A stretch of 64,000 bases of DNA from Nitrospirota bacterium. GTDB lineage: Bacteria > Nitrospirota > Thermodesulfovibrionia > Thermodesulfovibrionales > JdFR-88. The notes under the pieces are model-generated. The model did not search any database and was not told where the DNA came from. It saw nothing but the letters and a program-made list of their open reading frames with translations. Where the stretch lies: contig JAKAJM010000002.1 of assembly GCA_021813765.1 (NCBI GenBank), forward strand, positions 28,853-92,852. Direction: 5' to 3'. Both the position numbers and the translations under genes were made by a program. Positions 1 through 64,000 of this stretch are shown here, in pieces. Numbering within the stretch: position 1 is the stretch's first letter; every line of letters starts with the position of its first letter.

Positions 1-603
1 TACGGGTTCGACATTACTGCGCAGCCGATACCGGTTTGCCCGGCCGCGCACTACATGATGGGCGGGGTGAAAACGGACATCATGGGCCGCACGAACATAC
101 GGGGGTTCCTGGCCGCCGGGGAGGCGGCATGCACCGGCGTGCACGGGGCCAACAGGCTTGCAAGCAACAGTCTTCTGGAGGGGCTGGTGTACGGCAGGCG
201 GGCGGGCCTGTCCGCTGCGGAAAGCCCGCTGTCTGCCCGGGAGGTCTCGGAAAAGGAAAAGGCTTTCTTTTTCCCCTCGGCGCAGCCATATTCCATTCCG
301 GCCCATGACGAGATAAGGGGCGACTTAAGGAGGCTCATGTGGCAGAATGCGGGCATCATCAGGAACGAGGCATCACTTCTTTCAGCCCGTGAAAGGATCG
401 AAAAATGGCGGTACATTACGGAAAAATCCTTCCTTTCAAGAAGGGAACTTGAGCTAAAGAACATGATAGAGGTCTCGGCCCTGATCGTCCGTGCCGCGCT
501 CCTAAGGAAAAACAGCGTGGGAGCTCATTTCCGGTCCGACTATCCGCAGAAGGAAGGGGGCTGGCAGCGGCACATCTCTTTCGTCAGGGGCAGGGAAGAA
601 TAA
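1..603 (+). CDS. nadB: L-aspartate oxidase, C-terminal part (5' end lies outside the window)
   Basis: Frame 1 is open from base 1. The translation ...PVCPAAHYMMGGVKTD...GFLAAGEAACTGVHGANRLASNSLLEGLVYG... is the C-terminal flavoprotein core typical of NadB. The stop is at 601-603. Confidence 0.85.
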   Translation, partial: YGFDITAQPIPVCPAAHYMMGGVKTDIMGRTNIRGFLAAGEAACTGVHGANRLASNSLLEGLVYGRRAGLSAAESPLSAREVSEKEKAFFFPSAQPYSIPAHDEIRGDLRRLMWQNAGIIRNEASLLSARERIEKWRYITEKSFLSRRELELKNMIEVSALIVRAALLRKNSVGAHFRSDYPQKEGGWQRHISFVRGREE

Positions 604-640
604 AAAAACAAAAGAATAAAATAAAAACGAAAAACCCCTA

Positions 641-982
641 ATGAAATACATATTGTATTTTTTGACGGGCGGGGTGGTCGTCAGCTTCGTCACATATCTG
701 GCAGGGCACGCAAGGGGGCTTTGGGCTGCCTTTATCGCAAACATGCCAACAATCACCGTCCTGACCTTCCTTACGATCTACCTCGAATCGGGGCCAAAGG
801 CGGTCATCCCCTATGCCCAGGGACTTGTTGTGATGATAATCCCCTGGTTTGCATATATACTCTCCGTGATATTCCTGACCCCAAAGGCAGGTTTTGTCCC
901 CTCGCTTATTATCGGGGTAGCGCTTTATTTTCTTCTGGCCCTTGCGATATTTGCGATAAGGAGGTATTTCTGGCATGTCTGA
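641..982 (+). CDS. small polytopic membrane protein (DUF3147/GlpM-like)
   Basis: 113-aa ORF with an ATG start, four hydrophobic segments (MKYILYFLTGGVVVSFVTYLAG...) and no competing ORF. The family assignment rests on resemblance only. Confidence 0.6.
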   Translation: MKYILYFLTGGVVVSFVTYLAGHARGLWAAFIANMPTITVLTFLTIYLESGPKAVIPYAQGLVVMIIPWFAYILSVIFLTPKAGFVPSLIIGVALYFLLALAIFAIRRYFWHV

Positions 983-991
983 ATTTTCAAT

Positions 992-1495
992 TTATTTGCC
1001 GGGCGTATTTGCCCGCCCGGTTCCCCCGCTTTGTCCACCTCTTTCCTTCCCCTTGTTTTTTGGAGAGATGAAAAGCCCCGTATAGGGCAGCATGTCCTGC
1101 CAGTAAGGGGGGCAGATATTCTGCTCAGGACCGGGCGTCTGGTCCTCAAGCCCTTTTGTGGAATAAACGACGCTTCCTGTTTTACTTCTGTTTGCCAGGA
1201 TGAAGGCCTCTATGGTTTCCGCACTGAAGCCGGCCTTCTCCAGGGAGACGACCTCGTCCGCATTTTCATAGCCGCTTTCCAGCATGAGGACGATCAGGTT
1301 CTCAGGGACGCCGGCTTTTTTGAGCCTTATGAGGTCCTGCGAGGTCAGGGCGAAGGCCTGCCTGCAGACCATCAGGACAGACAAAAAAAGCAGAGGCGCA
1401 AGCAAGGGGATAAAGGCGCGCGGGACAGCGCAGGGGAAGAAAGTGGGAGCGTTCGCCTTTCCTGGTGCCATGGCAAATGATATCAGCCGGTGCAA
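992..1495 (-). CDS. hypothetical exported protein
   Basis: 167-aa ORF with an N-terminal hydrophobic signal-like segment (IPLLAPLLFLSVLMVCRQAFA-LTSQD). I recognise no family, and the start codon is uncertain. Confidence 0.5.
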   Translation of the reverse strand: MHRLISFAMAPGKANAPTFFPCAVPRAFIPLLAPLLFLSVLMVCRQAFALTSQDLIRLKKAGVPENLIVLMLESGYENADEVVSLEKAGFSAETIEAFILANRSKTGSVVYSTKGLEDQTPGPEQNICPPYWQDMLPYTGLFISPKNKGKERGGQSGGTGRANTPGK

Positions 1496-1522
1496 AAGCG
1501 GTCAAGCGGACAAAAAACAAAA

Positions 1523-1558
1523 AGGGGTTTTGATTTGACTGAAACGATCAAAACCCCT
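1523..1558 (-). terminator. rho-independent terminator after the Lys-rich gene (bidirectional shape)
   Basis: 12-bp stem AGGGGTTTTGAT/ATCAAAACCCCT. On the minus strand the hairpin is followed directly by TTTTGTTTTTTG. Confidence 0.75.
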
Positions 1559-1575
1559 CTTATTTTTAAGAATTC

Positions 1576-2016
1576 TTATTTCTTCTTGGTCTTGGCGGCC
1601 TTTTTGGTTTTTTTGGCCTTGGCTTTCTTCGCTGCAACGGGCCTCATGTAGATGCTCCTTGCAACGTCCTTGCCTTTGACCGTGGAATACCTGGCCGACA
1701 CCTTATCGCCAGCCTTGATATCGGCAAGGGTCATCTTCTTCTTGCCATGCCTCATCCAGGTCTTGCTGGTGGTGTTGAGGGTTACCTCACCCTTTTTGCC
1801 CTTTACCGTCAGGGTCCCCGCCGTTGCATCGACAGCGGTAACCTCGCCAAATACATATTTCAGCCTGGCGATTTTCTTCTTGGCGGCTTTCTTATGCTTT
1901 ATAACCTTCTTGGTTTTTGGGGCAGCGGCAGTGGAAGTGGTGCCCGCCGCGAAGGCTACGCCCGCAAGAGAAAGAGCGAAAGCAACTGCTACTATCAGAG
2001 ATAGGACTTTCTTCAT
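1576..2016 (-). CDS. lysine-rich exported protein, unknown function
   Basis: The start MKKVLSLIVAVAFALSLAGVAFA is preceded by AAGGAGGTGAAAAC. The protein has a signal peptide, a beta-rich core and a KKAKAKKTKKAAKTKKK tail. Confidence 0.7.
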   Translation of the reverse strand: MKKVLSLIVAVAFALSLAGVAFAAGTTSTAAAPKTKKVIKHKKAAKKKIARLKYVFGEVTAVDATAGTLTVKGKKGEVTLNTTSKTWMRHGKKKMTLADIKAGDKVSARYSTVKGKDVARSIYMRPVAAKKAKAKKTKKAAKTKKK

Positions 2017-2070
2017 TTTGTTTTCACCTCCTTTCCTTAAGTGGTTTTCCGTATTTCCAGCCGAAGATTT

Positions 2071-2087
2071 ATACAAGAATCATGCCA
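2071..2087 (-). promoter_or_regulatory. candidate sigma-54 (-24/-12) promoter for the Lys-rich gene
   Basis: The minus strand reads CTGGCAT-GATTC-TTGTAT with correct GG-to-(G)C spacing, about 55-70 nt upstream of the ATG at 2016. It lies directly downstream of a sigma-54 activator gene. The -12 element is GT rather than GC, and the site overlaps a TATAAA box, so it could be a sigma-70 promoter instead. Confidence 0.3.
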
Positions 2088-2199
2088 GAGCAACATGCAT
2101 GGGGCTCCCGGGGAAAAAAGCAAAAAGACTTGAGATTTACGCTCTTTTTTTTAAGATGGCAGGGAGATCTTGAAGAAAAAGCGGGAAGAATATCCTCTT

Positions 2200-3582
2200 T
2201 TAGGGAACATCTTCCTTTTTTGGGGATAAATTCTCCAGCGAAAGCTTTTCCCACCTGTACCAAAAGGTCTTATAGCTCATGCCAAGAAGCTTTGCCGCCC
2301 TGGCGGCCACCCCTCCGGCCTTGGCCATGGCCTTCCTGAGGAGCTCTTTTTCGAGGTCATCGAAAACGATGCCTTCGTCGGGTATTTCTATATCGAGGGT
2401 CCCGTCCGCCTTGCGGCCCCTGAGCTCGCCCTTTATGTCGGAGAGCATTATGTTGTCCGTGTCGCATATGAGCACCGCCCTTTCGATGACCGCCTCAAGC
2501 TGCCTTATATTGCCAGGCCAGTGGTAGTCCTCGAATGCCCTGAGGACGGAGTCGCTTATTTTCTTTATCCTTCGCCCGAACTCCTTGTTGTATTTTTCCA
2601 GGAAATAGGCGGAAAGGGCGGCGACGTCCTCCTTTCGCTCCCTGAGCGGGGGCAGCTCTATCGTGACGACCCTGAGCCTGTAATAGAGGTCTTCCCTGAA
2701 CCGTCCGTTTTCGATCTCCTTTTCGAGGTCCTTGTTTGTGGCGGCGATTATCTTTACGTTCACCTTTATCGTATCGCGCCCGCCAAGCCGCCTTAGTTCC
2801 TTCTCCTGAAGCACCCTCAGTATCTTGGACTGCGTGGCGGGTGGAAGGTCGCCTATCTCGTCCAGAAAGACGGTGCCGCCGTTTGATGCCTCAAAAAGCC
2901 CGGCCCTCCTGGTGCTGGCCCCTGTGAAGGCGCCAGGCTCGTACCCGAAGAGCTCGCTTTCAAGGAGAGCTTCGGGTATCGAGGCGCAGTTGATGGCGGT
3001 GAAAGGCTTGGTGCTCCTTGTGCCGCTGTAGTGTATGGCCCGGGCCACCAGCTCTTTACCTGTGCCGGACTCTCCAAGGACCAGGACTGTGACCGGGCTG
3101 TCGTTGACTTTTTTCACAAGGCCGACCACATCCTTTACCGCCCTTGTATTTCCAACGATCCCTTCAATGCCAAACTTGTTGAACAGGGCGCTTTGCAGCT
3201 CCCGGTTCTTCTTGAGGAGCTCCACTGTTTTTACTGCCCGCTTTACCGTCAGGAGGACCATCTCTTTTTCAAGGGGTTTGGAGAGGTAGTCGAAAGCCCC
3301 TTTCTTCATGGCCTCAACGGCGGTGGGGACGCTCCCGAAGGCGGTCATTATTATTATGGCGGTCTCGTCATTGCCGGTTTTTATCTGTTCCATCAGGTCT
3401 ATGCCGCTCATCTGCTTCATCTTGAGGTCCGTAAGCACGACATCGGGGTTAACGGCCCTTGCTATCTCCACCGCCTCTTCCCCGGAAGACCCTGTATAGG
3501 TTTCGTACCCGGCGTCCTGAAGTATGTTTTTAAGAATGTCCCGCTGAAGGGGCTCGTCGTCCACGACAAGAATGATTGCCAT
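2200..3582 (-). CDS. sigma-54-dependent response regulator (NtrC/AtoC family: REC + AAA+ + Fis-type HTH)
   Basis: The N-terminal receiver reads MAIILVVDDEP...DLKM. The Walker A is GESGTGKE, the sigma-54 contact loop is GAFTGA (EPGAFTGA), and a C-terminal HTH is present. Confidence 0.9.
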   Translation of the reverse strand: MAIILVVDDEPLQRDILKNILQDAGYETYTGSSGEEAVEIARAVNPDVVLTDLKMKQMSGIDLMEQIKTGNDETAIIIMTAFGSVPTAVEAMKKGAFDYLSKPLEKEMVLLTVKRAVKTVELLKKNRELQSALFNKFGIEGIVGNTRAVKDVVGLVKKVNDSPVTVLVLGESGTGKELVARAIHYSGTRSTKPFTAINCASIPEALLESELFGYEPGAFTGASTRRAGLFEASNGGTVFLDEIGDLPPATQSKILRVLQEKELRRLGGRDTIKVNVKIIAATNKDLEKEIENGRFREDLYYRLRVVTIELPPLRERKEDVAALSAYFLEKYNKEFGRRIKKISDSVLRAFEDYHWPGNIRQLEAVIERAVLICDTDNIMLSDIKGELRGRKADGTLDIEIPDEGIVFDDLEKELLRKAMAKAGGVAARAAKLLGMSYKTFWYRWEKLSLENLSPKKEDVP

Positions 3583-3608
3583 AATTTTTTATTTAAAAAA
3601 ATCCCTTC

Positions 3609-5075
3609 CTATGCGTTCAGTGCGGCCCCGGAGCCGCTGCCGCTTTCATTTTCCACGGGCACCGGGAGCTTGAGTATCATGCTTGAGCCTTTACCGGGGG
3701 TGCTCTCAAAAAAGATCTCTCCTCCGTGCTCCTCCACTATCCGCTTGGTCGTGGCCAGCCCGAGCCCCAGGCCGGCGCTTTTTGTGGTGAAGAAGGGCTC
3801 AAATATTTTTTCCAGGTGCTCCTGAGGCACTCCGTGGCCGGTGTCGCTTATGCACAGGACGACCTTGTGCCCCTCCTTCCTGCTTGTGAGGGTGAGGCTG
3901 CCGCCCCCGGGCATCGCATGGAAGGCATTGACGACTATGTTGTATATGCAGGTCTTCATGAAGTCGGGGTCTATCAGGATGTCCGGCAGGTATTCGTATT
4001 TCCGTATCACCTTTATTTTGTCCGTTTCGGCCTTCGCCTTTATTATGGCGAAGACCTCGTCGAACAGGCTGCCTACGTTCACGCGCTTCATGTTCAGCGC
4101 AAGCGGCTTGCCGTAATCGAGAAAGTCCCGGACAAGCTTGTCCAGCCTGAATATCTCCTGCTTTATGCTCGAAATAAGGCTGTCGAATTTGCCTGCGGCG
4201 GCCTCCTGCGCGGGCTCGAAATTGTCTTTTATGTAATCTATGCTCAGGCTTATGAAATTAAGTGGGTTTCTTATCTCGTGCGCCATGCTTCTTGAGAGCT
4301 GGCCCACGGCGGAAAGGTGTTCGGCTTCGCGCAGCTTCTCCTCAAGACGCCGGTTTTCCCTTAGCCTCTGCACCATCAGGTTGAAACTCCTTGTCAGCAC
4401 CCCCACCTCGTCTTTTCTGTCCGAAGGCTCTATCTCGACGAAATCTCCCGCTGCCACCTTGTCTGCCGCGGCCGATATCTCGTTGATCGGTTTTGTGTAG
4501 CGCGAGGAAAGAAACACCGCCGCCACCGTGCCTATCAGGAAAACCGCCAGGGCGGCCACGCCTTTTTTTACCAGGTTGTTCCTGAGAAGGACAGAGAAGT
4601 CCTCCTCGTTTATCGTAAGGTGCACATACCCGTAGTGGACCTTCCCGGCCACGACCGGCAGGATAACGTTGTAAGTCTTGCCCTCGTTGGACACCGGCTG
4701 GCCAAGCTCGGCCTTTATGATGAGCTGTTTTCTTTTCTGGCTGAGGGAGGCGCCCACTTTCTTTGGGTTCGTGCTCGCAATGATCTGGTCGTTGTTGCTG
4801 ATAATGGATATCTCGTTTATCCCCTTGGTCTTCATGCGCCTCAGATATCTTTCCAGTTTAGTCTGGGGCGTCTGGTCCGTGGTTGTGACCTCCTCGACCC
4901 CGATCTGTATGGCCTGTGAAAGGTCCGCGGTGCGGCGCGTGACCTCCCTGATGAGGTTTTTTTCGTCCTGCACGTACAGAAAAGCCAGGATGGAAAGGAG
5001 CATGAAACTTAGAAAAAGCATCATGAAAATGAGTTTCTTGTTAAGAGAGATATTCAGGAAATAATTCTTGAGCAT
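3609..5075 (-). CDS. membrane sensor histidine kinase (periplasmic domain, HAMP, HisKA, HATPase)
   Basis: Two TM segments, a HAMP-like region, the H-box SRSMAHEIRNPLN, and the N/G boxes DTGHGVP...GLGLGLA. It lies 26 nt upstream of the response regulator on the same strand. Confidence 0.9.
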   Translation of the reverse strand: MLKNYFLNISLNKKLIFMMLFLSFMLLSILAFLYVQDEKNLIREVTRRTADLSQAIQIGVEEVTTTDQTPQTKLERYLRRMKTKGINEISIISNNDQIIASTNPKKVGASLSQKRKQLIIKAELGQPVSNEGKTYNVILPVVAGKVHYGYVHLTINEEDFSVLLRNNLVKKGVAALAVFLIGTVAAVFLSSRYTKPINEISAAADKVAAGDFVEIEPSDRKDEVGVLTRSFNLMVQRLRENRRLEEKLREAEHLSAVGQLSRSMAHEIRNPLNFISLSIDYIKDNFEPAQEAAAGKFDSLISSIKQEIFRLDKLVRDFLDYGKPLALNMKRVNVGSLFDEVFAIIKAKAETDKIKVIRKYEYLPDILIDPDFMKTCIYNIVVNAFHAMPGGGSLTLTSRKEGHKVVLCISDTGHGVPQEHLEKIFEPFFTTKSAGLGLGLATTKRIVEEHGGEIFFESTPGKGSSMILKLPVPVENESGSGSGAALNA

Positions 5076-5206
5076 CAGGATGATAATAACATAAAAAGTC
5101 AGGTTGACTTTTGCCCGGCGCTGTAATAGCCTTTGATTAAGCTCACCAACAATAATTCAAAATCTTTATTTTTTGCAAAGGTTCCAGTCCGGCAAGGAGG
5201 TGTCCC

Positions 5207-5497
5207 TTGGCAACGGGTGGAGTTGCGCATGAAAAAAGAAGGCATAAGCGTGACTTGGTTACCGTGCCCGTAAGTTACAGTCCTGCCCAGGCGTCCGGCG
5301 CCCAGGCGGCAAACGGAATAACCCTGAACATCAGCGACAGCGGCATATGTTTTTACACCCAGAACCGGCTTGAACAGGGCACAATCTTGCATATTTCAAG
5401 CAGGGCTTTCTGGGAGGAGCCCCGGACAGGCACGGTGATGTGGTGCAGAAAGATCACCGAGGAGCTGTACAGGGTAGGAGTGATATTTAACGATTAG
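5207..5497 (+). CDS. PilZ-domain protein (putative c-di-GMP receptor)
   Basis: A RRHKR...(D)xSxxG-type pattern is present (EKRRHKRDLV...LNISDSGICF). The start is TTG in the ORF track, preceded by AAGGAGG. Confidence 0.65.
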   Translation: MATGGVAHEKRRHKRDLVTVPVSYSPAQASGAQAANGITLNISDSGICFYTQNRLEQGTILHISSRAFWEEPRTGTVMWCRKITEELYRVGVIFND

Positions 5498-5594
5498 GCG
5501 CTGATGATCGGACAGATGGAAAAAACGGTAAAACAAAAACCTTCTCCGCCTCTGCCTTGAACGATGAATGACAGACCCCCCTGGAAAGCCTTTT

Positions 5595-6122
5595 TTATTT
5601 ATTCGATTCTATCGGCAGCTTCTGTTTCTTTTCTTTCGTTTCCGGCTTGGGTATCCTGATCTCGAGCACTCCATCCTTGAACTTTGCCTTCGACTTGCCG
5701 GTCTCCACATTTTCAGGAAGAGTGAAGGAGCGTGTGAAATATCCGCTTGAGCGCTCGATTCTGTAATAGTCCTTCCTTTCCACCTTTTCCTCTTTCTTCT
5801 TCTCTCCGGAGATGGTGACCACATGGTCGCCGATGTTCACCTCTATGTCCTCTTTTTTCATCCCCGGCATCTCCGCTTTCAGCACCAGGGCGTTGCCTTC
5901 CTCGTACATATCCACCGCCGGGGCGGCGGCTATTTCCTCGGGCACCGCCCGGCCCGGCCAGAAGAACCTTCTCCTGCCGCCCATGATGTCCTCGAATATG
6001 CGCTCCATCTCGCAAAACGGAGACAGCCAGGCCTCCCTGCGAAACGGCGTGATCTCACGGCTTTCGGACTTCTCCGGTTTGCCTTTTTCCTGCTGCTTCT
6101 CCTCCAACGTGGCTTTGGCCAT
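5595..6122 (-). CDS. small heat-shock protein, Hsp20/alpha-crystallin family
   Basis: Alpha-crystallin core: AVDMYEEGNALVLKAEMPGMKKEDIEVNI...GVLEIRIPK. The ATG at 6122 (MAKATL) is preferred because AAAGGAGG lies 8 nt upstream. Confidence 0.9.
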   Translation of the reverse strand: MAKATLEEKQQEKGKPEKSESREITPFRREAWLSPFCEMERIFEDIMGGRRRFFWPGRAVPEEIAAAPAVDMYEEGNALVLKAEMPGMKKEDIEVNIGDHVVTISGEKKKEEKVERKDYYRIERSSGYFTRSFTLPENVETGKSKAKFKDGVLEIRIPKPETKEKKQKLPIESNK

Positions 6123-6164
6123 TTTCACGGCCTCCTTTCTAAGAGGCATGATCTTGATAAAGGA

Positions 6165-6193
6165 GTTTTATCATGGGGTGCAAATGGTGTCAA
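6165..6193 (-). promoter_or_regulatory. candidate promoter of hsp20 (TTGACA-17-TAAAAC)
   Basis: The minus strand reads TTGACA ccatttgcaccccatga TAAAAC, about 45 nt upstream of the hsp20 ATG. The spacer contains CCCCAT, which resembles a sigma-32 -10 element but is at the wrong spacing. Confidence 0.4.
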
Positions 6194-6313
6194 GATTCAG
6201 GCGCAAGGTAAAAGGCGGCGGCTGAAAGTGAAAAAAAAGACCAGATTTTTTTAGGCTATGCTGATAAAGGGAAGGCTTTTACTTGCTGCTATCTGCCGCT
6301 TGGACTTGGCCGG

Positions 6314-7789
<1,476 letters not shown>

Positions 7790-7828
7790 TCATAGCATTT
7801 AATCCCGGGTTTTGGCAAGGATGTGGGA

Positions 7829-8353
7829 TTAAACAGCATCTTCTCTCTGAAATTCCTTCAGCGTAGGCAGGCCTGTGAGGTCCTTGAGGCCAAACTGGAC
7901 AAGGAACTCCTGGGTTGTGCCGAAAAGAAGGGGCTTGCCCGGGGCCTCCTTCCTTCCAATCATTTTTATCAGCCTCCTGTCCAGAAGCGTCTTCATAACG
8001 CCATCCGAGCCCACCCCGCGCAGCGCTTCAAGCTCGGCCTTGGTTATGGGCTGTTTGTAAGCGATTATGGCCAGCGTCTCCAGGGAGGCCTGGGAAAGCT
8101 TTGAGGGCTGCGTTGCCTTGAGCTTCCTGGCCCAGTGGGAGTGATCGGAGTTCGTATGCATGATGTAGCCCCCCGCCAGCTCGGAAACCAGGACGCCGCC
8201 CGCCCGCTGAGCGTATTCGGCCTTTATCTCGTCCAGGAGGTCCTTCAGCTCCGTCTCGGGAAGTCCGGTCGTCTCTTTTATCTCTTTGAGGCCCAGCGGG
8301 CCGGGAGAGGAGAAAAGCAGCGCCTCAAGCATAGCCTTCGAATTGACATCCAT
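7829..8353 (-). CDS. scpB: segregation and condensation protein B
   Basis: LEALLFSSPGPLGLKEI... and ...LETLAIIAYKQPITKAELEALRGV are typical ScpB winged-helix repeats. Confidence 0.85.
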   Translation of the reverse strand: MDVNSKAMLEALLFSSPGPLGLKEIKETTGLPETELKDLLDEIKAEYAQRAGGVLVSELAGGYIMHTNSDHSHWARKLKATQPSKLSQASLETLAIIAYKQPITKAELEALRGVGSDGVMKTLLDRRLIKMIGRKEAPGKPLLFGTTQEFLVQFGLKDLTGLPTLKEFQREDAV

Positions 8354-8500
8354 TCTGAAATATAACAGAAAAGCCCGCCATTTAAAAACAGCTTTTTTTA
8401 TCTTTTTATTTATTTATATACTCTATTGACAATATTTTATTTTTTTTATTATTTTTAAACGTCTGCTGAAAAGAAAAAAACCGATAGAAGATAAGGTTAA

Positions 8501-9121
8501 ATGAACAAAGCTCAAGCTCTTTCTAAAGCCATGGCCGGCCAGCCTTCCTGGATGGACGGGCATTCTGTCCGGGTGATGGAGTATGCAGTTGCCATTGGCA
8601 GGGCGCTGGGGCTGTCTGAAAATAGCATCGAGACGCTGCGGCTGGCAGGCCTGCTCCATGACATAGGCAAGGTGGACACCTGCGCCTCCGTTCTTGAGAA
8701 ACAGGGCAGCCTCACGAGCGGGGAGTTCGAGCTTGTCAAGCTGCACCCGGTCCACGGGGCAGAGATACTCTGCCAGTCGGAAACCCTTTTCCGTGTGGCC
8801 CGTGTCATAAGGCACCACCATGAGCGGTTCGACGGCAGCGGGTATCCTGACGGGCTCAAGGGCGAAGGCATACCTTTCCTAGCAAGGGTCCTCTATGTGG
8901 CCGACGCGTTTGATTCCATGACCGCCGACAGGCCTTACAGGAAGGCGCCTGGCAAGGACTATGCCATATCGGAGCTCATCCGCTGCGCCGGAACCCAGTT
9001 TGACCCCCGCGTGGTCCTGGAATTTCTGAAGATTGCCGGCGGCTTTCCGTGCGGCAATGAATATCCGGGGGATTGCATGGCCTCTCTGCCTCCCAATCTG
9101 CTCTTCAAAAAACCCGTTTGA
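8501..9121 (+). CDS. HD-GYP domain phosphohydrolase (putative c-di-GMP phosphodiesterase)
   Basis: HSVRV...LLHDIGK...HHHERFDGSGYPDGL...ADAFDSMTADRPYR. Confidence 0.85.
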   Translation: MNKAQALSKAMAGQPSWMDGHSVRVMEYAVAIGRALGLSENSIETLRLAGLLHDIGKVDTCASVLEKQGSLTSGEFELVKLHPVHGAEILCQSETLFRVARVIRHHHERFDGSGYPDGLKGEGIPFLARVLYVADAFDSMTADRPYRKAPGKDYAISELIRCAGTQFDPRVVLEFLKIAGGFPCGNEYPGDCMASLPPNLLFKKPV

Positions 9122-9181
9122 CAGCCCGTCTTTTTTGCCCTAAAGTTTTTAAGGAAATTCCGGAGGTTTTTTATTAAATTG

Positions 9182-9340
9182 ATGGGAAAATGGATCTGCG
9201 ACCTTTGCGGCTATGTTTATGACCCGGAGCTAGGTGACCCCGACAGCGGCATAAAACCGGGGGTCCGTTTCGAGGACCTGCCCGAAGAATGGGTGTGTCC
9301 CGTCTGCGGCGCCGGAAAGGACCAGTTCTCCAAGCTATGA
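9182..9340 (+). CDS. rubredoxin (52 aa; below the ORF-track length cut-off)
   Basis: [52 protein letters not shown] contains both CxxCG knuckles and the conserved aromatic residues. Confidence 0.9.
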
Positions 9341-9858
9341 GGAAAGAGGGCGAAACGATGAAGGCGGTTGAGATTGCCATGAAGACCGAGACGGACGCGA
9401 TTGAATTCTATGAGAAGGCCGCCCGGAAGACCTCCCACCCGGTGGGCAAAAAGATGTTCCTGTCCATAATAGATGATGAAAAGAGGCACTTGGAGGTGCT
9501 GAAATGCATCTTCGAAGGGATGGACATAGATTTTTTCCCTGAAGAAAGCCCGATGAAAAAAATAAGCACCGTCTTTGAGGAAAACAGGTCGTCCATGCTC
9601 GAGCGCGTGACTGCCACCGCGGATGAGACCCAGGCCCTGGAAATAGCGATGAGGATGGAGAAGGAGAGCGTGGATTTCTATGAGAAGGCCGCCTCCTCGG
9701 CCACCGGCAGGGAAAAGGCGGTCTTCGAGAGGCTCATAAAGGAAGAGGAGCAGCACTACAGCATTTTTTCAAATACGTACCAGTTCCTCACGGACACCGG
9801 CAACTGGTTCATGTGGGAGGAGCACAGCGCCGTGGACGGCGGGACGCCGTGGGCGTAA
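9337..9858 (+). CDS. ferritin-like diiron protein (erythrin/rubrerythrin-like, without a rubredoxin domain)
   Basis: It contains two E...ExxH half-sites (EFYEKAA...EKRHLE and DFYEKAA...EEQHY). The ATG at 9337 overlaps the rubredoxin stop (ATGA). An alternative ATG at 9358 has a better Shine-Dalgarno sequence. Confidence 0.8.
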
Positions 9859-9875
9859 CGGCTCCTTGCCCGCGG

Positions 9876-10043
9876 TCACCAGCAGTAGACCTTCTCCGCC
9901 TCCTGCACCGCCTGAAGGAGCTTGTCCGGGTCGAACTCCCTGAAAAGCTCGAAGACCGTCACCTCGTTGCCCTTTTTGTGGGCCTCTATTATCTTCAGGT
10001 CGAAGGCATCCGGCTCTTTTTTAAGAATATGGACTATTTTCAT
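9876..10043 (-). CDS. small protein (55 aa), possibly DsrH/TusB-like
   Basis: MKIVHILKKEPDAFDLKIIEAHKKGNEVTVFELFRELDPDKLLQAVQEAEKVYCW. Its ATG overlaps the upstream stop codon (TGATG). It is shorter than canonical DsrH, so the family call is weak. Confidence 0.45.
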   Translation of the reverse strand: MKIVHILKKEPDAFDLKIIEAHKKGNEVTVFELFREFDPDKLLQAVQEAEKVYCW

Positions 10044-10318
10044 CAGTAAGATATCACGACATCGTACTTTAACAGGATCTCTGGCATGTCCCGCTCGTTT
10101 ACTGTCTTGAAATCATCAATTTCGCAAAAGGAGTAAAGCCCCGCCCTCATGGCCTTGAGCATCTCCAGGTTCATCAGGTTCATCTCCGTGGGTTTGGGAG
10201 CCGGGCCCGCAAGATAGATGTCCACCATGTCGTCATAGAGGGTAAGCCCGAGGGCCATCCTGAGCGCCTCCTCCGATCTTTCCTTGACTATGACCGCTAT
10301 GCGCTTTCTCAGGGGCAT
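10043..10318 (-). CDS. DsrF/TusC-like small protein (DsrE/F family)
   Basis: MPLRKRIAVIVKERSEEALRMALGLTL...YDVVISY. The ATG at 10318 overlaps the upstream stop codon (TGATG). Confidence 0.55.
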   Translation of the reverse strand: MPLRKRIAVIVKERSEEALRMALGLTLYDDMVDIYLAGPAPKPTEMNLMNLEMLKAMRAGLYSFCEIDDFKTVNERDMPEILLKYDVVISY

Positions 10319-10608
10319 CAGAAAACCAGAAGCCGGTCGCACCAGCGGACCATGGAGATGTTGTCATACTGGCTGCCGGCCCGTATCTCTCCGGGCAGCT
10401 CAAGGTTCCTCTGTCCCCGGTTCAGGTCGCATACGTTCACTTTGAGCTTTCCTGATACCGTGCTTACGAACTCAGGGTCCTCTGACATGAAACAGCCGTC
10501 ATCCATAAGGAATATGTTCACCTCGTCTCCCCTCCTTATGGCCGCATTCAGGATGGGCACCACCATCTTCCTGTAGCCCGAATCCGTTATCAAAACCCCT
10601 AATCTCAT
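10318..10608 (-). CDS. DsrE/TusD-like small protein
   Basis: MRLGVLITDSGY...FLMDDGCF...KVNVCDLNRGQRN...CDRLLVF. The Cys-containing ...VC..xxRG... segment resembles the DsrE/TusD active-site region. The maximal ORF extends to a TTG at 10650. Confidence 0.6.
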   Translation of the reverse strand: MRLGVLITDSGYRKMVVPILNAAIRRGDEVNIFLMDDGCFMSEDPEFVSTVSGKLKVNVCDLNRGQRNLELPGEIRAGSQYDNISMVRWCDRLLVF

Positions 10609-10774
10609 CCGCTTGATTATATCAGATATCTTATTTCCAAGTCCGCTCAATAAACAAAGAAAAAACTTTACAAAAGATTTTTGGCTTTTTTATGTAAATT
10701 TTTTAAAAAATTTCCATTTTTTGTCTTGGAATTTGAAAAAAACCGGCCTAAAGAGAGAAAAAAGGGGGTCTAAG

Positions 10775-10803
10775 TTGACAAATTTATAACTTTAGGCTAA
10801 AAA
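10775..10803 (+). promoter_or_regulatory. candidate sigma-70 promoter of the PEPCK-like gene
   Basis: TTGACA - 17 nt - TAAAAA lies in an AT-rich divergent intergenic region, about 30 nt upstream of the SD GGAGGAATGAATG. Confidence 0.5.
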
Positions 10804-10830
10804 TATCTAATTGAATTTTTGGAGGAATGA

Positions 10831-12495
10831 ATGGCTACTTTCCAGAAAAAACCGTTATCGGCGTGGAGGGCGGCGGTGGAGTCCGCCTTTCTGGCAAACT
10901 CCGTAAAAAAGGTGGGCATGGCCGAGCTTTACCGGCTTGCCCTGAAGCAGCCTGAGGTCATCGAGACCACGGAGCCCATGTACCAGCCGGAGCAGTACGG
11001 TCTGCCCGCCGATGCGAAGGTGCTCATATCAAACGACGGCGGGGTAGTGGGCAGGACCGCCAAGGCCAGGAGGCTTGTCAGGGAGCTTTCAAAGGAGGAC
11101 AGCGACAAGTTGCAGGGCATTCTGCTTGAGGCGCTCTACCAGCTGAACCGCAGGTCCGGCCTCTGGCTTGAGGGCATAGTGGGGCTGCACCCCAGCTTCA
11201 TGATAAAGGCCCATCTGCTTTCCCCGGAGACGGATGCCAAGAACATGATGGACTGGGGGTTCAATTTCACCCCGTTCATAGAGCCCTGGGCCACCACCTT
11301 CAGGAAATCCAGGGTGCTCAACGAGCCCGACATCCTTGTAGTGGCGGACCCCGAATGGAAGCACCCGGATCATCCAAGCGGGCTGGTCATAATAGACGAG
11401 AAGGAAAACTGCATAGCCATCCTGGGAATGAGGTATTTTGGGGAGAGGAAAAAAGGCACCCTCACGCTGGCCTGGACGATAGGCGTGCGCCACAATATGG
11501 TGGCCTGCCATGGCGGGATAAAGACCATAGGCGGAAACCCCCCGGTTGCGGTATTTGGCCTTTCGGGCTCCGGCAAATCCTCCATAACAAACAGCCTGGA
11601 CCATGAGGGTACGCTCAGGCCGGACGAAAAGGTCACAGTGGTGCACGATGACGCCTTCCTCATAGATTTCGAGAACAACCTGACAACGGCCCTCGAACCC
11701 TCCCTCTTTGACAAGACGGACGCGGTGCGGTTCAACGACCCCATCATCAGGTATTTCTACTCCGCGCAGAACGTGGCCGTCCTTGAAACGCCGGAGGGCG
11801 AGAGGAAGATAGTGGCGGAGGACATAAGGAACGACAACGGGCGGTGCATAAAGTCCCGCGACATGTTCAACCACGCCGACTATTGCGCGGCGCCGGGCAA
11901 GGTCATCTGGCTTCAGAAGGACACGAGCCTGCCTCCCATATGCAGGATAAATTCCGCGGGCCTGGCCGTGGCCATGGGGGCATCCCTTTCCACCCTCCGG
12001 GCCAAAGGCGTGGAAAACGTGGACCCGAAGGAGTTAAACAGGCTGGTCATAGAGCCTTTTGCCAATCCCTTCCGGGTGCACCCGCTGATTGTGGACTGCC
12101 AGCAGTTCATGAAGCTGTTCAAGGCGGGCTGCGAGTGCTACATAATGAACACTCACGCCTTCGGGCTTCCGGGCGACCTTGTGGACATACCCAAGGAGCT
12201 GTCGCTCAAGATAATGACGGAGCTTGTGCGGGGCAACATAGAATGGCGCGACTGGAAGCGCTTCCAGGGCATGTCTATCCCCAAAAATGGCAACGACCTG
12301 TTCGGCCCGGACTACGACAAGAAATACAAGCCCTCCAGGGTTGCCGCCTACATGGAGTTCCTCCGTGACCGGATGCAGGACAGGATCACCTACCTGTCCA
12401 ACAAGAGGGACCTGGAGCAGGACATGGACAGCTCCTTCATAGACCCGCTCGTGGTCGCAAGGACGGTAATAGACAAGGTGCTGAACCCGGTCTAG
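10831..12495 (+). CDS. phosphoenolpyruvate carboxykinase (ATP)-family protein, divergent
   Basis: Kinase-1a-like FGLSGSGKSSITN, RYFGERKKG (compare YAGEMKKG), and HDDAFLID (compare the DDEHGW region). The N-terminal part is diverged from canonical PckA. Confidence 0.7.
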   Translation: MATFQKKPLSAWRAAVESAFLANSVKKVGMAELYRLALKQPEVIETTEPMYQPEQYGLPADAKVLISNDGGVVGRTAKARRLVRELSKEDSDKLQGILLEALYQLNRRSGLWLEGIVGLHPSFMIKAHLLSPETDAKNMMDWGFNFTPFIEPWATTFRKSRVLNEPDILVVADPEWKHPDHPSGLVIIDEKENCIAILGMRYFGERKKGTLTLAWTIGVRHNMVACHGGIKTIGGNPPVAVFGLSGSGKSSITNSLDHEGTLRPDEKVTVVHDDAFLIDFENNLTTALEPSLFDKTDAVRFNDPIIRYFYSAQNVAVLETPEGERKIVAEDIRNDNGRCIKSRDMFNHADYCAAPGKVIWLQKDTSLPPICRINSAGLAVAMGASLSTLRAKGVENVDPKELNRLVIEPFANPFRVHPLIVDCQQFMKLFKAGCECYIMNTHAFGLPGDLVDIPKELSLKIMTELVRGNIEWRDWKRFQGMSIPKNGNDLFGPDYDKKYKPSRVAAYMEFLRDRMQDRITYLSNKRDLEQDMDSSFIDPLVVARTVIDKVLNPV

Positions 12496-12516
12496 GCGCA
12501 AAAAAAATTTGTGAGA

Positions 12517-12547
12517 AAAGGGGGCCGGGACAGGCCCCTTTTTTTGC
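12517..12547 (+). terminator. rho-independent terminator after the PEPCK-like gene
   Basis: Stem GGGGCC/GGCCCC with flanking A/T extension, followed by TTTTTTT. Confidence 0.75.
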
Positions 12548-12929
12548 TCTTCAGGGTTTTTTTTGTGCGAGGCGAGGGGCATTCTCTGCGCTTCTGCTCC
12601 AAAAAGCCTTTGGCTTCCTGGGGAACTGACCTGGTCCGCCGTGTCCCGCGATAGGCGCACAGTGGCGGTTTTGTTTAGTGAGGGCGGGCGCGGCTTACAT
12701 GAAATGAATAGCGAGTGAAGCAGGCGATTCCGGCAAAATGATTTATCGCTGCATCCGATGCCCGCAGGGCATAAATACGGCAAACGGCAGTCGCCCCGCG
12801 CTATATCGCAGAGGGTCGCTGCGGCCACTGCGCTCTCAGTCTCATATCGGGGGCATTTCCCTGAAGTATGCGGGGATAAATGTTAATCTATATATCAAAA
12901 ATGAAAAGGGGCAAAGGGGTCTTTAAACA

Positions 12930-13613
12930 GTGGACAGCATTTTAAGGCAGTTATCCATTTCGCTCGTCCCCATCCTTATTGCGGTCACCTTTCACGAGGT
13001 TGCGCATGGATATGTGGCCTACCTCCAGGGGGACAGGACGGCAAAATCCATGGGCAGGCTAACCCTGAACCCCCTTGCGCACATAGACCCGATCGGCACG
13101 GTGTTCATGCCGCTTGCCCTTCTCGTGCTTACCAGGGGGCAGTTCGTCTTTGGCTATGCCAAGCCTGTGCCCATAAATCCGTACAACTTCAGGAATCCCA
13201 GAAAGGGGATGGCGCTAAGCGCCCTTGCCGGGCCGCTGACCAACATGGTCATTGCGATCATAAGCGGAGTGCTGCTCGCTTATGCCCTCCTGCCCCTGGC
13301 CTCGATTACCGGCCCTGATACTTTTTCCCGCATCATCAAGCCTGTGGGCGAGATGCTTAAGCAGAGCGTCTGGATAAACCTGCTGCTTGCCGCCTTCAAT
13401 CTTATCCCCATTCCTCCGCTTGACGGCGGAAGGGTGCTTGCCGGGCTGCTTCCCGCAAGGCAGGCCTATACATTTGAGAAGCTGGAGCGGTTTGGTTTTA
13501 TAATTGTGATGCTGCTTATATTCACCGGGATCGCGTCCTATTTCATAGACCCCATGATGAGGCTCTTTCTGGCGGTCCTCGGTTTCTTCACGAAAGGCGG
13601 GATAGGGTTATGA
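12930..13613 (+). CDS. site-2 protease family (peptidase M50) membrane metalloprotease
   Basis: HEVAHG (HExxH) lies in the first TM region and NLIPIPPLDGG lies in a later TM segment. Confidence 0.85.
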   Translation: MDSILRQLSISLVPILIAVTFHEVAHGYVAYLQGDRTAKSMGRLTLNPLAHIDPIGTVFMPLALLVLTRGQFVFGYAKPVPINPYNFRNPRKGMALSALAGPLTNMVIAIISGVLLAYALLPLASITGPDTFSRIIKPVGEMLKQSVWINLLLAAFNLIPIPPLDGGRVLAGLLPARQAYTFEKLERFGFIIVMLLIFTGIASYFIDPMMRLFLAVLGFFTKGGIGL

Positions 13614-14593
13614 AAAGGGTGTTAAGCGGTATGCAGGCAAGCGGGAAACTCCACCTGGGAAACCTGGTTGGCGCCCTTCAGAACTGGGTGAGGCTGCAGC
13701 AGCAGTATGAGTGTTTTTATTTCGTTGCGGACTGGCACGCGCTGACCTCCGGGTACCAGGACCCATCAGTCATTAAGGAAAGCACGATGGACCTGCTTTT
13801 GAATTTCCTTTCAGCGGGACTGGACCCTGAAAAATGCACCGTATTTGTCCAGTCCATGGTGCCCGAGCACACCGAGCTCCACCTCGTGCTATCCATGATA
13901 ACCCCGCTTGGCTGGCTCGAAAGGGTTCCCACGTACAAGGAGAAAAGGGAGGAGCTCCAGGACAGGGACCTATCCACCTACGGCTTTCTGGGATACCCGG
14001 TCCTGCAGTCGGCGGACATACTCATATACAGGGCGGACTATGTGCCCGTGGGCCAGGACCAGCTTCCGCACCTGGAGATAACCCGCGAGATCGCCCGCAG
14101 GTTCAACCACCTGTACGGCCAGGTCCTGCCGGAGCCAGATGGGCTTTTGACCGAATTCCCCAAGGTGCCGGGCGTTGACGGCAGGAAGATGAGCAAGAGC
14201 TACGGCAACGCCATTTACCTTAGCGACGAGCCTTCGGAGGTCGAGACAAAGATAAAGACGATGATGACGGACCCGGCAAGGAAGCGCCGCACCGATCCGG
14301 GCAACCCGGAGCTCTGCCCGGTTTATCACCTGCACAAGATATTCTCTTCCTCCGATGAGAAGGACTGGGTGGTGAAGGGATGCATAAGCGCCGGCATCGG
14401 CTGCCTGGACTGCAAGGGCGTGCTCATCAGAAACGTCATGGCCGTGCTTGAGCCCATTTGGGAGAAAAGAAGGTCGCTCATGGGAAACCCCTCCTACCTT
14501 AAGGACGTGGTAAACGAGGGGTCAAGGAAGGCCGGTGACGCCGCAAGGGCCACGATGTGCGCGGTGAAAGACGCCCTCGGGTGGTTTTCCTAG
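13610..14593 (+). CDS. trpS: tryptophan--tRNA ligase
   Basis: HIGH-type GKLHLGN and KMSKS are present, with class Ic length. The start overlaps the upstream stop codon (ATGA). Confidence 0.95.
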   Translation: MKRVLSGMQASGKLHLGNLVGALQNWVRLQQQYECFYFVADWHALTSGYQDPSVIKESTMDLLLNFLSAGLDPEKCTVFVQSMVPEHTELHLVLSMITPLGWLERVPTYKEKREELQDRDLSTYGFLGYPVLQSADILIYRADYVPVGQDQLPHLEITREIARRFNHLYGQVLPEPDGLLTEFPKVPGVDGRKMSKSYGNAIYLSDEPSEVETKIKTMMTDPARKRRTDPGNPELCPVYHLHKIFSSSDEKDWVVKGCISAGIGCLDCKGVLIRNVMAVLEPIWEKRRSLMGNPSYLKDVVNEGSRKAGDAARATMCAVKDALGWFS

Positions 14594-14623
14594 AAAAAAT
14601 TTTCCTTTCCAAAAAATCTGAAA

Positions 14624-14650
14624 AGAGAGGCCGCTTTGGCGGCCTCTTTT
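14624..14650 (+). terminator. rho-independent terminator after trpS
   Basis: GAGGCCGC-TTTG-GCGGCCTC followed by TTTT. Confidence 0.7.
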
Positions 14651-14801
14651 CATCAAACAGTCCTGCATACGTGACTCATATCACATAAAGCGCCTGAAAC
14701 GTAAGTACCGCAAAATCCTTGCCTAAAGTTAACGGCTTTTTTTCACGACAAAGAACAAAGAGCTCTTTTTTGACCCCAAACCACTGACATGGAGGACGAG
14801 G

Positions 14802-15053
14802 ATGATTACAAACGTACCGGCATCAAATGCAGCACAGCCCCCGGACCTGTCCAGACCTGTGAATGGGAAACCGGCGCAGGAGAGTCTGCGGCAAGGCCCA
14901 AAAGACGTCGTTCAGATCAGTAGCGCCGGCCAGTCGGCGTTGCAGGAGGCAACCGAGACCCACGAGCAAACCGTAAAGGAGGCCATGTCGGGAGATATCC
15001 AGGCGCAGAGGCTGCTCGCAAGAGAGGCAGCGGAGAAAGCATCCGGGCTCTGA
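14802..15053 (+). CDS. hypothetical small protein
   Basis: 83-aa ORF with ATG preceded by GGAGGACGAGG. The protein is Gln/Ala/Glu-rich and I recognise no family. Confidence 0.5.
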   Translation: MITNVPASNAAQPPDLSRPVNGKPAQESLRQGPKDVVQISSAGQSALQEATETHEQTVKEAMSGDIQAQRLLAREAAEKASGL

Positions 15054-15299
15054 GCCGCGCTCTATCGGCGCTCTGTCCGGCCCGGTCATGAACGGTTAGC
15101 GCGGGCAGAGCGCCGCTTCCACAAAAAGAGGGGCATCGCCGGAAAGCGGTTCTTTTTCTGACAGTTTGGTATTAAAGTTCCTGTGAACAGGGGAGTCGCC
15201 AGTATTATTACCTTGACACTGGAAAAGCGATTTTTTTTAAATAAAGGAAATTTAAAAAATGTTTTCCGGTCCGGGCAGGGCCGGGGCGGGGGGGGTAAA

Positions 15300-15884
15300 A
15301 TGCGTTCCGGGAAAAAAACAGCGGCAGTTCCCTTTGTATTGTTGATGCTTGTGGCGGCGATATGCGCAAACGCGCTCTTTCTCTTTTTTGTGTCCTCTGC
15401 GGGGGCTTTTGGGGACCCTTTTTTTCAGGCCATAGACAGGGATGATATCAAGGCCGTCCGGTCAATGCTCGACCAGGGCAGGGACGCAAGCGCGAAGAAC
15501 GATTTTGGCATAACGCCGCTGATGGAGGCGGCCGCCGCCGGCTCCGGAGACATTGTTCGCCTTCTGGTAAGCAAGGGCGCGGACGTGAACGCTCAGGACA
15601 AAGACACAGGCATGACGGCGCTGATAAATGCCGGTTTAATGCACCATGCAAAGACCATGCGGCTTCTTATAGACCATGGAGCGGATGTCAATGCGAAATT
15701 CAAGGACGGCACGACTGCGTTGATGTTGGCCGCCGCAGACGGTTTCGGGGACATTGTGCGGCTCCTAATAAAAAAGGGGGCGGACGTAAGGGCGGCAGGC
15801 AGCGGGCATAGCGTGCTGGACTGGGCTAAACGGTCCGGAAAGCCGGAGATCGTGCGCATCCTCGAACAGGCCGGAGCAAAATAG
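15300..15884 (+). CDS. ankyrin-repeat protein with N-terminal signal/TM segment
   Basis: MRSGKKTAAVPFVLLMLVAAICANALF is followed by four ANK repeats (GITPLMEAAAAGSGDIVRLLVSKGADVNA..., TALMLAAADGFGDIVRLLIKKGADV...). Confidence 0.85.
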   Translation: MRSGKKTAAVPFVLLMLVAAICANALFLFFVSSAGAFGDPFFQAIDRDDIKAVRSMLDQGRDASAKNDFGITPLMEAAAAGSGDIVRLLVSKGADVNAQDKDTGMTALINAGLMHHAKTMRLLIDHGADVNAKFKDGTTALMLAAADGFGDIVRLLIKKGADVRAAGSGHSVLDWAKRSGKPEIVRILEQAGAK

Positions 15885-16059
15885 CGGGGCAGGGACCATC
15901 CCCTGCCACTTAACGCCACCGCCTATTTTCAGCATGTGATCGGGCGGCTTAAAAAAACTGCCTGAATGACTGCCAAAGCATAAGAAGATTTTTTATTCAA
16001 AGAACTTTTGGAACACTGTCCCTGCTGTAGTAAGATAATCGCAGGAGGACCTTCATGCC

Positions 16060-16575
16060 ATGGACGTTTACGGCGCGATAAAGGAGAGGCGCAGCATCAG
16101 GCGTTTTGAGAAAAGGGAAATTCCCGACGATGCCGTCGGCAGGCTGATCGAAGCCCTCCTATGGGCCCCGAGCGCCGGGAACCTTCAGTCCAGGAAATTC
16201 TATTTCGTAAAAGATGCAGCCCTCAAGCGGAGGCTGGCCTCGGAGGCGCTGGGGCAGCGTTTCATGGAAGACGCCCCTATTGTGATGGTGGCCTGCGCGG
16301 ACGAAAAATCGGCCGCAAAGAGGTACGGGCAGAGAGGGGCCGGGCTCTACTGTGTCCAGGATGCGTCCATCAGCGTCATGTGCCTGATGCTTGCGGCCAG
16401 GGAGCTTGGCATAGGAAGCGTTTGGGTGGGTGCTTTCAATGAGGAGGGTGTCTCCAGGGTGTTGGGCCTGCCAGCGGGCTTAAGGCCGGTTGCCATTGTG
16501 CCCATGGGCTTCCCGGCCGAATCCCCCAAGGCCCCAAAAAGGGTCTCTCCGGAAGAAGCGGTTATTTTTCTGTAA
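16060..16575 (+). CDS. nitroreductase family protein
   Basis: RRSIRRF...APSAGNLQ...GIGSVWVGAF pattern. Confidence 0.85.
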   Translation: MDVYGAIKERRSIRRFEKREIPDDAVGRLIEALLWAPSAGNLQSRKFYFVKDAALKRRLASEALGQRFMEDAPIVMVACADEKSAAKRYGQRGAGLYCVQDASISVMCLMLAARELGIGSVWVGAFNEEGVSRVLGLPAGLRPVAIVPMGFPAESPKAPKRVSPEEAVIFL

Positions 16576-16592
16576 ATAAAACCGCCGGACCG

Positions 16593-16898
16593 TCAGTAAG
16601 CGGGGGGTACGTAGAAGTTCAGCATCTCAAGCGGGTTTGTGTCCGTGTTCCTGATCTCATGCGTGTCCCCTTTTTCGATGAGGACAAGGCTGCCCGGCTT
16701 AAGCCTGATCTCCTTTCCGTTTACCACGGCCACTCCTTCTCCGGATATGACAAAAAGCCACTGGTCACTTTTCTCGTGGCGGTCCCCCGGGCCTCCCTCG
16801 ACACCCCCTTGCTCTATGACCATCCGTGCCGCCTGGGCCCTTTCATTGCTAAGGAGCACTTCGAACCCTCTTCCATAGACCACCGCGGTCTTTTCCAT
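16593..16898 (-). CDS. cupin-domain protein
   Basis: 101 aa with ...HEKSDQWLFVISGEG...GSLVLIEKGDTHEIRN, the two cupin motifs. Confidence 0.75.
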   Translation of the reverse strand: MEKTAVVYGRGFEVLLSNERAQAARMVIEQGGVEGGPGDRHEKSDQWLFVISGEGVAVVNGKEIRLKPGSLVLIEKGDTHEIRNTDTNPLEMLNFYVPPAY

Positions 16899-17064
16899 AG
16901 GGATGCCTCTCTTCTTTTTTGCTTTTTCTCTTTTTGCCTTTTGCTTGCCGTGCCGCTGCGCTTCGGCACCTGGGCACGGCTGCCCGGTCCCTGATTATTT
17001 TTTATCAGGCATGCAGCTTGCAGTCAATATTTTCTTTTCCGGCGTGCCAAAGTCAATTTCCTGG

Positions 17065-17400
17065 TGTGGTGTCCCCAAAAGTTTTCAGCATTAATCCGTC
17101 TGTCATTCCCGCAAGCGAAGCGCGGCGGGAATCCCTGTTTTTAAAGTCGATCCCGCCCGTTTTATCCGCGATCAGAACAAATCTGGCCGGGATGACCCGC
17201 TTATGACAGTTATTTATGGGACACCACAGAATGGCGCTAGTGTGGTGAGTCATAAATTCCTTTGCATAAAAGACTTAGCTGTCATTCCGGGCTCGACCCG
17301 GAATCAAGCGACTTGGCTTTGTTTGCAGGTAAAAGTCACTGGCCAGGGAGCGGCCTTCGCCGGTATGACGGCTATGCGGCATAATGGCCAGTACCTTTTA
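17065..17400. repeat. cluster of MITE/REP-like repeats (locus A)
   Basis: Unit 17065-17228 is bounded by the inverted ends GTGTGGTGTCCC / GGGACACCAC. It contains the palindrome ATTCCCGC..GCGGGAAT (17102-17133). A second unit starts with the arm CTAGTGTGGTGAGTCATAAATTCCTTTGCAT (17237-17267) and contains GTCATTCCGGGCTCGACCCGGAATC (17281-17305). Both units are homologous to sequences at 38469-38820 and 46546-46687. Confidence 0.75.
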
Positions 17401-17482
17401 AATGAGTTTTTCATGGAAGAAACCCTTAAACCAGCGCCATTCGGGAACCCACACAAAATATCTTGGTGTAAAATAAGGGTCT

Positions 17483-18478
17483 ATGAAAAAAGGAAGGCTT
17501 AAAAGGATCGCGGTGACCATAGGCGAGCCGGGTGGGATAGGGCCTGAGGTGGCTGTAAAGGCAGCCTTCAGCCAGGAGGTAACCCGGGTATGCGCCCCGG
17601 TGCTGATAGGCGGCAGGGTGCCGGTTGAGAAGGCGCTCGGGATGCTTGGTCTCGATGTGCGGCTCCGTTTCATTGCCGCCCCCGAGGACAGCCATCCGGA
17701 GGCCGGGGTTTTGGAGGTGATCGAAACCGGGCGGCTTGAGCCGCGGGCCTTCAGGGCCGGAGCGCCGACCGCCGCAGGCGGGGCTGCATCCTATGAATAC
17801 ATAGAAAGGGCCGCCAGGCTTGCCCTTGAGGGCAGGGTGGCCGCCATCTGCACCGCGCCCATCTCCAAGGAGGCGCTCGGGATGGCCGGAATAAAATACC
17901 CAGGGCACACCGAGATGCTTGCCAGGCTTACCGGGGCCTCCGACTTTGCCATGATGCTCATCGGCGGGCCCCTGAGGGTGCTCCTTGTTACCACCCATGC
18001 TGCCATCAAAAAAGTGCCGCGCCTGATAAGCAGGGAGGCCGTTGCCGCGAAGATAGAGCTTGCCGCAAAGGCGGCAAGGATGCTTGGGATCAGAAGGCCA
18101 AGGATCGCGGTCTGCGGCCTAAACCCGCACGCGGGGGAGGCGGGGCTTTTTGGCTCCGAGGAGATAGAGAAGATAGCCCCTGCCGTGCGCGAGGCGAAGG
18201 ACAGGGGTATAAGGGTGCAGGGACCGATAGCCGCCGATGCGCTTTTCAGGAAGGCCTATGCCGGGCAGGTGGACATAGTCGTTGCGATGTACCACGACCA
18301 GGGGCTTATCCCGCTTAAGATGGTGGCGTTTGAAAAGGGGGTCAATGTAACGGTGGGGCTTCCCATCATAAGGACCTCCCCGGACCACGGCACCGCCTAT
18401 GACATAGCGTGGAAGGGCAAGGCGGACCCTTCCAGCATGATAGAGGCGATGAAGACCGCCCTTTCTCTCAGACTATGA
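17483..18478 (+). CDS. pdxA: 4-hydroxythreonine-4-phosphate dehydrogenase
   Basis: IAVTIGEPGGIGPE...GHTEMLA...NPHAGE...MYHDQG...TSPDHGTA. Confidence 0.9.
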   Translation: MKKGRLKRIAVTIGEPGGIGPEVAVKAAFSQEVTRVCAPVLIGGRVPVEKALGMLGLDVRLRFIAAPEDSHPEAGVLEVIETGRLEPRAFRAGAPTAAGGAASYEYIERAARLALEGRVAAICTAPISKEALGMAGIKYPGHTEMLARLTGASDFAMMLIGGPLRVLLVTTHAAIKKVPRLISREAVAAKIELAAKAARMLGIRRPRIAVCGLNPHAGEAGLFGSEEIEKIAPAVREAKDRGIRVQGPIAADALFRKAYAGQVDIVVAMYHDQGLIPLKMVAFEKGVNVTVGLPIIRTSPDHGTAYDIAWKGKADPSSMIEAMKTALSLRL

Positions 18479-20024
18479 CTTTCTTGTTGATGTAGATCTG
18501 CTGGGCCACGGAAAGCAGGTTGTTCACCAGCCAGTAGAGCACCAGCCCCGAAGCGAAGTTCATGAACATTATGGTAAAGATCACAGGCATGATCAGCATC
18601 AGTTTTTGCTGAGCAGGGTTTCCCGTGCTGACCGGCGTCAGCTTCTGCTGTATGAACATCGTTATGCCCATTACGACCGGCAGCACATAATACGGGTCTT
18701 TCTGGGACAGGTCGGTTATCCAGAGGGCAAATGGGGCACCCCTAAGTGCTATGGATATCAGGAGCACCTTGTAGAGCGCGAAGAAGACCGGTATCTGCAG
18801 GAGCATCGGAAGGCATCCGCCCATCGGGTTTACCTTGTGCTTCTTGTAGATATCCATCATCTCCCTTTGCATCCGCTGGGGGTCCTTCTTGTATTTCTGC
18901 CTTATTTCCTGCATCAGCGGCTGGATCATCTGGAGCTTTTTCATCGATTTCTGCCCCTTGGCCACCAACGGCAAAAAAGGTATCCTTATCAGAAGGGTAA
19001 GAAGGACGATGGACCACCCGTAATTGCCGACCCCGCTGTGTATCAGCTTGAGGAGCCACAGTATCGGACGGGATATGATGGAGAATATGCCAAAATCCAC
19101 TATGTACTGAAGCCCGGAGCCCAGGGCCGCCAGGTCGCTCTGTTTTTTCGGGCCGGCATAAATGGCGAACTTCTCGACGGATGGGTTTTTGGTCCTGAAG
19201 GCTATCACCGGGTTTCCGCTCTGCATGAACGCGACAGCCTCGTCCATTTTGGAGTGGGGGACAAGCGCGGAGCAGAAATACTTGTCTTCCTGTGCGATCC
19301 ACTTTACATCCTGCGTGTAGGAGACGCTCCCGTGTTCCACCTTTTTGTGCGACACCTCTATCCTGTCGGTGCCGGAAAGCAGCACGGGCCCCACATGGAT
19401 GCCCCTGCCTCCCTCCCTTGAATAGATGCCGAAATCGGGGCCAAGGGTGATCGTATAGCTGGGAAATCCCTTGACCTCGTCCTTGAGGTCCACCCTGTAC
19501 TGGCCGTTATGGAAGGTGTATGTCCTTCTTATTAAAGCCTGCCCGGAGGAATACTCAAATACGATCTTCCCTTCCGGATGGGACTTGTCCAGCTTCAGGT
19601 CCGTAGTCCCGCTTGCCAGGCTGAAGTTCAGGTGGGCGGCGTCGAAATCGGAGACCAGGCCCAGCGAAAGCGGAGGAAGAGAGCTGCCGGGCTCCAGGAT
19701 CACAACGTTCCGGTTTTTGGTCTGTTTGGTTGCTCCCCGGTATTTTTTGAGCATCCAGTATTCGGGCACCCCGCCCACGGTTGAGAACCTGGCCACATAC
19801 TGGTCCGTCTCCACCGTCACGATGTGCTGGGCGGCGGGCTGGGTCCCCTGTGAAAGCGCCGCGGCGGGCGCAACCGCCGGCGTGGCCGCCTTTTGGGCCG
19901 CTGGCGCAGCTTGCCCGGCCGCGGGAGTTGAAGGCACAGGAGCCGGCTTGGGAGCAAGGTAAAACTGGTACAGGATCAGGACAGCGACCGATAATACTAC
20001 CGCCAATAAGGCTTTTTTATCCAT
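18468..20024 (-). CDS. yidC: membrane protein insertase YidC
   Basis: An N-terminal TM segment, a large periplasmic domain, and the C-terminal 60-kDa insertase core (GNYGWSIVLLTLLIR...MGGCLPMLLQIPVFFALY). Confidence 0.95.
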   Translation of the reverse strand: MDKKALLAVVLSVAVLILYQFYLAPKPAPVPSTPAAGQAAPAAQKAATPAVAPAAALSQGTQPAAQHIVTVETDQYVARFSTVGGVPEYWMLKKYRGATKQTKNRNVVILEPGSSLPPLSLGLVSDFDAAHLNFSLASGTTDLKLDKSHPEGKIVFEYSSGQALIRRTYTFHNGQYRVDLKDEVKGFPSYTITLGPDFGIYSREGGRGIHVGPVLLSGTDRIEVSHKKVEHGSVSYTQDVKWIAQEDKYFCSALVPHSKMDEAVAFMQSGNPVIAFRTKNPSVEKFAIYAGPKKQSDLAALGSGLQYIVDFGIFSIISRPILWLLKLIHSGVGNYGWSIVLLTLLIRIPFLPLVAKGQKSMKKLQMIQPLMQEIRQKYKKDPQRMQREMMDIYKKHKVNPMGGCLPMLLQIPVFFALYKVLLISIALRGAPFALWITDLSQKDPYYVLPVVMGITMFIQQKLTPVSTGNPAQQKLMLIMPVIFTIMFMNFASGLVLYWLVNNLLSVAQQIYINKKVIV

Positions 20025-20139
20025 TGGACCCTTCAGGCCTCGAATGTGAGGAGCTTTTGTTTGTTTTTTTGGTTTTTCTATTCATGCCCGCTGCCTTCAC
20101 GCTGAACGCGCTCCGGCAGAAAACGGACTTTCCCTGTCA

Positions 20140-20352
20140 TTACCTGAGGGGATCATAGCCCCCGGCGCTGAAGGGATGGCACCTGATGAGCCGCCTGAGC
20201 CCGAGCCATCCGCCTTTAAGCGCTCCATAGCGCCCCACAGCCTGCTTCGCATATTCAGAGCACGAAGGAGTAAAGCGGCAGCTTGCCGGCAAAAATGGAG
20301 ACAAGGCCACCTGATAGAACCCTATCAGCAGGAGGACGAGCTTTTTAACCAT
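20140..20352 (-). CDS. yidD: membrane protein insertion efficiency factor YidD
   Basis: YQVALSPFLPASCRFTPSCSEYA...CHPFSAGGYDP. Confidence 0.9.
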   Translation of the reverse strand: MVKKLVLLLIGFYQVALSPFLPASCRFTPSCSEYAKQAVGRYGALKGGWLGLRRLIRCHPFSAGGYDPLR

Positions 20353-20392
20353 TTTAAAAAAAGGGGCTTTTTTGCTTGTTTCTGCGTACGGA

Positions 20393-20536
20393 CTAGACAG
20401 TAAGTTTTTTTCTGCCTTTGGCCCTTCTTCTTTTAAGGACGTCGCGGCCGCCCTTGGTGCTCATCTTCTTGAGAAAGCCCAGGTTCCTCTTTCTCCTTCT
20501 TGTGTGAGGATGAAATGTCGTGTATGTTCCGCCCAT
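20393..20536 (-). CDS. rpmH: 50S ribosomal protein L34 (47 aa; below the ORF-track cut-off)
   Basis: [47 protein letters not shown] matches the ...GFRxRMxTxxGRxVLxxRRxKGRKxL... pattern. Confidence 0.85.
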
Positions 20537-20639
20537 AGTCCATGACTATATCAGTTACAGCGGCAGTTTGTCAATGGCACGAGTAATTTTCCGGGATCCA
20601 CTTTTAAAACGCCCGCCCTTTGGAGTAAAATGACTAATC

Positions 20640-21869
20640 ATGCAATCTGTCATCAAGGGACTATTACAGAAAAACAGCAGCAAGATCGTTATGCTTGTTA
20701 TGGACGGGCTGGGAGGGCTGCCTTATAGAGGGCCTGACGGGCCTTTTACCGGTAAAACGGAGCTGGAGGCCGCGCAGGCCCCGAACATGGACAAGCTTTC
20801 CAGTGTGTCGGCCTGCGGCATGCATATCCCCGTTGGGGCCGGCATCACGCCCGGCAGCGGGCCTGGCCACCTTGGGCTTTTCGGATACGACCCGCTCAAA
20901 TGGGAGATAGGCAGGGGCGTGCTGGAGGCCGTGGGCCTGGGACTTGACGTGAAAAAGACGGACGTCGCCATCAGGTGCAATTACGCCACCATTGAAAGCA
21001 ACGTGATAACCGACAGGAGGGCGGGCCGGCCCTCAACGGACAAGATGCGCAAGGTGACGGAACGGCTCCAGAAGGAGATACAGGATATAGACGGGGTAAG
21101 GTTCATATTCGGTCCCGGGATGGAGCATCGCTTTGCCGTGGTCATGAGGTTTCCCGATGCGGTGCCCCCGGAGGCCGCCATGGTCAACGATTCAGACCCG
21201 CAGATGGAAGGCAAGGCGCCGCTGCCCCTTATCCCCAAACACCCGAAGGCGGAAAAAACGGCTGCAGTCGCCAGCAAATTCATAAATAAGGTGGAAGAGA
21301 TCCTCAGGGACGAGCATCCTCAGAACTATGCCCTTGTCCGCGGATTTTCGACCCACCCCAGGATGCCCTCCTTCCTGGAGGCCTACGGGCTCCGCGCCCT
21401 GGCCATCGCATCTTATCCCATGTACCGCGGGCTGGCGCGGCTCATCGGGATGGAGGCCCCGGATTTCGAGGGTAGCTTTGAAGAAGAGATCGAATACATG
21501 AAGGACAACTGGAGCAGCTACGATTTCTTCTTCATACATTTCAAAAAGACGGACTCTTTTGGAGAGGACGGCAATTTCGCCGAAAAAGCCAGGAAAATAG
21601 AGGAGGCGGACAAGGCGCTTCCCTCCATACTGGCACTGAAACCGGATGCGCTCATAATCACCGGGGACCATTCAACCCCGGCGGTAATGAAAGGCCATAG
21701 CTGGCATCCCGTGCCGGTCATGCTCCATGCGCCTTATGTGCTTGGAGGGGTCACGGAAAGTTTCTCTGAAAGACAGTGTCTGAAAGGGGAGCTTGGGATC
21801 ATTCCCTCGACCGCCCTCATGCCTCTTGCGCTTGCAAACACGGGGAGGCTCAAGAAGTTTGGCTCCTGA
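20640..21869 (+). CDS. apgM: cofactor-independent phosphoglycerate mutase, archaeal-type (ApgM family)
   Basis: VMLVMDGLGG...the metalloenzyme superfamily pattern...ITGDHSTP...HS; about 409 aa. Confidence 0.8.
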   Translation: MQSVIKGLLQKNSSKIVMLVMDGLGGLPYRGPDGPFTGKTELEAAQAPNMDKLSSVSACGMHIPVGAGITPGSGPGHLGLFGYDPLKWEIGRGVLEAVGLGLDVKKTDVAIRCNYATIESNVITDRRAGRPSTDKMRKVTERLQKEIQDIDGVRFIFGPGMEHRFAVVMRFPDAVPPEAAMVNDSDPQMEGKAPLPLIPKHPKAEKTAAVASKFINKVEEILRDEHPQNYALVRGFSTHPRMPSFLEAYGLRALAIASYPMYRGLARLIGMEAPDFEGSFEEEIEYMKDNWSSYDFFFIHFKKTDSFGEDGNFAEKARKIEEADKALPSILALKPDALIITGDHSTPAVMKGHSWHPVPVMLHAPYVLGGVTESFSERQCLKGELGIIPSTALMPLALANTGRLKKFGS

Positions 21870-22047
21870 GCCAGGTTTTTGATTTGTTTTTCGCTTTTAT
21901 GCGGCCTGCGGGCGGCCTGTTGCCAATCTGGAAGCGGCAAAAAATAAAAAATACAAAAAAACAAAAACTCCGGCTGGGTTAAAATAAAATGAATTACCCT
22001 GCGGCAAATGCAGGTATCGAAATCTTAAAATACTGTTTTTTCTTTTT

Positions 22048-22130
22048 GTCGTTCCGGGCCGGGGATGGTGTTTCATAAAAAATTGGCGTAAGTCCGTCAT
22101 GCCGGCGAAAGCCGCTCCATAGTGGAGCAT
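22048..22130. repeat. degenerate copies of the same repeat family (locus D)
   Basis: GTCGTTCCGGGCCGGGGATG and CCGTCATGCCGGCGAAAGCCGCTCCATAGTGGAGC resemble GCCGTCATACCGGCC...AGCCGCTCCCTGGACAGCGGCT at 38565-38610 and its reverse complement at 17345-17380. Confidence 0.45.
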
Positions 22131-22194
22131 GCACGCAAGAAAAAACCTGGCCGGGGCTATTTTAAGACCACTGCTGAAATTCCAAAGGTAAGAG

Positions 22195-23592
22195 ATGAAT
22201 AAAGACATTTTCCTGGTAGATACGCACTGCCATCTGGACATGTCCCAGTTCGATGCGGACAGGGCGGAGGTGCTGGAGCGCGCAGGGGCCGCGGGCGTAA
22301 GGCATATCATAACTGTAGGCTCCGGGGTGGAGAGCTCGATGGCGGCTGCGGCCATTGCGCGGTCGAATGACCTTGTTCATGCGGCTGTGGGAGTGCACCC
22401 TCATGACGCGAAGGATTTTAACGACGGCGCGTTTAAGGCCCTCCTGGCGCTTGCCAGGGATAAAAAGACCGTCGCTGTCGGAGAGACCGGGCTGGACTAC
22501 CATTACATGCACTCCCCGAGGGAGGCCCAGATAGAGGCCTTTAAAAGGCATATAGAGCTTGCGCTTGAGGTTGGGCTCCCGCTCATAGTGCACTCGCGGG
22601 AGGCCGCGCGGGACACGGTCCGCGTACTTGGGCAGTATTGCGGCGCCGGAGGGCCGCTCAGGGGCGTGCTGCACTGCTTCTCCGGGGACATGGAGATGGC
22701 CGGAGAGCTGGTTGCGATGGGCTTTTATATATCCTTTGCGGGACCGGTAACCTTCAAAAGCAAGAGGTCATCGGAGCTTGCCGGCATAGCCGCCTCGGTC
22801 CCGGATGACCGCATTCTCGTTGAGACCGATGCGCCCTATCTTGCCCCTGAGCCTTTCAGGGGCAAAAGGAACGAGCCAGCCCATGTCAGGCACACGGCGG
22901 AAAAGCTGGCACAGATCAGGGGCATCAGGGCGGAAGATGTGGCAAGGATAACATCTCTTAACGCCTTCAGGCTTTTTGGGATAGGCGAGGTGTCAGGCGA
23001 AGGCGTGATCGCCTATCCCATACGGGACAGCCTTTACCTGAACGTTACAAACAGGTGCTCGAACAACTGCTCTTTTTGCGTGCGGATGAAGGGTGATTTC
23101 GTGAAAGGGCATATGCTCAGGCTCCGGCGGGAGCCTTCCGCCCGGGAGCTGCAGGAGGCCATCGGGGACCCGGCAAAATATTCGGAGGTGGTCTTTTGCG
23201 GCTACGGGGAGCCCCTCATGCGACTGGACGTCGTAAAAGAGGTTGCCGGATGGGTGAAGCAGAGGGGCGGAAGGGTAAGGATAAACACAAACGGGCAGGG
23301 CAGCCTGGTAAACGGAAGGGACATCCTGCCGGAGCTTGCCGGGCTCGTGGACTCTCTTTCGATCAGCATGGACGCCCAGGACGAAGAGACTTACGGGAGG
23401 CTGTGCAAACCTTTGCACAAAGATGCGTTCAGGGCGCTCCTAGACTTCATTTCGGGCTCCGTCAGGTATGTGCCGGACGTGCAGGTGACGGTCGTTGATA
23501 CGGAGGGTGTGGACGTGGAGGCATGCCGGGCGCTTGCAGGGTCTCTGGGGGTGAAAAACCTGCGGGTAAGAAAACTGGACGTGGTGGGTTAA
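22195..23592 (+). CDS. fusion protein: TatD-family metal-dependent hydrolase (N) + radical SAM domain (C)
   Basis: The N-terminal ~255 aa read DTHCHLD...GETGLDY...HSR...HCFSG...ETDAPY (TatD). The C-terminal ~190 aa carry NRCSNNCSFC (CX3CX2C, 23056-23079) and a GYGEPL-type SAM-binding motif. Confidence 0.85.
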   Translation: MNKDIFLVDTHCHLDMSQFDADRAEVLERAGAAGVRHIITVGSGVESSMAAAAIARSNDLVHAAVGVHPHDAKDFNDGAFKALLALARDKKTVAVGETGLDYHYMHSPREAQIEAFKRHIELALEVGLPLIVHSREAARDTVRVLGQYCGAGGPLRGVLHCFSGDMEMAGELVAMGFYISFAGPVTFKSKRSSELAGIAASVPDDRILVETDAPYLAPEPFRGKRNEPAHVRHTAEKLAQIRGIRAEDVARITSLNAFRLFGIGEVSGEGVIAYPIRDSLYLNVTNRCSNNCSFCVRMKGDFVKGHMLRLRREPSARELQEAIGDPAKYSEVVFCGYGEPLMRLDVVKEVAGWVKQRGGRVRINTNGQGSLVNGRDILPELAGLVDSLSISMDAQDEETYGRLCKPLHKDAFRALLDFISGSVRYVPDVQVTVVDTEGVDVEACRALAGSLGVKNLRVRKLDVVG

Positions 23593-23603
23593 AAGAAAAC
23601 GAG

Positions 23604-24422
23604 TTAAACGGAATTGCCAGGCATCCCGGCCCCGGCCTGGCAGCCGGGCATCCACGGCTTCAGTATCCCCAGCATGACCGGTGTCCCGTCCTTGTCCGCG
23701 GGCAGGGCGGACCACGACGCCGTTAAAGGCACCATCTCACCCTGTTTCGATATGAGCGTGAGCTGGCAGAGGGAACTTGTGCCGCTATCGGGCAGACAGG
23801 TCTGCTTTCTCAGCCATCTTTCGCTTTTTTCATCCATGAAATCAAAGACGGGAAACCCCAGGATGTCTTCCCGCTCGTAACCCAGAAGACTTGTGAATGC
23901 CGGGTTGATGTCCCTGACGAGATTTTTTTTCCCGTCCACCACCCAGAGTGAAACGGGCATCATGCTTATATAGCGGTCTTTCAATGCCAGTGCGTCTTCC
24001 TTTTCCCGGAGGGTCCGCAAGAGCCTGTCCATGGCAGAGGCTATTTCCGAGAGCTCTCCGGCCCCGGGGGCAGGCTCCCCCTGCGGCGTCTCCTGGACGC
24101 TTTCCGGCAAGCCGCCGGAATTTATCTGCCGGGCAGCCTGGTGCAGGTCATTAACCGCCTTAAAAAACCTTTTTCCCAGAAACAGCGCCGCCATGAAGCC
24201 GGTCAAGAAAACATAAAACCCTGCGGCCAGGAAACGGCTTTCGCTCTGCGCGGTCAGCCCGGAGTAGGCGAGCCTCTGCTCCAGGGAAACCGGTCCGATG
24301 TCCTCCAGCCGCGCCATTATCACACCGGACTGATGATACGAGATCAATAACATGATCGCGATCAGGACCGCCCAGAAGAAAAGCAGGAAAAGAAAAAAAC
24401 CGGTTATCAATGTTTTTTTCAT
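23604..24422 (-). CDS. membrane-anchored HAMP-like/PAS sensor protein without a recognisable output domain
   Basis: Two TM segments, a linker, then a PAS-like region (...WVVDGKKNLVRDINPAFTSLLGYEREDILGFPVFDFM...). Confidence 0.6.
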   Translation of the reverse strand: MKKTLITGFFLFLLFFWAVLIAIMLLISYHQSGVIMARLEDIGPVSLEQRLAYSGLTAQSESRFLAAGFYVFLTGFMAALFLGKRFFKAVNDLHQAARQINSGGLPESVQETPQGEPAPGAGELSEIASAMDRLLRTLREKEDALALKDRYISMMPVSLWVVDGKKNLVRDINPAFTSLLGYEREDILGFPVFDFMDEKSERWLRKQTCLPDSGTSSLCQLTLISKQGEMVPLTASWSALPADKDGTPVMLGILKPWMPGCQAGAGMPGNSV

Positions 24423-24437
24423 TTTTTCTTTTTTTGG

Positions 24438-25400
24438 CTAAAGCGCCCTCATCGCCAGGTATATGAACAGGACCGAGATGCTCCAGGCAAAAAGGGCTGT
24501 AAGCAGCGGATATGCCCCTTTCCTGGCTATGGAATCAAGATCCACGGTGAGCCCAAGGGCTGCCAGGCAGAGCGAAAGCGCAAGGAGTCCGATTGGCGCA
24601 AGGGTTTCGCTGAGCCTCAGCCCGGCCGGGCCAGTCAGGTTTACCGCCAGCGCAAGGCCGGTGAATACTGCGATGAAGCTAAGGGCTTCAAGGGGCCGGA
24701 CCGTCTTTTTCATGAAATAAAGCACCATTACCAGGGGCGCCAAAAGCGCGGTCCTTATGAGCTTCAGGCTTGTTGCAAGCCCGGCCAGTGTCCTGCCCAT
24801 GGAAGCCGAGGCCGCCCTTATCAGGCCAAGCGAGGGCAGGGCGGCACCCAGCATGAAAGCGAACTTTTGGGGCAGGAGCCCAAGCGCATCGGGACAGAAG
24901 GTCATGAAAAACATTCCCGCCAGCCCTACTGTCCAAAGTGAGATGAGGGATACGGACACATCGTCCCGGTCTGCGCCCCTGACGCCCGAGATAATGGCCA
25001 TGCCGCTTGCCCCGCACACGGAAAGACCCGCGCAAAGCAGAAGGGAGATGCCGGATTCAAGCCCGAACCCCCTGGCCACGATAAAGGTTATAACGAAAAA
25101 AAGCAGGCCGGCGCCCAGCGCGTAGGGCAGGAAAAACAAAAAAAACTTCATTGCGGGCCCGGGGAAAACCATCTGAGCGCCGTAGAGGCCAAGCGCGGCG
25201 GGCAGGACCCTGCTGACGCAAAAGCGGGCACCTGCCTCGAACCGCTTTTTATTTTCGATAAAATTCCCAAGGAGCATACCCATAAGCGGGGACATAAGCA
25301 GGGCGTCAAATGAAGGGTGCAGGCAGGAGGCCGCCAAAGCCAGAAAGGCCACGGCCGCCGACAGACATACTCCAGGCAATATGGATGAGATCTCCGCCAT
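24438..25400 (-). CDS. YeiH/UPF0324-family integral membrane protein
   Basis: 320 aa, about 10 TM segments, Gly/Ala-rich helices. The family call rests on overall resemblance. Confidence 0.55.
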   Translation of the reverse strand: MAEISSILPGVCLSAAVAFLALAASCLHPSFDALLMSPLMGMLLGNFIENKKRFEAGARFCVSRVLPAALGLYGAQMVFPGPAMKFFLFFLPYALGAGLLFFVITFIVARGFGLESGISLLLCAGLSVCGASGMAIISGVRGADRDDVSVSLISLWTVGLAGMFFMTFCPDALGLLPQKFAFMLGAALPSLGLIRAASASMGRTLAGLATSLKLIRTALLAPLVMVLYFMKKTVRPLEALSFIAVFTGLALAVNLTGPAGLRLSETLAPIGLLALSLCLAALGLTVDLDSIARKGAYPLLTALFAWSISVLFIYLAMRAL

Positions 25401-25450
25401 TCAAAAACAAAAATAAAAAAAGCAAAAAAGACGTCAGAAAAAAAGAAAAA

Positions 25451-26707
25451 CTATTCCGCCCGTGAGAACTGTTTTAAGATTTCTTCCCGCCCGGCTTCGC
25501 CCGATGAGCCATCCTTAAGGTTTTTCCATTTGAACTTGCCGCTTTTAAGCTCGTCCTCGCCGATGATGACCACACTGCCCGCGTTTATTTTGTCGGCCCT
25601 TCTCAACTGGCTCTTCAGGGAAAAACCTCCCCATCCGAGCTCAACCCTTGTGCCGCCGTCCCTTAGGCGCGTGGCCAGCTTCAGGGCTTCGGTGGCGGCC
25701 TCCGCTCCAAGAGAGGCGATGAAAAGCGCCGGGCCGGGGGCGGCAGCCTCCTGCCGGAGGAGCCCAGCCAGCCTCTCCATCCCCGCCGCAAAACCGATTG
25801 CCGGGGTCTCGGGCCCCCCGAATTCGGACACCAGAAGGTCGTACCTGCCTCCGGCGGCCACGGCGTTCTGGGCGCCAAGCCCGGCGTCTCCCTTGACCTC
25901 AAAGACGGTCCTCGTGTAATAATCGAGGCCTCTTACCATGTGTGGGTTAAAGACATGCGGCGTGCCCAGGGCTTCCAGGAACCCCACGAGGCTGGCAAAA
26001 TGGTCCCTGCAGTCCTGGCAGAGGGTTTCGCTTATGAGTGGAGCGTCTTTTCTGATCTCGCCGCAGCGCTCCACCTTGCAGTCCAGTATGCGGAGCGGAT
26101 TTTGCTCGTAGCGCCTCTGGCAGTCCGGGCAGAGCTCGCTCAAGCGAGGGGTGAAAAATTCCCTCAGGCGCTCCCTGAAGGCAGGGCGGCACTGCTTGCA
26201 GCCGATCGAGTTCAGCTCCAGCGAAAGCCCTTTTAGCCCAAGCCTCCCCAGGATGGCCATCACCATGGTTATCATCTCGGCGTCCACTGCCGGGTCCGCA
26301 ATGCCAAAGCACTCCGCCCCGAGCTGGTAGAATTGCCGCTGCCTGCCCTTCTGCGGTCTTTCATAACGGAACATGGGTCCGGAATAGAAGAATTTTTGCG
26401 GCGCGGGACGGGCCGGCAGGTTGTGTTCCACGTAGGCCCTCACAATGGATGCCGTCCCTTCGGGGCGCAGGCTTACGCTTCTGCCGCCCTTGTCGGTAAA
26501 TGTGTACATCTCCTTGGAAACTATGTCGGACGAATCACCTATGCTCCTAAGGAAAAGCTCGGTCTGCTCGATCACCGGCGGGATGATCTCTTCGTATCCG
26601 TAGGCGCTCATGACAAGACCGGCGGTGTTCAGTATCTTTCTCCACAGGCCGGTCTCCGGGGGCAGGACGTCGGCTACGCCCTTAAGGGCGGTGAACCGGG
26701 ATTTCAC
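25451..26707 (-). CDS. hisS: histidine--tRNA ligase
   Basis: Class II motifs: ...YGYEEIIPPVIEQTELF...SLRPEGT...FRYERPQKGRQRQFYQLG...GGGRYD..., plus a C-terminal anticodon-binding domain. Confidence 0.95.
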   Translation of the reverse strand: MKSRFTALKGVADVLPPETGLWRKILNTAGLVMSAYGYEEIIPPVIEQTELFLRSIGDSSDIVSKEMYTFTDKGGRSVSLRPEGTASIVRAYVEHNLPARPAPQKFFYSGPMFRYERPQKGRQRQFYQLGAECFGIADPAVDAEMITMVMAILGRLGLKGLSLELNSIGCKQCRPAFRERLREFFTPRLSELCPDCQRRYEQNPLRILDCKVERCGEIRKDAPLISETLCQDCRDHFASLVGFLEALGTPHVFNPHMVRGLDYYTRTVFEVKGDAGLGAQNAVAAGGRYDLLVSEFGGPETPAIGFAAGMERLAGLLRQEAAAPGPALFIASLGAEAATEALKLATRLRDGGTRVELGWGGFSLKSQLRRADKINAGSVVIIGEDELKSGKFKWKNLKDGSSGEAGREEILKQFSRAE

Positions 26708-27231
26708 AAGTCATCGGCCTCGTTTCCCAGCTCGTTCTTGATGAACCCTCCGTTGCCCTGCGGGGCGGCCCCATCCTCGCCTTCGCGTTCCCTGTCGAAC
26801 TCGATCAGCTGCAGGTGGTTCTGGATGAGGCGCTTCAGCTCCTCCTTGAAATGCCTCCTTATGCCTTTCAGGTCAACGATGTCCTCATGTATCTTCACCA
26901 CCCGCTCCTGGGCGTCCCGGAGCATCTCCTCCGCCTTTATCTCCGCCTCTCTGAGTACGAGCTCGGCTTCCTTCCTGGAGTTGTTCTTGTAATCGTCGAC
27001 CATTTGCTGGGCGGTCATGAGCGTGTCCTTGAGGGATGACTCCATGTTCTTGTAATCCTTAAGCTGGCTGTCCAGCCTGGAGATGGTCTCTTTGAGGGAG
27101 GAGTTTTCCCTCAGAAGCTCCTCCATCTCTTCCCGGACGAGTTCGAGGAAGGCATATACCTCGTCCATCTCGAACCCCCGGAACTTTACCGGGAACTGTT
27201 TTTGCTGAATGTCCAGCGGCGTTATTCTCAT
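26704..27231 (-). CDS. DivIVA-domain protein
   Basis: MRITPLDIQQKQFPVKFRGFEMDEVYAFLELV is followed by coiled coil. Confidence 0.85.
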   Translation of the reverse strand: MRITPLDIQQKQFPVKFRGFEMDEVYAFLELVREEMEELLRENSSLKETISRLDSQLKDYKNMESSLKDTLMTAQQMVDDYKNNSRKEAELVLREAEIKAEEMLRDAQERVVKIHEDIVDLKGIRRHFKEELKRLIQNHLQLIEFDREREGEDGAAPQGNGGFIKNELGNEADDL

Positions 27232-27256
27232 GTGAAGAAAAACCTCCCTTTCCGCC

Positions 27257-27556
27257 TCATCTTCCTAGCCTGGAAGCATAATCGATCAAGGACGCTACGG
27301 CGAAACGTTTAATGAACATGATCACGAGTATCACAACAATGGGGGAGATGTCTATCCCTCCCAGGGTGCCTATGGTCCGCCTTATGGGCCGGAAGACGGG
27401 GTCGGTGGCCTTGTAAAGGAACCGCACTATCGGGTTGTAGGGGTCCGGGTTCACCCAGCTTATGAGCGCGGCTATTATGACGATCCACATGTACAGGGAA
27501 AGGGCTATGTCCAGTATTTCCGCAATGGCAGAGATGAAATTGCCTATGACGTACAT
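27257..27556 (-). CDS. yggT: YggT-family membrane protein
   Basis: ...LISWVNPDPYNPIVRFLYKATDPVFRPIRR...GGIDISP... Confidence 0.85.
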   Translation of the reverse strand: MYVIGNFISAIAEILDIALSLYMWIVIIAALISWVNPDPYNPIVRFLYKATDPVFRPIRRTIGTLGGIDISPIVVILVIMFIKRFAVASLIDYASRLGR

Positions 27557-27585
27557 TTTTTTCCTTGCCTTGCGCCTTTCCCTAG

Positions 27586-28386
27586 CTAACCTCTTCCCAG
27601 TTCCCTGGCCCTTTGGACTGCGGCACCTATTGTATCATAAAGGATGTCCTTAAATCCCCTGCCTTCAAGCACGCTCAGCCCGGCGGCCGTGGTGCCTCCA
27701 GGCGAGGTGACCATCTTCCGCAGGCTTGCCGTGTCCATGCCTTCCTCAAGCATCCTTAAGGTGCCAGCCGCCGTCTGAAGCGCCAGTTCCCTTGCCGCTT
27801 CCGAAGGCAGGCCCTCCCTTACCGCCCCCTCCACCAAACCCTCTACGAAAAGGGCGAAGAAGGCCGGCCCGCTGCCCGAAAGGGCGGTGACCGCGTCCAT
27901 GTGCTTTTCTGGCATGACCATCACCTTGCCTACCGACATGAATATCTCCTTCACGCGGGCAAGAAGCGCGGCATCGGGCGGGCATTCGCTCATGGAAAGC
28001 ACCGTCATGCCAAGGCCCGACAGGGCGGGGGTATTGGGCATCGCGCGCACCACGTTCCTGGTGCCAAGCTTCTCCGTCAGGTAGCCAAGCCTTATTCCCG
28101 CCGCTATCGAGACGGCGAGTTTCTGTTTCCCTGTAGCCGCGCCGAAGACCTCCCTCATGCCCGAAAGCGCCTGGTCTATTATCTGCGGCTTGACGGCTAT
28201 GACAACCACCTCCGGCCCTTCGGCCGCCTCCAGGTTGGAGGCCGTGGTCCTTACGTGATAGGCCTGCTCCAGGTACTTTCTTCTTTCCTCCACCGGCTCT
28301 GCCACCAGTATGTCCGCATGGCCCCTGGCCGTCATCCCCTTGATAAGCGCCTCGGCCATGTTGCCGCCGCCTATGAAACCTGTCAT
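27586..28386 (-). CDS. proC: pyrroline-5-carboxylate reductase
   Basis: FIGGGNMAEALIKG...RAMPNTPA...VTSPGGTT. Confidence 0.9.
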   Translation of the reverse strand: MTGFIGGGNMAEALIKGMTARGHADILVAEPVEERRKYLEQAYHVRTTASNLEAAEGPEVVVIAVKPQIIDQALSGMREVFGAATGKQKLAVSIAAGIRLGYLTEKLGTRNVVRAMPNTPALSGLGMTVLSMSECPPDAALLARVKEIFMSVGKVMVMPEKHMDAVTALSGSGPAFFALFVEGLVEGAVREGLPSEAARELALQTAAGTLRMLEEGMDTASLRKMVTSPGGTTAAGLSVLEGRGFKDILYDTIGAAVQRARELGRG

Positions 28387-29075
28387 TTCTGCCTCCCTCC
28401 AAATATTGCGGTCCCTATCCGGACCATTGTGGCGCCTTCTTCTATGGCCACCTCAAAATCGTGAGACATCCCCATCGAAAGATGGGGCAGGGTGAAGCCT
28501 TCCTCCTCCGCCTTCTCCTTGAGCGCCCTCAGCCTTGCAAAATAGGGCCTGGCATCTTCCGGGTCGCTTGAGTAGGGGGGGACGGTCATGAGCCCCTCTA
28601 TCCTGATGTGCGGGGCCTCCCGGCAGGCGCGCAGGAGACCGGGAAAAAACTCCTCTGAAACGCCGTGCTTCGCGGGCTCCCCGGAGAGCTTCACCTCTAT
28701 CAGCGCCCGCTGTATCCTGCCGGCCCTTGCCGCGAGTTTTTCCAGCATGTAAAGCAGCCTTTCTGAGTCCACTGAATGAATAAGCTCGAAGCCCATTTCC
28801 ACGGCCGCTCCGGCCTTGTTTGTCTGAAGGTGTCCGATGAAGTGCCAGCGCACAGGCAGTCCGGCAAGCGAGTCCATCTTCGTCTTCGCCTCCTGGATGC
28901 GGTTTTCGCCGAAATCGGCAACCCCGCAATCAAACGCCTCTTTCAGCCTCTCCGCGGGCACGGTCTTTGAGACCGCGATGAGCTTTATCTGCCCCGGGTC
29001 CCTGCCCGCCCGAAGCGACGCCCTCTTTATTCTGAAAAGGGCGCATTCAATGTTTTCGGCCAGATTTTCAGGCAT
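28383..29075 (-). CDS. yggS: YggS-family pyridoxal-phosphate homeostasis protein
   Basis: ...LIAVSKT...FGENRIQE...WHFIGHLQTNK...LSMGMSHDFEVAIEEGATMVRIGTAIFG. Confidence 0.9.
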   Translation of the reverse strand: MPENLAENIECALFRIKRASLRAGRDPGQIKLIAVSKTVPAERLKEAFDCGVADFGENRIQEAKTKMDSLAGLPVRWHFIGHLQTNKAGAAVEMGFELIHSVDSERLLYMLEKLAARAGRIQRALIEVKLSGEPAKHGVSEEFFPGLLRACREAPHIRIEGLMTVPPYSSDPEDARPYFARLRALKEKAEEEGFTLPHLSMGMSHDFEVAIEEGATMVRIGTAIFGGRQK

Positions 29076-29175
29076 TTTTTATAGTATTACAAGGGTGGTC
29101 AAAAAGACAAAAAAAACACAACAACGGGTCCAATGGTAAAAATAAAGAAAAGGGAAAAGAGATAAAATAGTTCTT

Positions 29176-29733
29176 ATGAAAATCCTGCTTCACATATGCT
29201 GCGCGAACTGCGCCCTTTATCCTGTCCGGAAGCTGCAGGGCAAAGGGGTCCGGGTAAATGGCCTGTGGTACAACCCGAATATCCATCCCGCGCAGGAATA
29301 TTTAAAGAGGCTGGAGGCGGTGCGCCAGCTCCAGGGGCTCTGGGGGCTGGACATCACATACAATGACCGCTACGGTCTGACGGAGTTTCTTGCGGAGACC
29401 GGACAGGACACCCGGGATGGCCTGCGGTGCGCCCACTGTTACAGGATGAGGTTAAGAGAGGCCGCCTCCGCCGCCAGGGAAATGAAGGCGGACGCCTTTG
29501 CCACGACCCTGATGTACAGCCCCTACCAGAAGTTTGATATAATAACCGCCGAGGCTGCGGAGGCGGAGAGGCTTTTCCATGTCCCTTTTTACCTGGAGGA
29601 CTGGAGGGGTGGCTTCAGGGAAGGGGAAAGCCTTTCCAGGGAGCTCGGTTTCTACCGGCAGAAATACTGCGGCTGCATTTTTTCCGAGATGGAGCGCTTC
29701 ATCAAGGCAAAGGAGCGTGGCTCAAAAAAATGA
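29176..29733 (+). CDS. queH: epoxyqueuosine reductase QueH (DUF208)
   Basis: MKILLHICCANCALYP...CAHCYRMRL...YCGCIFSE. Confidence 0.8.
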   Translation: MKILLHICCANCALYPVRKLQGKGVRVNGLWYNPNIHPAQEYLKRLEAVRQLQGLWGLDITYNDRYGLTEFLAETGQDTRDGLRCAHCYRMRLREAASAAREMKADAFATTLMYSPYQKFDIITAEAAEAERLFHVPFYLEDWRGGFREGESLSRELGFYRQKYCGCIFSEMERFIKAKERGSKK

Positions 29734-29966
29734 GCGGCCATGAGCAGTCCATAGGCAGGCTGCTTGTAGTGCTGGGCCTGCTCGTGGCGGCAGCCGGGGT
29801 TTTTTTTATGTTTGCGGGGAAACTGCCCTTTCTAAGGCACCTTGGAAGGCTGCCGGGCGATATCCTCGTTAAGAAAAAGGACTTCACCTTTTATTTCCCC
29901 CTTGCCACAAGCCTCATAATAAGCATCATTCTTACTCTTATATTGCTGCTTTTCAGAAGGAGGTAA
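29730..29966 (+). CDS. DUF2905-family small membrane protein
   Basis: ...GKLPFLRHLGRLPGDILVKKKDFTFYFPLATSLIISIILTLIL...; the start overlaps the queH stop codon (ATGA). Confidence 0.75.
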   Translation: MSGHEQSIGRLLVVLGLLVAAAGVFFMFAGKLPFLRHLGRLPGDILVKKKDFTFYFPLATSLIISIILTLILLLFRRR

Positions 29967-29972
29967 AGTTTT

Positions 29973-31019
29973 TTGGCTTCGGAAACAAGGAGGGTGTCCG
30001 CCCGTATCTTTGCTTTTTTTGCTTTCTGTTTCTTCCTTCTCACTGCAGGTTTTTTTGTTTTTTCCCTTTTGTGCGGCAAGGCCTGGGCCAGGGATATAAG
30101 GGTGCTGATCCTGGATGGAGAATTCCACAGCGTGCCGGCCGATGGCGAGAAGCTTGCGCTTCTGGACAAGACGGCGGGGAAGCTCCTGGTGGGGGAAAGG
30201 CCCTACAGCGGGAAGATCGAAATTTGGGAAGGCAGCGGCGGACTTTACCTCATTGACAAGGTGAACCTGGAAAATTACGTAAAGAGCGTGGTTGAAGCCG
30301 AGGACGGCAGGGACTGGGCCATGGAGGCGCTCAAGGCCCAGGCCGTCATTTCAAGGACATACGCCATAAACAGGCAGATGCATGCAGGACAGATGAACTA
30401 CGACCTCACATCTTCCGTGCTGGATCAGGTTTATGACGGGGACGACGGATACGACAAGCAGGTCAGCGAGGCGGTTGACGCGACAAAGGGACAGATACTG
30501 GTCTACGACGGCAAGCCCATAGAGGCCTTTTTCCATTCGACCTCCTGCGGCGAGACGGAAGACCCTTACGAGGTCTTTGGCAAGCACATCCCTTATTTGA
30601 AGCCTGTAAAGGTGAAGTGCGACCTTTCGCCCTATAACGCCTGGACAAGGAGGTTTCCGGCTGCCCAAGTGCAGAAGGCGCTGAAAGCCGCGGGCGTGGA
30701 CACTGGCATCATAAACGGCATGGAAATAAAATCCAGGACCTGCACGGGCAGGGTCAAGGACATCTCCATATCGGGCAGCAGGGGCGTTTTTAATGTGAAG
30801 GCAGTGGACATGAGGAAGTTCATCGGGTGGAAGGCGCTGCCATCCACCGATTTCACCATGGATTTTAAAAACGGCTATTGGACGGTAAAGGGAAGCGGCT
30901 ACGGGCACGGCGTGGGCCTTTGCCAGTGGTCCGCCCTCGAGATGGCGGAAGACGGAATGAAGTACACGGCCATACTTTCCTATTTTTATCCCGGAACAAA
31001 GCTTGTCGTATGGAAGTAG
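29973..31019 (+). CDS. SpoIID/LytB-domain protein
   Basis: ...MEALKAQAVISRTYA...DQVY...FHSTSCGETE...GYGHGVGLCQWSA... Confidence 0.85.
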   Translation: MASETRRVSARIFAFFAFCFFLLTAGFFVFSLLCGKAWARDIRVLILDGEFHSVPADGEKLALLDKTAGKLLVGERPYSGKIEIWEGSGGLYLIDKVNLENYVKSVVEAEDGRDWAMEALKAQAVISRTYAINRQMHAGQMNYDLTSSVLDQVYDGDDGYDKQVSEAVDATKGQILVYDGKPIEAFFHSTSCGETEDPYEVFGKHIPYLKPVKVKCDLSPYNAWTRRFPAAQVQKALKAAGVDTGIINGMEIKSRTCTGRVKDISISGSRGVFNVKAVDMRKFIGWKALPSTDFTMDFKNGYWTVKGSGYGHGVGLCQWSALEMAEDGMKYTAILSYFYPGTKLVVWK

Positions 31020-32110
31020 AGGAGTTCGGTTTCGACCTTCCCCAGGAGCAGATAGCTTTAAGGCCGGCCAGCCGCAGGGACGGTTCCAGGCTGTTCGTGC
31101 TCCTGGAGGGGAAAACGGAGCACAGGCATTTTTACGACCTCCCGGAATACCTTGGAAAAGGAGACCTCCTGCTGATAAACGATAGCCGGGTGCTGCCGGT
31201 GCGGCTTCTGGGCAGGAAGGAGACCGGCGGCCTCCTTGAAGTGGTCCTGGTACGGAAAATCGCAGGAGGGGATGCGGCGGAGGAAAACGGCGGCGGAGAG
31301 ACGTGGGAGGCCCTCTACAGGGGCAGGTATTCGGGCGTTTTGAAGGTCTCGGGAGAGCTTTCCCTGGAGTTTTCGGGCAGGGACAGGGAGGTAAAGGTCA
31401 TCTGCAAAGGCGGCCTTCTGCAGGCGCTTGAAAGGTGCGGGCAGATGCCTCTGCCCCCATATATAAAACGGAGGCCCGATGAGGCCGATAAGGAGCGATA
31501 CCAGACCGTTTACGCCGAAAAGGAGGACCTCTGCCGGCAGGGCCACGGCTCCATCGCCGCCCCGACCGCCGGGCTCCATTTTACAGGCGCGCTGCTTGAG
31601 GCCATAAGCGGAAAGGGCGTGCGCGTAAGGAAGCTCAAGCTGCACGTGGGCAGGGGCACGTTCATGCCGGTGAAAAGCAGCAGGGTCGAGGACCACAGGA
31701 TGGAGAGTGAGCATTTCGAGTTCGACCGGGGCCTTGCTGAGGAGATAAAGGATATAAGGGCTGGCGGCGGAAAGGTATACGCTGTCGGCACCACCACTAC
31801 AAGGGCAATAGAGAGTTACTTCTCCGGGGCATATCTGCCCGATGGGGAAGACGTTTTTTCCGCTGGCGGCAAAACTGAAAAGGTGCGGGGCAGCACGGAC
31901 ATTTTCATATATCCCGGCTACAGGTTCAGGGCCGTTGACCGGCTTGTCACGAACTTCCATCTGCCGCGCTCCACCCCTCTTATGCTGGCTGCCGCGATGG
32001 CTGGCCGGGGGCGCCTGCTTGAGGCCTATAACGCGGCCATTTCAAGCGGTTATAGATTTTTTTCCTACGGGGATGCTATGCTTTTAGAAGGGGCAAAGGA
32101 ACGCTTTTGA
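31010..32110 (+). CDS. queA: S-adenosylmethionine:tRNA ribosyltransferase-isomerase
   Basis: MEVEEFGFDLPQEQIALRPASRRDGSRLFVL...MPLPPYIKR...SIAAPTAGLHFT...VGTTTTRA. The start is the internal ATG of the longer track ORF and overlaps the spoIID-like stop codon. Confidence 0.9.
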   Translation: MEVEEFGFDLPQEQIALRPASRRDGSRLFVLLEGKTEHRHFYDLPEYLGKGDLLLINDSRVLPVRLLGRKETGGLLEVVLVRKIAGGDAAEENGGGETWEALYRGRYSGVLKVSGELSLEFSGRDREVKVICKGGLLQALERCGQMPLPPYIKRRPDEADKERYQTVYAEKEDLCRQGHGSIAAPTAGLHFTGALLEAISGKGVRVRKLKLHVGRGTFMPVKSSRVEDHRMESEHFEFDRGLAEEIKDIRAGGGKVYAVGTTTTRAIESYFSGAYLPDGEDVFSAGGKTEKVRGSTDIFIYPGYRFRAVDRLVTNFHLPRSTPLMLAAAMAGRGRLLEAYNAAISSGYRFFSYGDAMLLEGAKERF

Positions 32111-32123
32111 GCTTCCCGGTTTT

Positions 32124-33149
<1,026 letters not shown>

Positions 33150-34579
33150 CGGCCTGCCCGCGGCATCCGCGGAAAAAGACAGGGACAAAAGACAGAAGCG
33201 CGCCGTATATGGCTATATGGCGCTTTTCAGCCTGGCGTCCTCCTTTACGATAATTAGCAGCTTCAGGCCCGAGAGCCTGGCCGGGGCCTTTCTCCTTACG
33301 ATGCTGCTGCTGACCGTCTTCTACCGGGACATCGCCAGATATAAGCCAAGGTTCTTTTCAGGCGCAAAGAACCTTATCCTTCTTGGCGTGCTCATAACCG
33401 GCACCCTCGCGCTTGCGAGGCTTGCCCATTTCATGCTGCTTGGCATGTCCAAGGGTTTCAGGCTTCCCCACGAAAGCATTATCTACGCCGTGCCTTTTGC
33501 CGCAGGGGCCATGCTGGCCATGCTGCTTTTCGACTCCCACACCTCCATCATGTTTTCCTTTGTCATCAGCCTGCTTGCGGGCCTCTGGCTGCACGACGCC
33601 AACTACACGGTCTATACCTTCATGGGCAGCCTTACGGCGGCCTTCAGCGTGATACGCTGCAAGAAAAGGACGGAGATACTCAAGGGCGGGGCCTATCTTC
33701 TGGCGGTGAACGTTATCACAGCCTCTTTCATAATGCTCTGGAGCGGCAGGTTCTTTACGGAGGGTGCGGGGTTTGCCGTCCTCTTTGCCGCAGTCGGAGC
33801 GGTGGCGGCGACGGCGGCGGTGTCCGTGGCTCTGCCCATCCTGGAGCACCTGTTCGGCGTAACCACGGACATAAGCCTGCTTGAGCTTTTGAACCTGGAC
33901 CACCCCCTCATGAAGACCATGATGATAGCCGCCCCGGGCACCTATCACCACAGCATAATCGTGGGCAACCTGGTGGAGTCCGCGGCGGAGGAGGTGGGGG
34001 TAAACCCGCTTCTGGCCAGGGTGAGCGCCTATTATCACGACATAGGCAAGATAAAGATGCCAGAGTATTTCGTCGAAAACCAGGCAGGAGGCGCAAGCAA
34101 GCACGAGCGGCTCACCCCCCACATGAGCAGCATGATACTGATATCCCATGTGAAGGAAGGAACGGAGCTGGCAAGGCAGTACAAGCTGCCCGGGACGGTG
34201 GTGGACATAATCCAGCAGCACCACGGCAACAGCGTTATCAGCTATTTTTACCAGAAGGCGAGGGAAAAGACCGAGGACCTGGACGAGGACCAGTACAAGT
34301 ATCCGGGCCCGCGGCCGCAGACGAAAGTGGCCGCCCTGGTGATGATGGCGGACGCGGTGGAGGCGGCCTCCAGGGTGCTCGGAGACCCGACCCCGGCGCG
34401 GATTTCAAACCTGGTTGGAAAGATAATAAACCATATATTCCTGGAGGGCCAGCTCGACAACTGCGAGCTTACGCTCAAGGACATACAGAAGATCAAGCAG
34501 CGCTTCATCTATATCCTGAACGGGATTCTCCACAAGAGAATAGACTATCCCGGGTTCGATTTCGACAGGGAGGCGGGAG

Positions 34580-35044
34580 TTGCCGGTACAATTGGCCAAC
34601 TACCAAAGGCGGATGCGGGTAAGCAGCAGGCGGATAAGGAAAGAGTCTCTAGAGCTGCTTCGATGGTCTGGTCTCCAAAAAGCTGAGCTGGGGATAATCA
34701 TTTCCGGCACGGGGCGCATGAAGACCCTGAACCGGTCCTTCAGGGGCAAGGACAAGCCAACCGATGTCCTGTCATTCCCATTCCACGAGGCAGAAGAGCT
34801 GAAGCGGCTTTCCGGCCCGGAGCCGGGTGCCCCTTTCATTCTGGGGGAGATAGTGATATGCCCGGAGGTGGCCGCGGACAACGCTGCGCTCTACGGGGCC
34901 ACGCTTCAGGAGGAGATGAGCCGCCTCCTGGTGCATGGATTCCTGCACCTGCTTGGCTACGACCACGAAAAGAGCGAAAGCGAGGCCCGCAGAATGAGGA
35001 GAAAGGAAAGGCAGCTTTTAAATGCCCTTGAACGCATGGATTAA
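34580..35044 (+). CDS. ybeY: rRNA maturation endoribonuclease YbeY
   Basis: ...TDVLSFP...HGFLHLLGYDHE...; the start is TTG according to the track. Confidence 0.9.
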   Translation: MPVQLANYQRRMRVSSRRIRKESLELLRWSGLQKAELGIIISGTGRMKTLNRSFRGKDKPTDVLSFPFHEAEELKRLSGPEPGAPFILGEIVICPEVAADNAALYGATLQEEMSRLLVHGFLHLLGYDHEKSESEARRMRRKERQLLNALERMD

Positions 35045-35720
35045 GAGCGCAGGCTATGCCATAGAAGGGGTCCTGCATGCCGCAAAGACCCAGAGGCACC
35101 TGCGCTATCATTTTTATGCCGCTTTCCTGGTCCTTTTCTTGAGCTTCGTTCTGGGCGTGAGCAGGATGGAGTTCCTCGTCATAGCCGTTTCGGTAATACT
35201 GGTGCTTGCCGCCGAGATGTTCAACACGGCGGTGGAGGCCACGGTGGACATAGTCTGCCCGCAGCCAAGCGAAAAGGCGCGCATAGCCAAGGACGTTGCC
35301 GCCGGGGCGGTGTTCATCACCTCCTGCGGGGTGGCCGTCGTGGGCATGATAATCCTTTACCCGTACATCGGGAAGCTTTTCGAGCGGGGCTTCCAGGTCG
35401 CAAAACATGCCGGGCAGGACATCGCCCTCATGTCGCTTGTGTTCGTGCTCATCTCTGTGGTGCTGCTAAAGGCCAAGTTCGGCAAAGGGCACCCGCTTGC
35501 AGGCGGAATGCCAAGCGGCCATGCCGCCCTGGCCTTTTCCGTCTGGGTGTCGATAACCTATCTGACAGGGAATTTTCTCGTTTCCGCGATGGCCTTCGCA
35601 ATGGCCTTCGCCGTGGCCAGGAGCCGTGTTAAAAAGAAGATACACGATCCCTTCGAGGTCCTTGCCGGCGGGGCGCTGGGCTCTGCCCTGACCTTCATAT
35701 TTTTCCGGCTTTTTTCGTGA
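35022..35720 (+). CDS. fusion protein: diacylglycerol/undecaprenol kinase (DgkA) + PAP2 phosphatase domain
   Basis: The N-terminal ~120 aa are DgkA-like (...AAEMFNTAVEATVD...AKDVAAGAV...). The C-terminal part carries PAP2 motifs (PSGHAALAF and SRVKKKIHDPFEVLAG, i.e. SRx5Hx3D). Confidence 0.8.
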   Translation: MPLNAWIKSAGYAIEGVLHAAKTQRHLRYHFYAAFLVLFLSFVLGVSRMEFLVIAVSVILVLAAEMFNTAVEATVDIVCPQPSEKARIAKDVAAGAVFITSCGVAVVGMIILYPYIGKLFERGFQVAKHAGQDIALMSLVFVLISVVLLKAKFGKGHPLAGGMPSGHAALAFSVWVSITYLTGNFLVSAMAFAMAFAVARSRVKKKIHDPFEVLAGGALGSALTFIFFRLFS

Positions 35721-35760
35721 TGGAAAAAAGAAATCCCGGGTTTTTTAAGCGGAGGCCCTC

Positions 35761-36708
35761 CTGGAAGAAAAAAGCGGCGCGCTCATAGAGAAATTCCTCA
35801 AATACATGGAGCTCGAAAAGGGCGCCTCCGCCCATACCCTGAGGGCGTACCGGACGGACCTGTCGCTTTTTTTTAGTGAATGGAACATAAGGCCGGAGGC
35901 CGTGGAGCTCTCAGACGTCAGGGCATTTACCGCCATGCTTGTGAACAAGGGCCTTAAAAAAAGCTCCGTTGGCAGGACGCTTTCCACGCTCAGGTCCTTT
36001 TTCAAATTTTTAAACAGGGAGGGCCACACGGACTTGAACCCCGCAAGGCTCATGCGGTCGCCGAAACCCGAAAAAAAACTTCCCGGGTTCCTTACCGTGG
36101 ACGAGGCCTTCGCCCTCATCGAGACCCAGGAGACCTCCGGTTTTAGGGCGCTCAGGGACAGGGCCATACTGGAGCTGCTTTATTCAAGCGGCCTGCGCGT
36201 GGCCGAGCTTTCGGCCCTGGACATGGACGACCTGTCGCTGAGGGAAGGCATGTGCAAGGTCAGGGGGAAAGGGAAAAAAGAAAGGCTCGTGCCAGTCGGG
36301 AGCAAGGCGGTCTCCGCGCTCCGGGCTTACATACTTGAGCGCTCTCTCCTTAAAAGGTCCCTCAGGGGCAGGGCAGACAGAAAAGGGAAAAATACGCCTG
36401 CGGGCGCTGCTGCGGCCCAGGACGGTGCCCTTTTCATAAACAGGTCCGGCACGAGGCTGACGGAACGATCCATAAGACGGGTAGTGGTGCAGTGCGCCAG
36501 AAAGGCCCTCGCGGGCCGTAAGGCCACCCCTCACACGCTAAGGCACACGTTTGCCTCCCACCTTCTTCAGGCCGGGGCCGACCTGAGGGTGATCCAGGAA
36601 CTCCTGGGCCATTCCAGCCTTTCCACCACACAGAAGTACACGCATCTGGACATCGCGCACCTGATGGACGTTTACGACAAGGCCCACCCGCTTGCCGGTG
36701 AGGAGTAA
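35761..36708 (+). CDS. tyrosine recombinase XerC/XerD family
   Basis: ...LIEKFLKYMELEKGASAHTLRAYRTDL...ELLYSSGLRVAEL...HTLRHTFASHLL...LGHSSLSTTQKYTH. The first ATG is at 35806, but family-typical residues extend upstream. A CTG at 35761 lies 5 nt after GGAGG. Confidence 0.85.
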   Translation: MEEKSGALIEKFLKYMELEKGASAHTLRAYRTDLSLFFSEWNIRPEAVELSDVRAFTAMLVNKGLKKSSVGRTLSTLRSFFKFLNREGHTDLNPARLMRSPKPEKKLPGFLTVDEAFALIETQETSGFRALRDRAILELLYSSGLRVAELSALDMDDLSLREGMCKVRGKGKKERLVPVGSKAVSALRAYILERSLLKRSLRGRADRKGKNTPAGAAAAQDGALFINRSGTRLTERSIRRVVVQCARKALAGRKATPHTLRHTFASHLLQAGADLRVIQELLGHSSLSTTQKYTHLDIAHLMDVYDKAHPLAGEE

Positions 36709-36872
36709 GCGGGAAAAAAAGCCGCGGCCCTTTAAAAAAGGGCTCTTACGGTTTTTTTGTGCTGGGGCGGAAGCGCAGCGAATGCCGCCCGCCCCACACC
36801 GAATCTGAAGAGCCTGAAAAAAGACGGATAGGGCTGAAGGGCTGAACCAGGCCGGAGCAGAACAGGGCCAGC

Positions 36873-37205
36873 TTAGAAATCGGGGAACATCTTAAGATGG
36901 AGGACTTTGCCATCCCCGGTCTTTGCCGCAGCCGAGAGTATGCCGCCCTCTATGTACTCCAGATCGAACCCGCTGAACCCAGCCGCCACAAAACCCTTGG
37001 CGTTTGCAGGGCATCCGTGCTCGCACCCGGCTATGCCCTTTATCATCTTGGGAATGATATTGCGCACATCGAGCGGCGCGATGCTTACGCCGTTGCTTGA
37101 GGCGAAATTCCCGATCCTTTCAACAAAGGAATCCAGGTCGATGTGAAAAGGGTCGTCGATCTGCAAGGACAGCGACTCCTTTCCGATGGTTACATCCAGA
37201 AGCAA
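36873..37205 (-). CDS. hypothetical small Cys-containing protein
   Basis: 110-aa ORF containing ...GIAGCEHGCPANAKGF.... It lies 118 nt downstream of the DUF362 gene on the same strand, and I recognise no family. Confidence 0.45.
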   Translation of the reverse strand: MLLDVTIGKESLSLQIDDPFHIDLDSFVERIGNFASSNGVSIAPLDVRNIIPKMIKGIAGCEHGCPANAKGFVAAGFSGFDLEYIEGGILSAAAKTGDGKVLHLKMFPDF

Positions 37206-37323
37206 TGCAGTTTACCCCCTTTGTATAAGGCTGAATAGAACCAAAAAAAATGAACCCAAAAGAGCTTTTATTATAAACGAGGAGCCGGGAAAATTCAGCC
37301 CCGCACGGGTGGGACGGGGCAGA

Positions 37324-38451
37324 TCATCTGCCCGTTAATTTCCTCAGCAGCCTGCCAGGCAGCGTATCGGCCGCCTTCAGCGCCCCGTGAGGGCACACCT
37401 CTACGCAGCAGTAGCACCTGATGCATTTGTCGTAGTCGAATTCGAGTTTTTGTTTTTCTTTTGCCCCGCTTTTATCTTTGCGTCTTATCGCCTTGGCCGG
37501 GCAATATTTCCAGCATTCCCCGCACATGGCGCAGGCGGCGGCATCGCTTTCCGGCCGCTGCACGAAATGTCTTCTCAGCGTGCCGTGCATCCATTTGGGT
37601 CCGAACACGACGGAGCCCGCAAGAGGAAACTTGAAGCCGCTGACGGCAGGGGCCTCCCCGTCCACGGAGATCTCCTCTGCCGCAAGCCCGGCCTCTCTTG
37701 CCGCACGGCAAGTAGGCAGCTCCCCAGGTTCCATGCCAAGCATCCGGCACACCGCTTCATCGAGGGCAACTGCATCCCTGCTGCCCATGAGCACGCCAAG
37801 CTCGCGCGGGGTGCCGCTTCTTCCGGGCCCTTGCCCTTCCATCGCAAGGACCCCGTCAAGCACGGTAAAGGAAGGTTTCACCGCCCTGTATATCTCCACC
37901 AGAAGCCGCGCAAACATGTCTTTGTCAACCCCGGTCCTGAAATGCCACTCCGGCTTGCTCAGCCCGACCACGCAGCCAAACAGGTTTTTCACGCCCAGGG
38001 TAAGCACCATCTGGGCATGGGTTTTCAGCTTCGGAAGGTTTATAAGCGTGTCCGCGTTAAGCGCGTCCCTGGCGATGGAAAGGGTGCTGAAAGGATGGCC
38101 TGCCGCCACCTGCGCCGAGTCCCTGAACTCCCTGTATTCGACCGGCAGTCCGTCAAGCGCCTCCCTGATGCCGCTTTCCATCAGTATCTTCTCGAAGGAC
38201 CCCATTGCCGGACTGTCAGAAATTACCGGGAAGGCGCCGCGCTCCAGCACATACTCCGCGGCGGCCCTGACCACCAGCGGATGGGTCACGATGGCCTTTT
38301 CGGGCGGCGCGGGGGCCAGGAGGTTGGGCTTTATAACCACCCGGCTGCCGCGGACGATGCTCTCTCCGCCAAGGGAGTCCATTATCCCAAAGAACGCGGG
38401 CCGCAAAGTCCCGTAATCGTATTTTGTCTTTCTTATGATGACCTGGCGCAT
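37324..38451 (-). CDS. DUF362-domain protein with C-terminal 2x[4Fe-4S] ferredoxin domain
   Basis: ...RVVIKPNLL...THPLVV... (DUF362-like) plus CAMCGECWKYCP and CIRCYCCVEVCP. Confidence 0.75.
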   Translation of the reverse strand: MRQVIIRKTKYDYGTLRPAFFGIMDSLGGESIVRGSRVVIKPNLLAPAPPEKAIVTHPLVVRAAAEYVLERGAFPVISDSPAMGSFEKILMESGIREALDGLPVEYREFRDSAQVAAGHPFSTLSIARDALNADTLINLPKLKTHAQMVLTLGVKNLFGCVVGLSKPEWHFRTGVDKDMFARLLVEIYRAVKPSFTVLDGVLAMEGQGPGRSGTPRELGVLMGSRDAVALDEAVCRMLGMEPGELPTCRAAREAGLAAEEISVDGEAPAVSGFKFPLAGSVVFGPKWMHGTLRRHFVQRPESDAAACAMCGECWKYCPAKAIRRKDKSGAKEKQKLEFDYDKCIRCYCCVEVCPHGALKAADTLPGRLLRKLTGR

Positions 38452-38468
38452 CTCAAATAATTAAACTT

Positions 38469-38820
38469 GTGTAGTGAATCCAACGCTTCTTTACATGTGA
38501 TCCGGTAGTGTTTTTGAGTCAATGCCGCGGGAATACAACCGACGGCATGCTGTTTGCCGTCATACCGGCCTGTCTTTAGCCGCTCCCTGGACAGCGGCTT
38601 AGCCGTAAAGTCATAACGTCACCGGATTCCGGATTACAATGACAGCCAGGACTTTATGTAAAGGAATTTATGACTCATACTAGTGTCCTGTTTCATTAAT
38701 AATTGACATAAGTCTGTCATTCCGGCTTGTCCGGAATCGTCCTTAAAAGATTGATTCCCGACGCGCTCCGCTTGCGGGAATGACAATAAATTAATGCTAA
38801 AAACTTTTGAAACGCCACAC
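38469..38820. repeat. cluster of MITE/REP-like repeats (locus B)
   Basis: Unit 38469-38685 is bounded by the arms GTGTAGTGAATCCAACGCTTCTTTACAT and ATGTAAAGGAATTTATGACTCATACTAGTG. Unit ~38710-38820 contains the palindromes GTCATTCCGGCTTGTCCGGAATC (38716-38738) and GATTCCCG...CGGGAATGAC (38753-38784). It ends TTAATGCTAAAAACTTTTGAAACGCCACAC, the reverse complement of the 17065-17098 end, and abuts the cdsA stop codon. Confidence 0.75.
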
Positions 38821-39608
38821 TAAAACTTCACGCCAAGGAGGACCAGTCCCCAGTAGAGGATGGGCGCAGAGAAAAGAGGCCCGTCCAGCTTGTCGAGCAT
38901 CCCACCGTGTCCTGGCAGGATGTTGCTTGAATCCTTCACCCCCGCGTCCCTTTTGAACATGGACTCAACCAGGTCTCCGGCTATGGCTGTTGTACCCATG
39001 AGAAGCCCAAGCAGGGCCGATGTCGCTGGCGAGATGCCAAGCGGAAAGACCATGCCCGCGGCAAACCCGGCGGCCGCCCCGCCGATGACAGACGCTATTG
39101 CCCCTTCAACCGTTTTGTTCGGGCTTACCTCCGGGTACAGTTTTCTTTTTCCCAGGCTGCGTCCGGCGTACAGGGCGGCGCTGTCGCCTATCCATACGGT
39201 GCCGTAAAGGAATATTATCCATTGCGCCCCAAAATCCCTGATGAACATCTGGTAAACGATAAGTCCGGGGATGTAGAGCAGGGCGGTCACCACGGGAGAG
39301 ATGTCCTTCAGGGCCGAAGACGGTCCGGTTTTAAGCAGCCTGGCCGTTACCGCCACAAGCAGGAAAAGCGTATACAGGCCTGCGGGGGCCTGGCCGCTTA
39401 ACGCCGCCGCAGCCAGAAAGAAAAGGCCCAGAGCCATGCCCGCAAGCTTCATCACTCCATGGACGCCGTAAAAATGCAGGAACTCCCAGAGGGCAAGCAT
39501 GCCCATGACGGCGGCCAGGCTGTCAAACCATATTGAGGGGAGTCTGGTAATGTACAGGTAGAAAACGGGGACAAGGACCGCCGCGGTCAGGAGCCTTTTT
39601 GCGTGCAT
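38820..39608 (-). CDS. cdsA: phosphatidate cytidylyltransferase
   Basis: MHAKRLLTAAVLVPV..., a polytopic protein with the C-terminal signature ...SMFKRDAGVKDSSNILPGHGGMLDKLD.... The internal ATG at 39608 overlaps the uppS stop codon. Confidence 0.9.
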   Translation of the reverse strand: MHAKRLLTAAVLVPVFYLYITRLPSIWFDSLAAVMGMLALWEFLHFYGVHGVMKLAGMALGLFFLAAAALSGQAPAGLYTLFLLVAVTARLLKTGPSSALKDISPVVTALLYIPGLIVYQMFIRDFGAQWIIFLYGTVWIGDSAALYAGRSLGKRKLYPEVSPNKTVEGAIASVIGGAAAGFAAGMVFPLGISPATSALLGLLMGTTAIAGDLVESMFKRDAGVKDSSNILPGHGGMLDKLDGPLFSAPILYWGLVLLGVKF

Positions 39609-40321
39609 CAGAGTTTTACGGCCCCGAATCTCCTGTCGCGCACCTGGTAGTCCCGGAGCGCTTCGAGGAGCTCTTCCCTGCCGAATTCGGGCCAGAGGGT
39701 GTCCGTGAAATAAAGCTCCGAATAGGCCGACTGCCAAAGCAGGAAATTGCTTATCCTCTTTTCCCCCGATGTCCTGATGATCAGGTCGGGGTCAGGCATT
39801 CCCCTGGTGTCAAGGAGCTCCGAAAAAGAGCTCTCGCTGATGTCCTGCGGAGCGATGCCGGATTGCAGCGCCTTTTTTACCGCCCTGACAATCTCGTCCC
39901 TCCCGCCGTAGCTTATGGCCGCGGTGAGCACCATGTTCTTGCAGGCGGACGTAAGCGCCTCGGCCTGGGACACGAAGCTGCGGACCCCCTGGGGCAGCCT
40001 GTTTAAATCCCCTGCGGCCTTGAAACTTATGCCTTCCTTCTTGAACTCGTACATCTCCCTGCGCAGGTATATCTCCAGCAGTTTCATTATCATGGCCACT
40101 TCAGTCTTTGGCCTTTGCCAGTTCTCAAGCGAGAACGCATAGAGCGTGAGGGCCTTTATCCCGAACTCCTTGGACGCCTCGATTATCTCTTTTGCGCGCT
40201 CGGCCCCGCGCCTGTGGCCCTCCATCCGGGGCAGCCCCTTCATCTCGGCCCACCTGCCGTTGCCGTCCATGATGATGCCCACATGGGCCGGAAAATTCCC
40301 ATGCGGAGATTCAGGTTTCAT
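39608..40321 (-). CDS. uppS: isoprenyl transferase (undecaprenyl-diphosphate synthase)
   Basis: HVGIIMDGNGRWA...LTLYAFSLENWQRP...DLIIRTSGEKRISNFLLWQSAYSELYF. Confidence 0.95.
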   Translation of the reverse strand: MKPESPHGNFPAHVGIIMDGNGRWAEMKGLPRMEGHRRGAERAKEIIEASKEFGIKALTLYAFSLENWQRPKTEVAMIMKLLEIYLRREMYEFKKEGISFKAAGDLNRLPQGVRSFVSQAEALTSACKNMVLTAAISYGGRDEIVRAVKKALQSGIAPQDISESSFSELLDTRGMPDPDLIIRTSGEKRISNFLLWQSAYSELYFTDTLWPEFGREELLEALRDYQVRDRRFGAVKL

Positions 40322-42090
40322 TCACCCTCCAGCGGGTACATGTAGAGACGGGTCGTAAAAGGAGACTCGCCCTGGAGTATCTTTGCCAGGTTAAGCCCGA
40401 ACACCGGGCTTGCAAGGATCAGAAGCCGGTTGTGCGATGCGGCAAAATCCATGATGGTGCCGCCGATCTTGTCTCCAAGCACAAGCTCCTTCATGGCGGT
40501 CCCGTTCCATCTGAGGACCATTATGCGGGAGCTCTTGTACCCGAGGCCCCTGACCATGCTGATGATGGGTTTTCTGCTTATGAGAAGGGCGTCGCGGCCC
40601 ATGACCTTTATATTGTCCTTGATATACCAGTGGCCGCCTTCGACCGCCAGGCTGTCGCTCTTTTTCTTGAAGCTTTGGGGGAATCCCCCGAAGCTGCCGG
40701 TGCTTTTCCAGACCGCAAGGCCGTCCTTGTTATAGACGCTTACGAAGCCGCGGTTGTTATAGGCTATCGTGAAGGTCTGGCCTCCGTACCGCATCAGGGA
40801 GAAATCGAATATGTCCACTCCTGCCGGCAAGGCGAGTTTGCCGCCCCAGACAATACGGCCCGGCTCCAGCTTCACACTGTGCACGCCGCCCTCGAAACCC
40901 TGCTTCATGGTGGCCTTCTGCGCGTACAGTTTGCCGCCGATCTCCCTCAGGAAGAAAGGGCCTTTCCAGAGCCTGCGGAACACGCCCCCCTGGAAGTCGT
41001 ATATCGAGGAAAATATGCTGCCGTCCCTTTCCACGGCGACGATTATCTGGTCCTTCCCCTGGCCGGTCACGTCAGCGGCCTGCACCCTGAGGAACCGGTC
41101 CGCGCTTTTCCCCTTTATCTCCGCGCCCTCAAGAGCGGGGGCCAGAAGGGAGTTGCTCATGTTGTAAAAGGATATGTCATTGCCAGAGGAGATGGCCAGG
41201 GTCTGCTTGCCTTTCCCGAGCACATCGGCCAGGCAGATCATGCGCGCTCCGAAAGGTACGCTGAACATGATCAGAGTGTCGTTTTTGGGAGCGAAGAGCT
41301 TGTCCCCGAGGCTAAGGTAGTTAAGGTCTTTTTTCCCTATGTCAACGCGGCAGACCAATGCCTGCTCGGAACCGGATGTCCAGATGAGTTTCTCTGTTAG
41401 CATCGTATTGCCTCCCTGGACTCCCTGCGACAGGATGAGGACCGCGTCGGCCTTTAGCCGTTTGCCTTCGGCAATGGCGTCTTTTTCATCATCCAGGGGG
41501 CTGGACAGCAGGTCGAACCTGTTTGTCCTTCTGAGGATATCGTAATACTGCTGGGAAAGCCCCCAGCTCACGTTCTTGAGCTGATAGAAAAGGAGCCTGA
41601 CCTTTGCCGTGGATATCCGGACGATGTCGCCGGGGGCCGCCTGGCCATTAACCAGCTTTAATTCCATCTGGCTGCCGGGCTTGCCTGGTATCGTCTTTGT
41701 CGCCTGCGCAGTCCCTGTCAGCACCTGGACCCTCCAGAGCGGTTTGCCGGTGACCGGATGATAAAATTCAGCGCCTTTTTTAAACACGCTGAAGCGCATG
41801 CCCGCCACGGCCGGGGCTGAGGAATTGATGATGGCCGCGGTGAGTATTCCGTCCTTGACCGACAGGACATCGCCGCTCATGGGGGTGAAAAAAGAGACGA
41901 GCGAGTCCCTCAGCGAGTCCAGGGAAGAGGTTTTTTTGTTTTGTTCCGTTGGCGCATTGTACAAGCCTGCTTGCCAGGCCGGCGACGTGGCCGCCCAGGC
42001 GAATCCTCCGGAGGCCGGCGCCAGCAGGAGGAGCGCTGAAATGGCGGCCAGAAGGATGAAGTCGGACGTCTTTTTGAGTCTGTTTGGCAC
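40318..42090 (-). CDS. large exported protein, beta-rich, FG-GAP/VCBS-like segments; function unknown
   Basis: A signal peptide (FILLAAISALLLLAPASGGFAWA) is followed by repeated ...D(V/L)xGxGKxxxxx... segments (ADVTGQGKDQIIVAV, ADVLGKGKQTLAIS). The stop codon overlaps the uppS ATG (ATGA). Confidence 0.7.
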   Translation of the reverse strand: MPNRLKKTSDFILLAAISALLLLAPASGGFAWAATSPAWQAGLYNAPTEQNKKTSSLDSLRDSLVSFFTPMSGDVLSVKDGILTAAIINSSAPAVAGMRFSVFKKGAEFYHPVTGKPLWRVQVLTGTAQATKTIPGKPGSQMELKLVNGQAAPGDIVRISTAKVRLLFYQLKNVSWGLSQQYYDILRRTNRFDLLSSPLDDEKDAIAEGKRLKADAVLILSQGVQGGNTMLTEKLIWTSGSEQALVCRVDIGKKDLNYLSLGDKLFAPKNDTLIMFSVPFGARMICLADVLGKGKQTLAISSGNDISFYNMSNSLLAPALEGAEIKGKSADRFLRVQAADVTGQGKDQIIVAVERDGSIFSSIYDFQGGVFRRLWKGPFFLREIGGKLYAQKATMKQGFEGGVHSVKLEPGRIVWGGKLALPAGVDIFDFSLMRYGGQTFTIAYNNRGFVSVYNKDGLAVWKSTGSFGGFPQSFKKKSDSLAVEGGHWYIKDNIKVMGRDALLISRKPIISMVRGLGYKSSRIMVLRWNGTAMKELVLGDKIGGTIMDFAASHNRLLILASPVFGLNLAKILQGESPFTTRLYMYPLEGE

Positions 42091-42196
42091 GGCTTAAAAC
42101 CTCCGCAATGTAATGGAAAATTATAACACAGGAGTTTTTGTTTGTTTGTTTTTGGTTTGTTCATGCGCGCATGGGAGGCTGCTTCCTTGCCCGGAC

Positions 42197-43171
42197 CTAG
42201 AAATTCACCCCGACCCCGGCATCCGCGCCGTAGACGTCTGTCCTGCTGTCCGGCTCATGGGCAATAAGCGGAGAGCCATTTGGCGTCAGCACAGGGGAGC
42301 CGTTCCGGGTCAGCCTCACCGGCCCGCTGCCCCCGACCGGCCAGAACTGGTAATAGGGGGTCAGGAAAAGCAATATCCTGGCTGGTCTTAAAATGCCGAT
42401 CTCGTAAGTAAAAGGCAGCCGTGCCCCGAACCCGGCCCTTTGTTTAAGATCGAAGTCAGCCTGGTCGAACATCCCTGCCACGTTGGTCGTCATCTTCATG
42501 TCAAACGGGATGTGCGCGGCAACGTCGAGGCCGGCGGTCAGGCGGCCCGTCCTCCATACGTAGTTGAAGCCGGCGGAAGCGAAATACCAGGTGTATTTTT
42601 CAATATAGTCTGGCAGCGCGTCGACTCCCCTCCACCATATCCTGTAGCCGATACCGGCATAGGGAGTGAGTGTGCTGGTCCCGGCATTTAGGAGCTTCAA
42701 ACCCAGGTCGCCTTCATAAAGGTATATTTTTTCGTGCGTGGAGGACTTGTATGGGGTCATCTGTCCCTCAAGGTCCTGGATCGCCCCGTCGTAGGAGGCG
42801 TTGCGGGTCCAGTAAAAATCTGCGGTGAACCTGGTCCAGACGTACCTGTTCTCAAGCCTGGCCAGCGTGTGCACGCTGTTTAGGTAGCCGTAGTCGCGGT
42901 CCAGAGTGCCGCCGTTTTCCTGTTCCTTGTAAGCCAGATAGCCGGCGTCGTATCCGCCCATCAATGTAAGACCGCGGTTGCCGGAGCCGGGGTTTTTGCC
43001 GGGCGGGCCGAAAGAGAATGGGACGGCCAAGGCATGGCCCGCTGAAAATAAAAAAAACAGGAGGGGCAGGAGCGCTGCAGAAAAAGCCAAAGCGCGGACC
43101 GGACGTCCTCCGGACGTCCGCCTGGTTTTTTTACGGGGAAAACCGTTTAGCTTCTGGGCATGCATAAGCAC
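42197..43171 (-). CDS. outer-membrane beta-barrel protein (predicted)
   Basis: A signal peptide (...LLFFLFSAGHALA), alternating aromatic/hydrophobic beta-strand pattern, and a C-terminal ...GVGVNF ending in Phe. Confidence 0.65.
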   Translation of the reverse strand: MLMHAQKLNGFPRKKTRRTSGGRPVRALAFSAALLPLLFFLFSAGHALAVPFSFGPPGKNPGSGNRGLTLMGGYDAGYLAYKEQENGGTLDRDYGYLNSVHTLARLENRYVWTRFTADFYWTRNASYDGAIQDLEGQMTPYKSSTHEKIYLYEGDLGLKLLNAGTSTLTPYAGIGYRIWWRGVDALPDYIEKYTWYFASAGFNYVWRTGRLTAGLDVAAHIPFDMKMTTNVAGMFDQADFDLKQRAGFGARLPFTYEIGILRPARILLFLTPYYQFWPVGGSGPVRLTRNGSPVLTPNGSPLIAHEPDSRTDVYGADAGVGVNF

Positions 43172-43318
43172 GAGAAAAAGATGTTAAGGGGCACGCCTCC
43201 AATTGTCAAGGAAATTCATGTGACGGCGGTTTGACAGCGGTTTTGATTGTATAGTATCCTGAATGGAAAATATCTGACCCGAAAGAAGGTATATCTCCGT
43301 TTGTTCGGTACACAGGTG

Positions 43319-44737
43319 ATGGTGATCCTTCCAGAGGCGATACTAGCCGTATCCGCCATGGCCATACTGCTGCTGGACCTGGTCATTAAAAGAAAATCAG
43401 TTTTTGCAGTGTTGACCTGCGCTGCCGCGGCCGGCGCGTTTTGTGTTTTGGCCCTTGCCGGCGCCCAGGGGTCCGCATGGGGCGGCATGTTCGTGTCTGA
43501 CGGGTATGCCCTTTTCTTCAAGTTCATTTTCCTTACAGGCCTTGTGCTGCCGGCCATCTCCTCCACGGGTTACCTTTCGACGGAGCGGGCAAACCATGGA
43601 GAATACTATGCCCTGATGCTCTTCGCCACGGCCGGGATGATGGTGATGGCCTCTGCTGGCGACCTGATAACCGTCTACCTGGGGCTTGAGCTGATGTCCC
43701 TTTCCCTGTACGTCCTGGCCGGCTTCCTGCGCGGCAGCCAGCGCTCCAATGAGGCGGCCCTGAAATACTTCCTGCTTGGCTCGTTCGCTTCGGCCCTCCT
43801 CCTTTTTGGCATCTCCCTGACTTACGGGCTCACCGGCTCGACGGAGATAGGCGCGGTGGCCTCGTTCATAACGGCCCATGGGCTTTCCGGAAGCCCGGCG
43901 CTGGCTTTCGCCACCATATTGTATGTGGCGGCCTTCGGATTCAAGATAGCGGCGGTGCCTTTCCATATGTGGGCCCCGGACGTATATGAGGGATCTCCCA
44001 CACCCGTCACCGCATTCATGTCCGTGGGGCCAAAGGCTGCGGGGTTCGCCGTCATCGGCAGGGTGCTGATGCTGGCCATGGGGCAAATGAGCTTCGAGTG
44101 GACGGGCCTTATAATAGCCCTTTCCATCCTGAGCATGGTGGCTGGCAACATCCTGGCCATAGCCCAGACTAACATCAAAAGGATGCTCGCATACTCCTCC
44201 ATTGCCCACGCGGGCTATGTGCTTCTTGGCATAGCGGCTGGAGGCACGGAGGGGCTTGCAAGCGCCATGAGCTACCTGTTCATATACGCCTTCATGAACA
44301 TAGGTGCTTTCACCGTGGTTACCCTGCTTACCAGCGAAGGCGTCAAGGCCGAGGACCTGGAGGATTATTCCGGGCTTTCAAAGACGCATCCGCTGCTTGC
44401 GGCCCTGATGCTGATATTCATGTTCTCCCTCACCGGCATCCCGCCGACCGCAGGTTTCGCAGGGAAGTTTTTCCTGTTCAGCACGGTCATCAAGGCGGGC
44501 TACCTGTGGCTTGCCGTGGTAGCCGTGTTGATGAGCGTTGTGTCCGCCTACTTCTACCTGAGGGTAATAATGTATATGTACATGAGGGAACCCGCGGGAG
44601 CGGAGCTGCGTATGGACCGCTCTGTCGGGGCGAGGCTTGCCCTGGGGATAACGGCATGTGCCGTCCTCGCTCTTGGCCTTATGCCCGCCGGTCTCATAGA
44701 CCTGGCCCGCTCAGCCGCTCTAAATTTCAAAGTATAA
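43319..44737 (+). CDS. nuoN: NADH-quinone oxidoreductase subunit N-type antiporter-like protein
   Basis: ...LPEAILAVSAMAILLLDL...GLELMSLSLYVLAG...FHMWAPDVYEGSPTPVTAF...KRMLAYSSIAHAGY.... The start is GTG 43316 or ATG 43319. Confidence 0.85.
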   Translation: MVILPEAILAVSAMAILLLDLVIKRKSVFAVLTCAAAAGAFCVLALAGAQGSAWGGMFVSDGYALFFKFIFLTGLVLPAISSTGYLSTERANHGEYYALMLFATAGMMVMASAGDLITVYLGLELMSLSLYVLAGFLRGSQRSNEAALKYFLLGSFASALLLFGISLTYGLTGSTEIGAVASFITAHGLSGSPALAFATILYVAAFGFKIAAVPFHMWAPDVYEGSPTPVTAFMSVGPKAAGFAVIGRVLMLAMGQMSFEWTGLIIALSILSMVAGNILAIAQTNIKRMLAYSSIAHAGYVLLGIAAGGTEGLASAMSYLFIYAFMNIGAFTVVTLLTSEGVKAEDLEDYSGLSKTHPLLAALMLIFMFSLTGIPPTAGFAGKFFLFSTVIKAGYLWLAVVAVLMSVVSAYFYLRVIMYMYMREPAGAELRMDRSVGARLALGITACAVLALGLMPAGLIDLARSAALNFKV

Positions 44738-44751
44738 AAGACGGAAGGCCT

Positions 44752-46503
44752 CTAAAGAGAGGTAAAATGGCTCTGGGACCCGGTCCGTGGCAGCGGTATC
44801 TTTGAAAGCACTTCCTGCGGGGTGGTTATGCCCTCCGCCACTTTGGAGACGGCCCCGTCCATAAGCGTTTTCAGCCCGCCATGCCTTGCGGTCTCAAACA
44901 TGGCGTCTTCGTGTCTGCTTTCCGAGATGAGCATCTTCATGGCCGGTCCTATTTCCAGGTATTCATATACGCCGATCTGCCCATAGTACCCCGTGTTGTA
45001 GCAGACCGGGCAGCCCTCCCCCCTGTAGAACTGTTTTATCCCCTCAAACAGGCCTTTGCCGGCGCCGGCAGCGGGCTCGGCCGTGGTCTTGCAGTTTTCG
45101 CATATTTTCCGCAAGAGTCTCTGTGCGAGCACTCCGCTTAAGGCAGAGCTTATGAAATAGGGCGGCAGGCCCATGTCCGTAAGTCTCGCTATGGTCGAAA
45201 CGGTATCGTTTGTGTGCAGGGTGCTCAGGACCAGATGGCCGGTAAGGGCAGACCGGACCGCGATCTCTGCGGTCTCCAAGTCCCTTATCTCTCCGACCAT
45301 TATAATGTCCGGGTCCTGCCGCAGTATGCTTCTTAAGGCATTTGCGAATGTGAGGCCTACGGACTCGTTCACCATGACCTGCGTGAGATTTTCTATTTTG
45401 TATTCCACCGGGTCTTCGATGGTGACAATGTTTTCCGAATCGGAGCGTATGCGGTTGAGTATGGAGTACAAGGTAGTGGTTTTTCCGCTCCCGGTGGGCC
45501 CTGTTACAAGCAGCATGCCCTGTGGCTGCGAAAGCAGCCTCATCAGGCTGCCGTGCGCGTATTCGGGAAGGCCCAGGTCTTCCAGGCGTTTTGAGCCCAT
45601 ATCGCGGCTCAGCACCCTTATGACGATCTTCTCTCCATGGATGGAGGGCAGCACGGACACCCTGAGGTCTATGCTTGAACCCTCTACCTTAAGGCAGGCG
45701 CTTCCGTCCTGCGGAGTCCTTTTTTTTGTAATGTTCAGGTTGGCCAGTATTTTTATCCTGGATATCACATGATTTTTTATCTGGGTAGGGAAGGTGAGGG
45801 CCTCCCTGAGGCTCCCATCCACCCGGTACCTGACCCTGACGTCCTTTTCGCGGGGCTCGATATGGATGTCGCTGGCCCGGGACCTGATGGCCGATGAAAG
45901 TATCCGGGTGACGAGTTTTACGATTGGCGGGTCGTCGCTTCCGCTAAAGAGTTCCCGGGAGTCTTTTTCATCCTCCGGGGCTTCCTGCACGTATTCTATA
46001 TAGTCTGTGTCCTGCAACTCCTGCAAAACGTCCATCACGTTTTCGGCGCTCCCGTAGAACTTATCGATCGATTCCAGGAGCGCGGACTCCCCGGCCACCA
46101 GCGGTACGACGGACGTCCTGCCGGTCATGAACGAGATCTCGTTTATGGTCTGGAAATCCAGGGGGTTTGTCATGGCCAGATACAGCTTTCTGTCTTCAAC
46201 GCAGACTGGAAGGACGCCTTTTTTAAGCGCAAGGTCTTTAGGTATAAGGTCCTTTAGGGCATCGTTGGCCTGGATCTTTTCGCCGCGGAAGACATGCAGG
46301 GAAAGCTGGATCGAAAGGGCCTCCACTATTTGCTGCTCGGCAGCGTAGCCCAGGTCTATCAGAACCTGCCCAAGTCTCTGCCTGGTTTCCTTCTGGAGCG
46401 AAAGCGCATACGCCAGCTGCAGTTCGTCGATCACTTTTGCATCGACCAGAAGCTCACCGAATTTTTTTCTGCCTGCTTTCATGTTCGTTTTTGTTCCACC
46501 CAT
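44752..46503 (-). CDS. GspE/PilB-family secretion ATPase with N-terminal MshEN-like domain
   Basis: Walker A (GPTGSGKTT), Asp box, Walker B (IMVGEIRD), His box (GHLVLSTLHTN) and a tetracysteine motif (CxxC...CxxC). The N-terminus carries two 24-residue RLGxxL-type motifs. Confidence 0.9.
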   Translation of the reverse strand: MGGTKTNMKAGRKKFGELLVDAKVIDELQLAYALSLQKETRQRLGQVLIDLGYAAEQQIVEALSIQLSLHVFRGEKIQANDALKDLIPKDLALKKGVLPVCVEDRKLYLAMTNPLDFQTINEISFMTGRTSVVPLVAGESALLESIDKFYGSAENVMDVLQELQDTDYIEYVQEAPEDEKDSRELFSGSDDPPIVKLVTRILSSAIRSRASDIHIEPREKDVRVRYRVDGSLREALTFPTQIKNHVISRIKILANLNITKKRTPQDGSACLKVEGSSIDLRVSVLPSIHGEKIVIRVLSRDMGSKRLEDLGLPEYAHGSLMRLLSQPQGMLLVTGPTGSGKTTTLYSILNRIRSDSENIVTIEDPVEYKIENLTQVMVNESVGLTFANALRSILRQDPDIIMVGEIRDLETAEIAVRSALTGHLVLSTLHTNDTVSTIARLTDMGLPPYFISSALSGVLAQRLLRKICENCKTTAEPAAGAGKGLFEGIKQFYRGEGCPVCYNTGYYGQIGVYEYLEIGPAMKMLISESRHEDAMFETARHGGLKTLMDGAVSKVAEGITTPQEVLSKIPLPRTGSQSHFTSL

Positions 46504-46545
46504 CCGTAATTTTGAAAAAAGAAATGCTGCTCTGAAAAAACATAT

Positions 46546-46687
46546 CTAGCGTAGTGTGTCGTAAATTCCTTTACATTAGAAAGCTCGAAGAAACACGTTT
46601 TTTTCGTCATTCCCGATTACCACATGCGGGAATGACAGCCAAAATACTCGAACAAATGTAAAGAAGCGTTAGACGCACTACACTAGC
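46546..46687. repeat. MITE-like element (locus C), 142 bp
   Basis: The imperfect terminal inverted repeats are CTAGCGTAGTGTGTCGTAAATTCCTTTACAT (46546-46576) and ATGTAAAGAAGCGTTAGACGCACTACACTAGC (46656-46687). They flank the palindrome GTCATTCCCGATTACCACATGCGGGAATGAC (46606-46636). No ORF is present. Confidence 0.75.
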
Positions 46688-46812
46688 GGAGAAATTCCCC
46701 ATGCCTTTCACTGGCATGGAAGTTCCCATTTTTTAAAATCGTAACGGAGGCGGCAAAACTTTAGAAGCGGCGGACTGCCGCCCAGGCCGCCGGCAATTCT
46801 CGGAGGGGCTTC

Positions 46813-47082
46813 CTACTCGAACAGGCCCGAAAGGGCCTGGGTTTTTTCGGTGAGCCGCATGGCCATTTCTTTCTGCTCTTTTTTCAGTTTGTGGAACTCT
46901 CCCGCGATGTTCAGGGCGGCAAGGATCGCGGCGTTCAGAGGAGCTATGCTGGGGGACTTGTCAAGCACTTCCTTGATCTTTGCGTCCACATAAGAGGCCA
47001 GCTCCTTCATCTCTTTTTCGGACGCGTCTCCCCGTATGGTATATTTCTGCCCCAGGATTCGGATTTCGGCCTTGGTCTGCAA
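46813..47082 (-). CDS. zapA: cell division protein ZapA
   Basis: ...IRILGQKYTIRGDASEKEMKELASYVDAKIKEV...LNAAILAALNIA... Confidence 0.85.
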   Translation of the reverse strand: MQTKAEIRILGQKYTIRGDASEKEMKELASYVDAKIKEVLDKSPSIAPLNAAILAALNIAGEFHKLKKEQKEMAMRLTEKTQALSGLFE

Positions 47083-47134
47083 TTTTTTATCTTCTTCTCT
47101 TAACCGAGCGGGTTACAGGTCAGATCGTTTTTCC

Positions 47135-47434
47135 TCAGGGTTCAAGGTTCTGAAGTTCGTTCAAAAGCCCTTCGATCTGTTCCCTTATGCTGTTTTTCTC
47201 TCCGGTTATGCGCTGGAGCTCCTCGTTTTTTTGGTCTACCATGGACTCCAGCTCGGCAACCCTTTTTTCGAGGGACGTCTTGGCGTCCCTTAGGAGCCTT
47301 ATCTTTTCGATGGCGCCGGATATCTGTGTTTCAAGGTTTTTAAGAGTTTCCAACTCCTTAGCCTCCTTGCCGTTTTCAGGCGATTTTAATTCCCGCCCCG
47401 CACTGGGGCTGAATAAGTTCTGTTCTTCAGACAT
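47135..47434 (-). CDS. coiled-coil protein (ZapB-like)
   Basis: The ATG at 47434 (MSEEQNL...) avoids overlap with slt. The protein is heptad-rich (LETLKNLETQISGAIEKIRLLRD...) and lies immediately upstream of zapA. Confidence 0.6.
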   Translation of the reverse strand: MSEEQNLFSPSAGRELKSPENGKEAKELETLKNLETQISGAIEKIRLLRDAKTSLEKRVAELESMVDQKNEELQRITGEKNSIREQIEGLLNELQNLEP

Positions 47435-47447
47435 GTGCCGTTTCCGT

Positions 47448-49484
47448 TCAGGGATTGTCCGTTTTGGCGGCGATAAAAAAGTCCTTCGAGGCCTCCTCTC
47501 CGCCATATCTGTAATAGGTGGTTATTATACGCTTTATATAATTTTTTGTCTCCCCGTACGGTATATCTTCCACGAATTCATCGAACGACGAATAATTGCC
47601 CTGTGCCAGCCACTTCCTGACCACCGCCTCCCCTGCATTGTAGGCGGCCAGGGTAGGCGGGATCGCCTTGAAGTCGTTAAAGAGCTTGTCCAGATAAAAA
47701 GTGCCCAGCGCCACATTGGCGTTTATGCCGTATATGCTTTTTTTGTTCTTTATGGCGATGCGGAGGGGGACTGAGTATTTTTCCGCCGTTTTGGGCATCA
47801 GCTGCATAAGTCCTATGGCGCCTGCCCTGGAGCAGACCGTCGGGTCGAAGCTGCTTTCCTCCCTCATGACTGAAAGAACGAGGTAGGGGTCCATTCCGGT
47901 TTCCGAGCAGTCTTTTTTAACGCTTCCCCAGAAGGCGCGCGGGTACAGGACGTTTCTGGGCTGCATGTCTCCGGGAAGCCTCATCGCAACCGCGATGGCG
48001 CTCCTGAAAGCCCCGAGTTTTTTGAGCTGGTTGGCTATCCACACCAGGGTATCCCTGTCCATGCAGCCTCTTGCGGAATAGGACAGGTCTGAGAGGGCGG
48101 AGTTTTTCAGCCCAGCTATCATTAACACCGTGAACCTCTTGAACGCCGTGGAGTTTGTCAGCTTCCTTGCCGCCTGCTCCGGAAGCTCATCCTCTTTTAC
48201 GGGCATGCCCGTGCGCATGGAGGCAAGGACCGAATAATAGCCCTCATCCTCACTGACCAGCTTTTTGTAAATGTCCGAGGCTGATTTTTCGTTCGTGCTT
48301 CCCCCCAGTTCCTCAAGGCTTCTTGCGGTCCAGTAGAGATATTTGGGGTCATCGTAAAGGCTGCCCAGGTCCGAAAAAACGGCCTCCGCATCCTTGTAAT
48401 CCTTTTGCATGTAATAAAGCCACCCGGTCTCCCACATAGCGTACTCAGACACCCGCGGGTATTTTTCGCGGGCATCGTTAAGCTCCTTTATCGCCCCGGC
48501 AAAATTATTGTCTTTTCTCCTTTCGAGCGAAGCCAGATCCAGCATGAGATAGGAAGCCTTCCTGTCGCCAGCCCCCGAGAGCGCGTCTATCTCCTTTTTG
48601 AGGTCCTCCTCGTCATTTGCCCGGAAGTAAGACCTCGCCGCGTTATAGAGGTCGCCCGTCTGCTCATAGACGGCGGCAGCCTCGTTGTACCTTTTCTGCA
48701 TGAAAAGAGCCCTGCCAAGCAGTTCCATTTTTTCTTTGCTGTAAGCCGGGTCGTCAGGCAGCAGCAAAAGCTCATGCGCCGCCTCGTGCGGATGTGCCCG
48801 CCTGAGGAGGTTTCCCGCCCTTGCAAGCGTCTCCTCAGGGCTTGGCGACCCGCCAAGCTCCGCGAGGGCCTCCACGGAGAGGGCCCCGGCGCCATCGTAT
48901 ATCTTTTTTAAAAGGCCCCTTGCCTGGTGCGCCTTGCCTTTTTCCGTAAGGAGCTGCGCGAGTTTCAGCTCCAGGCCGTCATGGCCTGGATAGCGCTTTG
49001 TGAAGTCCTCAAGACGCTTTATGAGAGTGTCTTTGTCGCCCGCCATGCCTATGGCCATGAGCCTTGCCTTTTCAGCCAGGGGGCTCCTGGGATTATTTTT
49101 CAGCAGCTCATCCAGGCAGGCCGCGGCGCGCTCAGGTTCTTTAAGCTCCCAGTATGCCCTTGCCTCATAGAAGCATATGTAATCGCCAAGGAACGGCAGG
49201 CCAGCCCGGGACGCCCGGAACTCAGAAAGCGCCTGTCTGTCCCGGGCCTCCCGCATGAGGCTGACCGCCATTTTGAAGCGTGAAGCCGCTTTCAGGTTGA
49301 GCGCCTCCTTGCTACTGCCGACTTCTGCGGGAGCGGTGTACGGAAGGGGTTTTTTCAGTTTTTTTATGGGAGCTAAAGCAGGACTGTTAGTTAAAGCGGC
49401 CGTCCCGGAAGCTGCGGCCAGGCGCGCCATTGCAACCGGTATGATGAAAAACAGGATTAAGACCAAATAAAGCAGCTTTTTCAT
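47448..49484 (-). CDS. soluble lytic murein transglycosylase (Slt70-like)
   Basis: A signal peptide, a long TPR-like superhelical region and a C-terminal SLT domain (...REESSFDP...GLMQLMPKTA...AAYNAGEAVV...). Confidence 0.9.
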   Translation of the reverse strand: MKKLLYLVLILFFIIPVAMARLAAASGTAALTNSPALAPIKKLKKPLPYTAPAEVGSSKEALNLKAASRFKMAVSLMREARDRQALSEFRASRAGLPFLGDYICFYEARAYWELKEPERAAACLDELLKNNPRSPLAEKARLMAIGMAGDKDTLIKRLEDFTKRYPGHDGLELKLAQLLTEKGKAHQARGLLKKIYDGAGALSVEALAELGGSPSPEETLARAGNLLRRAHPHEAAHELLLLPDDPAYSKEKMELLGRALFMQKRYNEAAAVYEQTGDLYNAARSYFRANDEEDLKKEIDALSGAGDRKASYLMLDLASLERRKDNNFAGAIKELNDAREKYPRVSEYAMWETGWLYYMQKDYKDAEAVFSDLGSLYDDPKYLYWTARSLEELGGSTNEKSASDIYKKLVSEDEGYYSVLASMRTGMPVKEDELPEQAARKLTNSTAFKRFTVLMIAGLKNSALSDLSYSARGCMDRDTLVWIANQLKKLGAFRSAIAVAMRLPGDMQPRNVLYPRAFWGSVKKDCSETGMDPYLVLSVMREESSFDPTVCSRAGAIGLMQLMPKTAEKYSVPLRIAIKNKKSIYGINANVALGTFYLDKLFNDFKAIPPTLAAYNAGEAVVRKWLAQGNYSSFDEFVEDIPYGETKNYIKRIITTYYRYGGEEASKDFFIAAKTDNP

Positions 49485-49636
49485 GCCTGAATTCTGTCCC
49501 AGATATCATATCTAAAACATCTTTTTTAAGGCAATATCTTTTTTTAAGGGAAGCGCTGCGCAAGCAATACGTGTTTTATTTTCCGTTTTTCATGAGGCTT
49601 TTGAGCTTTGCTCTGGAACGATGTGGCGGACAGAAA

Positions 49637-49708
49637 AGGCGGCGAGCGGATTCGAACCGCTGCATCGAGGTTTTGCAGACCTCTCCCTTACCACTTGGGT
49701 ACGCCGCC
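49637..49708 (-). tRNA. tRNA-Cys (anticodon GCA)
   Basis: Hand-folded structure: acceptor GGCGGCG/CGCCGCC, D stem CCC/GGG, anticodon stem GAGGU/ACCUC with loop CUGCAAA, T arm AGCGG-UUCGAAU-CCGCU. The discriminator is U73, the tRNA-Cys identity base. CCA is not encoded. Confidence 0.9.
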
Positions 49709-49783
49709 GGGAGCTTTTCTTCTTTGTGCTCGAATTCCAGAAATTTTTTAGACCCTGAACGGACGGCAGGGGCATAATATATA

Positions 49784-49859
49784 TGGAGCGGGCGACGGGA
49801 TTCGAACCCGCGACCCCAACCTTGGCAAGGTTGTGCTCTACCAGCTGAGCTACACCCGC
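49784..49859 (-). tRNA. tRNA-Gly (anticodon GCC), CCA encoded
   Basis: GCGGGUG-UA-GCUCAGCUGGUAGAGC-A-CAACC-UUGCCAA-GGUUG-GGGUC-GCGGG-UUCGAAU-CCCGU-CGCCCGC-U-CCA. Confidence 0.92.
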
Positions 49860-49995
49860 ATCTGCGACCTTTGTGCGTCTTTGCCCCTGTCTCCGGCGGG
49901 CTGGAAGCTATATTATTTACAATCCGGAACAAAAAATCAAGGAACAATTAAAACGGCGGAGGGATGCGCAGGAGGCCGCTTGGATTCGGAGAGGA

Positions 49996-50529
49996 TCAAT
50001 ATGTTTCGAAATGTATCTTTGCCCTGTCAAAAAAAACGGACGCATCGTGCGGGGGCTGGGCCTTTTCCGGATACCCTACCGGCATCATGCACTGGATGCG
50101 GAATCTGCCTGGCAGGCCGAGCTCTTTTTTAATAAGCCCCTCCGGGCTTTCCCCCTGTTTCCCGGCCCCGGGGCCGGGAAGCGCGTCCGCCACCTGCACA
50201 AAGCATGTGCCAAGCCCCTGGTTTACGGCTTCAAGATAGATATGGGCCGCGCTGATGGAGCAGTCCTCCCTGAAGCGTCTGCCTTTTTCCGTGTCGTAGC
50301 AGACTACTATAACGACGGGGGCCTTTTTTGCAAAGCCGGAATAAGGGGTCATCCCGGAAAGCTGCGTTATCATGTGTTTGTCCTTCACCACTATGAACTC
50401 GACCGGCCTCAAGTCCTTTGCGGTCGGGGCGAACATGGCAGCCATGAGGACCTCTTCCAGCTTTTCCGGCTCGATGTCCCGCTGCTCAAATGACCTGTGG
50501 CTGCGCCTTATCCTTATGGCCTCAAGCAT
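49996..50529 (-). CDS. nitroreductase family protein
   Basis: MLEAIRIRRSHRSF...APTAKDLRP...GLGTCFV.... Confidence 0.8.
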   Translation of the reverse strand: MLEAIRIRRSHRSFEQRDIEPEKLEEVLMAAMFAPTAKDLRPVEFIVVKDKHMITQLSGMTPYSGFAKKAPVVIVVCYDTEKGRRFREDCSISAAHIYLEAVNQGLGTCFVQVADALPGPGAGKQGESPEGLIKKELGLPGRFRIQCMMPVGYPEKAQPPHDASVFFDRAKIHFETY

Positions 50530-50595
50530 AAAGAGATTTTACCTCATTATTTGGCGCGGTTTCAAAGAGGGCGGATGACAAGCCGGTGTTTTCGC

Positions 50596-50624
50596 TTGAC
50601 TCCGCCTGGCAAAGCTGTTATAAA
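50596..50624 (+). promoter_or_regulatory. candidate sigma-70 promoter of the trp leader/trpEGD
   Basis: TTGACT - 17 nt (ccgcctggcaaagctgt) - TATAAA. Confidence 0.5.
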
Positions 50625-50770
50625 TAATTCATGTTTTATATCATGCTCACTGGTCAGGGTTTTTTTGTTTTTGGTAACGGGCGTTCGCTCAGGGGTTGGC
50701 GTCTCCAGAGACCGCGGCCAGGGAGGTTTTTCTTTTTCGAGTAGCGTTTGATCTTCAGGAAAAAACTTCG

Positions 50771-50812
50771 GGCCACGGGGAAGTGAAAAGTTCTTCCCCG
50801 TGGCCTTTTTAT
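50771..50812 (+). terminator. intrinsic terminator inside the trpE 5' leader (candidate attenuator)
   Basis: A perfect 13-bp stem GGCCACGGGGAAG/CTTCCCCGTGGCC with a 9-nt loop is followed by TTTTTATTTCTT. It ends about 85 nt upstream of the trpE ATG and about 180 nt downstream of the candidate promoter. Confidence 0.7.
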
Positions 50813-50896
50813 TTCTTGAAAAAACAAAGACTTCGGCTCCGGATATGGGATATAATCCAACTTCGGGGCCTTTAATAGACAGGGGAACATAAAAAT

Positions 50897-52507
50897 ATGG
50901 AAATGCAGAGGATTTCGGATGCTGGAGTGACACCAGGCGGGCTGGAGTTTGCGGAGCTTGCCAAAAAGGGCAACCTGGTGCCGGTTTACAGGGAGGTCTT
51001 TGCGGACACCATAACGCCTGTTTCCGCCTTCCTGCGGCTTGGCGAACGGCCATCATACCTTCTTGAAAGCGTGGTGGGCGGGGAGAAATGGGCAAGGTAT
51101 TCATTCCTGGGCCTCTCGCCCAAGACAATGATCAGGGCATGGGGCGACAGGATGGAGATAAGCGGGCAGGGGGGCGATGTACGGACGTTTGAGGCCTCCG
51201 ACCCTCTTGAGAAGGTCCGGGAATTCCTTGGCGCCTTCAGGCCCGCCCTGCCCGAAGGTTCCACTTTGCCAAGGTTTTATGGCGGTTTTGTTGGGTACCT
51301 TGGCTATGACATGGTAAGGTTCATGGAAGAGCTGCCCGGAAAGGGCAGGCCGGGCCTGGACATGCCGGACCTGTTTTTAATGCTGACCGGCGCCATCCTT
51401 ATATTCGACAACCTCAGGCAGAAGGTAAAGATAGTCGTAAACGTCCATCTCCCTGAAGACGGAAGTCCTGAAGAGGCATATGAGGGGGCGGTGAAAAAAA
51501 TAGACTCCATCGCCTCCAGGCTTGTCTCCGGAAAGCCGGCCGGGGACATGGTGCGCATGGAGGGGGACCTGGGACTGTCCGGTGCGGCCGGGGCCGGGGG
51601 CGCACAGGCTTCCTTCGTATCCTCTTTTGGCGCCAGGGAGGAGTTCATGCATGCGGTGGACCAGGCAAAGCAGTACGTCATGGCGGGTGACGTGGTGCAG
51701 GTGGTCCTCTCCCAGCGCTTCCAGAAGGCAACCCCGGCCCATCCGTTCAGCGTATACAGGGCCTTAAGGGCCATAAACCCCTCTCCGTACATGTATTACA
51801 TAGACACGGGGGACGCACACATCGTGGGCTCCTCGCCGGAGATACTTGTGAGGCTTGAGGAAGACAGGGTCACCTTAAGGCCGATAGCCGGCACAAGGAA
51901 GAGAGGGAAAACCCCGGAGGAGGACCAGGCGCTTGAAAAAGAGCTCCTGGCCGACAGAAAGGAGATAGCCGAGCATATAATGCTCGTGGACCTGGGCAGA
52001 AACGATGTGGGGAGGGTGTCGGAGACCGGCACTGTGAAGGTGCCGGAGCTCATGGTGGTGGAACGTTACAGCCACGTGATGCACATCGTCTCCAATGTGG
52101 AGGGCAGGCTAAGGGAAGGGCTTGGCCCCTTCGATGTGCTACGGGCGTGTTTTCCCGCAGGCACGGTAAGCGGCGCTCCCAAGGTGCGGGCCATGGAGAT
52201 AATCGATGAGCTTGAGCCTGTGAAACGCGGCCCCTATGCCGGGGCGGTCGGCTATCTGGGTTATTCCGGCAATATGGATACCTGTATAACCATAAGAACG
52301 CTTATAATGAAAGAAGGGATGGTGTATGTCCAGGCCGGGGCGGGCATCGTTGCGGATTCAGTGCCGGAGTTCGAATACGCCGAGACGGTCAACAAGGCCA
52401 AAGCGATGATGGAGGCCGTGGATATGGCCGAAAGGGTTTTTGGCTTTTCCGGTGAAGGTCCGGCGCAGGAGGACAAAAAAACCGTCAGGAAGGGCGGTAA
52501 AATATAA
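50897..52507 (+). CDS. trpE: anthranilate synthase component I
   Basis: ...[19 protein letters not shown]...LLESV...GYLGYD...GTRKRG...MLVDLGRND...[15 protein letters not shown]...[10 protein letters not shown]... Confidence 0.95.
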
Positions 52508-52509
52508 AA

Positions 52510-53088
52510 ATGCTGCTGATGATAGACAATTACGATTCCTTCACGTATAACCTGGTACAGTACCTTGGCGAGCTTGGTGAGGACGTGAGGGTTTACAGGA
52601 ACGACAAGATAACCGTCGGTCAGATAAGGGAGATGGCGCCGGACAGGATAGTGATATCTCCCGGGCCCTGCACGCCCAGGGAGGCCGGGGTCTCCGTGGA
52701 CACGATACGGGAGTTCGCGGGTAATATCCCCATCCTGGGGGTCTGTCTGGGGCACCAGTCCATAGGGGCGGCCTTCGGCGGGGAGATAATCAGGGCGCAG
52801 GTGCTGATGCACGGCAAGACCTCTTTTGTCCATCACAACGGAAAGGGGCTGTTCAGGGGAATACCCAGCCCGTTTGAGGCCACCAGGTACCATTCCCTCA
52901 TAATAAGGAGGGAGTCCTTGCCGGATTGCCTGGAGATCACCGCCTGGACCGATGCTGGGGAGATAATGGGCGTGCGGCACCGCGAATTCCAGGTGGAGGG
53001 CGTGCAGTTTCATCCGGAGTCCATTCTTACCGCCAGGGGGAAGGACCTGCTTGCTAACTTTCTAAAAAAGGATCGGGGGCTATCCTGA
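52510..53088 (+). CDS. trpG: anthranilate synthase component II (glutamine amidotransferase)
   Basis: [19 protein letters not shown]...ISPGPC...LGVCLGHQ...RYHSL...GVQFHPES. Confidence 0.95.
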
Positions 53089-54098
53089 TGATTAAAGAAG
53101 CCTTGAGCATGCTTACTACGAATGTGCATTTAAGCGAAGCCGAGATGGCCGAGTGCGTGGACGAGATAATGGAAGGCAAGGCAACGCCCGCGCAGATAGG
53201 GGCTTTCCTTACCGCGCTCAGGATGAAGGGCGAAACGGTCGAGGAGATAACCGGAGCGGCCATGGCCATGAGGAAGAGGGCCATAAGCATTAGGTCGCCC
53301 CGCGGCACGCTGGACACCTGCGGCACCGGGGGGGACATGTCCCGCTCCTTTAACGTATCAACGATATCGGCGATAGTCGTGAGCGCCTGCGGCGTGCCCG
53401 TGGCAAAGCACGGCAACCGTTCGGTCTCAAGTGCAACGGGTAGCGCGGACGTGCTGGAGGCGCTGGGGGTGAAGATAGACCTTTCCCCTGAAAAGGTGGA
53501 AAAATGCCTTTTTGAGACCGGGTTCGGCTTTCTCTTCGCGCCGCTGTTCCATCCGGCCATGAAATACGCCGTCCTGCCAAGGAAGGAGATAGGCATAAGG
53601 ACCATATTCAACATACTGGGCCCGCTCACCAACCCGGCAGGCGCGAGGCGGCAGGTAATGGGCGTCTTCACGGACAAGCTCACCAATCCTCTTGCCCGTG
53701 TGCTTGGCCTGCTCGGGGCCGAGGACGCCATGGTGGTGCACGGCGAGGACGGCCTGGACGAGATAACCGTGTGCGACGGCACGGTGGTCTCCCGCTATAC
53801 AAACAACAACGTGGAGGACTTCATAATCTCCCCCGAGGACTTTGGCCTGCAAAGAGCGGAGCTTAAGGACATACAGGGGGGCGACAGGGACAAAAACGCT
53901 GCCATTGCCCTTTCCGTGCTCAGGAGCGAGCCTGGCCCGAGACGCGACATCGTGCTCATGAACTCGGCTGCCGCTCTCCTGGTTGCAAGCGCGGCCACCA
54001 GCCTTGCCGAGGGTTTTGAGATGGCAGCGGAGGCGGTGGATTCCGGAAAGGCGCTCAGGAAGCTTGAGCAGATAAAAGAGATGTCCCACCGGATATAG
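53088..54098 (+). CDS. trpD: anthranilate phosphoribosyltransferase
   Basis: ...AQIGAFLTALRMKGET...LDTCGTGGD...FNVST...AKHGNRSVSS..GSADVLEALG.... Confidence 0.95.
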   Translation: MIKEALSMLTTNVHLSEAEMAECVDEIMEGKATPAQIGAFLTALRMKGETVEEITGAAMAMRKRAISIRSPRGTLDTCGTGGDMSRSFNVSTISAIVVSACGVPVAKHGNRSVSSATGSADVLEALGVKIDLSPEKVEKCLFETGFGFLFAPLFHPAMKYAVLPRKEIGIRTIFNILGPLTNPAGARRQVMGVFTDKLTNPLARVLGLLGAEDAMVVHGEDGLDEITVCDGTVVSRYTNNNVEDFIISPEDFGLQRAELKDIQGGDRDKNAAIALSVLRSEPGPRRDIVLMNSAAALLVASAATSLAEGFEMAAEAVDSGKALRKLEQIKEMSHRI

Positions 54099-54162
54099 TC
54101 CGTGAAGAAAGGGAAAAATTTTTTGGCAGGATATTTTATTTTTTGAAAACAGGGAAATTTAA

Positions 54163-54828
54163 TTGATAGAGACTAAAGGGCTTCAAAAGACGTTTAGGCA
54201 TCCGGCGGGAGAGCTCAATGTCCTCAAAGGGATAGACCTTGCCATAAAAGACGGCGAGATGATCGCCCTTGTGGGCGCCTCCGGCGTGGGTAAGAGCACG
54301 CTGCTTCATATCCTTGGAACGCTGGACAGGCCTACTTCCGGGCAGGTGCTCCACGACGGCACCGACGTGTTCAGCCTTCCGGAGAAGGCCATAACGGAAT
54401 TCAGGAACAGGAAGGTGGGGTTTGTTTTCCAGTTCCACCATCTTCTGCCGGAGTTCACCGCCCTTGAAAACGTGATGATGCCCGGACTCCTTGCCGGGAA
54501 GGAAGACCGTGAGGCGCTCAAAGAACGCGCCCATGCGCTTCTTGTGGAGCTCGGCCTGAAGGGACGGGTGCATCACAGGCCGGGGGAGCTTTCCGGGGGG
54601 GAGCAGCAGCGGGTGGCAATTGCAAGGGCGCTTTTCCCTGCTCCCGCCGTTGTCCTTGCCGATGAGCCCACCGGCAACCTGGACGCCAGGACCGGACAGG
54701 AGCTCTTCGACCTTCTTTTCAGGCTGAATGCCGGCAAAGGCATCACCTTTGTCATAGCCACGCACGACAGGGAGCTGTCGGGCAGGTGCAAAAGGGTCAT
54801 CTCCCTGTCGGACGGCAAGATCGTCTGA
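54163..54828 (+). CDS. ABC transporter ATP-binding protein, LolD/MacB-type
   Basis: [34 protein letters not shown]; TTG start according to the track. No adjacent permease on this strand. Confidence 0.85.
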
Positions 54829-54848
54829 GGTAAAAAAAGGCTCCCGGG

Positions 54849-55562
54849 TCAGGCCCCGCCTGCGGAGGCGGCCATGCCAGCCTCCGCAGAGATATCGCTC
54901 AGTTGCCCCGCATGCATCCTGAACCTTCTGCCGGCCTTTTCCGCAAGGCCCCGGTCGTGCGTAACCAGGACAAATGTAATCCCCATGTCCCGGTTTATCC
55001 TGCCAAAAAATTCCATCACCTCAGCCTCGGTCTCCTCGTCGAGGTCGCCGGTGGGCTCGTCGGCCAGAAGCAGCTCCGGCCTGTTCATGATGGCCCTCGC
55101 TATTGCCACCCTGCGGCGCTGTCCGCCCGAAAGCTGGAACGGGCGCGAATTCACCTTGTCCGAAAGGCCCACAAGCTCAAGATACTCCATGGCCCGCTTC
55201 TCCCTGCCGCCGCTTCGGTCCTTGGAGAAGATCGTTGGCAGCAGAAGGTTCTCCTTGGCGGTCAGAACGGGCACAAGCGAGGAGAACTGGAAAACGAACC
55301 CTATCTTGGACGCCCTGTAGTCCGCCAGTCCGTCTTCGCCCATGCTGTACACGTCCTGTCCGTCCACAAGGACGCGGCCGGCGGTGGGGTTCAGCACGCC
55401 TCCAAGGATCGAAAGCAGGGTCGTCTTGCCGGAGCCGGAGTGCCCCATGATGGATATGAAGTCCCCCTTTTCCAGGGCGAGGTTGGCGTCCCTGACCGCC
55501 GTGAACTCGGAGTCTCCTATCTTGAAGACCTTGCTCATGTGCTCGATAACGGCCTGTGGCAT
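54849..55562 (-). CDS. ABC transporter ATP-binding protein (MacB/FtsE-type)
   Basis: GHSGSGKTT, LSGGQRRRVAIARAI, LADEPTGDLD. Confidence 0.9.
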   Translation of the reverse strand: MPQAVIEHMSKVFKIGDSEFTAVRDANLALEKGDFISIMGHSGSGKTTLLSILGGVLNPTAGRVLVDGQDVYSMGEDGLADYRASKIGFVFQFSSLVPVLTAKENLLLPTIFSKDRSGGREKRAMEYLELVGLSDKVNSRPFQLSGGQRRRVAIARAIMNRPELLLADEPTGDLDEETEAEVMEFFGRINRDMGITFVLVTHDRGLAEKAGRRFRMHAGQLSDISAEAGMAASAGGA

Positions 55563-55576
55563 CTCTGTATTTCCTC

Positions 55577-56263
55577 CTATGCGCCGGATTCTCCCCCGGC
55601 GCTCTTTATGCCCGATTTCATTTTTTTCATGAGGTCATCGGCCAGCCCCTGGTTGAATTTCACGAGCGCCTCATACTGCTTCATCGCGGCCTTTCTGTCT
55701 CCACTCCGCAGGTATGCGTAACCCAGGTTGTATATGGCGGTGGCGTAGTGCGGGCGCAGTTTTATGGCCTTTTTGAGGGCGGCCAGTTCACCTCTGCGGT
55801 CGCCCGTCCGTCCATAGGCCGCTCCAAGGTTGTTGTAGGCCACGGCATACGAAGGCATATACCTTACAGCCTTCCTGTAGGCCGCCACGGCTTTCCGCGG
55901 CTTGTTGCAGGCGTCGTAAGACATGCCCATCTTCAAATAGGTGTAGCCGTCTGGTTTCAGGCGGGCGGCCCTGCCGTAGGCCCGGGCGGCCTTGCCAAAC
56001 AGGTTGTTCTCGTAATAGAGGTCCGCCATGTCGTACCACGCACCCGCGTCGCCAGGTTTTTCCTGAAGGCGCTTTTTAAGGAGCAGGAACCTGCTCTGGC
56101 CCTGGTCCTCTATGACTGTCCCGGTCTTCTGCTGCGGCCCTTTTTTTTCGCAGGAAAAAAGCGCGGGCATCACGCAGGCAAGCAGCAGGACAAGGGCTGC
56201 CGCGGCGTACCCGGCAAAAAAGGGAGCGTTCTTTTGTCTCATGTTTTTTTCCCTCTCATTCAC
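55577..56263 (-). CDS. TPR-repeat protein, probable lipoprotein
   Basis: A signal segment ends ...LLLACVMPALFSCEKK (lipobox-like LFSC). It is followed by about 5 TPR units (AWYDMADLYYENNLFGKAARAYGRAARL..., AYNNLGAAYGRTGD...). Confidence 0.8.
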   Translation of the reverse strand: MNEREKNMRQKNAPFFAGYAAAALVLLLACVMPALFSCEKKGPQQKTGTVIEDQGQSRFLLLKKRLQEKPGDAGAWYDMADLYYENNLFGKAARAYGRAARLKPDGYTYLKMGMSYDACNKPRKAVAAYRKAVRYMPSYAVAYNNLGAAYGRTGDRRGELAALKKAIKLRPHYATAIYNLGYAYLRSGDRKAAMKQYEALVKFNQGLADDLMKKMKSGIKSAGGESGA

Positions 56264-57458
56264 CTTTTCTTACCGCTTCATACGGCTCCATCCTGCTTGC
56301 CATCGCCGCCGGTATCAGGGAGGAAAGCATCCCCGTGAGCAAGGAAAAGACCACCGCGCCCGCCACAAGCTCCGCCAGGGTGGATGCCCGCGGCAGCAGG
56401 TAAGGCAGCCTCATGCTGTGGAGCAAAAGGCCCTTGAAAAAATAAAGGAGCGCAGAGCCCGTTACCAGGCCAAGCATGCCTCCGGGCAGGGAGATCCAGA
56501 TGGCCTCGTTCATTATGAGGCCGAATATGTGCCGCCTTTTGGCCCCCATTGCCATCATAAGCCCAAGCTCCCTCTGCCTCTCATTAACTATCATATAGAA
56601 GGCGAAGCCCATCATGAGCAGCGCCAGCACCCATATGATGAAGCTGGCCGCGACGATCCCCTTAAGGAGGCCCGCCAGCTGCTTGCGGACAGTGCTTATC
56701 ACCTTGTCCGAAGCGATGGCCTTCACGCCGGGGATGGCGTTTTCTATCTTTATGGACACCCTGTCCGGGCTGTATCCTTCCTCGTCTTTCACCAGGACGG
56801 CGGATATCTGGTTTCTGTTTATGGAGATGGGCTGCATGGCCCTCTCTTTTGACTGAGCGGCCATGTTGTATGCCGCGTCCATGGTCATGAAAACGGACCT
56901 GTCAAAAAAATTCATGCCGGTCGACTCCATCGTCCCCATGACCTTGAACGAGGTGCCGTAAAAAGGGATGGTGTCCCCCACGGCCACAGGCACCAGGCGC
57001 CCGACGATTATCTCGTTTCCCGTAAGCGGCTTGCCAAGGTGGTTTGCAAGCCACGGAGCCACCGTGAAATCATTTTTTGGATTGAAGGCGACAAGAAAGG
57101 TGTTGACATTGAAGCAGCAGCTGAAGCTGGCAGGCTTTATGAAAAGCTGCGCGGAGGCGCTCTTTACGCCTTCCACTTTCCTGACCTCGCCCAATACCGC
57201 CCTGCTCATGTAAAAACTCTCCGGCTTGCCCGAAAGCAGTGCCGAGCGGGCCTGGCTCTCGTATTTCTCCGGCACGACGAGCACGTCCGCGCCGAGCCTG
57301 TACGTGCCTATCCTCAAGGCGTTTCTCATGCTGGAGATGAAAAGCGTGGCTGAAAAGATGGTGCCCGTCACAACTGTTACGGCAAGCAGCAGAAGGATGC
57401 TCCTTATGACTTTTCTTCTTATGTTCTTGATGGCAACGGAAACAATGTTCAGTCCCAA
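56256..57458 (-). CDS. ABC transporter permease, FtsX/MacB-like (periplasmic core domain + FtsX domain)
   Basis: 400 aa with an N-terminal TM segment, a periplasmic domain of about 220 aa, and three C-terminal TM segments including ...ERQRELGLMMAMGAKRRHIF.... Confidence 0.85.
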   Translation of the reverse strand: MGLNIVSVAIKNIRRKVIRSILLLLAVTVVTGTIFSATLFISSMRNALRIGTYRLGADVLVVPEKYESQARSALLSGKPESFYMSRAVLGEVRKVEGVKSASAQLFIKPASFSCCFNVNTFLVAFNPKNDFTVAPWLANHLGKPLTGNEIIVGRLVPVAVGDTIPFYGTSFKVMGTMESTGMNFFDRSVFMTMDAAYNMAAQSKERAMQPISINRNQISAVLVKDEEGYSPDRVSIKIENAIPGVKAIASDKVISTVRKQLAGLLKGIVAASFIIWVLALLMMGFAFYMIVNERQRELGLMMAMGAKRRHIFGLIMNEAIWISLPGGMLGLVTGSALLYFFKGLLLHSMRLPYLLPRASTLAELVAGAVVFSLLTGMLSSLIPAAMASRMEPYEAVRKGE

Positions 57459-57654
57459 AACGTTTTCCCCCGGTGAGGCTCTTTTTTGATTTTCGGTCTA
57501 CAAAAAAGCCATGGGATGCCGGCTTTTAAAAACGGCGGCAACGTGCCTCTTTCCTTTTAAAAAGCGGGGGCGGATTTTTTATTTTTTATTTTCGTTGTTT
57601 TTCCGCCCCCTTGCCTTTGCCTGTCAGTTTTTTTTGTTTTTTTCTTGCTCCGGC

Positions 57655-58713
57655 CTAGAACGTTTTGGGTTTGTGCTTCATCCCCCAGGCCACGGTCATG
57701 CCGCAAAGAAGGGGAGACCCGTTGTCCATGCGTACGCGTATGCCGTAAGCGCCGTGGCAGCTGTAGCAGGTGGAGACCTTCTTTTCTATCACGTGCGTGG
57801 CGGCATCCATAAGGATGAGCTCGCTGTCGTTCTTGTAAGTCCTTGCGGTTATCAGCGCGGTCTTGCCGGAGGGGCTGAAGACTACGTCATGCACGAACAT
57901 TCCGGGCATCTTGATGTGGTCCACTATCTTGTTGGTGGCGGTGTCGATCACGATGATCTCCGGAGTGTGCGTGCCGGGCTTCAGGCCGGGGTCGAACTCG
58001 TTGGCGCAGGTGACCCAGAGCTGCTTGCCGTCTGGCGTCATCCTTATCTGGTGAAGGAAGGTCATGGTGCCGTCGTGTATCTTCTGGACCACCTTCTTGG
58101 TCTTCCAGTCGAGCACGTAAACGGTGCCGTCCGGCATGCCGGAGACGTACGCGTACTTCCGGTTTTTGGTCCACTGAATGCCGCAAACGCTTGCGCCAAC
58201 AGGGATCTTGTCGGCCAGCTTCATCGTCTTGTAATCGAACTCATAGACGTGGCCGTCCGCCATGTCCTCAAAATAGATATGCTTTCCGCCCGGGCCTATG
58301 ACCGCGTCGCAGAACTTGTTGCCTATCTTGTATTGCCTGGATTCCGCGCCCGTGTCCAGGTTGTATTTGACGACGCTTCCGTCAAGCAGGCCGACATAGA
58401 GGTCCTTCCCGATAAGGGCGCTGCCATGGATGCCGCCCTGTCTTTTTACGGCCTCGATATGAATGCCCGCGACCGTCCCTTCCATCTCGCTGCCGGCCTC
58501 GGTTATCACTATCCTGTCATTCTGTATGTCGGTCGGCGGCTTGAGCGTGGCCAGGTTGATCATGGCCAGGTGCCCCCCGTGCCCGGCGATGAAGGCGATG
58601 CCGCTCAAGTTCTCCCTTCCGGCCGCCTGTACCGAGTCTGTGTGAGAGGACGAAAGATAATAGCCCCCGGCAAGCAAAGCGAGCGCCGCCATAACCAGCA
58701 AAACTTTCTTCAT
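57655..58713 (-). CDS. exported beta-propeller protein (YVTN-like repeats) with C-terminal CXXCH motif
   Basis: A signal peptide (MKKVLLVMAALALLAGG), repeated ...DG..vYV.. blades, and STCYSCHGAYG about 40 aa from the C-terminus. Confidence 0.75.
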   Translation of the reverse strand: MKKVLLVMAALALLAGGYYLSSSHTDSVQAAGRENLSGIAFIAGHGGHLAMINLATLKPPTDIQNDRIVITEAGSEMEGTVAGIHIEAVKRQGGIHGSALIGKDLYVGLLDGSVVKYNLDTGAESRQYKIGNKFCDAVIGPGGKHIYFEDMADGHVYEFDYKTMKLADKIPVGASVCGIQWTKNRKYAYVSGMPDGTVYVLDWKTKKVVQKIHDGTMTFLHQIRMTPDGKQLWVTCANEFDPGLKPGTHTPEIIVIDTATNKIVDHIKMPGMFVHDVVFSPSGKTALITARTYKNDSELILMDAATHVIEKKVSTCYSCHGAYGIRVRMDNGSPLLCGMTVAWGMKHKPKTF

Positions 58714-58969
58714 TTAATTCCTCCCTTTAGAAAAACTGTTTTCCTTCCCGATTCCCCTCGTTTGAAGAAACACTGCAGCAGCTTTCGTGTTCAAGAAGAG
58801 TTTTTGTTTTGGGCCTTTCCACCTCCTTCCCACAGGACCGGCAAAAAAAGCTTGTGAGGACGATCACGTTCTTCCCGGCCTAAATATAAAGCAGCAAAAT
58901 CGGGGTTTTCAACTTGAAATTACAATTATGAGAGGATGTTTTTACCGTGGATTGAAAAAATTGGGAAGC

Positions 58970-58998
58970 GGAAAATTGAGGGGGGCAAAAGCCCCCCC
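58970..58998 (-). terminator. candidate terminator after the yeeE-like gene
   Basis: The minus strand reads GGGGGGC-TTTT-GCCCCCC followed by TCAATTTTCC, about 50 nt after the TAA at 59045-59047. Confidence 0.45.
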
Positions 58999-59044
58999 GG
59001 CAGGACGAAATGAAAAAAATTCCGGTTTTTCTGTTTTTTCGCCT

Positions 59045-60139
59045 TTAATCCCTCATCGGCTTTATGAACTTGAAGTACACCATTGTCCAGTTGCCAAGCA
59101 CGATAAAGAGGGTGGCCACTATGCTGGAAATCGCCAAGGTCGACACACCGGTCAACCCGTGACCGATGTTTCAGCCGCCTGCCGTAGCGGCGCCGAATCC
59201 CATCATCACGCTGCCGCCAAAGACGGTCATAAGCTCGGCGGCCGTGGGCACCTTCAGCTTGAATTCCTTGAGGCCCTTTGAGCTAAGGAAAGCGCCAAGC
59301 GGGACCATCAGGATATAGATGGCGCTCCAGGTTATCTTGAGCCCGAAAAAATTGAACATCGGGTATGAGGAGGCGCTGTTTCTCTGGATAACCGCCAGGA
59401 AGGCCTCCCCAAGGGGCCCGGTGAAGGAAATGCCCCTGGGCATCCCGCCGTACACGCCGGAGGCCCACCACGCGATTACGACCAGAATGCCCACCAGGGC
59501 GCCGGTCACGGCCCATTTATAGCCCTTGGCGGAGCTCTTGGCGAAAGGTTTGCCCTTGAGCACGAATATCCCGCCAACCACGGTGAAGATGGCTATTATT
59601 ATCCATTTTGCAAGATGGCCCCCGCCAAAGAGGTCCGGCAGGCTGATGCCGTATATGGTGCTTCCGTCGGGGGCGGTCATCGTCACCTTGTAGCTCCTCA
59701 TGAGATCATAGACGGGCTTCAGAACGCCGTGCGTGGTGGTGATGATGCCAAGTCCAAAGCCCAGGACCGCCACAAGGGCGGCGGTGAGGCCTTCCCCAAC
59801 CCTGTAGAGGATGCCGCTGCCGCACCCCCCGGCAAGCACGATGCCCAGGCCGAATATGTACCCGCCAACTATGTTCGCTACCGGGGCGAACACCTCTCTT
59901 GCAAGGGTGAAGGGACCGTACGCGTCCCCGCCAAGCCAGTGCATGTCCTCAAGAAAGTTGGCGCCTATCATGGCGATGATCAGGGCAAAGATGTACGCCC
60001 TGAAGAGAGTCAGGTCATTGATGAAAATGACGTCCCTGAAAGCCGTGTTCATGCAGTACCTTCCGCGCTGCAGCACGAAGCCGAAAGCCAGCCCGATAAG
60101 CAGCGCCGTAAGCGCGATCATCACATTCCCCGGTTGCAT
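59045..60139 (-). CDS. YeeE/YedE sulfur-transport-family membrane protein, candidate selenoprotein (in-frame TGA at 59171-59173 read as Sec)
   Basis: The start MQPGNVMIAL is preceded by AAGGAGGATTA. Family motifs present are QRGRYCMNTAF and LAGGCGSG. The ORF-track product stops at ...GAATAGG-TGA. The same frame continues NIGHGLTGVSTLAISSIVATLFIVLGNWTMVYFKFIKPMRD to TAA. A 10-bp hairpin starts 1 nt after the TGA. Confidence 0.6.
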
Positions 60140-60230
60140 TAATCCTCCTTGATCGGTTGTTTTGTCCCCCATGGGGACCTTTCTTTTTTTATTGCGAACA
60201 TAATAATCAATAAAAATCGAAATTTCAACG

Positions 60231-61025
60231 TCATTCTCCAATTTTAGGTATGATGCCACTGACGAGAGCTTTTTTATAAACCCTCATGAAAAACCATATG
60301 GCAGCCAGGATGTACACAATATTCAGTCCGCAAGCGTATTCGAACTGCGCCGGGGGGAATGCCCCGCTTGAGATGACCGCCCTCATGCCTTCAAAGGCGT
60401 GCGAGGCCGGTATGAACATGGCGACCGTCCGCAGGGCGCGGGGAAGCACCTTTACGGGATAGAACACCGCGGAGAAGGGCAGGAAGAGAAAGGCCAGCGC
60501 CCAGGCCAGTATTTCCGCCTCCAGTCCGTAGCGCAGGATGAGGGCGGTGGTGAGTATCCCTATGGACCATCCCATCGCGACAAGGTTGAGGACAAGCGGA
60601 AGCAGGTATATGCCGAGTTTGAAGATGCTGAAGGAGTAGAGCAGCCATCCCAGGGAAGATGTCACGGCAAAGGCGGCAACCACCTTTATGGCGCTTATCG
60701 CCATGAGCGCCGCAAGGTACTCCGTGACGGTGACCGGCGCGACAAAGACGTTTATGAGGTTCCTGGACCACATGTCTTCGAGAAAAGAGACCGATATCCC
60801 CTGTTCCGCCCGGAAAAGGACATCCCAGAGTATCAGCGCCCCTATGAAATAGGAGACGAATACCGGCATCCGGCCGAAAGAGGAGCGCTGCAGGTAGAGG
60901 GTCACGAACCCCCAGAGCAGCAGGTCCATTGTGGGCCAGTAAAAGGTCTCAAGAAGCCTGGTAAGGCTCCTTCTGTAAAGGTATATCTGCCTCAGGCAGA
61001 GGGCGGCGATATGGCGGGGTCTCAT
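60231..61025 (-). CDS. ABC-2 type transporter permease
   Basis: 264 aa with six TM segments and an N-terminal ...LRQIYLYRRSLTRLLETFYWP... typical of the ABC-2 family. The start overlaps the ATPase stop codon (ATGA). Confidence 0.8.
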   Translation of the reverse strand: MRPRHIAALCLRQIYLYRRSLTRLLETFYWPTMDLLLWGFVTLYLQRSSFGRMPVFVSYFIGALILWDVLFRAEQGISVSFLEDMWSRNLINVFVAPVTVTEYLAALMAISAIKVVAAFAVTSSLGWLLYSFSIFKLGIYLLPLVLNLVAMGWSIGILTTALILRYGLEAEILAWALAFLFLPFSAVFYPVKVLPRALRTVAMFIPASHAFEGMRAVISSGAFPPAQFEYACGLNIVYILAAIWFFMRVYKKALVSGIIPKIGE

Positions 61026-61753
61026 CTTCCGCTTTCCAGGACCTTGAAAAAGAGCTCTTCCAGGTTTTTTACTTCGTATCTGCCGATGAGCTCGCCGGAG
61101 GGGCCCTCAAGCAACGCCTTGCCGCCCTTCAGAAAAAGCACGCGGTCAGACACCTCCTGCATCTCCCACAGGTTGTGCGAGGTGTATATCACGGAGAGGC
61201 CTTTTCCCCTGCTGAGCTCCACAAGGAGCCGCCTTGTCCTCCTGGCGATCTCGGGGTCTAGTCCGGCGGTGGGCTCATCAAGCAGAAGCACTTCCGGGGT
61301 GTTTATCATCGCCTTTGCGAGGCACAGCCTCATCATCTGCCCCGAGGAAAGCGTCCTTGCGCGCTTGTGCCTCATTTCATAAAGCCCGAACATCCGAAGC
61401 GCCTCCGAGCATCTGCGGGCAGGTTCGGAGACCTCGTACATTATGGCGTAGACCATGAGGTTCTCCCAGAGAGTGAGCGTTTGCGGAAGAAAGACATAGT
61501 TGGAGGCAAAGTTCATCCGTTTGAGTATGCCGGTCCGCGTGGCCGGAGACAGGAGCTCTCCGAAGACACGGATGTTTCCCTCGGTTGGAAGTATCAGCCC
61601 AAGTATAAGATGAATAAGGGTTGTCTTGCCGGCTCCGTTTGGGCCCAGTATGCCAAGTATCTGGCCCCTTGAAAGACTGAAGCTTACGTTCTTGAGCGCA
61701 TACGAGCCTGGCTCGAACGACTTGCCCAGGCCCTCTATATCAACAATGCCCAT
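61022..61753 (-). CDS. ABC transporter ATP-binding protein (ABC-2 subfamily partner)
   Basis: GPNGAGKTT, LSSGQMMRLCLAKA, LLDEPTAGLD. Confidence 0.9.
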   Translation of the reverse strand: MGIVDIEGLGKSFEPGSYALKNVSFSLSRGQILGILGPNGAGKTTLIHLILGLILPTEGNIRVFGELLSPATRTGILKRMNFASNYVFLPQTLTLWENLMVYAIMYEVSEPARRCSEALRMFGLYEMRHKRARTLSSGQMMRLCLAKAMINTPEVLLLDEPTAGLDPEIARRTRRLLVELSRGKGLSVIYTSHNLWEMQEVSDRVLFLKGGKALLEGPSGELIGRYEVKNLEELFFKVLESGR

Positions 61754-61869
61754 AAGGCGAATCTATATGCTTTTGGAGGCATAGTCAATGCGCAGCCCTG
61801 GCACCCGCCGCCACGGGCTGTAAAAAAAAGCTCTCCCGGATTTTTTTGTGCGGGTGCACTTTTTTGCCA

Positions 61870-62064
61870 TTGGCATCTGCCCGGCCCTTTCGTTCGGCCG
61901 CGCGGTTCCGGGCATATACAGAACATCCGCTAAGGACGTCTTCAGGGCGAGGAGGCGAACGGTCGTCAGGATGCGTTCCTTTGGTATCCGTCCGCTTTGC
62001 TCCCTCCCTCAGGGACCGGGCAGATGCCAATCTATACTTGCTGGAAATCCCCAGCAATCTGCCC
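61870..62064. other. structured non-coding segment with alternative helices (function unknown)
   Basis: TTGGCATCTGCCCGG (61870-61884) is the perfect reverse complement of CCGGGCAGATGCCAA (62016-62030). The latter can instead pair with ATCTGCCC (62057-62064). A 7-bp hairpin TTGCTGG/CCAGCAA lies at 62038-62057. No convincing ORF is present. Confidence 0.45.
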
Positions 62065-62282
62065 GCAGAATCCATGAAGAGCCAAAAGCAAAAAAAGGCG
62101 TCCGGGACCTCAGGCAGGGAAAAACATCAGTATGCCGGGGATCCCCGACGCAATCAGGGGGGTATTTTTTAAAAAAACTTTCTTTGGGGGCAGGGCGGGC
62201 AGGAGGTTTTTTATTGTGCCTCCTGCCGCCCTGGGGAGGGTAAATCCAGGCCCGTTCCGTTTTTTTCCTCCGGACGCGGCCC

Positions 62283-62909
62283 TTAATGTTTAAGCGCTTC
62301 CTCCTGCACATATGCCTCTCCGGCCTTGCCTACAAACTCCGGAGCGGGCTTCATGGTCTTTTCCCCCGGGTGCCAGTTGGCCGGGCAGACCTCCGCCGGG
62401 TGGCCCGACTTGTAGATGTTGGCCTGAAGCTTCCTCAAAAGCTCCTCGGCGTTCCTGCCGATGTCGATGTGGTTTACTTCAGCGCTTACGACCACTCCGT
62501 CCGGGTTTATTATGAAGGCGCCTCTTTGCGCCAGCCCGCTTTCCTCGTCGTACACGCCAAATGTCCTTGAAAGTTTCCCTGCCGGGTCGGCCCCCATCTG
62601 ATATCTGACATTCTTGAGCATCGGCTCATCCATCTGCCAGGCAAGATGCACGAACTTGGTGTCCGTGCTTACCGTAACGAGCTCGGCGCCCGCGGCCCTG
62701 AAGTTTGCGTGCTGGCCTGCCAGGTCAGCAAACTCCGTGGCTCAGACGAAAGTGAAGTCAGCCGGGTAGAAGAAAAGGACTGTCCATTTCCCCTGCCTTC
62801 TAAGCGCCTCAAGACCTATCTGCCCGAAACCGCCTGTTTCGGGGTCGAAGGTCTCGATCAGGAAATCGGGAACCTTCTGGCCGACCCTCAGCCCGCAGAA
62901 TCCTTCCAT
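62283..62909 (-). CDS. typical 2-Cys peroxiredoxin with Sec (TGA at 62742-62744) at the peroxidatic position
   Basis: MEGFCGLRVGQKVPDF...VLFFYPADFTFV-TGA-ATEFADLA...LAWQ...AEVCPANWHPGEKTMKP. The TGA replaces the C of the invariant FTFVCPTE motif and the resolving Cys is retained. The ORF track splits the gene into 62742..62987 and 62283..62651. Confidence 0.8.
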
Positions 62910-62996
62910 CTTCATTTCCTCCTTTGCCTTTGGCCCATTTTTCTTTTCGTCCCATGCCATTTGACTTTGAATTAGATTCATTATCAATATGGAAAG

Positions 62997-63025
62997 ATTC
63001 TAAATTAAGCCGGAGCGCGTGTCAA
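62997..63025 (-). promoter_or_regulatory. candidate sigma-70 promoter of the peroxiredoxin gene
   Basis: The minus strand reads TTGACA - 17 nt (cgcgctccggcttaatt) - TAGAAT, about 85 nt upstream of the ATG. An ATTGATAATGAATCTAAT segment lies just downstream. Confidence 0.55.
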
Positions 63026-63156
63026 GCTAAAAAATGCGGACCGGTTTTTTTTGGTTGTTCCGGCGGTTCCGGCCGGGTCTGTGCTTGCCGCCAGGGCGCG
63101 GGCCCAAAATTTTTTTGCCTGGCATTGGTTTTTTTACGCCTGGGGTTTTTCTCTTC

Positions 63157-63408
63157 TCAGCGTCCCTTGAGCCTTCTCATGTCTTTAAGCCAGCGCCCGC
63201 ATTTGGGGCACCTGTCTACCGGAAAGACCTCGATTTTGAGGAAGGCCCCCGTTTTTACTTCTATTTCTATATAAGGGACGTCCAGGAAGATCTGGCAGCA
63301 GTAATCCAGGCCATCATCCACGGGTTCGAAGCTGTAAAATTCCCTCCATAACCCTTCGGACTCGTCTTTCCCTATGCCCTGGCGGTCGTTTTGATGATCT
63401 TTGTTCAT
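63157..63408 (-). CDS. hypothetical small protein with a CPxCG-type knuckle
   Basis: 83-aa ORF containing ...VDRCPKCGRW... near the C-terminus. I recognise no family. Confidence 0.4.
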   Translation of the reverse strand: MNKDHQNDRQGIGKDESEGLWREFYSFEPVDDGLDYCCQIFLDVPYIEIEVKTGAFLKIEVFPVDRCPKCGRWLKDMRRLKGR

Positions 63409-63590
63409 GGGGCTCCTCCGTAAAAAAACCGGAAGATGATTTTTTTTAAAAATTTCTTGTTTGGAAAAGGACTGCCCGCGGCTTTTCGGCCATACCCTCT
63501 GCTTGACTACAGTCTAGCACTTGTCCGGCATTTGTCTATTAAAGATATCTTTCTTTACCCGCCGCTCTTTTTCTGGTATAGAAACAGTAT

Positions 63591-64000
63591 ATGTGCAATA
63601 TAAAATATGACGAGCTGGGGCCTGTGAAAGTGCTCCATCTGCATTCTTCGAAGGCGGGCCTGGACGCGTTTGTCGTTGTGGACAATGTTGCGCTTGGCCC
63701 TGCAGTAGGCGGGGTGAGGGTCAGGCCTCGGGTCGGCGTTGAGGAGGTGCAAAGGCTTGCCCGCACCATGACGCTTAAAAATTCCATTGCCGGCCTGCCG
63801 CACGGCGGGGGCAAGGCCGGGATATCGCTAGACCCGTCGAGCCCGGAGAAAAAAAAGGTCTTCCAGGCCTTTGCCGCTCTCACTGAGAGCCTGAACGAGT
63901 ATATACCCGGCCCTGATATGGGAAGCGATGAGGAATGCATGGCCTGGATATATGAAGAGACGGGCAGGGCGGTGGGGCTTCCGGAGAGGATGGGGGGTCT
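63591..64000 (+). CDS. Glu/Leu/Phe/Val dehydrogenase family protein, N-terminal part (runs off the window; absent from the ORF track)
   Basis: MCNIKYDELGPVKVLHLHSSKAGLDAFVVVDNVALGPAVGGVRV...MTLKNSIAGLPHGGGKAGI...IPGPDMGSDE... includes the conserved catalytic-Lys glycine-rich motif. Confidence 0.8.
   Translation, partial: MCNIKYDELGPVKVLHLHSSKAGLDAFVVVDNVALGPAVGGVRVRPRVGVEEVQRLARTMTLKNSIAGLPHGGGKAGISLDPSSPEKKKVFQAFAALTESLNEYIPGPDMGSDEECMAWIYEETGRAVGLPERMGG

Follow-up and report, generated by a model that had tools for sequence, protein, structure and literature searches.

A predicted selenocysteine at the periplasm-facing cysteine column of a YeeE/TsuA-type transporter gene from Nitrospirota

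YeeE-type transporters and catalogued YeeE/YedE selenoproteins

The closest described relatives of the gene considered here are the YeeE proteins of S. thermophila (StYeeE; PDB 6LEO/8J4C) and E. coli, which share with its product a full-length Sulf_transp fold and the motifs QRGRxC, GGCxSG and GGxNIGH. In StYeeE, the cysteine C293 faces the periplasm, touches thiosulfate at position I and is essential for uptake (PMC7449682, PMC11073785). The model proposed for YeeE has thiosulfate handed along three cysteines via S-H-S hydrogen bonds. Unlike in YeeE/TsuA, where the periplasmic first cysteine is indeed a cysteine, the corresponding codon in the present gene is an in-frame UGA, which would encode selenocysteine (Sec).

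A "YeeE/YedE family" has figured in selenoprotein catalogues since 2016 (Peng 2016 Table S3, 5 genomes) and is listed again in reviews of 2022 and 2026 (PMC9312934, PMC13188914), exemplified by WP_012471001.1 with the motif GUxSG. Zhang & Gladyshev 2008 and Peng 2016 list the family by name and count only, with no location for the Sec residue, and deep-Sep does not mention the family. The catalogued members resemble the protein described here in belonging to PF04143, in carrying one Sec in place of a conserved Cys and in being bioinformatic predictions only. Differently from this protein, their motif GUxSG fits the central GGCGSG, where the present sequence has Cys, a distinction drawn from the published motif alone. 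In the present protein the Sec would lie in GG-U-NIGHG (GUxxG; GGU[N/T][I/V]GH), and it is the GxGSG at residue 106 that carries Cys. The initial annotation had left open whether a Sec-containing member was already described; the family is catalogued as such (Peng 2016), and the motif published for it differs from the one found here. Novelty is therefore limited, Sec-containing YeeE/YedE proteins having already been predicted. It may tentatively be suggested that, in a Thermodesulfovibrionia-like Nitrospirota clade, the periplasm-facing capture cysteine of a TsuA-type transporter has given way to Sec, at a site unlike that of the catalogued selenoproteins.

Reading frame, fold and orthologues

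The yeeE/tsuA-like gene occupies positions 59045-60139 on the minus strand of the window (the whole 64-kb stretch of DNA analysed). Its 364 codons would include one UGA, read as Sec at codon 323, and are followed by a TAA stop. The frame runs from ATG 60139 to the TGA at 59171-59173 (minus strand) and, as first described, stays open beyond it for 41 sense codons, NIGHGLTGVSTLAISSIVATLFIVLGNWTMVYFKFIKPMRD, up to the TAA at 59045-59047. ATG 60139 is preferred as the start over the upstream GTG 60259 because a Shine-Dalgarno-like AGGAGG (60144-60149, minus strand) lies 4 nt upstream of it; homologues of the protein start MQPGNVM. Further upstream is a sigma-70-like promoter match, TTGAAA-17-TATTAT (60200-60228, minus strand), a match to the consensus only.

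The read-through protein aligns with PDB 6LEO (S. thermophila YeeE) over residues 11-360 (phmmer E 6.5e-45), and at the sequence level the alignment is unambiguous. It places the UGA in the column of Cys293 of 6LEO, within GAVTAGG-C-NIGH, equivalent to Cys302 of E. coli YeeE, which bears out the earlier proposal that the TGA sits at a conserved family cysteine. The remaining two family cysteines are kept, C29 in RGRYCM (the one already recognised in the initial annotation) and C106 in GGCGSG. Relay positions 29/106/323 thus correspond to C22/C91/C293 of StYeeE, position 323 being the UGA, with Sec as the Cys analogue. The read-through form matches the Pfam profile Sulf_transp (PF04143) with 218.3 bits against a cut-off of 27, over profile positions 1-310 of 310 and residues 25-352, and this end-to-end coverage is obtained only when the tail past the UGA is included. 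The tail, with its TAA (59045-59170, minus strand), matches 6LEO residues 294-330 and would supply both the NIGHG loop and the final transmembrane helix. The product is predicted to be a polytopic inner-membrane protein with the Sulf_transp fold.

Could the TGA simply be a true stop, yielding a truncated protein of 322 residues with the 41 downstream codons untranslated or a decaying remnant? Gene callers and the GenBank annotation do stop there (P0001-P0013), and Sec machinery is not seen in the 64-kb window. Such a protein would lack the fold's final transmembrane helix as well as the NIGHG loop and the equivalent of the essential Cys293, and it is the TAA, rather than the TGA, that is followed by a terminator-like G+C-rich hairpin with a T-rich tail (58980-58998, minus strand). 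Moreover, 17 distinct TGA loci keep the tail in frame, and by sequence comparison it is under purifying selection: its pN/pS is 0.17, that of the preceding 41 codons 0.27, a constraint at least as strong as that on the upstream coding sequence. Termination at the TGA is thus very improbable.

Orthologues alternate between Sec and Cys codons at this position. The Cys293 column holds TGA in 19 loci (17 distinct) from Nitrospirota MAGs and metagenomes and TGC or TGT in 109 relatives; none of these ends there, and all keep in frame a near-identical tail of about 41 codons. It is these comparative data (19 TGA, 109 TGC/TGT, the shared tail), and not the window alone, that take the case for the UGA beyond chance. 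P0102 and P0010, one of them a Sec form and the other a Cys form, share 87% identity, and the Sec forms make up essentially one clade. The nearest database proteins are gene calls that end exactly at ...GAATAGG. Two apparent truncations at the second-Cys column, found in a representative search with P0006, were set aside as probable contig-edge fragments: P0236 ends in ...LAGGC and P0167 starts without Met. In addition, the representative P0129 is cut short at the third-Cys column.

The second gene with TGA at a catalytic cysteine, reported in the initial annotation, is a 2-Cys peroxiredoxin gene (62283-62909, minus strand, the start placed from its relatives) located 3.5 kb from the yeeE/tsuA-like gene. 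It has an AhpC-TSA Pfam match of 112 bits, and its in-frame TGA (62742-62744) falls on the peroxidatic Cys, FYPADFTFV[U]ATE, which argues independently that this organism decodes UGA as Sec. In relatives, the peroxiredoxin is split into gene calls of 55 aa and 112-124 aa. When the window was scanned for in-frame TGAs with long open frames on either side, only these two genes came out as credible. Global recoding of UGA was considered and ruled out, since TGA is the commonest ordinary stop and ends 17 of the 39 large ORFs in the window. No tRNA-Sec was found in the 64-kb window with ARAGORN, an Rfam gathering search of the whole window returned two tRNAs only, and no selA, selB or selD was recognisable there (ORF list by eye, and Pfam on ten ORFs). 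Cultured Thermodesulfovibrio species, from the same phylum, have the Sec trait and 3-4 selenoproteins each (Peng 2016 Table S2).

Alternatively, the UGA might be read through without Sec, by a near-cognate Trp or Cys tRNA, or might reflect an assembly error or a pseudogene. Nothing specific speaks for these explanations beyond their formal possibility. The same TGA recurs in independent assemblies from many samples, a UGA falls exactly on the Cys column twice within one window (YeeE and peroxiredoxin), and a conserved, covarying hairpin at SECIS spacing is restricted to the TGA forms (see below), so that they are hardly credible. Reading the UGA as Sec, as the initial annotation had proposed, is strongly supported by the Sec/Cys alternation of the orthologues, by a tail that is both conserved and under selection, and by the presence of a second selenoprotein gene nearby. 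The gene very probably encodes a 364-residue YeeE/TsuA-type inner-membrane transporter of sulfur anions in which UGA 59171-59173 is decoded as Sec.

Two candidate SECIS hairpins

Which structure would direct Sec insertion? The published bSECIS model comprises an apical loop of 3-9 nt with a G in its first two positions, a stem of 4-16 bp, a spacing of 16-37 nt and an MFE of at most -7.5 kcal/mol (PMC13188914). Rfam holds no bacterial SECIS model, and a permissive search of 59040-59260 gave only a chance snoRNA match; the hairpins downstream of the UGA were therefore tested only against the published rules and by covariation.

The hairpin put forward in the initial annotation (hairpin A, 59145-59169, minus strand) has 10 bp, including one G.U pair, and the loop CGGGU. 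It does exist, both in this sequence and in those most closely related to it, and is the MFE structure at this place in the window, with a z-score against shuffles of only -1.8. It overlaps a second structure, hairpin B (59137-59158, minus strand; GGGUUGAC-CGGUGU-GUCGACCU), such that the two are mutually exclusive, and in the window they are isoenergetic (-14.7 kcal/mol for A and -14.8 kcal/mol for B). In hairpin B, the proposed SECIS core, an upper stem of 8 bp, beginning 12 nt downstream of the UGA, closes an apical loop of 6 nt in which positions 2-3 are GG. Within the window, a lower stem of 4 bp (59160-59163 paired with 59133-59136) continues the hairpin beyond a 1-nt bulge.

Hairpin B lies within the bounds of the bSECIS model, with its 6-nt CGGUGU loop, 8-bp stem, 20-nt spacing from the UGA to the apical loop and MFE of -9.8 kcal/mol. 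Its upper stem is paired in 134 of 136 cells across the 17 distinct TGA loci, and the whole hairpin (14 pairs) shows covariation above 500/500 shuffles, with compensatory changes at three pairs. RNAalifold independently predicts hairpin B and not hairpin A. The mean number of hairpin B pairs is 7.9 of 8 in TGA loci against 3.0 of 8 in Cys loci (Mann-Whitney p = 5e-12), a comparison that is not phylogenetically independent since the Sec forms are essentially one clade. Cys homologues retain just 2-6 of the 8 pairs, and this holds even for three of them whose peptide, NIGHGLTGVSTLA, is identical. Synonymous diversity is reduced in the SECIS segment (0.40 against 0.58). Hairpin B is likely, from these sequence comparisons, to be the SECIS of the yeeE/tsuA-like gene.

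It is conceivable that Sec is inserted with hairpin A as the functional SECIS, or with A and B alternating. Besides being the MFE structure and equal in stability to B, hairpin A likewise has a G at loop position 2, is intact in the closest relatives, and has more of its pairs in TGA loci (8.8 of 10) than in Cys loci (6.1 of 10). Its apical loop, however, starts 11 nt after the UGA, too close for the 16-37 nt spacing rule (PMC13188914) and unlike the hairpin in the peroxiredoxin mRNA of the same genome, whose loop lies 22 nt after the UGA, a spacing similar to that of hairpin B. Across the 17 distinct TGA loci hairpin A is 88% paired (20 of 170 cells unpaired), being broken in the divergent L018 and L086, with mismatches at 4 of 10 pairs in L018 and at 1-2 in L009 and L011, and its covariation is not beyond shuffles (64/500). 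A role for hairpin A is thus unlikely, and the SECIS suggested by the initial annotation stands as a structure but, being unconserved and too near the UGA, not as the preferred element; in that region it is hairpin B that agrees with the published model.

As for the E. coli fdhF SECIS, hairpin B is a coding-sequence stem-loop directly past the UGA, with a small apical GGU loop some 22-27 nt after the U. It differs in its loop of 6 nt rather than 4, in lying one codon further downstream, and in having no evident bulged U in its upper stem. The 5' arm of hairpin B begins GGUUG, which we take to be the case in fdhF as well; this is a lead and not a test. A further observation on hairpin B is that its conservation is in part forced by the conserved peptide.

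Cargo, proposed mechanism and significance

In the proposed mechanism, hairpin B, with GGU in its apical loop, would recruit SelB.GTP.Sec-tRNA(Sec) to the ribosome. Following Sec insertion, the ribosome would translate 41 further codons, covering the NIGHG loop and the final transmembrane helix, before reaching the TAA. Sec would take the place of the first cysteine in the three-cysteine relay (C293 of StYeeE), where the selenol, with its low pKa and greater nucleophilicity, may capture the substrate at the entrance. The imported cargo may be thiosulfate or a closely related sulfur/selenium oxyanion or sulfane species.

The top NCBIfam and PDB matches of the protein are of the thiosulfate type (TsuA/YeeE), and all pathway motifs are kept. 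The NCBIfam cut-offs for TsuA are nevertheless not reached (NF052577, 248.9 bits against 400; NF041049, 131.7 bits against 645), a regex search of the window gave no plausible small CPxP ORF for a YeeD/TsuB (TusA-like) partner, and in related loci no such neighbour was called or detected with Pfam; the assignment of thiosulfate is thus by homology only. It is possible, though we consider it doubtful, that the selenoprotein carries something else, either sulfane sulfur or polysulfide, in a SoxT-like import, or selenium species of the selenite or selenosulfate type. Beyond the TsuA cut-offs, this alternative is favoured by the absence of YeeD/TsuB beside the gene, YeeD being essential for YeeE-mediated thiosulfate uptake (PMC11073785), and by the YeeE-like SoxT proteins, which are reported to import sulfur for oxidation and signalling (PMC11582611). 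A selenolate would also be a poor hydrogen-bond donor for the proposed S-H-S relay, and the conserved neighbours are the Sec-peroxiredoxin, ABC exporters and a periplasmic haem-c beta-propeller, not cysteine-synthesis genes. Against this alternative, besides the thiosulfate-type top matches, the selenium-linked YedE/FdhT models score far under their cut-offs (NF033796, 74.6 bits against 350; TIGR04112, 50.8 bits against 200). YedE/FdhT is likewise a membrane protein of the Sulf_transp superfamily tied to selenium, but only distantly related, the match being partial and low-scoring, and its tie to selenium is through gene neighbourhood, not Sec content. If thiosulfate is the cargo, the anaerobic Nitrospirota host, unlike those of YeeE/TsuA, would more likely use it as an energy substrate than as a cysteine precursor.

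For annotation, the yeeE/tsuA-like gene and at least 18 other loci with orthologues are cut at the UGA by ORF or gene calling (for example the 319-322 aa calls P0001 and P0013), which costs the predicted protein its final helix and a residue that is essential. A family-specific rule for Sec in the Cys293 column would repair these truncated calls.

Integral membrane transporters are very rare among selenoproteins, and the predicted Sec would sit in the permeation pathway itself, on its periplasmic side. Sec occurring naturally in place of the entrance cysteine would offer a probe of nucleophilic or covalent chemistry in the YeeE relay, for which the 87%-identical Sec and Cys forms make a matched pair. 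A selenolate is a strong nucleophile and a poor S-H...S donor; if the tentative reading of a distinct Sec site at the capture cysteine is true, this would imply that the relay draws on transient covalent Se-S/S-S chemistry in addition to, or in place of, hydrogen bonds. Another possibility is that the subfamily acts on some other chalcogen substrate, perhaps in concert with the haem-c beta-propeller encoded by a conserved neighbour.

An in-frame UGA at the Cys293 column of a YeeE-type transporter

The Sec-YeeE gene lies on the minus strand, where an AGGAGG motif (60144-60149) precedes its ATG at 60139. As the initial annotation had claimed, the frame remains open beyond the TGA at 59171-59173, for 41 further codons up to the TAA at 59045-59047, and the TGA replaces a conserved cysteine codon. 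Reading through the UGA gives a 364-residue product that spans the entire Pfam model Sulf_transp (PF04143, 1-310/310, 218 bits), and its residues 11-360 align with the crystal structure of Spirochaeta thermophila YeeE (6LEO, E 6.5e-45). The UGA falls exactly on Cys293 of this structure, in the context GAATAGG-U-NIGHGLTGV (GAVTAGG-C-NIGHFLTGV in 6LEO). The remaining family cysteines are kept, both the previously recognized C29 (QRGRYCM) and C106 (GGCGSG). By homology, the predicted product is a YeeE/TsuA-type transporter.

The nearest proteins in the large database are gene calls, 315-349 residues long, ending exactly at ...G(A/S)xxGG (P0001-5, 7-9, 13, 23, 78, 82 and 102); somewhat more remote full-length homologues carry a Cys followed by a tail nearly identical to that of the window protein. 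The DNA of 167 related loci was retrieved from genome and metagenome collections and through exact protein look-up. At the Cys293 column, 19 loci (17 distinct sequences) have TGA and 109 have TGC or TGT. The orthologues do not end at this position: in all of them the frame runs on for 40-44 codons, and the conserved tail ends in ...GNWTMVYFKFIKPM. Among the TGA loci, pN/pS is 0.17 in the tail vs 0.27 for the 41 codons preceding the TGA, which argues that the tail is translated and under selection. A neighbor-joining tree groups the Sec forms into a single clade of Nitrospirota MAGs, at whose base lies a Cys form (L010), and one Sec form (P0102) is 87% identical to a Cys form (P0010). Sec-YeeE is very probably a selenoprotein, an assignment strongly supported by sequence comparison.

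The candidate SECIS element

Two mutually exclusive hairpins follow the UGA. Hairpin A (59145-59169, minus strand), initially annotated as SECIS-like, indeed has 10 bp (nt 5-14 with nt 20-29, the U of the UGA being nt 1) and is the minimum-free-energy fold of the region, only marginally beyond shuffles (z = -1.8). Hairpin B (59137-59158, minus strand) pairs nt 16-23 with nt 30-37 around a loop at nt 24-29 (GGGUUGAC-CGGUGU-GUCGACCU). Pairing and covariation were compared in an alignment of the 17 distinct TGA loci that covers 81 nt around the UGA. For hairpin A, 88% of cells are paired and 20 are unpaired, a double change occurs at one pair, covariation is not above shuffles (64/500), and 4 of 10 pairs are lost in two divergent loci (L018 and L086). 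The upper stem of hairpin B is paired in 134 of 136 cells, with compensatory changes (G-C to C-G, U-A to C-G) and U-G/U-A and G-U/G-C alternation; its covariation score exceeds 500/500 shuffles and all slid controls. RNAalifold, run without a user-supplied structure, returns hairpin B, not A. Cys homologues keep on average 3.0 of its 8 pairs vs 7.9 in the TGA loci (Mann-Whitney p = 5e-12, for sequences that are not independent, since the Sec forms are one clade). Three Cys homologues with the identical peptide NIGHGLTGVSTLA keep 2, 4 and 6 pairs, so hairpin B is not forced by the protein sequence. Synonymous diversity is 0.40 in the first 13 tail codons vs 0.58 in the remaining tail.

In a published model of the bacterial SECIS, the loop must have 3-9 nt with a G within the first two positions and then G/U, the upper stem 4-16 bp, the UGA-to-loop distance must be 16-37 nt and the MFE <= -7.5 kcal/mol (PMC13188914). 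Hairpin B agrees with it throughout (6-nt loop C-GG-UGU, 8 bp, 20 nt, -9.8 kcal/mol), whereas hairpin A, at 11 nt, breaks the spacing rule. The hairpin downstream of the second in-frame TGA of the window, in a peroxiredoxin (Prx) gene, has its apical loop 22 nt past the UGA, near the spacing of hairpin B and unlike that of hairpin A. The 5' arm and loop of hairpin B (GGUUGAC-CGGU) presumably resemble the E. coli fdhF SECIS (GGUUGCA-GGUC), which we take as a lead only. The SECIS assignment thus needs correcting, the candidate element being the overlapping hairpin at 59137-59158. In the window the two hairpins are isoenergetic (-14.7 kcal/mol for A vs -14.8 for B), and hairpin A might possibly modulate SECIS availability. 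The overlap at equal stability also occurs in the closest relatives; clade-wide, only the downstream hairpin B is conserved.

Probable selenocysteine decoding and the conserved neighborhood

The nearby gene already noted for a TGA at its catalytic Cys encodes a 2-Cys Prx (62283-62909, minus strand) of the known Sec-Prx family, which independently speaks for Sec decoding by this organism. Its TGA (62742-62744) takes the place of the peroxidatic Cys codon in FYPADFTFV[U]ATE, the resolving Cys remains (EVCPANW) and the AhpC-TSA match is good; in the related loci L001 and L165 the gene is broken into calls of 55 aa and 112-124 aa. Since 17 of the 39 large ORFs in the window use TGA as a normal stop, a variant genetic code is rejected in favor of site-specific recoding. 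A window scan for further in-frame TGAs with long flanking frames left only YeeE and Prx credible. Neither tRNA-Sec nor recognizable selA/B/D was found within the 64-kb window, so the machinery is putatively encoded elsewhere in the genome; Thermodesulfovibrio species in culture, which belong to the same phylum, are listed as having 3-4 selenoproteins (Peng et al., 2016, Table S2). The screen for sel genes also turned up a DUF362 protein unrelated to Sec-YeeE, whose C-terminus carries a 2x[4Fe-4S] ferredoxin domain (37324-38451, minus strand; Pfam 189 bits), and a 465-aa ORF in which a TatD-like hydrolase domain is fused to a radical-SAM domain (22195-23592, plus strand).

Sec-YeeE belongs to a minus-strand block (54849-62909) that recurs wholly or partly in four related loci (L001, L165, L166 and L167). 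Its order is Prx(Sec), ABC ATPase (61022-61753), ABC-2 permease (60231-61025), YeeE(Sec), a secreted beta-propeller/cytochrome c protein (57655-58713), MacB/FtsX permease (56256-57458), TPR protein (55577-56263) and a second ABC ATPase (54849-55562). The beta-propeller protein, encoded directly downstream of Sec-YeeE, shows a weak Pfam match of the Cytochrom_D1/YNCE-like type and carries a conserved CxxCH haem-c motif at its C-terminus. Four diverged relatives share this arrangement (L001, 11436-12500; L164, 4625-5686; L166, 1618-2727; L167, 4350-5402), and the protein may be a periplasmic partner.

Probable selenocysteine at the transporter entrance

S. thermophila YeeE is hourglass-shaped, with C293, C91 and C22 lined up across its thinnest part (PMC7449682). 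C293, in the periplasmic indentation, touches bound thiosulfate at position I; complementation is abolished by C293A and by C91A, and in E. coli YeeE the equivalent cysteines do not tolerate replacement by Ser (Tanaka et al., 2020, PMC7449682). C293 is the first cysteine of a relay running through C91 and C22 to C17 of YeeD (Ikei et al., 2024, PMC11073785). Because the UGA column corresponds to C293, Sec would be placed at the periplasmic, substrate-capturing entrance. There a selenol, more nucleophilic and largely deprotonated at physiological pH, could be better at capturing or passing on thiosulfate or a related chalcogen anion. Such a residue fits poorly into a relay built solely on S-H...S hydrogen bonds, and may point to transient covalent steps or to another substrate. 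A simple TsuA label is weakened by the missed NCBIfam TsuA cut-offs (249 vs 400 bits), by the lack of a YeeD/TusA-like gene near Sec-YeeE or anywhere in the block, and by the conserved Prx(Sec)/ABC/beta-propeller neighborhood. Scores against the selenium-linked YedE/FdhT models stay far short of the cut-offs.

Whether a Sec-containing member had been described, a question left by the initial annotation, is answered at catalog level only: one catalog counts the 'YeeE/YedE family' among the selenoprotein families, with members in 5 genomes (Peng et al., 2016, Supplementary Table S3), and the family also figures in the selenoprotein tables of two reviews (PMC9312934; PMC13188914), the latter of which assigns it to PF04143 with a single Sec, GUxSG as the motif and WP_012471001.1 as an example. 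Neither experimental work nor the position of Sec relative to a YeeE structure was found in the literature. The cataloged GUxSG fits GGCGSG, the motif around the central cysteine (C91 column), a residue that is Cys in the window protein, whereas the Sec site here is GGU-[N/T][I/V]GH, a distinction drawn from the motif string alone. Database gene calls of the clade stop at the UGA, including P0013 (319 aa, named YeeE/YedE family protein), and current annotation therefore misses the Sec site. A cataloged but uncharacterized selenoprotein family thus gains a variant, or at least an unannotated member. Sec-YeeE would introduce no new principle; it offers a natural Sec/Cys pair at the key residue of the entrance in a structurally defined transporter.
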